Shown one piece after another: positions 1-64,000 of a stretch of DNA of 64,000 nucleotides. Source of the DNA: Anthoceros angustus (Eukaryota; Plantae; Anthocerotophyta); contig MU008158.1 in the NCBI GenBank assembly GCA_010909165.1, positions 1,327,478 to 1,391,477 on the forward strand. Reading direction: 5' to 3'. The position numbers and the translations under genes were made by a program. How positions within the stretch are numbered: position 1 is the first letter of the stretch; every line of letters starts with the position of its first letter. The notes beneath the pieces were generated by a model. The model had not been told where the DNA came from and did not search any database. It saw nothing but the letters and a program-made list of their open reading frames with translations.

Positions 1-2205
1 ACGGGCCGGACTTCTGTTGGTGGGAATGCTCTCAACAAGGCAGCAGAAGCAAATCTGTACTGGTTTCGGGTTTTGATCGGGAATTGTAGATCTGTGTCAG
101 CTGGCCTCATTAATGCTTTACTGGGTGAATCAAATAGTCTTGGTCTTGCTCACCTTCAGCGGTCTCTTCCGCTATCAGCTGTGCTGCCATCAGCTTATAG
201 TCTCTTCTCCATTGCTTTGCAGAAGCAAGGGCGATACTTCCATGCACACAATCGGGATGAAAGTATATTGCAAGCAGCTCTATTAGCTGCCAATGATGTG
301 GTTGCTCATCAACCGTTCAGGGCTGTCTGTTTCTCTGACACTGAAGCATTGTATAACCTCCTTTCAGTTGACACAGAAGAATCACAGCATGCAGCCTCGC
401 TTGATAATCAAGGACTGGATGTGTCTTCTAAACTGATGTCACTGGTTCCTCTTCGAGCACGTGTGTTCTTGTATGCCATCTTGGAGAAGAAGGTGCCAGA
501 TTGTTGGGTTTCCACTGGTGAGAAGACATGCAATCCAGGTGCTGTTGATCACAAATGCCTGCGTCAGATGGATGTATACAAGAACACTGAGGAGCTAGTG
601 AAAGTTCTTGATAATCTTCACCCAGCAACATTTCATTGGCAGTGGGTGGAGCTCCGTTTGCTTCTGAATGAACAGGTGATACTTGAGAAGCTTGAAAGCG
701 CTAATGTCACCGCCGTGCAGGCTCTGGAAGCTGCATTTGCACCACAAGAATCTCGGCAACTCACAGAGTGTGAAAAGACATTCACTGAGATCGTCCTTAC
801 AAGACTGCTAGTACGACCTGATGCTGCAGCCATGTACTCTGAGGTTCTCCATTTCCTTGGGCAAGCATTCGAGGAGTACTTGGTGTTGCAAGTTAAATGG
901 GTTCTAGAAGGCAGTGACATGCTATTTGGTCGGAAAAGTCTCAGGCAGGTGCTTGATAACTATGCTCATCGTCAAGGTTTCACATCTGGTCATCAAGGTA
1001 TGAATGTGTCAAGGTGTCTACCCTTTGGAAGGAAGGGTTCTAGTTGTGAGAATCTATCTGCTATTGCCAAGTCCGCTGACAGTTCTGGTTTCAAAAGACG
1101 GGATTTCAAGATGGAATCCCAAAGTTTGAACCGGCAATATGTCATTGAGAAGGCATTGGTGGAGATGGTGTTGCCATGCCTAGTGCGGAGCAGTGTAGAT
1201 GCTTGCTGTGGATTTGGTATCGAGCTGGCAAAACAACTGACCAATCTGGAGCAGCATCTGAGCATGCTTTCTCGCATGAATGGGCGCCATGTGGCAACAT
1301 TTAGTGCTTCTGACAACTTTAACCATAAAGGCTTGGTTCAACAGAGAGGGTCTATGGCTTGGTTAGACAATGGCAGCCCAGGTGTAGGGCGGAAATCATT
1401 GCCACCCAGCTCAGAATCTCAGCCTCTGTATGCTGCGGCAATACAGGCGTCGGTTTGGTTGCGGCTTCAATTCCTCATGCCTTTGCTGCCCATCATCTAC
1501 TCTGACAGGGAGCAGATGGCTCGCAACATACAGGTGATACTGACACCAGTTGTGCTGCGGCTCCTTGACTCTAGAGTATTGCAGGAGCCCCCAGACCAGA
1601 CCTTCATTACTCAGCGTGATGGGTCTGTCAGTGGAACGGACGGGGAATGGATAGCAGAAGCTGCAACTTGTGGCGTAGCAGCCACTGCCGGGGAATGGGT
1701 GTTTGATAGACTCTTAGCTGTTCTGCACTTCATCTCAAACGGAATGCCATCAGCTCTCCTAGATCAAGAGGTAGCGGAAAGGATGCAGGTCGAGTTGGAC
1801 CAGGTGACTTCCGCAGTCACACCTCACCTGTTGACAGTTATGTCTACCGCGCCGCCTTTCAGTTGCAGGATCAATGCAGGACCCCCTGAATTGTCTCAGA
1901 CAACTCTGGCTTCCTTGCAATCTGGATATCTTGCTGGACAAGCTACCCAAATGGGTACTCAGACCAGGGATGCACCTGGTGGTGATAGTGATGCAGCTAG
2001 TGTCAAAGGAGCTCTTTTAGAGCAAGAAGTGGACCCGTGGTCACTGCTGGAAGATGCAGCTGTGGGGGCAAGTGTCACTGGGCCAAGCTTAGGATCCAGC
2101 AGTGATGCTATGCTGACATTAAAGTCCGCACCTTGGCTCAGGGGTGCCATAAGAGAGAGGCGAAGGGATTCCATCTATGCAGGGTCTGTGGACAGCGACC
2201 CCTGA
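1..2205 (+). CDS. MED12: Mediator subunit 12, C-terminal part (5' end outside window)
   Basis: Frame is open from base 1 to TGA at 2203-2205. Contains plant MED12 C-terminal motifs: WFRVLIGNCR, HWQWVELRLLLNEQ, LTRLLVRPDAA, FGRKSLRQ, LRLQFLMPLLP, EVDPWSLLED, WLRGAIRERRRD. Confidence 0.9.
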   Translation, partial: TGRTSVGGNALNKAAEANLYWFRVLIGNCRSVSAGLINALLGESNSLGLAHLQRSLPLSAVLPSAYSLFSIALQKQGRYFHAHNRDESILQAALLAANDVVAHQPFRAVCFSDTEALYNLLSVDTEESQHAASLDNQGLDVSSKLMSLVPLRARVFLYAILEKKVPDCWVSTGEKTCNPGAVDHKCLRQMDVYKNTEELVKVLDNLHPATFHWQWVELRLLLNEQVILEKLESANVTAVQALEAAFAPQESRQLTECEKTFTEIVLTRLLVRPDAAAMYSEVLHFLGQAFEEYLVLQVKWVLEGSDMLFGRKSLRQVLDNYAHRQGFTSGHQGMNVSRCLPFGRKGSSCENLSAIAKSADSSGFKRRDFKMESQSLNRQYVIEKALVEMVLPCLVRSSVDACCGFGIELAKQLTNLEQHLSMLSRMNGRHVATFSASDNFNHKGLVQQRGSMAWLDNGSPGVGRKSLPPSSESQPLYAAAIQASVWLRLQFLMPLLPIIYSDREQMARNIQVILTPVVLRLLDSRVLQEPPDQTFITQRDGSVSGTDGEWIAEAATCGVAATAGEWVFDRLLAVLHFISNGMPSALLDQEVAERMQVELDQVTSAVTPHLLTVMSTAPPFSCRINAGPPELSQTTLASLQSGYLAGQATQMGTQTRDAPGGDSDAASVKGALLEQEVDPWSLLEDAAVGASVTGPSLGSSSDAMLTLKSAPWLRGAIRERRRDSIYAGSVDSDP

Positions 2206-2794
2206 GCATCCCTTGTATTTCAGTTGAAGTTAGCCAGTAGTATGTACAAAGTGAATTGCATTACATTTGGATGGCTCAATTCAAATGCCTTCCATCCCTC
2301 TAAAATTCTGCTCAAGTATTTTGAGCGAGTGACCCAGGTTCATTACGTACGTCCAAAGAAGTGATTATTTACTTTATATCGTATTGGTAGCGGGGTGCTG
2401 AGAGGGTTATCCCGAATCCCGGCGGTTCCCATGGCCGTAAGCGTTTTGGACGTGGGGGTTCGTGCCTGATGTCGTGAGGGGTTTGACACGGGTTGTCATT
2501 GGGGTATAAAATATCATGACACTTTTTCATGCAACATAATCTTTTACCAAGTTGACATTTAGCCATGTATGCAAAAAAGAACATTGGTTAGGCAGCACTA
2601 AGTCATTAGGAAGGCTACCTAGAGACAAGGCAACCAAAATGTAAGGCCACATAATTGAACAGAAAAAAGGCAACATCGGTTTACAACAAGTCACCAAAGT
2701 TTTGTGCCACGCAATCCACTAACAAGCTCTAGAAGAAGGTGAATCAATATCTAAATTATTTTCAAATTTTATAAATTTGTCATGTTTTTGGAAA

Positions 2795-3142
2795 CTTAGA
2801 ATTGATGATACCATGTTTTTGCACTTAGAATTGATGATATCATGTTTTTGCGACTAAATGACATTACATAACGTAGTTTAAAATTGATATTACCCAGTGT
2901 CGTTTTCTGTTGGCTTTTTAAAATTTTAGATTAATAACATCATATTTTCCAAAATTGATGACACCTTATTGCTTAAAATTATCGACACCATATTTTTTAA
3001 AATTGATGACACCGTATTCTCAAAACTAAACATGGTATAGTTTCGAAAACCACATTAAATAGCCCATGGAATACTATCCAAAAAAGATGAAGTGTAGTAT
3101 TGAAAACCTCATGATGTTGCCCATGGAATAATATCCAAAAAA
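2795..3142. repeat. AT-rich short tandem/degenerate repeats (ACTTAGAATTGATGATA-CATGTTTTTGC x2, degenerate AATTGAT units, GCCCATGGAATA-TATCCAAAAAA x2)
   Basis: Repeats directly visible at 2795/2824, 2881, 2953, 3001 and 3062/3119. Confidence 0.6.
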
Positions 3143-3499
3143 TATATACCAAAAAAGCATTAGGTACTTTCGAGTGGAGAACTTAATGGCTGCTTGATAG
3201 TGAAGGATTTAGAAAAAAAATTATTGAGGTAAAAAAACGGTGGGAAAAGCCCATCCAAGAGGGGACAACCAAAGGGGACCGGGGGTCGAGGTGGAGAGAA
3301 GCAACTAAACTCCCTACCTAAAGTCACCTAATGCATCCACAATGTCATGTACAGGAAGAATAAACGGCCTACAAACCATGGAGGTAGAGGAAGACGCATC
3401 ATCTACTATCGCCGCCTTATGAAGGATTTCGAAATTATGCAGTACTCTTTACATTCAACGCAATTGAAGGGCGTCATTTCTTGTATGTAAAGTTTTTTC

Positions 3500-4130
3500 T
3501 CACACTCGTACATATACTACGGAGAGGGAATTGAGATAGTACAGGATGTTATTTTTTCGGGAGCCTGCATTTCTAGGCAGGTACTGTGGTGTTTGTTCAC
3601 TTTCTAACCAATATTTGTCCGTACTAATACGTGCTCGATCTTTCTGAAGCCAAGCCACCATGTAACGAGGTACCTCCAACTCTTTCACTATGACTTACTG
3701 GATGAATGACGAAGATAAATCCATCGAGAGTCCTTGTGTCTTCCAAAGCAATAAAATTGACACCTGTATTCTCAGAAAGTGACCACCTTTCTGTCAAAGG
3801 GTTGTACACTATATCTGCCATTCCTTCAAGCTGTAGCAAATGGAATCCATGAAACACCATAATATTCATTCTGGCGGAATAAACAACGCCGATTCTAAGA
3901 AAGTTGCCGTCGCTTGGTAGTTTTTGTCCGGTCACTAATTCACATTAAACACGACACTTCATAAGCAACCGCGCCTGTACTTGGCAATCACTCAGAGTGG
4001 GATGTAACCTTTGTGTCCAAATCGTTTGAAATGATGGTGCCAAGGCGTAGGATTGTTGGCGCCCAAGCGGAAATCCTTTGTTCTAATTAGGCTATCTTCG
4101 TTCCGATTTATTGAAAATAGTCCTGACGGC
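3500..4130 (-). pseudogene. Degraded coding remnant, possibly F-box-associated/kelch-like
   Basis: Broken ORFs containing IVYNPLTERW, which resembles the V(C/Y)NPLT..W motif of plant F-box proteins. A related remnant lies on + near 20480-20720. Confidence 0.3.
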
Positions 4131-4174
4131 CAGACACATAATAACTTAGTACTGGAAGATGCCGGCATGTCAGC

Positions 4175-7100
4175 AACTCCAAAGATAGCGAACCTACGAC
4201 ATACAGTGCAGCTGGTGAAGCTACGAGTGTTTTGGATTAATTCCAAAAAAGCAAGTCCTGCTTTGGGTCCAAGGCTAACTCACCGAGGGGGAGGGGGGGT
4301 TTGACAAGGCTAATAACGCGTGGAACCTGATGGTTGAGGCAGGTTATCCACTCGATGAATGCGATGGCAAGGTCATGGATGCCATCCTCATAAACAATAT
4401 CTTGGATGACGGGTGAATGGTGGGGCACTACCTTTCGCGTAAAGTGGCCAAGGATGCAGAGAAATCTTCAGTATGAGTAAGGTTCAAGGATGATGCTTTT
4501 GTCTCCATTTTCATGTTCTACGGTCAAGGTGAAAACTCTTCTCCCATAGACTGATTTTCTGGGTGTGAAATTTCATGTTGGAGGCTTGGTTTTGTGGGGG
4601 CAGTGTCATGAAGTTGCGAGCCCGGGCATGGAGTACTACTTTAGTGTACTCAGTGGTTTGTAGGGGAGGAGGTGTAGGTGTAGTACGTTCTAGGATCTAG
4701 ATTGGGTTTGCAACACTGGTTTTTGAGGAATGTTTCCCTCCCCCACTCCCCCCATCCCTCCGTCGCTCCCCCTCTCTCTAAACCCCGGTATTTTACTACA
4801 CTACTTAAGACTTTTACAACACCACTTTTGAATTTGAGTACACTTTTACTGCGTTCCTTTTACTACGCACTACTACACATCGGATGTCTTTATGACGAGA
4901 GCATTGCAACGTGGGGTGCTTCGCGTTATAACTCGCGTCATATGGCATATGATGGGTTCACCGAACCACCTTGGGTGGCCTTTAAAATACTCAAAATATA
5001 ACGTGAAGCAAAAGCGTCATTTAATTGACATACCTCCGGACAAAACCGTCCACCGAACCGGTGAGCGCATCTCTACGGGACTTACGTCGGTGCCATCGAT
5101 TGGGGTTCCATCGGGTCTCGGTTCTTGTATGCATGTGCGATTACATTTCCATTTGCGGTGGACAATGGCCCTGGCCGGTGTCAAGGCGTCGCCGGAGATC
5201 CCTCGACCTTCCCTGCAGTTGCATTCAAGTTTTGGGTTTGGCGTTCGGCCTTCACAATCTTGGGAACCCTTGGGTGCGGTGGTCTCAAGTGTGTCGTTCT
5301 AACTTTGATGAAAAGGCAATCCGAACAAAGATGGTGTCTGCACTTCTGCGAAGATATTGTGAGCGGTTTGCACAATGCGGCCGCGATGAAAGCGGTGCGA
5401 TTCAAGGTCCGGCTATGTACGAACGAGGCGATCGAATTAAATCCGGCCGGGCCATGGTCGAGGCGCCAAAGCTAAACCCCGTCATGTCGATTCGATTACG
5501 ATGTGCCCTCCGGACATGGATGTCGGCCATGCGATGCGGCGGGGCGTGATGGAGTTCGGCATGGCTTACAATTGTCGATCATTATGCGGAGGACAATCGT
5601 CCAAAAATCCGTGCGGGATTGGGGTCTATCCTTCGAGTCTTCACGATTGGACCAGATCCCGTCGCGTGCCAGCTTTTAAATCGGGGCGTTTGCAGGGGCT
5701 TGTGGCCGAGATGGGTGCGATTAGATTACCGGGCCGCGCTAATCTAATTGCACCCATCTCGATCACCGCTAATCTAATTGCACCCGTAGGTCACTTGGAC
5801 ATGTGGGTGAAATGCGTGCCCGAATGAACACGGAGGCGATGGTTGAACAATGTGGTCGCTTACCATACAATTGTATATTGACTAACAAGCCGCCACAACA
5901 ACATGGCAACAATCCACATTCAAAAAGTCGGTGAGAAGGCAATGCATATTGAGCGAGACCACGGACCCACAAGTCGGGCAAACTAAAATGCCGACTAGGT
6001 GCATAACTTCGCTACACGCTCAAAACAAAGCCAAATGGTGCCTGCGCGCCATTCCGATCCGATTGTGGCACATCACGCTAGTATTGGATGTCCACGATCG
6101 TGAGAACCTCGACATCTATCGGGCGTGCGGGCATGGGGCAAACTTAAATGCAAATGCATTCCGGCCACAATTCGGATCCTCTGCGTCCACCGATACAATG
6201 GCATATGCGGGCGATCAAGTCGCAAGCATCAAGAACTCAAAGATAGCGAACCTCGACATACGATGCGGTGGTGAAGCTACGAGTGTTTTGGATTAATTCC
6301 AAAAAGCAAGTCTGCTTTGGGCTAACTCACCGAGGAGGGTTTGACAAGGCTAATAGCGTGGAACACGATGGTTGAGGCGGGTTATCCACTCGATGAATGC
6401 GATGGCAAGGTCATGGATGCCATCCTCATAAACAATATCTTGGATGACGGGTGAATGGTGGGGCACTACCTTTCGTAAAGTAGCCAAGGATGCGGAGAAA
6501 TCTTGATGAGTAAGGTTCAAGGATGATGCTTTTGTCTCCATTTCATGTTCTACGGTCAAGGTGAAAACTCTTCTCCCATAGTGATTTTCGGGTGTGAAAT
6601 TTCATGTTGGAGGCTTGGTTTTGTGGGGTGTCATGAAGTTATGAGCCGGGCATGGAGTACTACTTTAGTGTACTCGAGTGGTTTTGTAGGGAGGAGGTGT
6701 AGGTGTAATCGTTCTAGGATCTAGATTGGGTTTGCAACCTTGGTTTTGAGGAATGTTTCCCTCCCCACTCCCCCCATCCCTCCGCCGCTCCCCTCTCTAA
6801 ACCCCGTATTTTACTACACTACTTAAGACTTTTACAACACCACTTTTGAATTTGAATTTGAGTACACTTTTCAGGTTCCTTTTTTACTACACATCGGATG
6901 TCTTTAGAGCATTTGTGGGGTGCTTGGCGTTATAACTCGCGTCATATGGCATATGATGGGTTCACACCACCTTGGGTGGCCTTTAAAATACTCAAAATAT
7001 AACGTGAAGCAAAAGCGTCATTTAATTGACATACCTCCGGACAAAACCGTCCCCGAGCCGGTGAGCAGCATCTCTAGGGACTTACCGTCAGTGCCATCGG

Positions 7101-7231
7101 TTGGGGTTCCATCTTGGGTCTCGGTTCTTGTATGCATGTGCGATTACATTTCCATTTGCTGGACAATGGGCACAAGGCGGTGTCAAGGCGTCTTGTGGAG
7201 ATCCCTCGACCTTCCCACAGTTGCATTCAAG
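4175..7231 (+). repeat. ~1-kb direct duplication (4175-5229 vs 6234-7231)
   Basis: The two copies align along their length, differing mainly by 1-few-nt indels. Confidence 0.85.
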
Positions 7232-8709
7232 CTCCGGTGCTGCCACTTGCATCACCCATCGTCCGAGTCGGATGAACATCGACCTCTGCGATTCGGTATG
7301 CCTTGGCGCAAACATAATCCCCAGCGAGGCGGAGCATGTTCCCATATCCACACCTCTTGGGCCTTTGGGCGTGAAGTTGCCAACATCTTGCGTCGTCTCA
7401 CATTACGCTCGGGTTCCGAGGCGCGAGTCATTTCCGCTAGTGTCGTGGTGGGAGTTCAGCCTCCGGCGAGCCCACGGACACGTTTTCTTCATTCATGCTC
7501 CTCGACTATTTATTAGCCATGCTTGCAACACCGCAGACGGAAGCAAGGATTCTCCGATCGCTTGGCTCGAGGAATCTGAGAATGTGAGGTCCCCAGAGGC
7601 TTCTTATGCCAAGCGTGGCTGGATGGAGCAGGGAAGTGGCGGCAGCGGCTTACAGTACATGGAGTACCTCAAGTACCTCCAAGTACCTTGGCATGTCTGA
7701 TGGAATATTCCTCAAAATGCTAAGAACATTCGGATTACGGTTGCAAGCACCCCGCCTCGCCCCAACCGCCCGCTTGGGAGTGATTTCGCCCTTGTTTGCG
7801 GCCGAAGCCGTCATGGTTCACCCAATGAGGAATCGTCAAATACCAGCAGTTTGCTTGTGCCCGATTGCACTCCAACGAGTAGGAGGTCCGGGTGACATTG
7901 CTATCGCCACGCGTCACCATCGGTGTTGCGTCGGTGGGCTAGCTCAAGCTCGCATAGTGTCCATGTCCAGCCAAGCAGGGTGCTCACATTTCATGGTCCT
8001 TGCGGTCGACCGGAGAAGGCAAATAGATAGAGAGAGGTCGCTCGGGCAAGCCACGATGCAGGGCATTTGGCGTTCGGCCTTCACAAATCTTGGGAACCGT
8101 TAGGCGCGGTGGTCTCAAGTGTGTACGTTCTAACTTTGATGAAAAGGCAATCCGGCAAAGATGGTGCTGCACTTTGCGAAGATATTGAAGTGAGCGGTTT
8201 GCACAATCAGCCCTGGCGGCGCGATGAGAAAGCGGTGCGATTCAAGGTCCATATGTCGGAGGCGATCGGAATTAAATCCGGCCGGGCCATGGTCGAGGCG
8301 CCAAAGCTAAACCCACGTCATGTCGATTCGATTGATGTGCCTCCGGACATGGATGTCGCCATGCGATGCGGAGGCGTGATGGAGTTCGGCATGGCTTACA
8401 ATTGTCGATCATTATACGGAGGACAATCGTCCAAAAATCCGTGCGGGATTGGGGTCTATCCTTAGGAGTCTTCACGATTGGACACATCCCCCTCACGGCG
8501 TGCCCGGCTTTTAAATCGGGGCGTTTGCAGGGGCTTGTGGCCGAGATGGGTGCGATTAGATTACCGGGCCACCGCGCTAATCTAATTGCACCCATCTCGA
8601 TCACCGCTAATCTAATTGCACAGTAGGTCACTTGGACATGTGGGTGAAATGCGTGCCCGAATGAACACGGAGGCGATGCTGTTCCAACAATGTGTGGTGC
8701 ATCGCTTAC

Positions 8710-11700
8710 CCGATCATGGCAGTTTGGATGCTCGTGAACAAGGGGAGGGGCAGGGGGCGACAATGACAGACTTCAGTTGGACACGCGCTGTAAATTGCCG
8801 CCAGGGCATGCACGAAGGAGCATTGCAGCCTCTTTTTGACATTGACGGTGCGGTGCTGAAGTGATCAAAGTCGGATTTCTGCCACAATAGCTCTGCTTCA
8901 TGTCCAAGAGTCGTTCAACATCTCGGACAGCGCTATGAACAAGATTTTCTATGTGATACACCTGTTGCTTCTGCCCAAGCCGAACACGCTTCCAAGCAGT
9001 CGAGCGGAAGCACATAAGATCCCTGCCACTGTCTCAAAGTGTTTGTCGCGTACCCGGCTTGCCATTGTAGTATATCTTGGGGTGACGGGCGTGCAACCGC
9101 CACCGATGCGGACTTGCGCGGACCGAGTGGGCGGAACAACCGAGTGCCTTTAAGACATTCTTTCACTTCCCACTTCTCTGGCTCCAACGGCTTTTCAAGT
9201 GTCCGACCCTCAAGTGAAATGACATGGTGGGCAAAGAACGCGGCCGGATGGGAAGGATTTTAGCGAGAATCGTGGAGAGTACTTGATGGCGTGGATGATT
9301 TGCAATGACCATAGAAACCTTCGTCTCGGCATTGCAGCGGATGGGGTGAACCCGGCATCGATCAAATGCAAAATCAATCGGCTGTTATGTTGATCATTCA
9401 TAACCTTCCTCCTTGGGTGTCGGCGAAGGAGAGGATACTCTTATCTTTGATTATCCTGTGGCCACGCCAGTCCCAAACTTTGATGAAAAGGCAATCCGGA
9501 ACAAAGATGCTGCACTTTCTGCGAAGATATTGAAGTGAGCGGTTGCAATCAGCCCTGGCGGCGCGATGAGAAAGCGGTGCGATTCAAGGTCCATATGTCG
9601 GAGGGCGATCGGAATTAAATCCGCCGGGCCATGGTCGAGAGGCGCCAAAGCTAAACCCACGTCATGTCGATTCGATTCGATGTGCCTCCGGACATGGATG
9701 TCGGCCATGCGATCTGCGGAGGCGTGATGGAGTTCGGCATGGCTTACAATTGTCGATCATTATACGGAGGACAATCGTCCAAAAATCCGTGCGGGATTGG
9801 GGTCTATCCTTAGAGTCTTCACGATTGGACACGGATCGATCTCACGGCGTGCCCGGCTTTTAAATCGGGGGCGTTGCTTGGGCTTGTGGCCGAGATGGGG
9901 TGCGATTAGATTACCAGGCCACCGCCTGCTAATCTAATTGCACCCATCTCGGTCACCGCCTATAATCTAATTGCACTGCAGATAGGTCACTTGGACATGT
10001 GGGCTGAAATGTGCGGTGCCCCGAATGAACACGACAGAGACGATAGCTGTTCCAACAATGTGGTCGCATCGCTACCATACAATTGTATATTGACTAACAA
10101 CGCCGCAACTTACATGGCAACAATCCACATTCAAAAAGTCGGTGAGAAGGCAATGCATATTGAGCGAGACCACGGACCCACAAGTCGGGCAAACTAAAAT
10201 GCCCCGACTAGGTGCATAACTGCTATCTGCACGCTCAAAACAAAGCCAAATGGTGCCGCCTTGCGCCATTCCCGATCCGATTGTGGCACATCACACGCTA
10301 GTATTGGATGTCCATCGGAGTGAGAACCTCGACATCTATCGGGCGTGTGCGGCATGTGGGGCAAAGAACCGCGGCCGGATGGGAAGGCGAGGATTTTAGC
10401 GGATATCGTGGAGAGTACTTGATGGCGTGGATGATTGGCAATGACCACGAAACCGTCTCGGCATTGCAAGCGGATGGGGTGAACCCGGTGCATCGATCAA
10501 ATGCAAAATCAATCGGCTGTTATGTTGATCATTCATAACCTTCCTCCTTGGGTGTCGACGAAGAAGGAGAGGATACTCTTATCTTTGATTATCCTGTGGC
10601 CACGCCAGTCCCAAACTTTGATGTTTACCTCGAGCCATTGATTTGATTACGTGATTATGGCATGGCATCCCTTGCGAGGATTACAGCAAGCGTAGGCGAT
10701 CCAACCCGCATTTCACTCTCGGGGAGCACTTATTATGGCCACATGTGACTACCAGACTAGGGACGTTGTTTGGGCTTGGTCGAAGCGCTTGTATTGAGTG
10801 CGGTGCAGGTCTTGGTGCGAGGTGGTGCAGATCTCGACAAATGTTTGTTTGAGGGGCATCGCAGGTGGGTGCCGGGCATGGATGACCCACGCCGTAGTCG
10901 AAACCGCGAGGCTTTCAACAACAAGCCGGAGGATCGTGCGCCCCACCGCCGTCGGAATTGCGGAAATGGAGCGTTGGAGCATTGCAGTGCCCAGGCACGA
11001 CATGGCGTATGGGAGTGACTAGGATGGTCTAATCTTGCGTGCTTTTGCCTTACTTGTGTTTTACACACAAATTATGGATAAAGGACATTATGCATGTGGA
11101 GGTAAATAAGCGCAAAGCAATATGGTCCACCTTAAGTGGCAAAAGTGACACCATTGGCTGCGGTTGGAAGAAATTGACTCAAAGCCACGGCTATGGGCAA
11201 TGGAGGATGAGGATGCTATGCAGCTGCCTGATGCCTCGTATGTCCTATTGCCAGGTGATTTCCAGGCAGTCAAGGATGAAATAAGAGATATGAGGCCGCC
11301 TACCGGTTTCGGGGCAAACTTGAAGGCGTGTTTTACTGGCCCGAAAGTCACTGGAATGAAAAGCCATGATTGGCATTGTCTGTTGCAGTACTATCTGCCC
11401 ATTGCCTTACGGGGCCGTCTGCCACCTCGCGAGTTCCAAGTTGTGAAGCGCCTCGCCGGGATGTATAGATGGTTGTGCTCCAAGGAGATTGCGATCGATA
11501 TTCCGCGGATGAAGTTGGAGGTCATAGACATCATGGTGTCCTTGGAAATGCACATGCCATCAACTTTCGGAATAGCACACTAGGTGCTCTATCCGATTAT
11601 AAGTAAAGGCAGCCTCTCGGCATAAGCCAAACCAAAACATCCATGGCCTTCTTCATGATCTTCAGCCGATGGGGCAAGTGACGCACAAAGCAGGCGCATG

Positions 11701-14700
11701 GCGCCATCAGTCCGATCCACGGTGAGCCGCTTCTTGTCCCACGGAGGACCCACGCAGCGTTTGAACAAGCCGGCCCCATTCGAATTCCTCGGGTTGTCGA
11801 ACTCGCTTGATGTCTCTCGAGTAGGAAGGCGTTCACTCGGATCGCCCGATTGTGCTTGGAGGTGGATCAAGCGGTTCCCGCTCCACAGAGCGTCGAACTT
11901 CCGGAGGCGGGGACAAAAAAGTCGCGGGGTTCCAATCTCCACAACAACCGCGTTGAAGCGTGGCTCCTCATCTCCTCCACAATGTCAACCACATGCGCGC
12001 TCCTTAGCGCGTGGTGCGGCCCGAGCCCAGTCGGTTCGCAGCAACCCACCAATTCTTCGTCCCATTGATGGAGTTCCGTCTCAATGGTAAAGGGCCTCCA
12101 TCGTGCACAAGCGGGCGATGTCGTAATCCTCTCCAAAGCATTCAAGCTCCGGTGCCTCAGCATCACCATCGTCGAGCCGAGTCCAAATGTCGAACATCGA
12201 CCTCTGCGTTCGGTATGCCTTGGCGCAAACATAATCCCGGATCACGAGGCGGGAGCATGTTCCCATATCCACACCTCTTGCCTTTGGGCGTGAAGTTGCC
12301 GTCTCCACTGCGCTCGGGTTCCACAGGGCAGAGTCATTTCCGCTAGTGTCCGGTGGGAGTTCAGCCTCGGCCCACGGACACGTTTTCTTCATTCGGTGCT
12401 CCCCGACTATACTTGCCCGGCCCAACAGCAAGGATTCTCCGATCGCTTCCGGCTCGAGGGAATGCGTAATGTCAAGGTCCTGTGTATTCGGGCTTCGCCT
12501 TGCCAGCGTCGATGGAGCAGTTCATTGCACTGGATGTACCACAATGGAAGCGGTACATGCGGGTCCTAAAAAGTCATGTTCGTCAAAGAGCAAGACCAGG
12601 AGGAGCATGGCCCTTTGGGTATGTGGCCATGGAGGCCATGCATTATGCCGTGAATACAGCGACATCCTTCCCGAGCATGCCACACTATATAATTGCCATT
12701 TGCACAAAGAGGAGTTGTTGGTTGGGCAAGCAAAAAAGACACTCCACCCGGACCAGCGCAAGCGCCTTCATTGGTACCTACTCATTCAAGTCCTCGCGCC
12801 AATGAGAAGTAGACACGCTATGGAGGGCTCGGATGGCGTGGATTTCATGATGTGGTTGCGAGTCCTTGCGGTCGACCGGAGAAGGCAAATAGACCAACAG
12901 AGAGAGGTCGCTCGCAATTGCCACGCGCAGGCATTTGGCGTTGGAATGGGGAGTTATGCAAGGTTCGCCCTGGTTGATGTTGCTCCACCCGTGCTACCAT
13001 GGACGGTGGAGGTGACGGTCCGGCCTGGCCGCTGGATCCTCGCGGTCCCGGTCGATGGAGGGGCGGCTGGTGAGGGGCCCGGTGATTCTGCGAGTCCAGC
13101 GGTGCTTCACCCACCCGATCATGGAAGTTTGGATGCTCGTGAACAAGGGAGGCGGGCGACAATGGCGGACTTCTGGACACCGCACGTAATTGCCGCCAAG
13201 GCATGAAGGAGCATTGCAGCCTCTTTTGACATTGACGGTGCGGTGATCAAAGTCGGATTACGCCACAATAGCTCGCTTCATGTCCAAGAGTCGTTCAACA
13301 TCTCGGACGGCGCTATGAACAAGATTTTCTATGTGATACACTGTTGCTTTTGCCCAAGCCGAACACGCTTCCAAGTAGCCGAGCGAAGCACATAAGATCC
13401 CGCCACTGTCTCAAGTGTTTCGCGTACCCGGCTTGCCATTGTAGTATATCTTGGGGTGACGGGCGTGCAACCGCCACCGATGCGGACTTGCGCGGCGGAC
13501 TGTGGAGTGGGCGGAACAACCGAGTGCCTTTAAGACATTCTTTCACTTCCCACTTCTCTGGGCTCCAACGGCTTTTCAAGTGTCCGACCGCAAGTGAAAT
13601 GACATGGTGGGCAAAGAACCGCCGGATGGGAAGGCGAGGATTTTAGCGAGATACACCGGCGTGGAGTACTTGATGGCGTGGATGATTTGGCAATGACCAT
13701 AGAAACCGTCTCGGCATTGCAATGCGGATGGGGTGAACCCGGCATCGATCAAATGCAAAATCAATCGGCTGTTATGTTGATCATTCATAACCTTCCTCCT
13801 TGGGTGTCGACGAAGGAGAGGATACTCTTATCTTTGATTATCCCGGCCACGCCAGTCCCAAACTTTGATGTTTACCTCGAGCCATTGATTTTGATTACGA
13901 CAATTATGGCATGGCATCCCTTGCGAGGATTACGGCAAGCCGTGGCGATCCAACCCGCATTTCACTCTCGGAGCACTTATTATGGCCACATGTGACTACC
14001 GGGACTAGGGACGTTGTTTGGGCTTGGTCGAGCGGCTTGTATTGAGTGCTGCAGGTCTTGGTGCGAGGTGGTGCAGATCTCGACAAATGTTTGTTTGAGG
14101 GGCATCGCGGTGGGTCGGGCATGGATGACCACGCCGTAGTCGAAAAGCGAGGCTTTTCAACAACAAGCCGAGGATCGTGTGCACCGTCGTGCGGACGTAA
14201 TTGCGGAAATGGAGCGTTGGAGCATTGCGGTGCCGACGATGCGACATGGCGTATGGGGAGTGACTAGGATGGTCTAATCTTGCGTGCTTTTGCCTTACTT
14301 GTGTTTTACACACAAATTATGGATAAAGGACATTATGCATGTGGAGGTAAATAAGCGCAAAGCAATATGGTCCACCTTAAGTGGCAAAAGTGACACCATT
14401 GGCTGCAGGCGGTTGGAAGAAATTGACTCAAAGCCACGGCTATGGGCAATGGAGGATGAGGATGCTATCGCACGATGCCTCGTATGTCCTATTGCCGTGA
14501 TTTCCAGCGGTCAAGGGCGAAATAAGAGATATGAGGCCTCTGGGTTTTGCAAATTTGAAGGCGTGTTTCTTGGCCCGAAAGTCACGGAATGAAAAGCCAT
14601 GATTGGCATTGCATTGCGGTACTATCGCCCATTGCCTTACGGGGCGTTTGCCACCTCGCGAGTTCCAAGTTGTGAAGCGCCTCGGATGTATAGATGGTTG

Positions 14701-15650
14701 TGCTCCAAGGAGATTGCGATCGATATTCGCGGATGAAGTTGGAGGTCATAGACATCATGGTGTCCTTGGAAATGCACATGCCATCAACTTTCGGAATAGC
14801 ATGCGACATCTTATTATACACCTTGTGAAGTGGAACGCATGGAGCAGTTCATTGCTGGATGTACCACGTGGAGCGGTACATGCGGGTCCTAAAAAGTCAT
14901 GTTCGTCAAAGAGCAAGACCGGAGGGAGCATGGCCCGGGTATGTGTGGCCATGGAGGCCATGCATTATGCCGGTGAATACGCGGACATCCTTCTGAGCAT
15001 GCCACACTATATCGTAGAAATTGCCATTTGCACAAAGAGGAGTTGTTGGTTGGGCAAGCAAAAAAAGACACTCCACCCGGACCAGCAAGCGCCTTCATTG
15101 GTACCTACTCGCATTCAAGTCCTCGCCAATGAGAAGTAGACACGCTATGGAGGGCTCGGATGGCGTGGATTTCATGATGTGGTTGCGAGTCCTTGCGGTA
15201 GATGGGCTGACCACCGGAGCGAGATGACGTCATAGCTCATCGTGGGGCCCAAGGACTGGTGAAGAGTTATCGAGGCTTGAATACAAGGGGGTACCATTTT
15301 AGATCACTGGACGGTGATGAAGGTCGGACATCCACTCAGGATAGTTGGGTTTACGGTCATTTGAGATGGTAGGTGCCGTGAAAACAGTTCTTTGGCGGAT
15401 ATTGGAGATCCTTGAAGTGGAGTGTGAAGGAGGAGACTTTCGGACAATCATATTGAATGTGCATTGGTACCAATGTTCGGTGTGAAAGAGCCACCATCCA
15501 TGGTGCGTGATTTTCGGTTGTTCGGGAGTTGACACGGTACCCGTGCATGTCGGAACCATCAAGCAGGCCCTACACTTTCCGGCATGTAACTCAAGTGTTT
15601 GCTCATCGGGATGTAATGCACGCAACAAAGTGGATGATATGCACACCGAC
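8710..15650 (+). mobile_element. CACTA/En-Spm Tnp2 transposase pseudogene, several overlapping partial copies; most contiguous copy ~13115-15650
   Basis: Frameshifted Tnp2-family motifs: RNLRLGIAADGVNP, MLIIHNLPPW, NFDVYLEPL, DIMHVE, GMKSHDWHCLLQYYLPIALRG, HLIIHLV, ERYMRVLKSHVRQRARPEGSMA, followed by DUF4216-like sequence at 15240-15640. No intact termini found. Confidence 0.85.
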
Positions 15651-17756
15651 GCCGGTGGGACCGCTCGTGTGAGCCCTTAGAAGCATAAACTTTGATGTTC
15701 TAATAGGCGTGGGGGATATGCACAGCTTGTATTGCCAGGTGGGACCGCTCGCGCGGGCCCACGGAAGCAGGAAATTACCATGCTCTAACATCCATTATGA
15801 CACGACGCAGGCCATGTGTGTAAGGTCACGATCATAAACAATGATGACAGACAGAATGGCAGACATGTGCGGAGTGTATACCATTTTGACCACTCACCGT
15901 TCGCTCGTTCTTAACGCTTGCTCCGGCGCAAGTCTCTCCTTGTGCCACGTTTGGATAGAAGTAGTAGCTGAAAGCTGGAGTCCGAGTTTAGAAGCCAGGG
16001 ACCATCCGGACCATGCGAGTTTAAGATGACGGAAGCAATTTGGCATGCTATTTCTGCCAAAAAACAGGTAACGAGTCCTTGAATAAAGACCACAATTGGG
16101 CTTCCGAGTTGATTCTAGTAGGCACTTTGGTCCTCTAGGAATGGCGGAGTGGGACGTCGATGGGACCGAGTTGGAGCTTGCATTGCGGCTTAGCTTGTAC
16201 GATGGTGTCGCGAGGAATTACACCGTTGGGTGCGGGGCAGTGGCAAGCAATTGTTGTCACCGTGAGAAGAGGGTGGCGGCAAAGGCGGAGCACGGCGATG
16301 AAATGCTCCACCCGTGGTGTGGACCGGCAGCATCACGCCTTTGTCGGGCCGAAGTGAGGGATGTTCAAAATTCTTTTCGGACGGTGTGCATGCGAGGAAA
16401 TGCTGCCATCTCTGGAGGCAACCCGTGACCAAGATGGGAGCCCTCCGGGGCTGGGCAAATTTACACCAAGCCCGGTTAGGGCCGCAACCTTAACAAGGGT
16501 TCCCATAGAAGGCTCCTTGGAGGAGGAGGAGGAGATTACGCCAGTGTGGCGGGAGCAAAGGACCAGACGCCGGGGGCGTGTTGATGATGATGACAAGGTA
16601 AGAGTACACATCAGCGACGCATAGTCTACCCACTTTACGCCCCTTGTCGGTGCCGCTGTTCATATTTGGTGACGCGCGCTCTTGTTTGATTGCAAGGGGC
16701 ACTCCGTGGTGTCGACGGCCGCAGAGACAATGGTCAGGGGAAAGGGGACCATTGTTGATGAATTATTGTCCGGAGGACATGTAGGCGACGAGACGGGTGT
16801 GTATCCGATTGAGGTCGATGGCGATTACGCGTGGGACGGAGAGGGATACTGCGAGGATGATTTTGACGAAGACACAGGCAAGCACTTGGAGGCGGTTTGC
16901 GGAGGCGGAGACATCCCACATCCGCCCTCTTGTTCAAGCTTTTTACAATATTTTGCCCACAATTGCACTAACAGATGTGTTGAAGGCAGTTGCTAGGGTG
17001 CATAAGTCTGGTGCTACACAACGCGAATTTGCTGCGAGGCCAAATCGCTACTTGGTAGCGATCATGTGGACGAGGAAGCCATATTTGGAGGTGTTGGAGG
17101 GACACAAGAGCACCTTCACAAGCGGATCACAGGCGATTCACTCAAGGTGCACTCTTGAAGCCATGGTCAAGCACACGGTGAGTTTGGCGGAACTTGTGGA
17201 TCTTGTCAGAGGACTTGTCCAAGTGTCACGAACCGGGACTTCATCAACCACCAGTTCTCTGTCTCTTCCAGTGGGTGGAATTTCCGAGTTTTGAAGCGCG
17301 TGAAGGTGGCGGCGCTCAATTGCGAGAGTATGGGAGAGTGTTGGACCCTGATATCAGACTAGGGTCTGTGGGTATCGATGCGTGGCAGGAGGCAGTGGAG
17401 TTTGGCGCCGACATGCTTGTGCCTATTTCTTCGCTGCGGTTTGGCATGCTACATGCCAGTGTGCAATACTCACATGGGTTGTAGATGCCGTTGGCGTGCT
17501 TCCGTTCATATGGGCGCTAGCACGCTGCTGCCCAACCATATCAGTACAAGTGTAGGGGCACCGGCCTGCCGGCGCCCCTCCTCTCTGTGAACCTGTGGCC
17601 GCTGGACCTTTTGCAAGGGTAGGGGCACTTGAGATGCTGGCATGTTGGCATCCCCGTAAGACTATATATTATCTTCTTTCCATTATCATGTTATAGTTGG
17701 ATAGAATGTGCAATAGCGTATGGTTTAATACTCGTCTGGTTTCCATCCCTACACAG

Positions 17757-18860
17757 ATTTACAAAGGGACGTTGGCATCACATAGGATACAACTAAGCAA
17801 TGAGAGGGACAAAGCTGCAAAGCACCAGTCCAAAAGTTATAATCAGCCCCACAAGTATATGCTGCTTGCTATAGATGGCATGGACTAGAAGAAGACATAG
17901 CTCCTTCATTTCCTTCGATATCCCAAAGAGTTGTCTGAAGCATCACTTATTAATGTTCATGTGGTGGGTTGTATGATACATAATTACACTTTTAAAGCGG
18001 GGGCATATTTACACTATGCGAATCTGCACAATGACGCCAATCTCACTATCAATATCATTCAAGATGTCATACGCTCGTCGACCTTCAAGTGTTCGTTAAA
18101 ATAAAGGTTGGGTTCCTATTGGTTGGTCATACACATGATCAGGTAGATCAAATGTTTTCTTGTCTCTCGAAGCTTCTTAGGCACAAAGAAGCGTTTACTA
18201 TTGATACACTTTCGGAAATATTGACAGCGGCTTTCACCCCAACACTTGAAGTTAAGGCAATAAAAGAGGTGGCAGATTTCCGGTCTTATGTATGGCCCGT
18301 CAAGAAAGGTACAAGAGGATATGCTTATAAGGCGGCAATGAACCAGTTGAACAATATGTCCTTCCAACATCAATTTAAAATCACGAGGGAGGCACGGCAG
18401 GACCGAGGACAGGTTACCGTCATTCGAAGTAAGCAGTACTCAACCTCCACTTAATGGGAACCAGAAGACGATTTGGAATTTTTGAAATCTGTTCCAACCA
18501 ACACCGTAGGCCCCACTCCACCAATGCCCTGAAGGCGAGAGACAAAAAGGGTCAAGATGGGGGTCTTTCGCCTGCAGCAGGTGTGGCGCACTTGGAGCAT
18601 GGAGTACTGAACTTGGCCATGTATATCACATCAGCGGAGAGGGTGTAGTGGAAGTTGTTTTGGGTCAACCAGGAAGGAATTGCCACTATTGTAGAGAACA
18701 ATATTGCTCTTGTACTTAAACAGCCGTGGAGGTGGTACAACAGAGAAGAGGTGGAGGCAAACATTCCGCCACTTCAAGTGCCCGAGGAGGTTGTACTTGA
18801 TGAAACATTACTCAGAGAAGTTCCTCAAATAAGAGATATGTATTTGGGAGCATACTAGAA
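17757..18860 (+). mobile_element. Decayed DDD/E transposase, Sola-like (DUF7869-type)
   Basis: Motifs LLAIDGMD*KKT, DANLTINII and VGFLLVGHTHDQVDQMFSCLS, with in-frame stops and frameshifts. Confidence 0.6.
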
Positions 18861-19447
18861 TGCGGTCTACAACAATAAGAGATAGAAAGAATGAATGGAG
18901 ATGTCAAGAAGATAAGGAAGGGTATGTTTATTGCAACTCTATGTTCGAGAGATACACATAACCTTACGGATTGGGAAGGTGGAAGCGTAGACTTGAGTGT
19001 GTGAAGCCATTTCTGATGGTCCATTGATATCGGTGAAACTGCGATGCTTTTGAAGGAAATATGTTGAAGAGTTCTTTGTTAGAGGACGAGATAAGCGCCA
19101 AATGCAAAATGGGAAGAAGGTGGGAAGAGGATCTTACCCAAAACATTCAAAACTATATGTGGATAAGACTATTATTCTCTACTATGGGTTCAACCTGAAT
19201 GGAAGGAAGCACCTTTACACTTCCGACAAGAAGCTATTCGAGATAGACTAAATCATATTCGACCTTATCTGCGGCCTGGAGAGGAGGACAGCGACCAGGA
19301 AGTGGATGGCGGAGATCCTTTAGTCGGCTAATTGATCAGACTAGAGCTTTGCGATCTTTTCTTGAAGATACAAGCGTTATATTTTTACTACTAGTTTTAT
19401 ACTCAACCGGTAGTTGGTAGTTAGGTTGGCGGTTCAATTCTCATGCG

Positions 19448-19692
19448 TTTGGACATCTCTGTGTAATGAAGGCATTTTGCGGGTCGATACGTCTACTAGT
19501 TTCTACCAGTTGTATTGCATATGTACAGTGGAGGCGTCGGCATGCCGGCGCCTCCACTGAAAAAAGCTACCCAGCGCGCTTCACTCCTAATACATTTGGA
19601 CGTTTGTATATAGGGAAGGCATTTTGCGGTTCCATGCGTCCACTAGTTCCTACCAGTTGTATTGCATATGTACATGCCGGCGCCTCCACTGA
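19448..19692. repeat. Two diverged direct copies of a ~100-110-bp unit ending CATGCCGGCGCCTCCACTGA
   Basis: 19448-19560 aligns with 19594-19692. Confidence 0.75.
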
Positions 19693-20074
19693 CATGAGCT
19701 ACCGAGCGCTATGTGAACTGACGCCTCAACGGACACCCAACTAAGTCAACTCTCTGTCCTGGATAGCCTACTCATGCTTTTAGGTCCACCGTAGGCATAC
19801 TTTGGGTAATTCTTATTTCCGTTAACCCATTATTGGAGAGTTTACTTCTTGAGCATCTAATCACACCACCATAACATTCCCCCCTAGCCCAGTTGAATAA
19901 CCCCATCTAGAAATATAATGTGTAACTGTTCTGGTGGAAAAATCAATAGAACTGTTGATTCCATGTGGGCACCAATTACTGTGTATGTGCTCCGTTTGCG
20001 AGCTGGCATATCTAAGGGCGCCAGCATGTGGCCGCCACTTCTCAGCACTCACCTAACAATAAGGTGGTTGCGAT

Positions 20075-20305
20075 AATTGGAAGACATATGACGTCGACAT
20101 GCCGGCGGCATATTCTATATAGTGTGCCACAACAAAAACATTCCCACCCATTACTACATTTTCAATTCCTAGTCTCTTCTCCATTACTCTTTACTCCACT
20201 CTCAAAATTGTTTTTCCTTTGATAGCACTCATCCACCAAGAAGGTGGGTCCCGACAATTGCAAAACATACACCGCCGGCATGCCGACGTCATATGCCTTC
20301 CAATT
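20075..20305. repeat. 34-bp inverted repeat (32/34 identical) enclosing ~160 bp; MITE-like or transposon subterminal structure
   Basis: 20075-20108 AATTGGAAGACATATGACGTCGACATGCCGGCGG is the reverse complement of 20272-20305 with two mismatches. Confidence 0.75.
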
Positions 20306-21920
20306 TTCGGGAACATGAAAACACTGACTCCCACCATTATATTTTGATTTTCCATGCTATTCTCCATTACTCATTACCCCTGCCTCAAAATCGTATTTCC
20401 AAAACCAGTTACCATTTAAGTAATGAATGAATAGCAAATAGCATCTCATGTGGCATCTTTGCTTCCACAAACACGGTATCACGTATGGGCATTATTTCAT
20501 GCTAAATGAGTGGCTATCGAGGCTTTATATCCCTTTATGAGCCCAACTCATGTCATGTTCCCGGCTTTCTAGTTACACCATAAGCGTACTTTTTGACAAA
20601 ATTTTGTAGAAAGCGGCAGGAACAGCCAATTCGTGCCCATGTTGCCGTCGATTACAAGTATAATGAGTGGAAAAGTCGCTTCTTGTTTATTCCGCCGGAA
20701 TGAATATTACGGTGTTATGAATGATAGTTCACATGTTGTGCAGCATTGACCATATACCAAATTGAACATAGCATTAGACCTACATGATGCATCATTAAAG
20801 CAACCTCCTCTCGAATTTGTCACTGCAACTGCGGGAACAACAATAAAGATTTTCAAAGAAAGGGACAAAATTGGCATTTGGAACAAAAGTCATAGGGTGC
20901 AAGCCTAAGATTTGCTTCTTCTACGAGAATTCGTCCAGCAATATGCCATATGTAAAACGATAGTCACTTAATATCGAAGTGAGACCCACCTAGTCAAAAA
21001 TGTACTTTGCGGCCATTATAGCTAGCCCCCAAGAGCGTATGAAGCGGTTGATGGTGGAGATAATCACAATCTTTCTTCAGCAGAGCAGCCAAAGACTTGT
21101 AAAACTCTTTTAGATCAATAACATGCTCTATGACCTGGCCAAAAGAACTAGGAACTTACATATTATACGTACAACTGCTTCAGTGACATACCATGTTTTG
21201 AACAGCATAATTCAGGTCTTTTGTGATGAAACAACCTCTAGGAAAATTACAACATCAAATTGTTGTTCTTCCTCAACCAGATTCTTTGCAGGAAGAGTAT
21301 AGTTTGATGAAAGCCTTATCCGCAAAAATCTTGGCCACGTATCATGATGCTTATAAAATAACAAAGTCAGAAGCAGTGCAATCCTACTAGGAGTGCTATA
21401 TCTATAACATATTGTTGAAGTTGGCGGGTCTCTTGCCTGGACAAAAATGTAGCATCAGATTTTCACCAGCATAATTCTTCACCTTAGCGAAATATGAACA
21501 GGACATGGTTGATCAGCTCCCGGGTTATGTAGACATACAACATGTAGCGACAACCCTTCATTTTCCTCCCTTCATCCACACCCATCACTTGTCCTCTAGG
21601 TCTTGCAAGCGGCTGCAAAACCCTTCAAAGTCTTCACCTCACTCTTGCCTTTACGAGCATGGCAATACAACATGATGACCAATCACAAAGGAAACACACC
21701 TCACAAGCAAGACCACCACTACAGCCAGCATCTAGGATTGCCATGCCTTCCAAAGGTCTAGCACAACTTGGATTGATCTTTACATTACAATAAGGCAAAC
21801 AGGTTGAGTTAAGATGAAAGCATACCATTTCGCGATCTGGATGTGGTAGCTAAATTCTAATACCTAAAGTGCTTGCATAGAGCTGTCAAATGAAGGATAT
21901 TTTGGTTGGTTGCATGACAT

Positions 21921-24900
21921 CTTTGTGACTTCGGACGACCGGTATGATCCGTGTCGTTGTAGTAAGGAGTCCGTTCAGAGAATGATAAGCTCCGTTTGCA
22001 GCGTCGGCGGACCGTTATCATAAGCGTTTATTTGCGGCTGTTGGTGAACGTTATGAGTAGTTAGGCCTAAGCAGCGATGAGTGTGTTAAAGTTGAGCGGA
22101 CGCAAAGTAGAGACCCGTTTGCGTCCGTATCGTTCCGCCGTCACTCGTCCCTTTAGTCCGTTCCTCTCATTACTCTCACTCGCTCATCAACCTTGGAAAG
22201 AGCATGAGTGGCTACGATCCGGACCTCCTCCGTTGCTCAGCCGGGCCTCTCGTCAGACTCTGCCCGCCCTCCGGAGTTCCTCCGGCTCACACGTTCGGTC
22301 GCTCCGGCACTTTGCTCTGGGCGAACACGGGTCCCCGATCGCTCTTCCACACACCACCACCACGTTAGGGTCGTCACGGGACCTTGATCGATCTCTCGGG
22401 CTGTCGTGCACCTTTCGGTGACTCGGGACTCACGTTAACATGAAGACACACAAAGGTGCAAGCGGCATCAACACCAAGAAGATGATTTATTCGAGGCTCG
22501 GCCCTCTTATACTACGCCCAAGTCGGCGTCTTTATTACACCCTATTACTGGTGGCCATTTCGATGCATGTCGGCCGCCTACCATCCTATTCCTCCCCTCC
22601 TATCTCCTTCGTCGGTGGGCTGGGAAGGTCACAGGTTCCGTCTCGGTATTGGTGGTCCAATCTCCCGTCACGGCGATTGCGGCGCAATCGGATGATCGCG
22701 GTAGACCCCTTCCTCTTCCGGAATCACATCGGGTTGGGCTCGTGGCGGTCGGCCGCCCGTTACCTAACGTCTTCCCCAGCCCCGGTGGGGTCCCCTCGTG
22801 GGGCCGTGGCTGCTCCCGGCGTAAGTCGGAGGGACTCCTCCTTGCTTCTGAGTCGGACCTCGGGGTCGGTCTCGACTCAGTCGAACTTGAGTCGCCTTAT
22901 TTTACTATTGGGACCTCTGAAAAACAAAACCCACTTATTTCCTGTCCCGTCAGTCCGGTCTCATCTCGGGGTTCGGACCTCGGGGTCCAAACTTATTGTC
23001 CGGTCCCCAAGCTCCGGACCCTTGTCTGCGGACCTCTTCTTGCTAGGTCCTCATCCCTACCCAGGCCCTTGTCTTGGGTGGGTTGGCTTCCTCCTCGCCT
23101 CTGGGCCGCCTCTATCCTCCGGCGGGTTGCGGTGGACTTACCACGAGATCCGTTGTATTGGCGCGTCTGCTCCTCCAGGCTCTTCTCCCCATGCCGTCGT
23201 CTCCAAGCAGGGGCCACTAGGGGTCCCGTCTTTGTCCCCATGCCCTTCATCCTTGAGCCTTGGGGTCCGTCCATTTGTGTGGGAGGCTTCAATGCCTTAA
23301 GGAGCTCGGCGTGGTAGTAGGCAAAATCCGAGTCAATTTCTTTGGATTGCCTCTTCCACATGTGCGGAGCACCGATACTCCCTTCGCCATTGGTGCTCGG
23401 GAGGCGTCTTTGTCCGGCTTCTTGGACCATCTCCCCAGTTCGTTGGCGGGCCGGGCGAATCTCGCGAGGCCACAAGGGCCGCCTCGGTCACCTCACTGCA
23501 GCCTTGTTGCTCACTTTGCTCCGGCTCCGTCGTTTCCGCTCTGCGCGGCTTACACCGCCATAGCGCGGCGCTCCCTTCCGCCTTCCTCCTCCGGACCCGG
23601 CTTCTTTTGCGTCCGGTGCTCTCGCTCCCGTTCATTACGGCCGTTAGCTCGCCATCTCCCTCTCCGGGCGGTCGGGCAACTCTGCCCGGTGCGTGCTTCG
23701 AGTCCTTCTCCATTTCGGCGGCGTCACGCTCCTTGTTCCATCGCCTTACCTCCTCCGTCCAGCAGGCCGCTCTATCTCGTTCGTGATCGTGATCACGCCT
23801 GCAGATACCATTCCTCTCAATGGTAACTTGGGCTGCGACTCGGTCTCTTTGCGGTCTTCCATCTCCGCCGTTGCTCCACCTCGCGCAGCGGTCAGGAGAT
23901 CCTCCATCTCCTTGTCGCGGGCTTCCTTCTCCTCGGCATGGTGGCCCGCACTGCTCGCCGCCTCCTGCTCCTTCTTGAGTTAGCGCGGCTATCCTGCCGT
24001 CTCCCTCCACGGTTCGATCACGCCGATAGTGATCGCGGTCGATCTTAGCGGCTTCCGCCTCCTCGCCGCCTTCACAGGCCCGCCCTTGGCCTTGGTCGCC
24101 GCCTCGGCCAGTCGCGAGCCTTCTGCTTGCGCCCGGCCTCCTCGCCTCTGCTGCGCTACCCCTCTCCGCTGCGGTCTTGACCAGCTTGGGCCTCACATGC
24201 ACCGGCTCACCCGGTGAAGGAATTTAGTCAGTCTGTCGAATGGACGGACTTCCCTTCGGCCTCCGGCGTTTCCCTTCTTGATGCGGCCGAGAGCTTCGCC
24301 TTCCTCCTCGCCTCTGGGCCGCCTCCAATTGCTCTGGAGGAGCACCATCGCCTCTGGTGGCTTCTACTTCACAGGTCTTCTCGGCATCCCATGAGACCCC
24401 AGGCATCTGTCCATGGCGGTAGCGCCGTGTCTCTTCCACGGCCGCCACCGTGAGGCCCCAAAGTCCGTAGTGGGAGGCGGGCATCTCACGGTCCGCCAAG
24501 GACCTCCATGCATGATCGGGAGCAAGTCGGTGGGTTCTCGGACCTAATCGGGTCCCTTAGGTCACGATTGCCGAGTCAGGAGCTTCACCTCCTTGGCCCT
24601 CTTGGCGCCAATTCCTTATTCGCCCTCTTAGTCACAGGGCTCGGAGGGTGAGGGGTTCGAGGCGGCCTTGCCTCTCCCGGTCGGCGGCAGGCCCAGCTCG
24701 AGTGGGGTTCTTGCGGTGACCTCCTGCTCCTTGGGCGTCCTACGCTCTTCTCACGCCTCTTGACCTCTTGCCACTCCGTGGGCGGGGCAAAACCTGAGCA
24801 CCGCTGGTCTTTGCGTTGGCGGGTGGCACCGTCTTCCGCCTCTTGATTGCCGGCGAGTTCGTCGGGGCTCCTCTGCTTGCCGTTGTGGTGGTGGGTATGT

Positions 24901-26717
24901 TGGAGTCGGGCCGTCTCCTGCTTGCCAGGTGCTCGGCGGGGCACCAAGAGGAGGAAGCGGGGATATCTTCCACACTTCCCTAGGTGGTGAGGGGTCCGTT
25001 CGACGTATGGAGTCAGTATCCTTCGATCGTCCTCCTCCGGACCCGTTTGGCCCTAGGGGTCGGGCCTCTACCTCAGGCGCCTTTGCCGCTCTGCTTCAGT
25101 AGGGGCCCAGCCCTTTCCGGGCGCCGCTCTACCTCCCCATCCTTGAGAGTCGTAATGTCCCCATACATGGATCGGTATGGGGATAGTCCGGACGGAGGCT
25201 TCTCGCCTCACTGGGCCTCTCCGAACCCGCGAAGATGATCCTTCCCAGTCCGCCTCTTGCCCTTGCCGCGCATGCGGGAACACCACAAATTATCACCAAG
25301 GTGATCCACCTTGGTGAGCAAGTTCGATGGACAATGATCAGACTCTGCCCTCACCTACATCCGGTGGTCCGAGTATCAACGGCCGTTGGTTGTCCGGTTG
25401 GCGCTTGTGGCGCTTGGCGCGCACAGAAGAGCAAGGGCCAGGCCAGTAGGCCAGTAGGCCAGGGGCCAGGGCATGCATGAGCCATGAGTGCGCAGGAGAA
25501 TAATAAGCGGACAGGTGTGGAATGTGATAAGCAGGACTGAGGAGAGTGCGGGTCAAGTCCGAGGACGAGATTGTTTAGGCGGGTGAAAGCAGAGGCTGAC
25601 TGGCCTGAATCCTGATGCGGCAGCGGGTCAGGGTCAGGGTCAGGGTTTGATCAGGAGGCGTGAAAAGTACGTGGGTGTAGCCTCCGCCTCCGCCTCTGCG
25701 TCCTCTGCCTCTGCCTCCTTTGCCTCTGCCTTCGCCTTCGCCTCCGCCTCCCTTGCGCCTCTATCTTTCCCTCGCCTTGAGGGGCTCGGGACTCGCCCCA
25801 ACCTCCTCCGTTGGGCGGTTGTAAGCCGCCCTCGGACCTCAAGGTCCATCTCACAGGATCCTCCGGAGGTTCTTGGACGAACCTCCTTGTTGGCGCCAAC
25901 ATCTTCCGGCGAACTCCGGACGGTGACCTTGTCAAGCGTCGAACTGACTGGAACACGTCTAAGTGCCACTCTTGACTAATCCTCCGCCTCCTCCGGCCAT
26001 GGCCCAAAGTCCGGATAGCGCGGGTTACAATGTTGCGCTCTACCGGGTTCCATGGCTCCCATACCTCCATGACCTTCTTGGGTCCCATCGCCTTCTTCTC
26101 CTTTCTTGTGTGGTGATTGCAGATCGGCACGATCGCCCTCTTGGCGTTGTTGCTCCAACTAGCGGTGAGCAGCGGCAGATGCTGGCGTTCAAGAGATAGC
26201 GCGGGCGGGTTGCGGGCGCAAGAGGCTGCGGTGTCTCGGTCGCCGGAGAAATGACCCTCCTCGTCGGCCGTTGGAAATATTTGGGAGAGGTGCCTCTTCC
26301 TGTCTAGCGCGAGGTGCATGGCTTACTCGACCTTACGCGCCAGCGTACTCGGCCTTCTGCGCGCCGGTCGCGTGAATACTGCCTGCGGCCCAGCAGGTAT
26401 CGGTCTGGCATGCGACCTCCACTCGGGGCCGTCCACGTGGCGCCGCTCGATGCATCCTCACGACTCAACTTCTAAATTACTTTCCTGGCGTACTTATCTG
26501 TTTTGACCGGGTGGGGTCGGACTTATCCGTGCGGTGCGATCGTAGCTCGTCATAGTGCTACCGGGGTCCGTTACCCACTCCGGTCGGAGTATACTCGGGG
26601 CCGGTCGAGCACCATCCGTGCTTATTCCTCCCTTTCCGCCTTATTTTACTATTCGGACCTACGAAAAAAACAAAACCCCACTTATTTCCTAACCCCCAAG
26701 GGAAGTCCGTAGCCCAC
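21921..26717. mobile_element. ~4.8-kb GC-rich insertion of unresolved class (possibly LTR-retroelement-derived), with decayed minus-strand ORFs
   Basis: Flanked by ACAT direct repeats (21917-21920, 26718-26721). Removing it restores COQ3 KPLHVMQPT. TGTG (21924) ... CACA (26718) lie at or near the ends. No RT, integrase or transposase motif recognised. Confidence 0.7.
25388..25752 (+). repeat. ~365-bp copy of 28393-28768
   Basis: Near-identical sequence including the GGCCAGTA repeats and the GCCTCC/GCCTCT tract. Confidence 0.9.
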
Positions 26718-27418
26718 ACATGCAGTGGCTTATAAGGGGCCACCATGATCCCACCTACAGGTATCAACAGCTGTATTTCTTGAGTAGCAAAAATCTCTAG
26801 CACAACAATCACATATCTTACTAGGAGTCGGTAATCAAAGCGAACTTAGCCAGATCAGTAGAATCCTTGGCAGAGTCTGAGTCCGACTTAGATGTAGTGG
26901 ACTGTTTTGGCAGATCAATATGGTTGTCTCCCACTGCGTCGTGCTTCTCAACAGTGACCTTATCCCCTACAATTGAAGTGAAGAAAGGACTTTGCTGCAA
27001 AATAGCATGTGGGAGTTGCCGATGGACCCAAAGAAGTGGAGGCACCACCCTCCATGCTTGCGAGCGAGCACGACGGGTGGAATGTATGCAGTGCCGGCAC
27101 CATGCTACATATTCATGACAACAACCCATCAGAGGTGTGCGCCGGTTCGCTATCATTTGATGCAGGAATCGATGATTGTTACATCGATGTAAACTCGGTT
27201 TCTGCTTTTTAAGGAATCCTATACCTATGCACTAAAAGTACCCAGGTCTCCAAAATTTGATAAATGCTCTCTTTTTATGAGCAAGGTATGCTTTTTGCCT
27301 TTCAATTGAAGGAAGGTAGACTCAAGAGGAATTAGAAAAAAGAACATTTTTAAATTCTCTGGCTCTGAATCTTAACCATGAATTTTATCATAAGTCAAAT
27401 TATGATATTTGTGAGCCC

Positions 27419-27882
27419 TAGGTAGCTTCAAGATAGACAATCGGGGGCTAGTCCCCTTTACTAGAGCTATTTAGAGGGTTGTTTGTAGGTAGCTGCAAGT
27501 AGACAATTGGGGGCTAGTCCCCTTGGCCAGGGGTCTATAGAGGGTTGTTTGTAGGTAGCTTCAAGGTAGACAATGAGGGCTAGTCCCCTTGGCCAGGACT
27601 CTCTAGAGAGTTGTTTGTAGGTAGCTTCAAGTACACAATTGGGGGCTAGTCCCCTTGGCCAAGGCTCTCTAGAGGGTTGCTCATAGGTAGCTTCAAGGTA
27701 GACAATGGGGGCTAGTCCCCTTGGTCAGGACTCTCTAAAGGGTTGTTCCTAGGTAGCTTCAAGGTAGACAATTGGGGGCTAGTTCCCTTGGCCAGGGCTC
27801 TCTAAAGGGTTGTTCATAGGTAGCTTCAAGGTAGACAATCGGGGGATAGTTCCCTTGGCCAGGGCTCTCTAGACGGTTATTC
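27419..27882. repeat. Minisatellite, 7 copies of a 66-67-bp unit
   Basis: Units start at 27419, 27486, 27552, 27618, 27684, 27750 and 27817 (TAGGTAGCTTCAAG..GGGGGCTAGTCCCC..CTCTAGAGGGTTG). Confidence 0.92.
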
Positions 27883-30094
27883 CCAGACTAGAACCCTCTA
27901 GAGAATCGTTCCCTGTAGCCTCTAGTAGATGGCGGGACTTTCAATCTCTCTGCATATTTATAAAGTCTCCATGTAGAATTGTTCCCTAGTTTCTATGTAA
28001 AATTTTAAGATGCATGACAAATTCTAACTCTACATATATATATGTTCTACCTCTACATACATATATATGTAGAAGCAGAACATAATGACGCCTAGACTCT
28101 CCATGATTGGATTGGATTCATTGAATAGAGAGAGAGAATAATTTTTTGGTATTCCGTTGTGCGTCACAAGACATGCTTTGTTGGCAGGGAAGGGAGACGA
28201 GTGCGCTGATTTGGTTTATAGTAGAGTATGGTGGTGTGTATGGTAGGTTAGGGAGAAGCCCCAAAGACTTGCGAGGACTTGGTGATTGCACGTTTGGTGC
28301 AAGAAATGGAATGACGGTTATCCCGAATGACGCACTGGACGTTTTGTCAAAAACGAAGAGTCCAGCGATGATAAGGCCGAGTCCGGGAGTCCGGTTGTCC
28401 GGTTGGCGCTTGTGGCGCTTGGCGCGCGCACAGAAGAGCAAGGGCCAGTAGGCCAGTAGGCCAGTAGGCCAGGGGGCCAGGGCATGCATGAGCCATGAGT
28501 GCGCAGGAGAATAATAAGCGGACAGGTGTGGAATGTGATAAGCAGGACTGAGGAGAGTGCGGGGTCGGGAGTCCGAGGACGAGATTGTTTAGGCGGGTGA
28601 AAAGCAGAGGCTGACTGGCCTGAATCCTGATGCGGCAGCGGGGTCGGGGTCGGGGTCGGGGTTTGATCGGGAGGCGTGAAAAGTACGTGGGTGTAGCCTC
28701 CGCCTCCGCCTCTGCGTCCTCTGCCTCTGCCTCCTTTGCCTCTGCCTTCGCCTTCGCCTCCGCCTCCCACTCCCAGGCCAGTGCAAACACTCACGCTCCG
28801 CTACGCAACGGATATTGTATGTGGTTCAGGTTGATCTGACATTCAATGTCTTGAACGACTCAATGATCGGATTCCCGCTGCTCCTCCTCCTCCTCCTCCT
28901 CCTGCTCGCTGTGTTCTCTTTTTGAAAATAGTCTAGCCTAGTCTACTTGCTCGGGCTGTGCATACTTCCCAAGTCTTGGTGGGAATATTCGGACGCGGCG
29001 TGGGCGGGACTCGAGGCCGTCCGCTGCTGCAACACCTGGTCCCTGGTATATTCCGCTGCCGCTGCCGGCGTGCCGCTGCCGGTGTGCCGCTTCCGCTTCC
29101 GCTTCCGCACGGCCCGTTTCCCATTTACCGTTCCCCGTTTCAATCACATTTTCAGGTTTGAGGCATTAACTATTGGTACTAGCTACTAGGTTTTGTACTT
29201 GTATAGCTAGCTAAAGTATGCAGGTACATACATAAGACGAGGCAGGAGGCAGCACAGCAGGCGAGGCGAGGCGTGGTTAGCCCATGGCAGCAAGTGGGTG
29301 ACAGGCAATTGGATATGACGCAAGTGGCGCCTCCCCTTTCTCTCTCTCTACTTCAAGTTGGCATCATGGGGTCGTACTTACGCCAACAACTAGCAAGTGA
29401 AGGCGAATTATTGCATGGTACGCAGTGCTCAGCGCAGTTTGAGCGGAGCGGGCAGAGTCTTAATCGACGTCACAGGTGAGGGGGCAGGCCGGGGGCAGGC
29501 CGGGGGCCGGGCCAGGGCCTGCACGCTGCACACTGGTCCACAGGAGCCTCCGCCCACTACCCCCTGTACATACTACATACAATACTTGCATTTACCGATT
29601 CACCCATTTACTGCACGTACTACGTACGGGAGGCGCCTCACGACTCACAGTCTCGCTGCTCACGACTTGACTGAGCAGCTTTAAGGGAAAATGAAAGCAA
29701 CAACCACAACCGGGCCAGTAGCGTATGCGTATGTGGAGGAAGTGGTACGAGTGGACGACTGAAAGTGAATGCAGCCTGGATGTACAGTACCGCCGCTTCC
29801 CTACATTCGCGGGCACTGCAGAGAGAGAAGGCCCAGGTCCAGGTCCAGGCCCAGGCCCCCAGGGCACTGGAGCCGCTGAAGGGAGGCGGCCCGATTCGGG
29901 CCGCAGTACACAAGCGGCCGCAGGAAAGGCAGCGGCAGAGGCAGAGGCAGCGGCAGGAGGAAGGCACATGCGGGCCGCCTGTCGGCAAAATCCCAGCAGA
30001 TCTGTCTGTGAGCGGGTGCCAACATGCAACCATGATCCATCCTCCCTTCTATTTGCCCCTACGCCTACGGGCCCAGACACCGGACGCCAGGCCC

Positions 30095-30302
30095 CAGAGC
30101 CCAGAACCCAGAACCCAGAACCCAGAACCCAGAACCCAGAACCCAGACCCCAGACATGGCATGACGTCGCTTGCCACCACAGGGGTTCCCGAATCCCACC
30201 GGGCGCTTTGCCTGTTCCTCCCTCTACCGTACCCCAACCGGGAACCGGGAACCAGGAACCAGGAACCAGGAACCAGGAACCGGCAACCAGCAACCAGCAA
30301 CC
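30095..30302. repeat. Heptamer microsatellites (CCAGAAC)n and (GGAACCA)n/(GCAACCA)n
   Basis: Directly visible tandem 7-mers. Confidence 0.9.
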
Positions 30303-30922
30303 AGGGGTCGTCTCACACACCGACCTTGCAGTCTGCGACGCGCAGTATACGCAATCTGATAAGCGGCAGCAGCATGAAGCGAAGCCATGGCAGTGCACGA
30401 GATAACGCTGGGACTGGCTGCTGGCTGCCTGGCCGCCGAGTGCGCCGTTTTAACAAAGTTTATAAATACGTAGATTAAAGACTGTGCCTGTGGCTACCAC
30501 AGTGTGGGGTAATGTACACATCGCACCTAAGGTAACGTAACGTGCCCGGGTCTGAGTGTCCGAGTGTCCGAGTGGGGCAGGAAGCACGATTCGGAACAAG
30601 GAACTCAAAAGTAGTGTGTCGTCTCTTCGTGCGATTGCCAGGCCATGCCCGATTCAAGGACACCACTGTACACAAAACTGAATCGGAGTGAGGCTGGGCA
30701 GGCCGGGCTACCTAGGCCCTACGCCCCAGGCCCTACGCTAGGGCTACGCCAAAATTTCTCCCCTCATTGCTTGGCTTTGCTCCGCTGCTAATGCTACTAG
30801 CAGCTGCTGCTGATGCCGCTGCCGCGGAGCCTGCTGCTAACAAGGGGAGGTGGAGGAAGAAGACAGCAACAGCGAGGAAGGGAGCAGAGCAAGGGAGAGC
30901 AGAGAATACAGCCACAACTTCC

Positions 30923-32363
30923 CTACTTGGCTACAGTGCGGGCAACTCGGTGCTGTGCAATGTTGGACGCTGCAAAATTCTGCTGCTTCTTCAAAAAGTA
31001 AGTGAAGGTGAGCAACGTCTCATTCTCCTCAACCACCTGCGCGAGTAGGGTAACGCTGGCTAGCGTCAGCCGACCTGACTGCGTCCGACACTTGACACCC
31101 CCTTACCCCACCCGCATACGTATACGCATACGTCACCACAAAATCCACAAAATACACAAAATCAACCACCCCACCTACCTGGGCAGCGAAGTGACGAGCC
31201 ACCACTGGAACCAGCTCCTCCTGGAACGGACACAAAAACGATACCAGTCTTGTAAGTAACCGCGGCCCGGGCCGGGCCGGGCCGGCCGGGCCTCCAAGCT
31301 TCCAGAACATTCGGCGGGACAGGAAAAGCGCAGACAGGGTAGAAAAGGGATTTCGAACTGCTTACTTTGCACCCGCTACCAACTTCTCTCAGATTGTATG
31401 CACGCCGATAACGCTTCAATGATGATGTCTACACATACCAACACCCCCGTACGCATCACAACCCTGGGGCTACCCTAGCCATAGCGCACACACAACTTCC
31501 ATTTCATCTGCGCATCGGGATAGATTCGAGACTGCCTCACCTCCAGCTTGGAGAGATCAACCAGCAGCCTCCTTGTGCTTCTCAGAGGCAACTGCACCTT
31601 GGGCTTGTGTTCCACGTCCTGCAATGGTGCCACACTCACGTTCTACCGCCTGCCTTTTCAAGCACCAAGAACCATCAAGGCAGATCATGCAGGGCAGAAG
31701 GGACTCACCATGGCATCTCCCGAGTGCTCGTGGGCTGATGGACGACCGGGACGTTTTCGCTCCCCCAATTCCTGAGCACTCTACGCCATCCACCAACGCC
31801 TCTCAGAAAAACGCGGTCAATTGCCATGAACTGGGCTGGCAGGCATCTACTCACCTCCCTGCAGCTAGGGCAAAGATAGAATGCCGTGGAATCTACTTCA
31901 TTTCCAGCTGTGACCTCGCAATCAACGTGCACCCATCGGCGGCAGGTGCGATTATCGCACCCCACCCACTGTTTTCAAGCACACGCACGAAGTGAAGGTG
32001 AGACTCCTGTGCCTGTGCCTGTGCCTGTTCCTGTTCCTGTTCCAGTTACACCTCCTCCTGACTTCCAAGATGCATATCAACCATGCGACACTACACAAAT
32101 TTCAGGCGGTACCCACCTCCTTCCCGTCAAAGCTGTCGGGATCTTTCTCGCGATAGATCTGCACACAGAACGGGCAGTACTTCCCCTGCACAAGCAATTG
32201 AAGCGCCAATCTGTGAGCATCGGAAGACCCCATGCCGAGATCTGAGACGAACATGACCCAAAATCCACTCACCTGATCAAAATTGATCTTGCAAGCATTG
32301 CACAGAGTGACAAACTTGGGTTCCTCGTCAGTCCCATAGTTCCGCACGTGCCACCGGCACGTC
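30923..32363 (-). CDS. Multi-exon gene: GATA-like Zn-finger half + PHD finger + SAP30 Sin3-binding domain (5' exons unresolved, probably 32400-32900)
   Basis: Eight phase-consistent GT-AG exons: 32363-32273, 32185-32117, 31968-31855, 31780-31709, 31618-31541, 31428-31366, 31220-31179, 31036-30923. Translation gives TLCNAC; the C4HC3 pattern CPFC..CDNRTC..HVDC..CPSC; and VDLSKLETSSLKRYRRAYNL..KEELVPVVARHFAAQVVEENETLLTF. Confidence 0.8.
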
Positions 32364-35300
32364 CTGCACACACCATTCCCCGCCATCACATCCACGGATT
32401 CCGACCAGGCGGTCCATCCCAAGGAGAAACACCGCAATCAACCCCATTGATGGGATTCACACCCAGGGAAAACAAGGAAAGGGGAGGAAGCGACAACCCA
32501 AGAAACAGCGGCCCGGAATCTGGGCCCCGTATCCGTTAGCAGGTTCGGACATCAAGTGCTGTTCATCTCCACAGGAAGCTAGACCGATGAATGTTGCTCA
32601 ACAATCTTTTGGACTGGGATACAAATTTTCCTCTGCCCGGTCTGCCTCTGCCGGACACGTTCCCAATCTTGCCTGTTGGTAGATCGCTACAAGTCCAGGC
32701 ATGAAGGGAGGCTCGGAAGAAGGAGTGGGAACACAAATCGATCGTTGTTTCACATCCGAGGACCCCGCGCGACAACTAGCGCGCTGCTCGCAAACCACAA
32801 GCGGGTGACAAGCCAGGTACAGACAGCTCAGCTCTTCCTTGCCATCATCGGACAGCAGTCATAAACATCGGCGACGTCTGCACGATCGCAGAAAAAGGAG
32901 GGCACCCAGACTTGACGGCCGTGGCAGCATTCCCATTTCCCCCGCAATTCCTCGGCAGGCAGGCAGGCAGGCAGGCAGGCATCCGGCGGATGATGTGCAG
33001 AAAAACTCCCCAAGGGAATAGCTGCATTCTTGCCAAGCCATCCCAGCGACGGAGCAAATCTCACCACCAAAAACATCTCACAGAGCAGCTAGCAGGGACA
33101 AAGATGACGCAGTACATGAGATGAGATGCGAGGGAAGCCCTGAGCTGAGCAGCAAACAAAGCTCTCACCTCAAGAAAAGGGGAATTTGACTTGGACTGGA
33201 CTTTACGGGACAAGAGCCCGGCAGACCCGGGCGGACACAGAGCAAGGGAAACTTACGGGCCATCTCCAGGAGATGTTCGCTTGCAGTGCGGATTCGAGCA
33301 CAACTGCGATGTGAGCATTGGCACTCAATTCTCGATCATACGTAGAGCACGTCCGAAAGCGAGTCCCGCGGATCCGCAACCGCGGATGCAGAGCCCCTCC
33401 TCCCCTCCCTCGAATCCGATAAACTAAGCCCCGAGCACCTCAGATCCAGCGCACACGTCTCCTCCAAACCTGCCCTCCCACGCTCCTCAATTTGCCAGTC
33501 CCCCCAGCACGCGGCTCAAAGAACCAGACCAGCAGCAGCAACGCGGGCAAGATCCCGTGACAGCAAGGGGGCGGGAAATGCGCTACTCCCAAGACTCCCG
33601 TCTCCCCTCTCTCCCCCCTCCGGCCACACACCAGCTCCCACCAATTTCAAGAATGCGGCACCACCCTCCCCGCAATGATCCACCTCGCACGCAAGATCCG
33701 CGTAGCCCAATTCCTCACCACGCCCCGCAATCCCTCCTCCCGCAGGTTCAAGAATTGGCCCTGGGCTCCCCCGAATTGGAGGCCTCCAGATCCCCGGCCC
33801 CCGCTCGGCCCCGGCAATTTGGCTCCGCGTTCTTGGCTCCGCGCCCCCAATTGCTGCAATGCTAGGCCAAACTCCCAACGTCCCTCCTGCGCAGCAGCAG
33901 GCTAAGGGAGAGAGAACCCCGCTCAGGCCAGCACAGAGCGAACGATCCCCTGCTCCGGCTCCGGCTCCAAACTGCGCTCCTGCAGGCTGCACTGGGCTGC
34001 TGCTCCTGGCTGCGTGCTCTGCTCTGCTCTGCTATGCTCTGCTCTGCACTGCCCTGCTCTCCTCTGCTCTGCGCTCGCAGTGGTCGACAGGTTCCACTCT
34101 CCGTCGTCTTGCTTGTGCCTTGCCTGCTGCAGGCTCGCTTCCTTGTGCTGGCTCTCCACTGCTGCTGGCCCGTCCCGTCCCGTCCCTCTTCTGACGCGCG
34201 CCTCTCTCCTCTCTCTTCCCGCGCTCTCTCCCCTCTCTCTGTGTTGTAATTGTACGCTTTGTAGGGCACGGCCGGGTAAAAAGGCCTTTAAAATTGCTTA
34301 AAGGCGGGAGGGTGGTAACCCGAGCGCGGGTGGCGGTAACCCGGGGGGCGGAATCCCCAGGCACAGCGCTGGCCCAATGGGTTAGGCAGCCACGTCACCG
34401 ATCGACCCCGCCGGCGAATCGAAATTGCAATTGCAATTGCAATTGCGGCAGCGTAGGCATGAGTATGGATATTGCGGATCTGCCGGCGCGGGGCCCACCC
34501 GATCGGACCATCCGACCGTCGCCTCCATGTATACATCGGCCCATGCCCATTGGCCATGCCAATGGCAAATGCCCATGGCCCATGGCCCATGGCCCATGCG
34601 GCATCGGTCTGCGCCGGTTCCAAACAACGGCAGTATTTTGTCGCTTGCGCTTGCGGCTGCGCAAAGGCGGCGCGCCTCGATAGGGCTGACGTGGGGACTG
34701 GATCTGTGGCGTGGCGCGAATCGGAATGTGGCGGGCCCCATCCGCTGGGTTTTGGTTCCATGATGCCAGCAACCCCACTCCCTCCTCCTCGTCGTGGGAA
34801 GAGTGCCTTCCCCCTCCCCCCCCCACCATCGCTCCATCACCATGTTTTCTCACAACCTCCAAGCTTATCACTACCTGCAAGGAACTTCGCAGAATGACTT
34901 CACATTTGAGTGCCTCGATGGCTGTTCTCACTTATCAATATTTTTATTATATATTTATTTATTGGGATTCTTTATCTTTTCATTCGCTAACGGGAAAGTG
35001 TTTTAAGATGTGAAACCGTGGGAAATGTTCTCGAATAAATGAGATGTCAAGAATAACACCGTAGTAAAGTTTTAAGCAATATATCATAATATTCTAAAGA
35101 TATGCTTGAGGATAGATTCAAAATCTAGCTTATCATGTACATAGATTTGAACTATTGTACACAAGGCAGCTGACTCCTCAATCCTTGATTTAGACATATA
35201 TACTCCTCAACCCTTGACTTAGAGATATATATTGTCTAGGCAAAGCTTATGATGCACTCATCTATACTCTTTCTTTCCCACTTCTTTGTCGATAATCCTA

Positions 35301-36953
35301 GTAGAGAGACTCAAAGTCCTTTCCCAACCTTAGAAAACGTGAATACTAGGCAAGAATTCTTGTTTCAGGGAGGCCGGACTCCTTCAAACAACATGGTCAA
35401 GAAGATGGACAGTAAGTTTGAGTGTCTAGAGACCCTGCATCTCATCCAAATTCCGATTGGTTGCCGAGCCACCCAAATTGTTTGTCCTTTGAAGATGGAA
35501 TGATTCTTTGCTCTTTGAAGTAGGAATGACCTTCCAAACAAGCGAGGTGATGTTTCTCCAATTATATTACAGTATGTAAATCATTTATAAGGTCTCGTAA
35601 GTCCTTTGTGTAGGTTTTCTTAGTTATGACATCATTGGAGTGGTAGGTGATTTCTTCATTCCAATACTGAGGGTCCATAGCATTACATTTCATGGTGATC
35701 TTTAGGGTCCTCCTCTACAATATCTTATACTAGATGAGGTACCGGTATCATTAAAAACACAAAACCTTCATGATTATGAAGTCATTGCATAACATAATGT
35801 TTCACATAAACTACTCCATTCCTGTTTGTGATGGTTGTACGTCAAGACATATTAGATTTAATTGAATGGGATAAAAAAAATTAAAAATTGAATAAAAAAG
35901 ATAAAATTGTTACTTGATGGAACAACGTACTCAACTCCTCCTAAAAATGAGAAGAACACGTTTGAAAAGTTGGTATTGCATGATAGGGAAAAACTTATTT
36001 ATATCAAGGAATATAATATTGAAATTATTTTCAAACCGAGAAGGATACATTTGGAAAGTTGGTATTGCATATCATGGAGAAGAGCTTATTCACGTGAGAT
36101 GAAAACTCATGATGATATTTTAAAAATATTTATCATATCATATATTATAAATAATTTTTAATAACATTCAAAAATATAAAATATTATATATAATTATTTA
36201 ATAACTTAACTATTTTAAATTATATTCTACGTACTATACTAAATAATTAGTGTTATAAAGTTTTTTATCAACACCGGAGGAGGAAAGAATGCAACGAGAT
36301 ATGCAGCCTAGGACGCGTCAGACGCGCGTGCTTACACTTATGGTGGCACGGGACCGGGTATGTACATACATACATATGTAAGTAGAAGAGGTGGAGTGGA
36401 GAGTGCTGTCTCTGACCGGTCCTGTCCTGACTCCCGTTCCGTCCCGTCCCGTCCAAGAGTGATGGCATGACATGGGTGGACCGTGGGACGTGGGCCGTGG
36501 GCCTTCACGTGGCCCGCGCTGCCTGCCACGCTCGCCGTACCCTCCAGCGGCCCAGCCAGGCTTCACGTCCAGTCCCGGGTAGCATACACGGCAGAGGCAG
36601 ACGCAGGGGGCACGGACACGGACGCCTAATTAACACAGGGAGTGGACAGTAACTACTCCCTCGGGAGTTGGCTAGGTAGTCAGTACGACCGCGCTGTCCG
36701 TCACTCGTGCCGTCGTTAATTAAGCCGGCCGGTACAGCCATCATCATCTGATGCCGCAGCCGGTCGCCCTGCCTCTCATCACTCATTCTCTGCCGTTGAG
36801 CTGTGTCACTGCCCCAATTAATTACGGACACATATTTATTTCTTGAGCTGTCACCTAAAATGACAACCCTACCACCAATCGCCTTCACCGCCTTGCCATC
36901 ATCATGTGGACTGATGGATCAATAAGTCAATAATGATGTTACCGGTTTAAGTT

Positions 36954-37026
36954 TTCCGTTGCCGGGACTCGAACCCGGGTCGCTCGGGTGAGAGCCGAGT
37001 ATCCTAACCGTCTAGACTACAACGGA
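36954..37026 (-). tRNA. tRNA-Glu(CTC)
   Basis: TCCGTTG acceptor stem pairs with CAACGGA. Anticodon arm CTCGG-CT CTC AC-CCGAG; T arm CCGGG-TTCGAGT-CCCGG. CAA immediately upstream, as is typical for plant tRNA genes. Confidence 0.97.
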
Positions 37027-38054
37027 TTGCGGTCACCGTGGAGAAGTGAATTTGTTTAATCTAATTTTGACTGCTTGGACATTCATGCATGTTACCGAGG
37101 GGATGCGGGCAATAATGACAAGTCAGGCGGAAGTGGAACAAAGATCAACAATCTTGGCGCCCGCGGTTTCCTTGGGGAAAGGGTGCGGCAAACGAGGCCG
37201 GTTCTCGGGAAGTGGCGTCCGCATCACCTGATGAGATGTTGCTGCTGCCCCTGCTTCTGTGGCCTGGCCTGCGGCGCCAGTGGTGTCAGTGGCCCGCCCG
37301 ATCCGGGTGGCAGGGCCACGCCCAACCGCCATTTCCTCCGACCACGGCATTTCTTTATTTTCCTCGGTATCTGGGATCTCGGCTTTGTGAATTTTCAATG
37401 AAGATGCAAAACAACTACATCCTGAGATAAGCTTCCTGCAATCCAGTCTACCTAGTCTGGTGTGACTCGGGAGCTGTTGTCACTGCTAGTGGCCGCAGGA
37501 GGCATCACTTTCCAGCACGTCGCTGTGGTGCAATCCAGAAGTAAGCAGTAAGCAGTAGGCAGGAAGCTGAACTAGGGGTCTGCAAAACTGTACCCTTGGC
37601 GGTGGCACTAGGTATCTCTTTCATTGGCTGTTCCAGACATTGCCGTGGATCAGCACCAACTCTTGATCAGGTACAGTGCAAGCAACAGCTGTAGTTGCTT
37701 AATCAGCGCAGTCGTTGTGCCACGGATGGTTTAGGCCCGGATGTCATCGACTGCAGGAGTGCCCAGCTGCATCCGGGCCAGCCCGGCTTCCCTACTAGTC
37801 TCCTTCAAGCAGAGAGGCCGTGCGCCCTGTCCCAGCTGCAACTGACGCAATTCGTAGTCCACTTCCCCTTGTTCAGACCCTGCCAAGGAAGACACCTCCC
37901 GACGGTCAAACTCACACACACTCGGACTTCGACAGCAGGAGAGATGCAGCTTTCATACACCTGCCCCATCTTACCTCTTACATGTTGAACTGGTGCTGGG
38001 GACCCCAACTTACACGGCAGGAACAGGCAACAAAGAGCTCTGGCTCAGGACTTG

Positions 38055-40736
38055 TCAGTATGAGTCCCCACATGAGCAGAACCCGTTGCTGAAGTGATGG
38101 ACTCGGTGGGCATCTCTCACGATGATCTCACGCTTCTCTATGCTCGACAGGATTTTGGTGCCGCTATGGCAGTCATTGCACATCCGCAGATTCTTTGTGA
38201 CCAGGAGTGTGGTGCCCTCTGGAGTGTTGAGGAGGCCGTATGCCAGGGCCAGTTTCTCAGCGTGTCCACACAATGCATCCTCCTTTTCCTTGTCGGAGAT
38301 AGGCTTCAGGACCAGCTCTGTTTGGGGTACATGCCCTTCCTTATCCAATCTCACATTCAGACTCCGGAGCTTGGATGAAACATCGGCCCGTTCCCCCCCC
38401 ACAACAAACTCATGGACCTTGCTGTTCACTTCGATCCAAGTCCTTGCAGGCTTCTTGAGAGCACCTGCAGATCTTCTCATCGTCTCTATTCTGTCCACAT
38501 CAGCCCAGCTTCCGGCGTTTGCATAAATACCCGACATGAGCACATAAGCAGCAGCCTCATCAGGCTCTAAACTAACCAGACGATCGAAACATCGCCTTCC
38601 ACGCACAGCATCATCATGGGTTTTGCAGCAGCTCAGCAGAGACCTCCACCCCACAGCGTCCCCTCCCAATGGTAGACCTCGCAACATTCTTTCAGCTTCA
38701 TCAAGGTGGCCAGCACGCCCAAGGAGATCCACCATGCAACTGGTGTGATCCGCTGTAGGCGTGATGGCATGCTCATCCACCATCAGTCTGAAGAAATGTT
38801 GCCCCTCATCCACCATGCCCTCATGACTGCAAGCCTTGAGAAGACCGATAAAAGTGGCATCGTTGGGCTCCACTCCTTCCTGCTGCATGTCTTGGAAACA
38901 CTCCATGGCCATTTGGCAATCACTATGCTGGCTGTAGCCATTCAACAGTGCATTCCAGGACACCACATCTCTGTTCGGCAATCTTTCAAACACTAGGCGG
39001 GCATCTTCCACCCTCCCACACCTCACGTACATGTCCACCAAAGTATTTCCCAAAAACGTTTGAGCTTCCAGCCCCCGTTCCAAGATTTCAGTGTGGATGT
39101 GCTTTCCTGTGCTGACGGCTCCCACACTTCCACATGCTTTCAAGAGGCACACAAAAGTTCTGGCATCAGGTGGACCCACTCTATCGTTAACCATACTTGC
39201 ATACAGATCAAGGGCTTCCTGACCAAGTCCATGCTGAGCATATCCTGCAATAAGGGCAGTCCAACTCACTTTATCCCTTGTACCTAACCTGTCAAATACT
39301 AGTCGAGCATCTCCAAGACTGCCACATTTTGCATACATGTCTATTAAGCTGTTACCAACAACAACCTCTGTCTCCAACCCCCTCTCGCGAATCTCACTAT
39401 GAATAAGCTTGCCTATTCTTATGGCTCCGATGCTGGAGCATGCCTTCATAAGGCACAAATAGGTGACTTTGTTGGCTGGTGCTATGCGATACCTCAGCAT
39501 ACTCAAATACAGATCAAGTGCTTCAAACGCTAGCCCACGCTGGGCATATCCTCCAATCATGGCATTCCATGTCACCACATCCTTCGTGGACAATCTGTCA
39601 AACACTCTGCGGGCCTCCTCCAGGCTTCCACATTTTGCGTACATGTCCACCAGGCTGCTCCCAACATAAGCTTCAAGCCCTCTTCCCCTAATTTCACTGT
39701 GTATCTGCTTTCCCTCACGAAGGGCTCCTAAGCTCGCACATGCTTTTAGTAGGCACACAAAAGTGATGCAAGATGGTAGAGCCATGCCGTCCTTTTGCAT
39801 ACTTGAGTAGAGACTCAGGGATTCCTTACCCTGTCCATTTTGAGCATATCCTGCGATCATTGCGTTCCAGGTCACCACGTCTCTTTCAACCAAGCTGTCA
39901 AACACTGTACGAGCTTCGAGCAAGCTCCCACATTTTGAATACATGTCCACCAAAGCATTTCCAACAAAAATATTGGGCTTCACCAAGCTCTCCCTAATAT
40001 GAGCATGGACCTGCCTCCCAAATGCCAAATCCGCTGCCCTAGCACAAGCCTTCAAAGCTGCCACAAACACATAGTTGTCTGCCTTCAGGGCAGATTCTTG
40101 CAACTGGGCGTAAAGCTTTAGAGCCTGCCCAGGTTGTCCATGTTCGACATATGCTGAAATGATCGACCCCCACACAGATGTATTTCGCACACCTAATTTA
40201 TTGAACAATTGCCCAGCTTCCGACAAACATCCATTGGCACTGTACATGCGGATCATGTGGTCCACGAGAGTCGTATCCGAATCGTACCCACTCCGAGAGA
40301 TAAGAGCATGAGCACATCTCCCAGCGGCCAAATCTCTCTTGGCAGCACATGCCTTCAGAAGGGTCTGAAAGATGCTTTTAGAAAGTAGAGTACCTTGATG
40401 GACCAAGGGGTGGAGCACATTGCATGCCTTACTAAGCTGCCCGTCCTCACATAGTTTCCTCCAGGACCCTACCTCTAACGTCTCTTCATGCATTGTCAAC
40501 CTGCAAAGTTTCAGGGCTCTTAAACAAAAGAAAAGCCTCTTCCACTTGATGATCACAGGCTATGTCGAGTTCACAACATTTCACTGGAAATAAGATCATA
40601 CACCTACCGAAATGGAAATCAAATTCGTACCAGCTAGAGCTCTCAAGATCGACTGAGCCGAGATCAGGCTCTTGGGACTCATGATACCAGCCCGCAGGCT
40701 TCGCTGGCCTGACTGCTTGCTCTGCCCAGAAGCCAT
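38055..40736 (-). CDS. PLS-class PPR protein with E1/E2 and DYW:KP-type deaminase domain
   Basis: About 17 P/L/S motifs, then E1, E2, then KKPARTWIEV..CGHAEKLA..KNLRMCNDCH..CSCGDSY. Main ORF is 38055-40559. The proposed first exon (40736-40608) is inferred; alternative ATG at 40493. Confidence 0.93.
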
Positions 40737-41456
40737 GCCTCCTTGTGCTATATACCGATCCCGGAGACTCTAAGCGTGTCTGCAATGTTCACACATTAGT
40801 CTCCACTGTCACACTTGACAAAGAGAGACCTGGTAAGCAGCCAGTGGTTCACCTCATACGAACCCTTGTCCCACCACTGCAGGGGATCGGCCACAACTGC
40901 CTCCCGCAGCCCCATGGCAGATCTTCGTGGCTCGGCTACTCCCTGCTGCGATCTGTACCATTGGCAAGGATCTGATTTCGAGCCAACTAGACGGCGGCAA
41001 AAGCCACCTTTCGTCATACGCGCTAACACAACCAGCCCGTGTGAAAAGACCGGATATGTTTAAGCGCGGTATTGATCATCCCTCCAGGCCACTCTCGCGG
41101 AGAGGGATTTCCATGCCTTGCTATGAAAAAGAGCGAACCGAAACAGGAAGCACAATCAAATCCATACATCTCGTTACATTTATCAGCGGCAACCGATGTG
41201 TCGGTCTTGTTCTCAAATGGCGAACACCTAGACAATCAAAGTCAGCCCCTGATTGAACCTGTTACGGTGATGCACTGGGAGTTTTCGCAAAACACATCAA
41301 TCTCGACTCTCCAGTAACCTGATGTTACGGCCTACTCGCCCTCCAAACACATCATAACTCTATCTCACTGTACAAACACACACAAAGCTATACCAGAATA
41401 CAAGGCTGCCTGAACTTCCAGCAAAGGAGCCAAGTACGTGGCTTACATATTTCACA

Positions 41457-42804
41457 CTAGCTGTCTGCAATGAGAACTTTTGCCTCAAGCTGATAAGCTT
41501 TGGTGAAGAAGAAGGGCCACGTCAGGTACGTCGCCAGCACTGCACTGAAGGTGGATGCACCCAGCTGCAGGTTTAACACCAGAATTTGGAGCTGAATGGC
41601 TTCTGTCGGTGAGGCACCTCCCATAATGAGCCCAGTCATGGCACCAGGCAAGGAGATGAGTCCCACTGTCTTCAGGTTGTCTACAACTGGGGCAAGCCCC
41701 ACGACAAGAGCCCGCCTTACTTGCTTCAAGGTTGCCTGTCGTGGAGTCGCTCCCAAAGCCAAGGCGGCTTCTATCTGCAGTTGCATACCCACTCTTATAC
41801 TTGCTCATAGGACAGGTTCTGAATACACGAGGGATAGCACCATCCAAGAACCAACCGTGAACGATTGCATGTGCTGCAGGTACTCTAGACACACTTTGGA
41901 CCAGGGCAGCTTGACTTGAAAAAAAGATTTCTTCTCTTAGTAGGGACATACCAAATCTTGCTGCTGTTTGAGGTCATCTCTCAGTCGCTTCAAGGTGACA
42001 CCAGTCACAGACATCGAATTTCCCACCATCATACCAGCCACAGGGATTATGTAGCGAGGTGTGAAGGGGAAGATGTTGAGCACAAATAGGATGCCCATTG
42101 TCAACGCTGTGCCGACTAGAATGGACACTCCTGCAACGTAGGTGGCGTGTGGGACATGCTTGGCACGCTGTCCAGCTGTATAACCTGCGACTGTTACCTG
42201 TAAGAGATGGAATCAGCAGAGACTATCAACCAAGGTGTTCCAGAAGTTTGTCCCAAACACTGGGGCATTCAGTCTACTTGAACAATACCTCCCGAACATC
42301 TCCCCTCACCGACCAGCTCAGAGCATCTCAACTCAACAAGGGACATGCTTGGCACACTGTCCAGCTGTATAACCTGCGACTGTTACCTATAAGAGATGGA
42401 ATCAGCAGAGACTATCAACCAAGGTGTTCCAGAAGTTTGTCCCAAACACTGCGGCATTCAGTCTACTGGAACAATACCTCCCGAACATCTCCCCTCACCG
42501 ACCAGCTCAGAGCATCTTAACTTACCATCAACATGTACGCCATGAAGATCCATCCCACATTCTTCTGCTGGAAGACGAATTCCAGAAAAGTACCGATAAC
42601 GGAAAGTTGAATGAATGCCCGTGTCATGGAATACAGCATCTCCTTTTCTATTCCCAGGCCTTGGGAGAAGGATATCAGCATTGCGGCTACAACAGCGGTT
42701 AGTGCAGCCAAAAGCTTGAAGATCCCACTGGAGTAGTTGTCCCAAATCTGTTGGAAATCTATTTTGCCCACCATGGTGACCACGTTATCTGTCTTCAGCT
42801 CCAT
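41457..42804 (-). CDS. ALS3: UPF0014 ABC-transporter membrane subunit, ALS3/STAR2 family
   Basis: Exons 42804-42526, 42197-41952 and 41774-41457. Motifs RAFIQLSVIG, FTPRYIIPVAGMMVGNSM, ALALGATPRQAT, KTVGLISLPGAMTGLIMGGASP. Confidence 0.93.
42151..42517. repeat. 178-bp direct duplication of ALS3 intron 1 plus start of exon 2
   Basis: 42151-42328 vs 42340-42517, with few substitutions. Confidence 0.92.
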
Positions 42805-43072
42805 GTTGCAGAGCTCTCCGAACAACCGGAATGCTCAACCTCAATCAAAGCCACATTGATGCGCAACCTGATTTCACTTCCCCCTGGAACCAAGGCGTTG
42901 GGATCACGACCTGCGCCCAATCGAGACCAGGTTGCAGAAAGAGGAAACTGCCGAACGCTCTGCGCAAGTTCTTCTTCCGTCCCGCTGAAAGCCCTATATA
43001 TTAGCTGAACCCAGTCGTTCCTGGTTGCTTCCAAGTAAGCGTGAATTAGGAGCTGGCATCGGAAGGAGGGAG
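42805..43072. promoter_or_regulatory. Probable compact bidirectional promoter (268 bp between divergent start codons)
   Basis: Head-to-head ATGs at 42804(-) and 43073(+). Palindromic TATATA at 42995-43000. Confidence 0.55.
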
Positions 43073-44599
43073 ATGGCCTCTGCACGTTCTCGAGCTCGCA
43101 GGCGGCCCCCTGCCAGTAGCGACGAGGAGGATGAAGAGGAATACCAAGTAGCGGCCCAACAACATTCTGGAGACGTCTCAGGAAAGCAGAGCAACAGCGG
43201 CAGCGGCGGGCTGGTCCCTTCCAAATCCACGGTTTATGTCAGCAATCTTGATTTCACTCTTACCAACAGCGACATCCACACCATCTTCAGCACCTGCGGC
43301 AAAATTGGCAAGTAGGTGTTTCTGCAGACGTTGCTTGTGGTCTCTGGATGTGGGACTGTTGCAGGGCTTATGTACGGGTTGTTTCTTCGGTCGCACCCTC
43401 TGCAAGCTTGAGGGATTTCGATTCACCGAACAACGACGGTTTGCTGCTAGGGTGACAGTCATGAAAGACAGAAAATCGAGGCAGAGTAAAGGCGTTGCCT
43501 TCATCCTTTATCTTGCCAGAGAGGATGCTCAAAATGCGGTGCGTTACCACCCCAATTTTGTGCATATTCAGTCGGATCCGACTGGGTTCGAGTTAGCTTC
43601 GAAGAAAGCAGGAGAAGGTTAACATCTCTTTGCTGGTTATGGTTGTCAGGTGCAAGTGATGAATGGGAAGGTTCTGAACAAGCGGACCTTGAAGGTGTCC
43701 ATCGCTGCTGACAATGGCCGGGCAAGGGAATTCATAAGACGACGTGTATGTGCTCATACTATCTCTTGCTCGGAGACCTACCTCTTTTGCTGTGGGTACT
43801 TTGGGCTTGGTACTGTGAAGGCGGTATTATCAATTTCACTTTGTGTGATACTCTCGTGTGACAGGTTTACAAGGATAAAAGTAGGTGCTATGAATGTGGG
43901 CAAGAGGGGCACCTATCTTACGAGTGCCCCAAAAATCAGGTACATCTTCCTCGAAGTTTGCGAGTCTTGTAGGAGGTGCTGGGTATCAACAGAATAGCAC
44001 ACATCACACAGTATTTAGTTTGGTGATGTGCTATTGGTATATTAGCTAGGAGCCAGAGAGCGGCCAATCCCTAAGAAGAGACGAAAAGGACAGTATGGTC
44101 CGGATGATGGAGGTGGAAGGAAGGAGCACGATGAAAGGTTCATTCCGCTACTCACTTTCCTGTGATCATATCCTAGGTTTCAGTACCGTACTTCAGTAGG
44201 ACGTGACAGTTTTGTGGTGTCTTAGTGAGGATGAAGAAGTTGATGAGGCACAGTTTGAAGCGGATGACTGGGCTTCGGTCGTGGCACCACGGTATGCTTC
44301 AGAATGTTTCCGTTTTTCTGAGTCGGTACACCCACTTCGACTTGAGTGTCTCCGATCTGATTGTGCTGCGCTCTGTTCTTGTGAGAAGTGGTGCTCTTGG
44401 GTTTGGAGACTCAGTAGGAGCTCGAAAAGACCAAAAGCAGGTGAAGACTTTGAAGGTGAGATGATCCTAATGCAAGCAAGACGTCCTTTGTGTTGTAGCT
44501 CTTTGACTTCATTAGTGCTGTTCCTGAGGAGGTTGCTTTGTACTGCAGGGACCCAAGAGACGATCAGGATACTTTAGTGATGAAAGTGACGAAGAATGA
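43073..44599 (+). CDS. ZCRB1: U11/U12 snRNP 31-kDa protein (RRM + CCHC zinc knuckle), multi-exon
   Basis: [78 protein letters not shown], and C-terminal [10 protein letters not shown]. Confidence 0.93.
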
Positions 44600-45127
44600 C
44601 GAAGTGATGTCTCTTCACGCTGTTGCCATGAACAGCCAAGATACAAGGATGCCTGAATTCAGCTCCTCACAAAAGCTATGCGTGCCGTGCCGGCGGAGCA
44701 CTCCAAGCGCAATGACCAGGTAAAGATTTTGCTGTGTGCGTGTTTTGCTTGCCGTGCCTTCTCCCTGCTTGCAACCGTTGATTGGAGTCCTTGGTACTCT
44801 CAGATCGCGGTGGGGGGCTTTATGCGAATCCTGCTTCAGAGTAGCCGAAGCATTATCGGCCAGTATCCAGCAATGGTCATAACCGTTTAGCCAAGTAGAC
44901 TAAACTGTTTCCGGCCAAGCAATAGCAAATGCAAAGTCCTCGTAAAACTTGATTCCTTGGTGCAGCAGCGCCTACCTCGATCGGTGGAAGTTGGAACTAG
45001 ACTTCTGATCCCAAAATTTCCGGCAGTTTGAGAACAGTCATATTTGCCACCATTTTAAGTCCTAATATATGGGCTCAGATGCTTTCTCTTACAAGCTTGC
45101 GGTGGTGGCCACTGGGTACGAGCTCCA

Positions 45128-46021
45128 ATGGCTGCTACCATTCCATGCGCGCAGCTGCGGCTCCTCTGCGCTGGTAAATCCCTCCCGCTTGGAAGTACTT
45201 CTCCTTTTGGCCGGCGTTCACGAACCACATTCTCCCAGAGTGTGTTTGAAGCACCGGGTCTTGCTATGCAGAGGAGTCAGGTGCCGTGGGTACAGGTTCA
45301 GGACCTAACATTGCAGGGGTCGGATCGTCGTAACCACTTCAGAAGGAGAAAGGCGCACGCCCTGGTGAATCACATAACCCTAGGGCTTGGCAGGGAGGGA
45401 CACGGGGGAGGGTGGAGTTCTGAGGGCCTCGCAGATGGAGAAGAGGACGAAGACCAGACGGCTAGACCCGGATCTCCTGGTTGTGCTGTAGATGAAGAGA
45501 GACGCATGTTGATAGCAACGTCCCGGAAGTTACAAACGCTGGCAAAAGCAGGGGCAGTAATCGAAGTTCGAGAGGTGGCCGAGGAGATCGCCGCTCTGGA
45601 GGAACAAGGTGTACATGTGGATGCCAGGTTGGTGACGGACCTTATCAATGCTTATATGGCGTGTGGGAAAATGGAGCTTGCTTTGCATACGTTCGACAAG
45701 TACTTTCAACCCGGCAATTTACAGGCTGATGAGGTGGTGATGAGAGTCCTGGTAAGGGGGCTTGGTTCTGCCACCCCACCAGCTTGGGCTACTATTTCTT
45801 CACTGCTCAGCAAAGTGAAGAAGGAGCATGGGATTGACCCTCCGTTAGCCGTGTATAACGAGATGTTACTGATCTGCGCCAAAACTAACGCCGTTGACAA
45901 GGGCAAGCAGATTGTTCAAGAGATGGTACGAAAAGGTTTAGAGCCCGACTTCCACACTCTCAACGTTGTGAAACACAGGAAGATTCTCCGCTCACACATT
46001 AAGAAAATCTTCCAGTTGTAG
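45128..46021 (+). CDS. Small P-class PPR-containing protein, probably organelle-targeted
   Basis: Single-exon 297-aa ORF with a Ser/Arg-rich N-terminus. PPR-like units LVTDLINAYMACGKMELALHTF and VYNEMLLICAKTNAVDKGKQIVQEMVRKGLEPD. Confidence 0.75.
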   Translation: MAATIPCAQLRLLCAGKSLPLGSTSPFGRRSRTTFSQSVFEAPGLAMQRSQVPWVQVQDLTLQGSDRRNHFRRRKAHALVNHITLGLGREGHGGGWSSEGLADGEEDEDQTARPGSPGCAVDEERRMLIATSRKLQTLAKAGAVIEVREVAEEIAALEEQGVHVDARLVTDLINAYMACGKMELALHTFDKYFQPGNLQADEVVMRVLVRGLGSATPPAWATISSLLSKVKKEHGIDPPLAVYNEMLLICAKTNAVDKGKQIVQEMVRKGLEPDFHTLNVVKHRKILRSHIKKIFQL

Positions 46022-46344
46022 AGGCTATTAGATACCTCATCCTAGAACTACAATTACACAAGTCATTTACGTGTCTTGAGCAGCAGTTGACCGCGAGCAG
46101 CGCAGATTAGACCATAATTCAGCAAATGCTGCCAAGCAAACTTTCACACATGCTCGGCCAAATCAAAGACTACGCAGGGAGCGCGGCAAGCACCAGAAGG
46201 GCTTGAAGAAGACAATTGGAAAACTGAATTGTGCACCGGTAAGTCATCTACATGTCATAGAGGACACACAGCAAGACAGGTACATTCAGAAGAGCTGTAA
46301 CTGCTACAGGTGACCCTATACCTCCTCACGAAAGCCGTAACCAG

Positions 46345-49300
46345 TCATTGTCGCTCTCCAAGAGGCTTCTTGACCGCCTTCGACTGCTTGAGGACTCGAA
46401 CCGCATTCGGGAATCGGGAGCCATCGCCAAAATCGGGGTCTGCTGCCACCCGTGCAGCAAGGTCATGGGATAGCACAGCCATGTATGCCTGCCAGACGCA
46501 GGATGCACCCATCCATCACCATACCCATACAAAATATGCCACTTGCAATGCTTCACGCACCCCAATATGCGTCCATCCCAGTTGGAAACACGGACATGCT
46601 CAATGCCGAATCAGAGCATCAGCTGCTATACATGAGATTAGCTCCGACCACTCACCTCTGCAAGCCCTTCTGTGCTCACCACATGCTGGACAAGCTCTGA
46701 CGCATGGAGCTCATTAGCTGAGCCCGTATTCTCCGATGAAAGAGCAGCCGCATTTTCAGCCATGCTCCTCAAAATGTCTTCGGGAGGTTCTCCTTTCTCC
46801 AATTTCTGTGCTGTTCCTTCCAAACCGGTCTGCAAAGCCATGAATAATGAGCAACAGTCTCAACTTGAAAATGCAGAGCCATGTATCAGATGTTGACAAC
46901 TGTGTACCACAAAACGAGTGAGTACACTTGTATTTGCACAAATGCGATCTTCAACAACTCCCACAACGGATAACAAATTTGCAAACAACACAAAATAGCT
47001 CTGATATGATAAAAAAGTCTTTGATCCACCTTTTGTCGTTTAGCAACAGGCGACCCACGAGCATAAACATCACTGAAAGGTCTCTGTGAAGGCATTGACT
47101 GCTGATGGTTGAAATCAGCCGCTAGAGTTTCGGTCCAGGAAGGCACTTCCTCCTGCAACAGCACAACAAGCAAAAACTTTAGAATTCCACTAATATTTGC
47201 TACATGATAGATGAGACATTTTCACAGTTGTCGACACATTTCCAGGATTGAAGAGCCAGCAAAACAGCACCAATCCCCACTCAGCAAGAGACAGGGGCAA
47301 CAGGAACTGGCCTGCGTCAGGGCATCCTTCCATCTCTTTGATCCATCTGGATCTTGGCACAAGTGAGACTCCCCACTCTGAATGCCTGCCTCTGAAATTG
47401 CTCCAGCTCCAGAAGCCTGGTGGGCTGTCCCATCTGTAGTTCTTCCACTGCCCAGCATTTGCGAGACAACTGGTATGACTTGATGTAGCATTGCACCCAA
47501 GTCAAGACCACCTTGACTTTCACGGTCCAGCCGGCTTGGTAAACCCTCTTCCATACCCACCTCATCACCCATGCCTGCCATAACCTGACGGACGATATTT
47601 CCCATAAGAGGACTCCCCATGAGTTGACTCATGATGCCACCAAGCCCTGCAGCAGCATTTCCATCAGCTGATCTAAACAGATCACTTATTGCTGGGTTAG
47701 ACATCAACGGTGCCATAATCTCGCTTCCTCCACTCTGCGTAACACCACGACCACCAAGAAGTGGAAGCAGACCTGCAAACTGCTGCCCCATGGAGTGCTC
47801 AGAAGCATTTTCTTCTGGCCTGCTCTCAGATCTGTCAAGCTGTGACATAAAATTCTGCAGCACATTTGGACCTCCTTGTCCCATCGAACCAGCCTGCGAT
47901 ACAGCTCTGCCTGCATTCCCATCTCCAGCTGGTAGACGCCGAGAGCGTCTTCGAGGCTGCAAGGACACTCTGAGTTAAGATCTATCTTCAAGTAAAGCTG
48001 CATTGAGTCCGACCAGGTTGTCCATAACAAACTCACCCTTGAAGGAAGAGGTTGAAGAACACCAAGTCCCAACCCAACAGGAGGTGCATGATCACCCTCT
48101 TCAGCAGTAGAACCTTTCCCACTATCCTCAATCTGCACCTCTTGTGTACCCTGTGCCACTGGTACAGCCTCTGATGGGCCAGGTTGGTTCTCACTTGTCA
48201 ATGACGAAACACCACCACTGAGATCACTTTTTTGATCCACATCAATATCCATCCCTTCACCTGTCCCAGTGGTTGCGGGTGGCTCTGACAACGGTGCCCC
48301 ATGGGAACTGGCCAGATGGGGGTTGTGCTGTTGGGACTCGTAGTGGCCTGCTTGTCCTCCATCATGGGCATCTACAATTGCGGAATTGTGCTGGTTATCT
48401 CTACCCTCTTGCTGATTGACCTGCACAAAATTAACATCACATCACTACCAGCACAAAGACTGCACTGAATCTCTCAGGCCTTTAGCTTTGATTACTAAAA
48501 CTTCACCTCATGTGCTGGTTCAACAGTTCTGTTTAAACATTTACAGGCAAGAGAAAGGAGAAAAACAGCCCACTTTTCGTGGGGCAATCGATGTTGTGAA
48601 AGCAACTACTAAACGAAGAAACGAATGAACCTGACCATGAAAGACATACTACTTCCATCAGTTCCCTCATTCACAGGAACAGTGAAAACCTGGTCAGTCT
48701 GCTGACGAGAGGCAGATTGGTTATTTTGGTAAGCTTCCATTATCTGCTGCAAGAGTGGACCCACTGATCCCATAAACGAGGTAACCCCAATGCCAGGTGT
48801 TCCAGCACCAGGATTTCTGTCACCACCATCAGCATCAGATGTTGCTCTGCCTGATGAAACGCCAACAGGTACACTGTTAGCAGTTGAAGCAGCTTGCCCA
48901 ACACCAGTACCTGTGCCTAGAAACACAAGCAAAGAATTAAAAGACCTGCACAGGACATACTAGGTACATGGCACTGCAATCACGCAGACCTTTACACAAC
49001 ATACCTATCCTAATGTCTGCTGAGCCAGATGCACCCTGCTGAGAACCCTGCAAATTTTGTCCTCTTGAAGCTGGGGCTTGCTGGATTCGGAACTCTCCAT
49101 TTCCAGAGGGACCAAGAGAAAATGAAATTCCATCAGGGTGAGACAGACCCTGACCGCTCAAGCCCTGAACATGGATTTGGGCTCGGTACGTCGGCTGAGA
49201 GATTGAAGTAAGATGCTCTGGCTGAACGGTTGCAGTAGAATCCAGTGGTGGTGCCACCCCCGACACATTTGCTGTGTTGGCCCCCAAAGGTGAAGGTCTC

Positions 49301-52300
49301 ACTGGGAGCTGTGAATTAGGATCACGTAACCTCGTAGCAATTGGATGGTGCATCAAGATGGTGCTTTCTGGGGCAACACGAGCAGGTGGATGCGTTGATC
49401 CTGAGGCAGAGGCCGGCTGAGCAGTAGTTGTGTTGTTCTGTCTTCCCCTCACTGGCAACACACGTACTGACCTGGAGTCATCAAAAGTCATGAAGGCTCC
49501 TTGATAGTGACCTACACCTCCTCCGGTTGAAGCCTGTGCAGCCTGATCTGTTCTCTGCTCTGCCACAGCCCTGTCAATCAGCTGCCGCATACTGAGGGTC
49601 TCCTCTGTTCCAGGGGCCCGAAAACCAACAGGTTCCGCATTTCCACTTTGACCTCCACTCGCAGAATCCACACGCTCAAAAATTTGCCTCATGTGTCTCA
49701 TGGTAAGACTTGGAGCACCAGATGTATTTCCAGCTGAAGTGCGTGAAGCTGGCTGCTGCTGGGAAGAAGGGGAAGGGGAAGAAGAGGGAGATGCAGGGGG
49801 CAGCCCAAAGTCACTTGTATGTATATGAATGTCAATACTTCTGGGACCTAAACTGCCTCCCGGTGAAGGAACAAAGACACCGCCATTTGGCTGAGCTGTG
49901 CCAATTGGCACAGCACCCAATGACCCACCCGTGTGGAACGCTAGAGGAGGCTGCAGCAAGCATTTCGACTACGTAAGCGCTTTCTATGTAGGCCCAGTTT
50001 GTCATAAATGAACCGGTCGGTTATTGGCATGAATTCCATAGCATGCAGGACCACATGCATTTGAAAATATGAATACTGCATTTCACATGACAAGAGAGGG
50101 CTTCGAGACAACTACTTTTGGGCACGTCTTAGATTTCATGGGTAACTTATTACCTGAATCATCATTGGATTTGGCCCGGTCGGTGAAATGAAAACAGCAG
50201 GTCCAGCATTCACAACTGACTCAGCCTGTGGAAATCCAGAAGGAATCACAGTCAAAGCATGGCCACCAACACATATGATGCAAAAATGGTACATTCAAGG
50301 CACTGACTTACAGGAGATTGACCCATGCGTAAATTCTGGGTGGTCCGACCAAGCTCCAAAAGCAAAGCTCCGAGTTGTTGAATCATATTGCCATCGCGAA
50401 GAGCAGCAGCTTGTACTTCAGCTCTTGCACCAACATCAGTAATGGAAGGCTCATTTTCCAATTGCCCTGCAAGCCTCTACAATGAGAGTATCTATATAAG
50501 TAGACAGGCGATTAAAAGTTCATGAAGTAAAACCCTATCATTGCTGATTGGAGACAAATAACAACTTCTACTAATTGAGTAACCCACCGAAAGGGCAGTG
50601 CCAGCACCACCACTCAATAGACCTTGCACACGCCGTACAAGACCACCCAGAGCAGCTGGAGTTGGCAGGCGTCTACTCAAAGTTTGAGGGCCTGGTGTGC
50701 TTGAATGCTCTTGAACATCACCATTAAGAGGCACAGTACTTGACGTACTCGGCTGAGCAGAGTGCACAGCCAAGCTAGGAGGACCAGGGGCCGGATATGA
50801 CCCGGAAGTTGGGGTGTTTTCCACAGGGTGCTGTAACTGTGGGGGATTTCCTCCAGAAGTCATGGCCTCTGTATGAAAGACAGTGAGATATTGAAATACA
50901 AAAATCAAAAGCTAATCTTCAAGCCTTCGAACTTGTGCAAATGGCAGAGAAGGTAATGTATAGACTTACCGTTTGAAGCAAATCCTTGCTCCAGGCGATC
51001 CAAGTACTGAGACATGGTTGTCAAAGCGTCAGGTATAACCTGAAAACGCAATTTCAGGGTAATGGAACAAAGTTCAAGGTGAATGGCCTTAAGAGCACAA
51101 TGACAATCAGAATAGCGGCATTCAGCAAAACTTCAGCAGGGTATTGGAGTCTGAAGGATGAGGATTATTTATTAAGGTATGCAATCAAGGGGCAGTCAGG
51201 GGGATCATCAGGCTACTGAGGGACATGGGTAGCATGTTAGAACACACCATGGGCTGAGCAAATGTGCTCCTCGAAGGACCAGATGCTCCAGACAGGCTCC
51301 CTATAGCTGAAGGGCTAAATAAAGCATCGATTTGCAATTCCAAATCAGTGTGCAGAGGATGCTCCAGTAAATCAGTCGCAGCACCTGCTGCTGATAAGCC
51401 ATCTATTCTTGCTTGTCCATGTGATGCAGCAGGCTGCTGTGCACGTGCAGGAAGTAAACCCTGATGCAATTTTGTACATTTGTAGATGCAGGTGCTAGCA
51501 GGGTAGTTGGGTACAAGAGCAGACAAGGCGACACAATGAAACTCATTAATCAAAGTATCACAAGTAAATACTTACCGCCGTGACACCAGCAGTATTAACT
51601 CCTAGGCCTCCAGGAACTCCATGGCCAAGCCCTACAGTGCTGAGCACAGCCGAAATTATCTGTTCACAAAAATGGACGGACTAGTTATGGCCTAGCTTAG
51701 GCTCATTACTGTGCTAGGGAACCAACTGAACTAAATATCATTTCAACAGGTGGAGGTCCTAAATTTCACTCTTACCATACCGGAGCCCCAACTACACTTC
51801 ACAAACTTTCTGTCCCCACCCTCAGCACACGATTTGCTTCTGATACAGCTAGCATCTTACCCTGTTGAGATCAGGCATTGCACCTTCTCCACCGTCTGGG
51901 ATGTTAATTGTCCCCATTAGGACGCTGTGAGAGACATGACCCCCTCTGTTCTGCTGTGAAACCGTAGGTCCATCTGACATTCCTCCCCCATCTGCAGCAT
52001 GACAACCCCGAAAAACATTAAGCTTCACTATACCAATAAGTTGAATGAAGTCTGCATGCTGCTCCAAATCACTGAAAATGGCATGCATCCCACCTTCCGT
52101 GCCACCGCTTGCTCCAGCAGTTGCCGTGGGCTGCTGTGGAGGTCTAGCGACCAAGTGCAGCGTATGTCCATCTTCCACATCTGACTGTTGGTTAAGAAAA
52201 TTCAACCACACCACCTTGCACTCTCCCAAACGCCCCATACTTTCTCACCCACAATCCCCTTTGCACACAACCACCTGAAAGCTTGAGAATGGATACTGTA

Positions 52301-52888
52301 AGAAGACAACAACTGATCGTCCTTCAGAACCTTCCCACGACAAATGAGTCGCTGGCTCGGTACCGCCACCCCGACCAAGGCGGCAAGCTGTTCCTTCAGA
52401 GCCGGAATAGGCATCTGCAATTCCACATCAAACACAGAGTGAAGCGAGGATGAAAGAGACTTACTTCCCACGAGGAGTACAGCAGGCACAACGGCACAGG
52501 CCGTAATCCATGCCATTCTCTCTAAGTACACTTGCAGCCCCGTTCAGGCCCTCAAGGCGCAGCTGAACCAACTGGGCATCAGTCCACGCAAAGGCACCCC
52601 ATGCAAGGACTTGGGGTCCCAAGGAATCAAGATCACATGCAGCGCTGATGCACAAGCGCAGAAGGAATGCCCAGGACAGTTGCCGGCGCTAAGGGGGCAA
52701 CGCTAATGCACATGGAGACAAATGACCATACTCGCAACCATTCCCGTGCTCATTTCCTACTGGAATCCGGGTGCCGCACTTACATCTCTGTCTACCCGCA
52801 TTGTGTACGTTTGCGCATCCAGAGTCTTAATTTTGATCTCAACGGAGGATCCGCCATCGCTGCTCTCCCCTGGGTTGCCCGTCTCCAT
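46345..52888 (-). CDS. BAG6: BAG6/Scythe-like ubiquitin-like-domain protein, multi-exon
   Basis: N-terminal UBL (IKIKTLDAQTY..QRLICRGKVLKDDQLLSSY|NVEDGHTLHLVAR). Central GALLLELGRTT and PAVFISPTGPNPMM. C-terminal AADPDFGDGSRFPNA. Internal exon borders only partly resolved. Confidence 0.87.
52181..52296 (-). other. U12-type (minor spliceosome) GT-AG intron in the UBL-coding region
   Basis: Donor GTATCCATT; branch site TTTCTTAAC about 10 nt before the AG; no pyrimidine tract between them. Splicing gives SSYNVEDG. Confidence 0.7.
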
Positions 52889-53625
52889 CCCAAGGGCTGG
52901 AATTCGCTTGTAAGATTGGCGCCGACAGGCAGCACACCGCAATTGCTGCCGGATCAACAGGAGGCGCCCGCCCTAAGTTGGCGGGGAAGCAGAGTGGAAA
53001 GGCAGACGGGAAGGATAGCGGCCCTGCAAGGCAGGGGATGGGGAAGGGGAAGGGGAAAGGAGGGGGGAGGGAAAGGAAGGGAAGAGAAAAGAAGAGGAGC
53101 GGAGTGGAGTGGAGAAGAAGCAGGAGAGGCCAAGCCAGGCGGAAGAAGTCGAGGCAGGTCGAGAGAGAAACCTGGCAGCGGAACTGAGATGGCAGCAGCA
53201 AATCTTTTCCAGGGGTAAAACTTACTCACTCACCGTCACCACTAGACTACCTTCATGTACACACCGCATGGTTACCTTGTTTCCACACCACACCTCTTTT
53301 CACCCATGGAGCCATATCTACATACCAACTTCGTCACATTTATTTCTAAAAGTTAATAAATATTTCATTTTAATATGTTAGATATCTAATAGCTACAGAC
53401 CCAATCAAAATCTCTAGAAGCTAAGATACAATTTCATTGGTAATTTTTACTAAGTTCTTTGATACCTATACCTTACTTTTAAGACCACGTGCGCAAGACT
53501 AGTGGCTTCTTCGGCACCGGTGGTAGGTAGGCCCTTCATCATCCCTGATCACGATATCCTTGGTGCAGTAGGTAGTTACGGGAAAGGCATTCGAGGGATT
53601 AGGACTTCCCTTTTTACTATTGGCC

Positions 53626-53862
53626 CTTTTTGGGTTGTTCCTCCTTGGTCTTCAAGGGTAGATGGGATTCCCTATCTCGCCTATTAATAACGTCTACTCT
53701 TCACTTTTAAAGACTTAGTAATGTTAGAAGAGAAATTTAATACTTTTTGGGTTGTTCCTCCTTGGTCTTCAAGGGTAGATGGGATTCCCTATCTCGCCTA
53801 TTAATAACGTCTACTCTTCACTTTTAAGACTTAGTAATGTTAGAAGAGAAATTTAATACTTT
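53626..53862. repeat. 117-bp tandem duplication, plus a partial degenerate third copy near 53921-53975
   Basis: Copies start at 53626 and 53743. Confidence 0.9.
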
Positions 53863-54458
53863 CTCAACCATACTACGGTATATTTTTTGAGGAGGCATGC
53901 TTTTAATACCTATAAATTATTTTTAAGACTTAATAATATTAGAAGAGAAATTAAATTACTTTCTCAACTATACTATATTTCTTGAGGCGGCACGTTTTTA
54001 ATGTCAAGAAAATCCATGATCCATGAACATTTATCTCCTAACGAACAAGATAGCCGTGTGTGATTTCATAGTCACACAAAATGCATACAAGATTTTCTTT
54101 TCTTTTTCTTAATTAAGATCTCTTTGATAGCCGACCCCATTTATAAAGTGCTAGGGTCATTTACATATGGTTAAGTTCATTTGTTATGAGGACTTTTACA
54201 TAATTTGAACATTAATTGGTAAATGTATACAAGGTTCATGTAGAAATGTAAAATAAACTTGAGAATCTTCTATCACCGAAAAATGAAGAATTCATAAAAG
54301 AATAAGAGTGTTTTCGAATGATTCTGTAGGTATATTATTTAAATCCTTCTTTTGAAGTTAGTTTAACTACTCATATTACTTACATACTTTGAAAAAGATG
54401 ATGAATTATATGTAAAGGAGTACCTAATATGTTCGTGGCTAGAATAAGTTCTTAGAGT

Positions 54459-54920
54459 ATGAAGACGACATGTGTTCTTCTACATTTGTTAAGTACTTTC
54501 ATTTATTCATATGTTTGTCATGGACAGCTTCTTATTTCGACAGGTGACGGAACTGCTCCTAATACAACCAAAATATTTTCTAGTTGCAATTTGCTTGAAA
54601 GATTCTTCCCACCTGGATTTTCTTTGGGTTTTCAACTTAGTGGCTTGATTGCGGATGGGCTTATAGAGTACCCCCTTCGAATGCCATACATGCCAGTGTA
54701 TAGACAAGTTGGATCAGGAGAAATTTATTTTAGAGGTTTAGTTATGTGTTATCCAAGACCAAGGTCAATGGCTACAAAAAGACAATGTGAAATTTGTTTA
54801 ACAATAATTAAGGAAGAAGTTATGAGAGAATGTAATTATTCCAAAGAGGCAAATTATCTAGCTCAAGATTGTCATCTACAATATTCATACTTAGGACCAT
54901 TGAGTTGTTGGCTGCCATAA
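54459..54920 (+). CDS. Secreted single-domain DUF26/Gnk2-like cysteine-rich protein
   Basis: Hydrophobic signal peptide. GLVMC-x12-CEICL, then C..EA..LAQDCHLQYS, matching the Gnk2/DUF26 cysteine layout. Confidence 0.7.
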   Translation: MKTTCVLLHLLSTFIYSYVCHGQLLISTGDGTAPNTTKIFSSCNLLERFFPPGFSLGFQLSGLIADGLIEYPLRMPYMPVYRQVGSGEIYFRGLVMCYPRPRSMATKRQCEICLTIIKEEVMRECNYSKEANYLAQDCHLQYSYLGPLSCWLP

Positions 54921-55269
54921 TCAATGGATTTCATCATATTTTGTAGCTTTTCTGACCATTTTTATTATTTCAATATTGTTCATATGTTTGTAATATCGAT
55001 GAATTATAGTTTTTAAATAATTATAATTTAACGAGTTCTCATAATGGCTCCTTTGCAAGAAACTTTTCATAGTTGTGGCACCTCACACACATACATAGTA
55101 ACGAACTTCACACGTTCATAATCTCACTCCCAAGAAATTGGCCGCCACAAATCACAAATCGAACCATGCATCCAAAATACGGTCAACTAAGTTATGAAGC
55201 CGAGTGTAAGAATCCATAGGTGCGAATCTTTACGTTGGTTCTCGCACTGCATTGACATGCACAATAACA

Positions 55270-55518
55270 CTAAACTTCACACAATTAAAATGGACTCTAA
55301 AACACATTCTATGGGGTTGATGATGCCTAAACTTCACACAATTAAAATGGAACTATAACTCTAAAACACATTCTATGGGGTTGATGATACCTAAACTTCA
55401 CACAATTAAAATGGAACTATAACTCTAAAACACATTCTATGGGGTTGATGATATCTAAACGTCACACAATTAAAATGGAACTATAACTCTAAAACACATT
55501 TCATGGGGTTGATGATGC
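55270..55518. repeat. Minisatellite, 4 copies of a 64-bp unit (first copy 57 bp)
   Basis: Units start at 55270, 55327, 55391 and 55455. Confidence 0.9.
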
Positions 55519-56294
55519 CAAGTACAAGAATGCCCCATTGATGAATGACATATTAGATACAAATTGGCTACAAAGCAAGCTTGAAAGAATGTCATGATGG
55601 TGAATGACATTTCCCGGTTAATGGGGAACACACTGGTTCCAAGTGGGAACGCAATCCCGGAGGATGGACTCCCGGGAGGAACGCACTCCTGGTTCTGCGC
55701 GCGGGTTTCTTGCAGCCCGCACCTCTGAAGCTGGCCATGTTGATTAGACATGGCAGGCCGCTTCTTTCATTCATGCCTGGAGTTGTTCCTGAGCTCTAGA
55801 CTTTGCCAATTTTTTTGCGGGCACGTTTAGGCACTCTGAGGTTAATTATGATTCGGAACTAACCTATAATGTTTTCAACTTGAGATGTTAATTGTATTAA
55901 AGTTCTCTTGAACATAAATTGTCATAGCAAAGATTAAGTAATATCATCAATCTAAAACAAATATTATTCAGCAATGAACTCAAATCATTGCTTGTATGAT
56001 ATATTAAAATTAAAAGTATTAAATATTTGTAAATTAATATTCAATTACCATAAAACTAATACTATTATGGATGAACATCAAAGTGGATAAAAGAAAGGAG
56101 CCCCATCATTGTCTTCCGAGTGAGGGTATAAAGAACTACATAAACATGTAACCTAAGTTGGATTGAACCATAGGAACCCTCCATTTTCGAAGTAATCTAT
56201 TGTCAACTTTTGGGACCCATGACGGTGTGCAAGGTTGAATCCCATACTTGTGCGTAGTTCGTTTTCGCAACTGTTCGAGTCTCCAACAGAAGGG

Positions 56295-58482
56295 TCAAGA
56301 TGCAGATCTTCGGGTAACCCTCAGCGGCAAGCCTGATTTGAGTTTGGGCATGGGCCAATGACTGACGGTCTGATCCAGCGCTCCGCTGGGCTTGAAGCTG
56401 TGTCAGCACAAGAGTAGAAGCTTAGAACAACTGTTAAGGTACTCGCCGTTGTTTGGCGAAGTATGAACGAAGCCGGAAATCTCCTGGTGCACTCACTTGT
56501 AGTTTGTCACAAAGTGATGGAGGAAGACCAGCATCTCCTGCTTGGCCAGCTCGCTTCCTGGGCACGCCCTAGGCCCATTTCCGAAGGGTGTGAAGGTGTG
56601 GGTTTTGGGTACGTTCTGCCAAAACCACGTCCACGGTATGTGAACAACAAAGCTGTTTCGCAGCCCATCAATCTAGGCTGGATTGCTCACCTGAAATCTG
56701 GAAGGATCGAACTTGTGGGGATCCGGGAAGCGTTCAGGATCCAGGTGGACATATTTGTTCCAGGTGAGCACTTTCCAGCCCTTGGGAAATAGAATTCCTG
56801 CACGTTTCAAGACCCGTTGATGCAGCACTGCTGTTGGTGCATTGCATTGGAATGCACTTCAGGAGTGTACCTACCGTTAAAAACGACATCCTCCGTTGCT
56901 TCTCTCATGTTGAAAGACACAATGTTCCTTGTCCTGAAAGTCTCTTGAATAACCTGTGACCACGTATTGGTAGTCAGGAACAGCCTGAGCTGCTGTGGAT
57001 GTAGTATCTATCGTTGAGGAGGATGACGCGCACATGCCGTATACCCACCCTGTTTGTGTAGGTCAGTTTTCGAAGGTCATCCGGGGAGATGGGATCGTCA
57101 ATGTGTGCTCTTTGTCGAGCAATGGCATCATTCTCCTCCTGATTCCACGAGTTAGTGCATACAGTCTGGATCCGCTCCCTCGTGCTGCTCTGTGCTGTAG
57201 CAATACCAGGGGTTTGAGGGTTTGGATGTGAGACGAGGCATGTATGCATACCTGAACCCGTTGGAGAAATTCAGGGTAGAGCAGCAGGTTGTGGATGACC
57301 CAGGTGAGCGAAATGGCTGAAGTGTCATGGGCCGCAAACAAGATGCTTAGAATGTTATCCGTCACTTGCTCGTCGGTGAACTTGCCTCCAGCTCCCTCCG
57401 CCTGTAAGAAGGAGTCAAGCACGTCCTGATGGATCACTTTGCCGGCCTCTTGCCGCCTCTTTTGGATCTCTATGGCGAGACACTGCACTAGCTCCTTGCG
57501 TGCCTGGGGTCAAGGTGGCAGAGGAACAGCGTGTCAGAGCTCTATCAACGTTGAAAGCGGATTACAGAGATGGCATCGGACAGGTTGTTGCACACTGTCA
57601 CACCTGAATGGCTCGGCCGAAGGTTGTCCCAGGAAGATTGATCGGAGTGGCGAAGAAGCCTTGCTCAATTGCTGTGAAAAGCTTCCTCAGCCTGTCGATG
57701 TCTGTATGGTGTTTCAGGCTGTCGACGGCGAAGAGCAAGGCGACATGGAAAGTGAACTGCAGAAAGGAAGCCACGGTTTATATGTTGTCAAAAGCGGGAG
57801 ATGCTTGGAGGAGTGATCTGGATGTCAAATTCCTACTCCTGAAAATGGCTCACCTTTTGCAGCTCCTCTGCAACACGAATGGTTGCTTCCTGCCCCCAGC
57901 TCTGCATCTGCTCTCTTGCAACTCGATCAATATCAGTAGTGAAGGTTCTCAGGGAATCCGAAATGATTGGAGCTTGTATGAGTCTCCGATAGTGATCGTG
58001 CAACTCTCCGTTTGTCGAATTGATTGACGTTTTGCCCATGATCTGCTGAGTGGCGTCTGTGTAGCTTGAGTGGAAAAGCTTGGACTGAAGCACAAATCTT
58101 GTTGCTTCAAGTGTGGTGGTGCAAATTGTTGGACACCCAAACAAATGAGTCCTGAAAACTCCTCCATATCTGCAGCGCATCAAGGATCAAGATGTTCTTG
58201 CAGAGTGAGCACCTGGGAGGGTAGCACTGGTTACTACTCAGACTGGAGGCATGAAAATCCTCCTCACTGTTTTAGGCGAGGGAGCATGAAGTCATCTGAT
58301 GAGCCGCTGAGAAATTGGATGCTGTCCCCGACAACCGGCAGCTGCCAGAATCGTCCTGGAGGCACTTGGGCGCTTCTGCTCCTGACGTTCAGGGTGCGGG
58401 AATGGTTGCAGATCCATGCAATCAACAAGAAGGGAAGGCCCAGGGCTAACCCCACCCACAACTCAACTCCTGCTGCTGCCAT
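56295..58482 (-). CDS. Cytochrome P450, CYP85 clan (CYP707-like), 9 exons
   Basis: Exons 58482-58268, 58169-57854, 57756-57604, 57503-57252, 57138-57049, 56953-56875, 56797-56691, plus two more. I-helix FAAHDTS, ETFR, FDPSRF, heme motif [10 protein letters not shown]. The 90/79/107-nt exon series is typical of CYP85-clan genes. Confidence 0.93.
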
Positions 58483-59013
58483 GGATTTTGCTGGCAGCCT
58501 GCAGGTGCACGAAAACCCACGGCGCTGGGCAACTTATGAGACGTGTCGTCGAAGATCATGCCGACGGAGCGCTGTACCCTGGATCCCACCATTACGTCAT
58601 GATCTATGCTGCCGCTGGGGAGAGTTCATCTTATGCAGTGCCCGGCCGGGACGTCAAACGCGTACGACTTGTATGTGGAAGGAATATTGGCATCTGCTGT
58701 GTCTTCTTGCGGGGAATATTGTTGAGCTTACAGATTCACTACAGGTGCCCACTGTTTCAGCCGGATGGGAAGCTTCCTTGGCACCACCGGGGTTCCCAAA
58801 AGCTTTCAATATTTCTTGCCAAAGTGCCGCATAATCTGGTGTTCATCCAAAGGACCTGGTCACGTGCACTCCGGGATACTTTGATCCCCTGAGGTTTGGA
58901 TGGTTTCAGAAAAGTGGAACACGAACACGATGGCACAATATCATGGTGAGAAATGTGGTGTGAAGTTTTGAGAACGTTTGCCTTGCTTTTCCTTGTGTCT
59001 GACAGTGTGGAAA

Positions 59014-62000
59014 TCAGTACGCAGCAATGACCTCGCCTTTCATGGATAGTGCCAGAGCTCCGAGTTCTGCACCATCATGCATTTTCAGGCCTGGAAGCAC
59101 AAGGGCTCTAGGTCCAACATAGCAGCTTTCTCCGATCTCATTCACCTTGAACTCTACCTTGTCTCCTTCGTACACATGGCCGAAGAGGAGAGAGTTTCTG
59201 CCCACCGCACTGCCAGCTCCCACTGTGAGCAGGTCAGGATTGAGAGCCAGAAGCGTGTCCACATAGGGAACCCTGCCTGCAGAGTCTCCGATGGTTGCAC
59301 CAAGTAGTCGGAGGTAGAAGCAGCCTAGGAGGGAGCCCTTGCCGAGTTCCAGGAAGTTCTGACACAGGAGCACGTTGATGGCTTGCCAGGTTGTGTCTCG
59401 CCAAGATGTGAAGCTCCACAGAGCACAGGAGCTGCCATCCCTTGCTTTGCCCACAAAAGTCCAACGGCAAGCTACAGTCAACCCTGTCAAGAGGAGGCCT
59501 GAGAAGAGGTATGCTGCAGGTACCAGAGTTAGCATCCATGTTGTTCCTATTTTGGTTCCGATGAATGAGAGTGCGAGAAGGGATGGAGAGTAGGCCAGAG
59601 CAAGCAGCGCCAAGGGAGTGAAAAGCTGCAAAACTGGTTGGATCAACCGACTCAGCACTTCCCCATCAGTGTGCTTGCGTCCTAATAAGCTTCGCGTTCC
59701 CTCCAAAGCCTCAGGTGCCACGGTCTTCTCATCAAGATGCTGTTCAATACAGCAGGTTCCTCGTACTGGCATCTGCTGGTATCTGCTAGGAACCGGAGTC
59801 CCCAGTTTCCCACCTGGAAATGCTGTACAGCCTCCGAATCTGCGTTCCTCCAACTTTCCCTCTGGCAGGTGCAGCAAGCTATCGGATGTTTGGAGCAGCT
59901 TTCTCCAAGCTGGAAGCAGAGGCTTCCCTGTTCGCAGATGCTGAGCGATGTCATATGCCAGTGACCGACCGTGGTCTATGGAGGCACTTTCCGACGCTGT
60001 CTTGGCTGTCACCAGGTCAATGCTTTGTGGTCCATTGCTGGGGTTGAATCGAAGACCTTCTGTGACCTTCTCATCGAGAACCTCATCCAGGTGTACCAAG
60101 CCCACATCTCTGTAAGGATAAACAGCCTCATCCCATGGCTTGGTGCAATCCAGAGCATCTTCATTTTGCGATGTGTCTTGAGAGACAGGACGGAGCTGCA
60201 GCTGGAAGATGTACTTCACTCCACGTGCAGAGAGCACCCTGCTCCGAAATTCAGCAGCCAAGAACTGGGGCGGTCGAGTGTCATTTGGATCTCTGGGAAC
60301 TGTTCCAGTGTCGGGTGGGATGATGTCAAACGGCTCTACTTTGCCTTCATTTTCGCCGAAGCTCTCATCCGATGGCCGCATCCTGAACTTGACATAGTAC
60401 TCCTGTGGTGCGCCTCCCGACGATCGGAAAAGCCTAGCCACATTGGAGTAGTAATGCAGCTCAGCATACGAGTTGGGCAGTCGGAGAGTCTCCCACGATG
60501 CAACGCCCGATCGTGGGTTTCTCTGGACGAAGAGAACTCTTTCATCATGGCTTTTCATGAAATAGCTGACGAAGTCCGACATGTTGCTGCAATGGAAAGC
60601 TCTCCCGGTCTTGAGGGTCAGATCCAGCAGGCTCTGCTCTGCCTCTGATTCTGCCTCAGGCCGGAGAATTCTCACTGATGCGCCTCTGGCATCCCCTCTG
60701 GCATCATCATCACCGCTGAGGCCGTTGCTGTGGCGGACTATAATTGCATAGGTCTTGCCAGGAGCGAAGACATCATGAGCTGGAAGCGTGTCTCTCAGAC
60801 TCTCCGAGATGCTCAAAGTCCCCTTCCCTGCCACTCCCAGCCGGTGGAAGTACCTGGCGTTCAAGGACAGGGTCGTCTTGGCAATGCTGGCTGCTAGGTT
60901 TGCCACAAGCTTTCGGTACAAGGGATCCATTTCTTCAATTCGGTAGTATTCTCGTTCCTGTTGTTTTTCCGACTCTGCTGAGATCTTCGCAACTGCTCCT
61001 TGCTGGTAGATCATCACTGGACTCTTCACACCAACGTACACACCTCCTTTTTGAAGGAAAGATCCTGTCACCGCCACAGAGTTGGCTCCCAGTATGGCTT
61101 CGTCCTCCAGCTTCACTCCTGGCATAAGGACACTCTGTGCCCCCACAATACATCTTGACCTTACATCAACCTTACCAAACTGGAGAAAATGCTTGTACTG
61201 GACCTGCTTCAGCAACGTCCGGGTCACAGTGCTAGTGATGATCTTTGCAAAGTCTCCCAGGTGAGATTCATCCCCAAGCGTAAGAAGATCAGGGTCCAGT
61301 AAAGGATTGACACTGCGAATGGAAGCCATGTTACCTATTGTGGCCCCCAGGCTGCGAAGGTAAGTCACCAAGGCGTCTGTCCCAGAAATGAACATGGCGA
61401 CTTTTATGTGCGTTGCCGTGAGCATGCGGTGAATCAGCCAGACATTGAATCCGAGGCGAGAGTTAAGTGGCAAGGCATCATCCTTCTTAACCCTCTCGAT
61501 CAGAGAATCTCCAATGAGCTGCCACTTGAGAGCGCAGGTGATTACAGACAGGGTGAAGGCAAAGGTCAAGTAAGCAGCGCCAGAGAAAACAAGCAGGACG
61601 AGGGCATCCCTGATGTTGGCAAACCTACAGAGGAACCTGAAGATGAGCTCAGGTTGGTGGAAGGCCAGGAGAGGTGCCAGTCCCGTCAATGCCCATGGCA
61701 GAGTTGCTGCAACAGGAAAGCAGACGAAACCAATCCCGGCGATGGTGGCATATTGCTCCGCCGGGCCCCTCTGTAGGATGGAAAGCTTGGAATTGAGCCA
61801 TAGCAGGAGGATGTAAGAGAGCATGGCCGAGACCGTGGTGACCAGTCCAATTAGGTACAATCCACAGAGCTGCTGTGCTGCCAATGCACTGGCAGTTGTC
61901 GATCCCCATATCTCCTACAGGTCCAACATCCAATTAATTTGACAAGAAAACAAGTTAGCATTTAGGAAAGAAGGTGGGAGTGGAAGTTGGGGTGGAAACC

Positions 62001-63913
62001 TGTGTCAGATGGTCAGATGCGCCTTGAAGCTTCTTGCCCACCTTCTCACCGATCTCTGTTCTCCCAAGGGCTGGAATCCTTGCTCCAGCATCCAGAATTG
62101 TACCCTGCTGCACAACCGCGTAGGGTTCAACTACAGCGCCGCTTCCAATCCGGATGGGTTGGAACCTCACCACCCCTCCACGCACGTCATGGCTCTGGAT
62201 TGTGGCTCCTTCGCTTAACACAGCCCCACTCCCAACATAAAGCAGGGACGGGTCTGTGATGTCTGTAGTGTCCAGAAACACATGGTCTCCAATCTCTGCT
62301 CCCAGCAAGCGGTACCAGTATGTGAGGAAAACGGTGCCCCTAAGGTGCATTCCCACCACATGGTTGGAAGCAAAGTCACACAAGCGATACAGCATCCACC
62401 AGTTGACATAATCCAAGGACCAGAGCGGCACTGCCGTCTTAATGCAGTAATTGGGCCTCAGCAGCGTGGTTGCAAAGATGCTCACTGCCGTCAATGCAAG
62501 GTAAGCAAGCCAACCCAAAGGCACGAGCAGCGCGAACTTGACAGCCAGCACGAAGGAGGGAATTGGGCCCTGGACGTTGCTGATCACTAGATTGCCAACC
62601 TTCCCGTAGACGAAGAATGCCGGAAAAATGGTGACAGCAGCAATGTAAACCAACCCTAGCACCTGCAGGCAAGTGATCACCACCTTCCGCCGCTGAGAGG
62701 GCTCGACAGCTGACTCCAACTGTGCATCAGAGATGAGCTCCTTCTCCATCTCCGCCTCTAAACTGGTGGCATATTCCTGACAATTTTCACTACCCAATCT
62801 CAGTGTCTCAGCCTCAGTCGTGGTACTAACGGGTGCTGCCTTGTGCAGCATCTGAAGGGCCACGCTGGTGAGGTCGGCGATGGAGCCTGCAGTGTAGACA
62901 TCGATAGCGGCAATGTGGATTCCCAGAAACTCCGAAAGCTTCTGTGCAGCCCACACCACCGCCACGGAATCCATTCCGAAGGACGTCAAAGCGTCCGTTG
63001 TGGAAATCTGGTCGGTTCCCAATCCCATCCTCTCCGCCACCAACTTCACCAGATGGTCTTCAATTTCCTTCCCAGTCTTTCTGCGGGCTGTGTTTGTGTC
63101 TCGCAAGCTACACCTTGTGACACTCCTGTCCACCATGAGCTTACTGGCTGGCCTGACGATGACGAGCGTCCCGTCCAGGAACCTCTTGGAGCACTCTCGC
63201 CGCCGGATCTTCCCCGACGTGGTCTTGGGAATTGTTCTGGGCTTCACCAGAACGACGTGGGCCACTTCCACGCCGTGCTCCGACGCCACATCCGCCTTGA
63301 TCCTTCCCACCAGCTCCGGCTCAAGGCGGTTGGCCTTCTCGTCCCTGACCTCCGCGACCACCACGATGCCGACATCGTCCGGAGCAGACGCTCGGGATGC
63401 AGCTCCTGCCCTGCCAGTTGTCCGCAATCGCAGCTCCGAGAAAGGAACTCCGAAGGCAGCGCTGCAGCCGGGGCGGATGCTGCGGGAACAGCCTTCCACC
63501 GTCTTCTCGACGTCGGAGGGATAGATGTTCCGGCCCGCCACGATGATGAGGTCCTTGATCCGGCCCGTGACAAATAACATGTCTCCAATCACCCTCCCCA
63601 GGTCCCCGGTGCGCAGGAACCTTCGCCCGCTGTCGTCCAGCTGGTTGTGGAAAGTCTCCCTGCTCAGCTCCGGGAGGCCCCAGTACCCAATCCCGGCGCT
63701 GGGGCTGCTCACCCAGATCTCCCCTTCCCTCCCGTTCTCCAATTCCTGCCCCCTTTCGGGATCCACGATCCTGATGTCTACGTCGCCGTTGCCCTGATCC
63801 ACATACCCGCAGCACACTCTGTTCTCCCAGTCCAGGTAAACGGGTCTCTTCATGCCGTACGCAGTGCACGCGAAGACAGAATTCTCTGCCAGCCCGTATC
63901 CTGGAGCCATGAT
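59014..63913 (-). CDS. NRPS-like membrane megasynthase: FAAL-type adenylation - carrier protein - (TM+LbH)x2 - catalase-like heme domain - TM+LbH (5' part outside window)
   Basis: ORFs 61955-63982 and 59014-61884 join in frame through an 85-nt GT-AG intron (61999-61915). Motifs PGYGLAEN, LRTGDLG, GRIKDLIIVAGRNIYP, PKTTSGKIRR; GMDSV; three repeats of (Y/L)RxLGAxIG..(D/N)PxLL; RYFHRLG..VRHSN..DARG..GRSLAY. Probable upstream acceptor at 63914. Confidence 0.88.
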
Positions 63914-64000
63914 CTGTCTCCAATTGCAGGAGAACTTGTAAGCAAGCTTGCCAACAACTTTGTGTGACCAATGTTCAGCCATTGCAATGACAGAGGTGGG

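What the first reader, a model, noticed from the sequence alone, without database searches (positions are those of the whole stretch)
59014..63913. Plant NRPS-like assembly line: FAAL - ACP - Pls-type membrane modules with an embedded catalase-like domain
Seen in sequence: one spliced reading frame of >1,600 aa within the window. It contains a fatty acyl-AMP-ligase-type adenylation domain, a phosphopantetheine site (GMDS, Ser codon 62966-62968), three modules each made of paired hydrophobic helices plus a hexapeptide left-handed beta-helix, and a heme-catalase fold between modules 2 and 3. Established knowledge: A-T-(TM/C-like)x3 is the architecture of bacterial epsilon-poly-L-lysine synthetase (Pls)-type membrane NRPSs; FAALs load fatty acids onto carrier proteins; catalase-related heme domains (coral allene oxide synthase type) transform fatty-acid hydroperoxides. 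Inference: the enzyme activates a fatty acid or oxylipin, modifies it, and condenses or polymerises it at a membrane, giving an unknown lipid polymer or acyl amide/ester. Plants are not known for NRPS-type chemistry. I recall similar uncharacterised proteins in other land plants but no assigned function. The intron shows this is a nuclear gene rather than bacterial contamination; ancient horizontal origin is possible.
Basis: partly seen in the sequence, partly recalled or inferred. Interest (0 to 1): 0.9.

Follow-up and report, generated by a model that had tools for sequence, protein, structure and literature searches.

The report
Land-plant fatty-acid tailoring megaenzyme
This is a real plant gene for a very large membrane enzyme, conserved across land plants and with no characterised function that I could find, that most likely loads a fatty acid onto a built-in carrier, modifies it with flavin and heme domains, and hands it to an unknown acceptor at a membrane.

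Summary
Observation confirmed. Two stop-free exons (667 + 966 aa) are joined by an 85-nt phase-0 intron. They encode FAAL (C-half), ACP, three Pls/PosA-type membrane/beta-helix modules, and a coral-AOS-like heme domain between modules 2 and 3. The family (~2,300 aa; liverwort to angiosperms) was noted as function-unknown in 2021 (PMC8460268). This scan already reported a paralog 249 kb away (s1-643485).

Added here: (1) the family's N-terminal domain, beyond the window, is closest to the P. acnes PUFA isomerase; (2) FAAL + heme + flavin + ACP recur, reshuffled, in myxobacteria, Streptomyces, a chytrid, a malawimonad and a green alga, ending in thioesterase, PlsC acyltransferase or condensation domains, twice beside PUFA-synthase-like genes; (3) the plant heme domain groups with that set, keeps His/Arg/Tyr, but has Phe and Lys for cAOS Thr66 and Asn137; (4) modules 1 and 3 both keep the acyltransferase His, whereas bacterial Pls has it only in module 3.

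Best reading: an ACP-tethered fatty-acid tailoring line whose Pls-type end is a membrane acyltransferase that releases the product. Polymer synthesis is a weaker rival. Substrate and product are not shown, and no RNA evidence was obtained.

The parts
63152..64000 (-). C-terminal half of the FAAL adenylation domain; frame open to the window edge; A10 Lys codon 63209-63211
   Evidence: short FAAL-specific insertion
62867..63052 (-). Acyl carrier domain (single copy); phosphopantetheine Ser codon 62966-62968
   Evidence: PF00550 E 7e-7; Ser 112/112
62021..62713 (-). Pls-type module 1: two hydrophobic helices plus left-handed beta-helix; His codon 62189-62191 aligns with galactoside acetyltransferase His115
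   Evidence: (His 112/112)
61915..61999 (-). 85-nt phase-0 GT-AG intron, position shared with another plant locus
   Evidence: not confirmed by reads
60979..61914 (-). Pls-type module 2: three hydrophobic segments plus beta-helix, no His at the acyltransferase position
59875..60972 (-). Catalase-fold heme domain, coral-AOS-like: distal His 60844-60846, Arg 59965-59967, proximal Tyr 59953-59955; Phe for Thr66 at 60847-60849, Lys for Asn137 at 60610-60612
59017..59697 (-). Pls-type module 3: hydrophobic helices plus beta-helix; His codon 59176-59178
   Evidence: (His 111/112)
59014..59016 (-). Stop codon TGA

Best explanation
One spliced nuclear gene (probably of a hornwort; inferred) encodes a member of a conserved ~2,300-aa land-plant family: flavin domain - FAAL - ACP - membrane module 1 - module 2 - heme domain - module 3. 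Proposed working, all chemistry inferred. (1) The FAAL adenylates a long-chain, probably polyunsaturated fatty acid and loads it on the ACP without CoA (about 0.9). (2) The N-terminal flavin domain, of the PUFA-isomerase type and lying outside the window, shifts or oxidises double bonds of the tethered chain, plausibly to a conjugated diene (about 0.55). (3) The catalase-fold heme domain oxygenates or rearranges the tethered chain using O2 or H2O2 rather than a ready-made lipoxygenase hydroperoxide (about 0.55). (4) The three beta-helices form an intramolecular pseudo-trimer on the membrane and act as a His-dependent acyltransferase that moves the modified acyl group from the ACP to a hydroxyl or amine acceptor, the release step (about 0.7). 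The product would be a defined oxylipid ester or amide. Shown: gene structure, domains, conserved catalytic residues, domain co-occurrence. Inferred: every reaction, the substrate, the order of steps and the product.
For: Contiguous full-length homologs from Marchantia, Selaginella, Cryptomeria and about 100 angiosperms. Tomato N-terminal domain: 2b9w E 3e-27 over its full length, other hits only at the FAD motif; bacterial counterpart E 1e-30. The FAAL/heme/flavin/ACP set recurs in different order with interchangeable ends: thioesterase (Archangium, Streptomyces, Spizellomyces), PlsC acyltransferase (Polyangiales and Myxococcaceae loci), condensation domain, esterase or P450. Streptomyces locus L004 reads Pfa-like synthase - PPTase - FAAL - heme/flavin/ACP/TE; L005 has a FabA + acyltransferase gene about 6 kb upstream. 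Heme-domain tree: plant clade 100, inside a 39-row set with these enzymes at 95, apart from most LOX-fused domains. Heme ligands invariant in 206 plant sequences. Module-1 His aligns with His115 of galactoside acetyltransferase (its catalytic role is from my own knowledge). The PosA model is a pseudo-trimer of beta-helices packed as in acyltransferases (PMC10522769). An O2-using catalase-fold biosynthetic enzyme has precedent (EasC, PMC12003167).
Against: No biochemical data and no reads. This gene's own flavin domain was not seen. The residues that bind substrate in the P. acnes isomerase (Arg88, Phe168, Phe193; own knowledge) are not clearly kept in the homologs. The FAAL-specific insertion is 10-28 residues shorter than in the bacterial relatives. 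PUFA-synthase neighbours were seen in only 2 of about 13 microbial loci. Marchantia has His in place of the proximal Tyr. Pls itself is a polymerase. The tree was a quick search, midpoint-rooted, with SH-aLRT support only.
Confidence: 0.5

Rival explanations
1. Pls-like polymerase: the flavin and heme domains put a hydroxyl (or similar nucleophile) on the fatty acid, and the membrane domain chains such monomers into an oligoester or estolide for a wall, cuticle or spore coat.
For: Complete three-module Pls/PosA layout directly behind A-T; Pls and PosA are proven membrane polymerases; some plant copies have two ACPs.
Against: Relatives with the same front cassette end in plain release domains. 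TIGR02353 scores of 71 and 134 (tomato full length 151) are far below the 423 cutoff. Plants have His in modules 1 and 3, while three bacterial Pls proteins have it only in module 3.
Confidence: 0.2
2. Classic catalase-related AOS/HPL: a separate lipoxygenase supplies a hydroperoxide, the heme domain converts it to an allene oxide, ketol or aldehyde, and the rest conjugates that oxylipin.
For: Closest solved structure is coral AOS (Z 32.4, rmsd 2.8 over 313 residues, sunflower model); His67, Arg349 and Tyr353 equivalents are invariant; Asn137 is reported as non-essential in coral AOS (PMC5617202).
Against: Thr66 is Phe in 206/206 and Asn137 is Lys in 204/206. LOX-fused relatives mostly keep Thr/Ser and Asn, whereas the FAAL-linked set mostly does not. 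No LOX was found in the window or in any of 14 loci. Tree placement is with the FAAL-linked set.
Confidence: 0.15
3. The flavin domain is an oxidase that does the only tailoring; the heme domain just removes the H2O2 it makes.
For: Amine-oxidase fold (PF01593) adjacent to the heme domain in the microbial enzymes; some catalase-related AOS enzymes have catalase activity.
Against: The domain is AOS-like, not a true catalase (Z 32 vs 22). The distal Asn is lost. An invariant remodelled pocket suggests a specific substrate.
Confidence: 0.1
4. Two separate genes, or a decaying non-functional copy.
Against: In-frame canonical intron at a conserved position, no stops, all catalytic residues kept, single-chain homologs.
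Confidence: 0.04

Closest known systems
Plant FAAL-like multidomain protein 'between HemY and catalase domains' (Patil et al. 2021, PMC8460268); database entries such as tomato K4ASN0 and Marchantia MpACOS18
   Same: Same family: 36-51% identity and colinear over both exons.
   Different: Nothing essential. The paper gives no function. The passages I read name no Pls-type end, isomerase-type flavin domain or shuffled microbial cassette.
Pls / PosA homopoly(amino acid) synthetases (TIGR02353)
   Same: A-T followed by three membrane-helix + beta-helix modules; module fold TM 0.81.
   Different: FAAL instead of an amino-acid A domain; heme domain inserted after module 2; extra flavin domain; His in modules 1 and 3 rather than only 3; far below the family cutoff.
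Coral catalase-related allene oxide synthase (1u5u, 3dy5)
   Same: Fold, distal His, proximal Tyr and Arg.
   Different: Thr66 to Phe, Asn137 to Lys; fused to FAAL/ACP rather than to a lipoxygenase.
Propionibacterium acnes PUFA isomerase (2b9w; identity of the entry from own knowledge)
   Same: Only full-length PDB match of the family's N-terminal domain.
   Different: Tested on homologs only; substrate-binding residues not clearly kept; here part of a carrier-based line.
Microbial FAAL-heme-flavin-ACP-(TE/PlsC/C) proteins (Archangium WP_407755965, Streptomyces WP_172387093, Spizellomyces SPPG_08952)
   Same: Same four domain types; nearest heme domains outside plants.
   Different: Different order and release domain; Thr or others rather than Lys at the Asn137 site; no characterisation found for them either.
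Chanoclavine synthase EasC (PMC12003167)
   Same: Catalase fold used for O2-dependent biosynthetic oxidation; analogy only.
   Different: Full-size catalase, free alkaloid substrate, 16% identity.

Membership tests
Plant FAAL megaprotein family (HemY/flavin-FAAL-ACP-catalase) | Colinear FAAL-ACP-beta-helix-catalase chain with high similarity to ~2,300-aa plant proteins | tested here: met
Plant FAAL megaprotein family (HemY/flavin-FAAL-ACP-catalase) | N-terminal flavin domain in this gene | not testable with these tools
   Beyond the window edge; unchecked note s1-655774 says present; homologs have it
FAAL | Sequence groups with FAALs above FACLs and A domains | tested here: met
FAAL | Full-length FAAL-specific insertion | tested here: inconclusive
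   37 residues between flanking motifs vs 47-65 in relatives; about 17 shorter than 7r7e in the tomato homolog
FAAL | FAAL-specific helix and blocked CoA pocket | not tested
   N-terminal half is outside the window; not examined in homologs
FAAL | Transfers acyl to holo-ACP, not to CoA | not testable with these tools
   needs an assay
Pls/PosA synthetase | Three membrane + beta-helix modules after A-T | tested here: met
Pls/PosA synthetase | TIGR02353 cutoff 423 bits | tested here: not met
   70.8 and 134.4 per exon; 150.9 for full-length tomato
Pls/PosA synthetase | Amino-acid-activating A domain | tested here: not met
   FAAL models score far above TIGR01733
Pls/PosA synthetase | Polymer product | not testable with these tools
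   needs reconstitution
Catalase-related AOS/HPL | Catalase core with distal His, proximal Tyr and Arg | tested here: met
   206/206 each
Catalase-related AOS/HPL | Distal Thr66 and Asn137 | tested here: not met
   Phe 206/206, Lys 204/206
Catalase-related AOS/HPL | Fused or neighbouring lipoxygenase | tested here: not met
   none in the window or 14 loci
Hexapeptide (left-handed beta-helix) acyltransferase | Beta-helix fold with the catalytic His at the loop exit | tested here: met
   Z 11-15 to acyltransferases; module-1 His aligns with 1kqa His115 at E 0.002, a weak match; modules 1 and 3 aligned

The most novel reading that the evidence does not exclude
Land plants share a self-contained, bacterially derived, carrier-tethered lipid assembly line, made by grafting a microbial FAAL/flavin/heme/ACP cassette onto a Pls-type membrane domain. 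It makes a conserved and still unidentified oxylipid conjugate or polymer, with a Lys-distal catalase-fold heme performing chemistry not yet described. One testable guess is conversion of a conjugated 10,12-diene into a furan or other cyclic oxylipid.
Probability: 0.35. Interest if true: 0.9.

Novelty: new variant of a known kind. Interest (0 to 1): 0.68.

Why it matters
A 250-kDa NRPS-like enzyme is kept from liverworts to crops with intact catalytic residues, and I found no paper giving it a function. That points to an unidentified plant lipid product and to carrier-tethered tailoring chemistry that plants are not credited with. The microbial relatives with thioesterase ends, and the Streptomyces copy beside a PUFA synthase, give an easier route to the chemistry than the plant membrane protein. 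The gene itself is one more member of a family flagged in 2021, so the value lies in the mechanism lead rather than in the discovery of the family.

Tried and rejected
It did not name the places as human-like. A bacterial-genome scan with the plant heme alignment found nothing; a wider bacterial alignment was too diverse and a narrower one gave 8 loci, mostly myxobacterial. Paper searches for MpACOS18, for plant NRPS-like + catalase, and for plant homologs of the P. acnes isomerase found no characterisation; the library lacks most subscription journals. Rejected: bacterial contamination (intron, plant neighbours, plant-clade placement); true catalase; Pls membership; gamma-carbonic-anhydrase reading of the beta-helices (weak hits only). 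Presence in Arabidopsis or mosses was not tested, because hit lists were truncated. Direction of gene transfer was not tested: no rooted clade test.
Full report
Observation. On the minus strand, 62000-64000 and 59017-61914 translate without stops to 667 and 966 residues. They are separated by an 85-nt GT-AG intron (61999-61915) with a branch-like CTAAC, in phase 0. Against 105 full-length homologs the two products are colinear and abut, with a median gap of -2 residues, and base 64000 falls near residue 800, so about a third of the protein lies beyond the window. A plant genomic contig has a phase-0 intron in the same linker. The host is probably a hornwort; this is inferred from compact introns, a PPR-DYW neighbour and unchecked scan notes.

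Domains. Exon 1 holds the C-half of a FAAL, an ACP with Ser at 62966-62968 and module 1. Exon 2 holds module 2, a catalase-fold domain and module 3. The module-1 model (pLDDT 88.6, pTM 0.80) shows two long helices followed by a beta-helix. Its best Atlas match is a Pls/PosA cluster (TM 0.81), and its PDB matches are hexapeptide acyltransferases. Modules 1 and 3 are homologous repeats (98.8%). Module 2 has three hydrophobic stretches and a low-confidence beta-helix in the sunflower model. The heme domain matches coral allene oxide synthase far better than catalases (E 7e-27 for the window sequence; Z 32.4 vs about 22 for the sunflower model).

Family. About 2,300-residue homologs occur across angiosperms, in Cryptomeria, Selaginella and Marchantia; Selaginella and Cryptomeria have two ACPs. 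Patil et al. 2021 noted plant proteins with a FAAL between HemY and catalase domains, function unknown (PMC8460268). I found no later characterisation in the held library. The 'HemY' domain of the tomato homolog matches the P. acnes polyunsaturated fatty acid isomerase structure over its full length (2b9w, E 3e-27), while every other hit covers only the FAD motif. The isomerase's substrate-binding residues, as I recall them, are not clearly kept, so 'isomerase-type fold' is shown and 'isomerase' is not. The scan had already described a two-ACP paralog 249 kb away (s1-643485) and the 5' part of this gene (s1-655774).

Wider relatives. An exhaustive search with the heme domain gave, directly below the plant proteins, a tier of large proteins built from the same parts in another order: FAAL - heme - flavin - ACP, ending in a thioesterase, a PlsC-type acyltransferase, an esterase, a condensation domain or a P450. 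Named sources are Archangium and other myxobacteria, Streptomyces, the chytrid Spizellomyces, the malawimonad Gefionella and the green alga Myrmecia. Their flavin domain also matches 2b9w best. In Streptomyces the cassette follows a Pfa-like synthase gene, a PPTase and a FAAL; a second locus has a FabA + acyltransferase gene nearby. No lipoxygenase was detected in any locus. In a quick maximum-likelihood tree the plant heme domains form one group (100) within a 39-row set dominated by these enzymes (95), apart from most LOX-fused and stand-alone domains. The tree is midpoint-rooted and fragments were left out, so it shows affinity, not a donor.

Active sites. The heme domain keeps the distal His, the Arg and the proximal Tyr in 206 of 206 plant sequences, but has Phe for cAOS Thr66 (206/206) and Lys for Asn137 (204/206) (numbering read; roles from PMC5617202). 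FAAL-linked microbial domains likewise mostly have Phe (24/42) and a non-Asn residue (33/42), whereas LOX-fused ones mostly keep Thr/Ser (15/16) and Asn (12/16). Marchantia has His at the proximal site. In the beta-helices, the His of module 1 (112/112) aligns with His115 of galactoside acetyltransferase, a weak but in-register match. Module 3 has the equivalent His (111/112) and module 2 does not. Three bacterial Pls/PosA proteins carry that His only in module 3. The PosA model places the three beta-helices as one pseudo-trimer like sugar acyltransferases (PMC10522769). The FAAL-specific insertion is shortened throughout the plant family; that paper reports the insertion as the lesser CoA-rejection element.

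Mechanism. The constant core across kingdoms is loader + carrier + flavin + heme, and the variable part is the last domain, whose known types all release or transfer acyl groups. I therefore read the Pls-type end as the plant version of the release step: a membrane acyltransferase passing a tailored fatty acyl group from the ACP to an acceptor (0.5 for the whole scheme). A PUFA substrate rests on the isomerase-type and AOS-type folds and on two PUFA-synthase neighbourhoods. Use of O2 or H2O2 by the heme rests on the missing lipoxygenase and the remodelled pocket, with EasC as precedent. Rivals are a Pls-like lipid polymerase (0.2), classic AOS/HPL chemistry on an external hydroperoxide (0.15), simple peroxide removal (0.1), and separate or dead genes (0.04). 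None of the chemistry is shown.

Verdict. The gene is real and belongs to a plant family that has been noted but, as far as the held papers show, not characterised. It works like a FAAL-started, Pls-ended NRPS-like enzyme, but it fails the membership tests for Pls/PosA and for AOS. Novelty: new variant of a known kind. Interest 0.68.

Noticed in passing
window 56500-58482 (-): A multi-exon cytochrome P450 starts about 530 bp after the stop codon on the same strand (PF00067); it looks like CYP85 clan by my own knowledge. Linkage to the megaenzyme in other plants was not tested.
   Followed up: partly
   Followed up: partly
window 73-2205 (+) and 48937-49959 (-): ORFs of 710 and 340 aa with no Pfam match at E 0.001.
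   Followed up: no
P0215:1750-2303; L001 15215-16786; L002 15230-16816: Many microbial FAAL-heme-flavin-ACP-TE proteins end in a ~530-aa domain with no Pfam hit, whose Atlas features resemble squalene-hopene-cyclase-type toroids (score 0.93).
   Followed up: partly
L004 1-13558 (Streptomyces sp. MNP-20): Operon-like run of Pfa-like synthase, PPTase, FAAL and heme-flavin-ACP-TE protein: a compact candidate cluster for an unknown PUFA-derived product.
   Followed up: partly
P0212 / P0361 (Marchantia MpACOS18): The proximal heme Tyr is His and the distal motif is altered, unlike the other plant copies examined.
   Followed up: partly
P0213, P0280: Proteins with two tandem AOS-like catalase domains, one followed by flavin and ACP domains.
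   Followed up: no
L003 (Logan SRR33208241): Closest relative found (62% in the heme domain, sister in the tree), at 69% GC with no intron at the shared site; organism not determined.
   Followed up: partly
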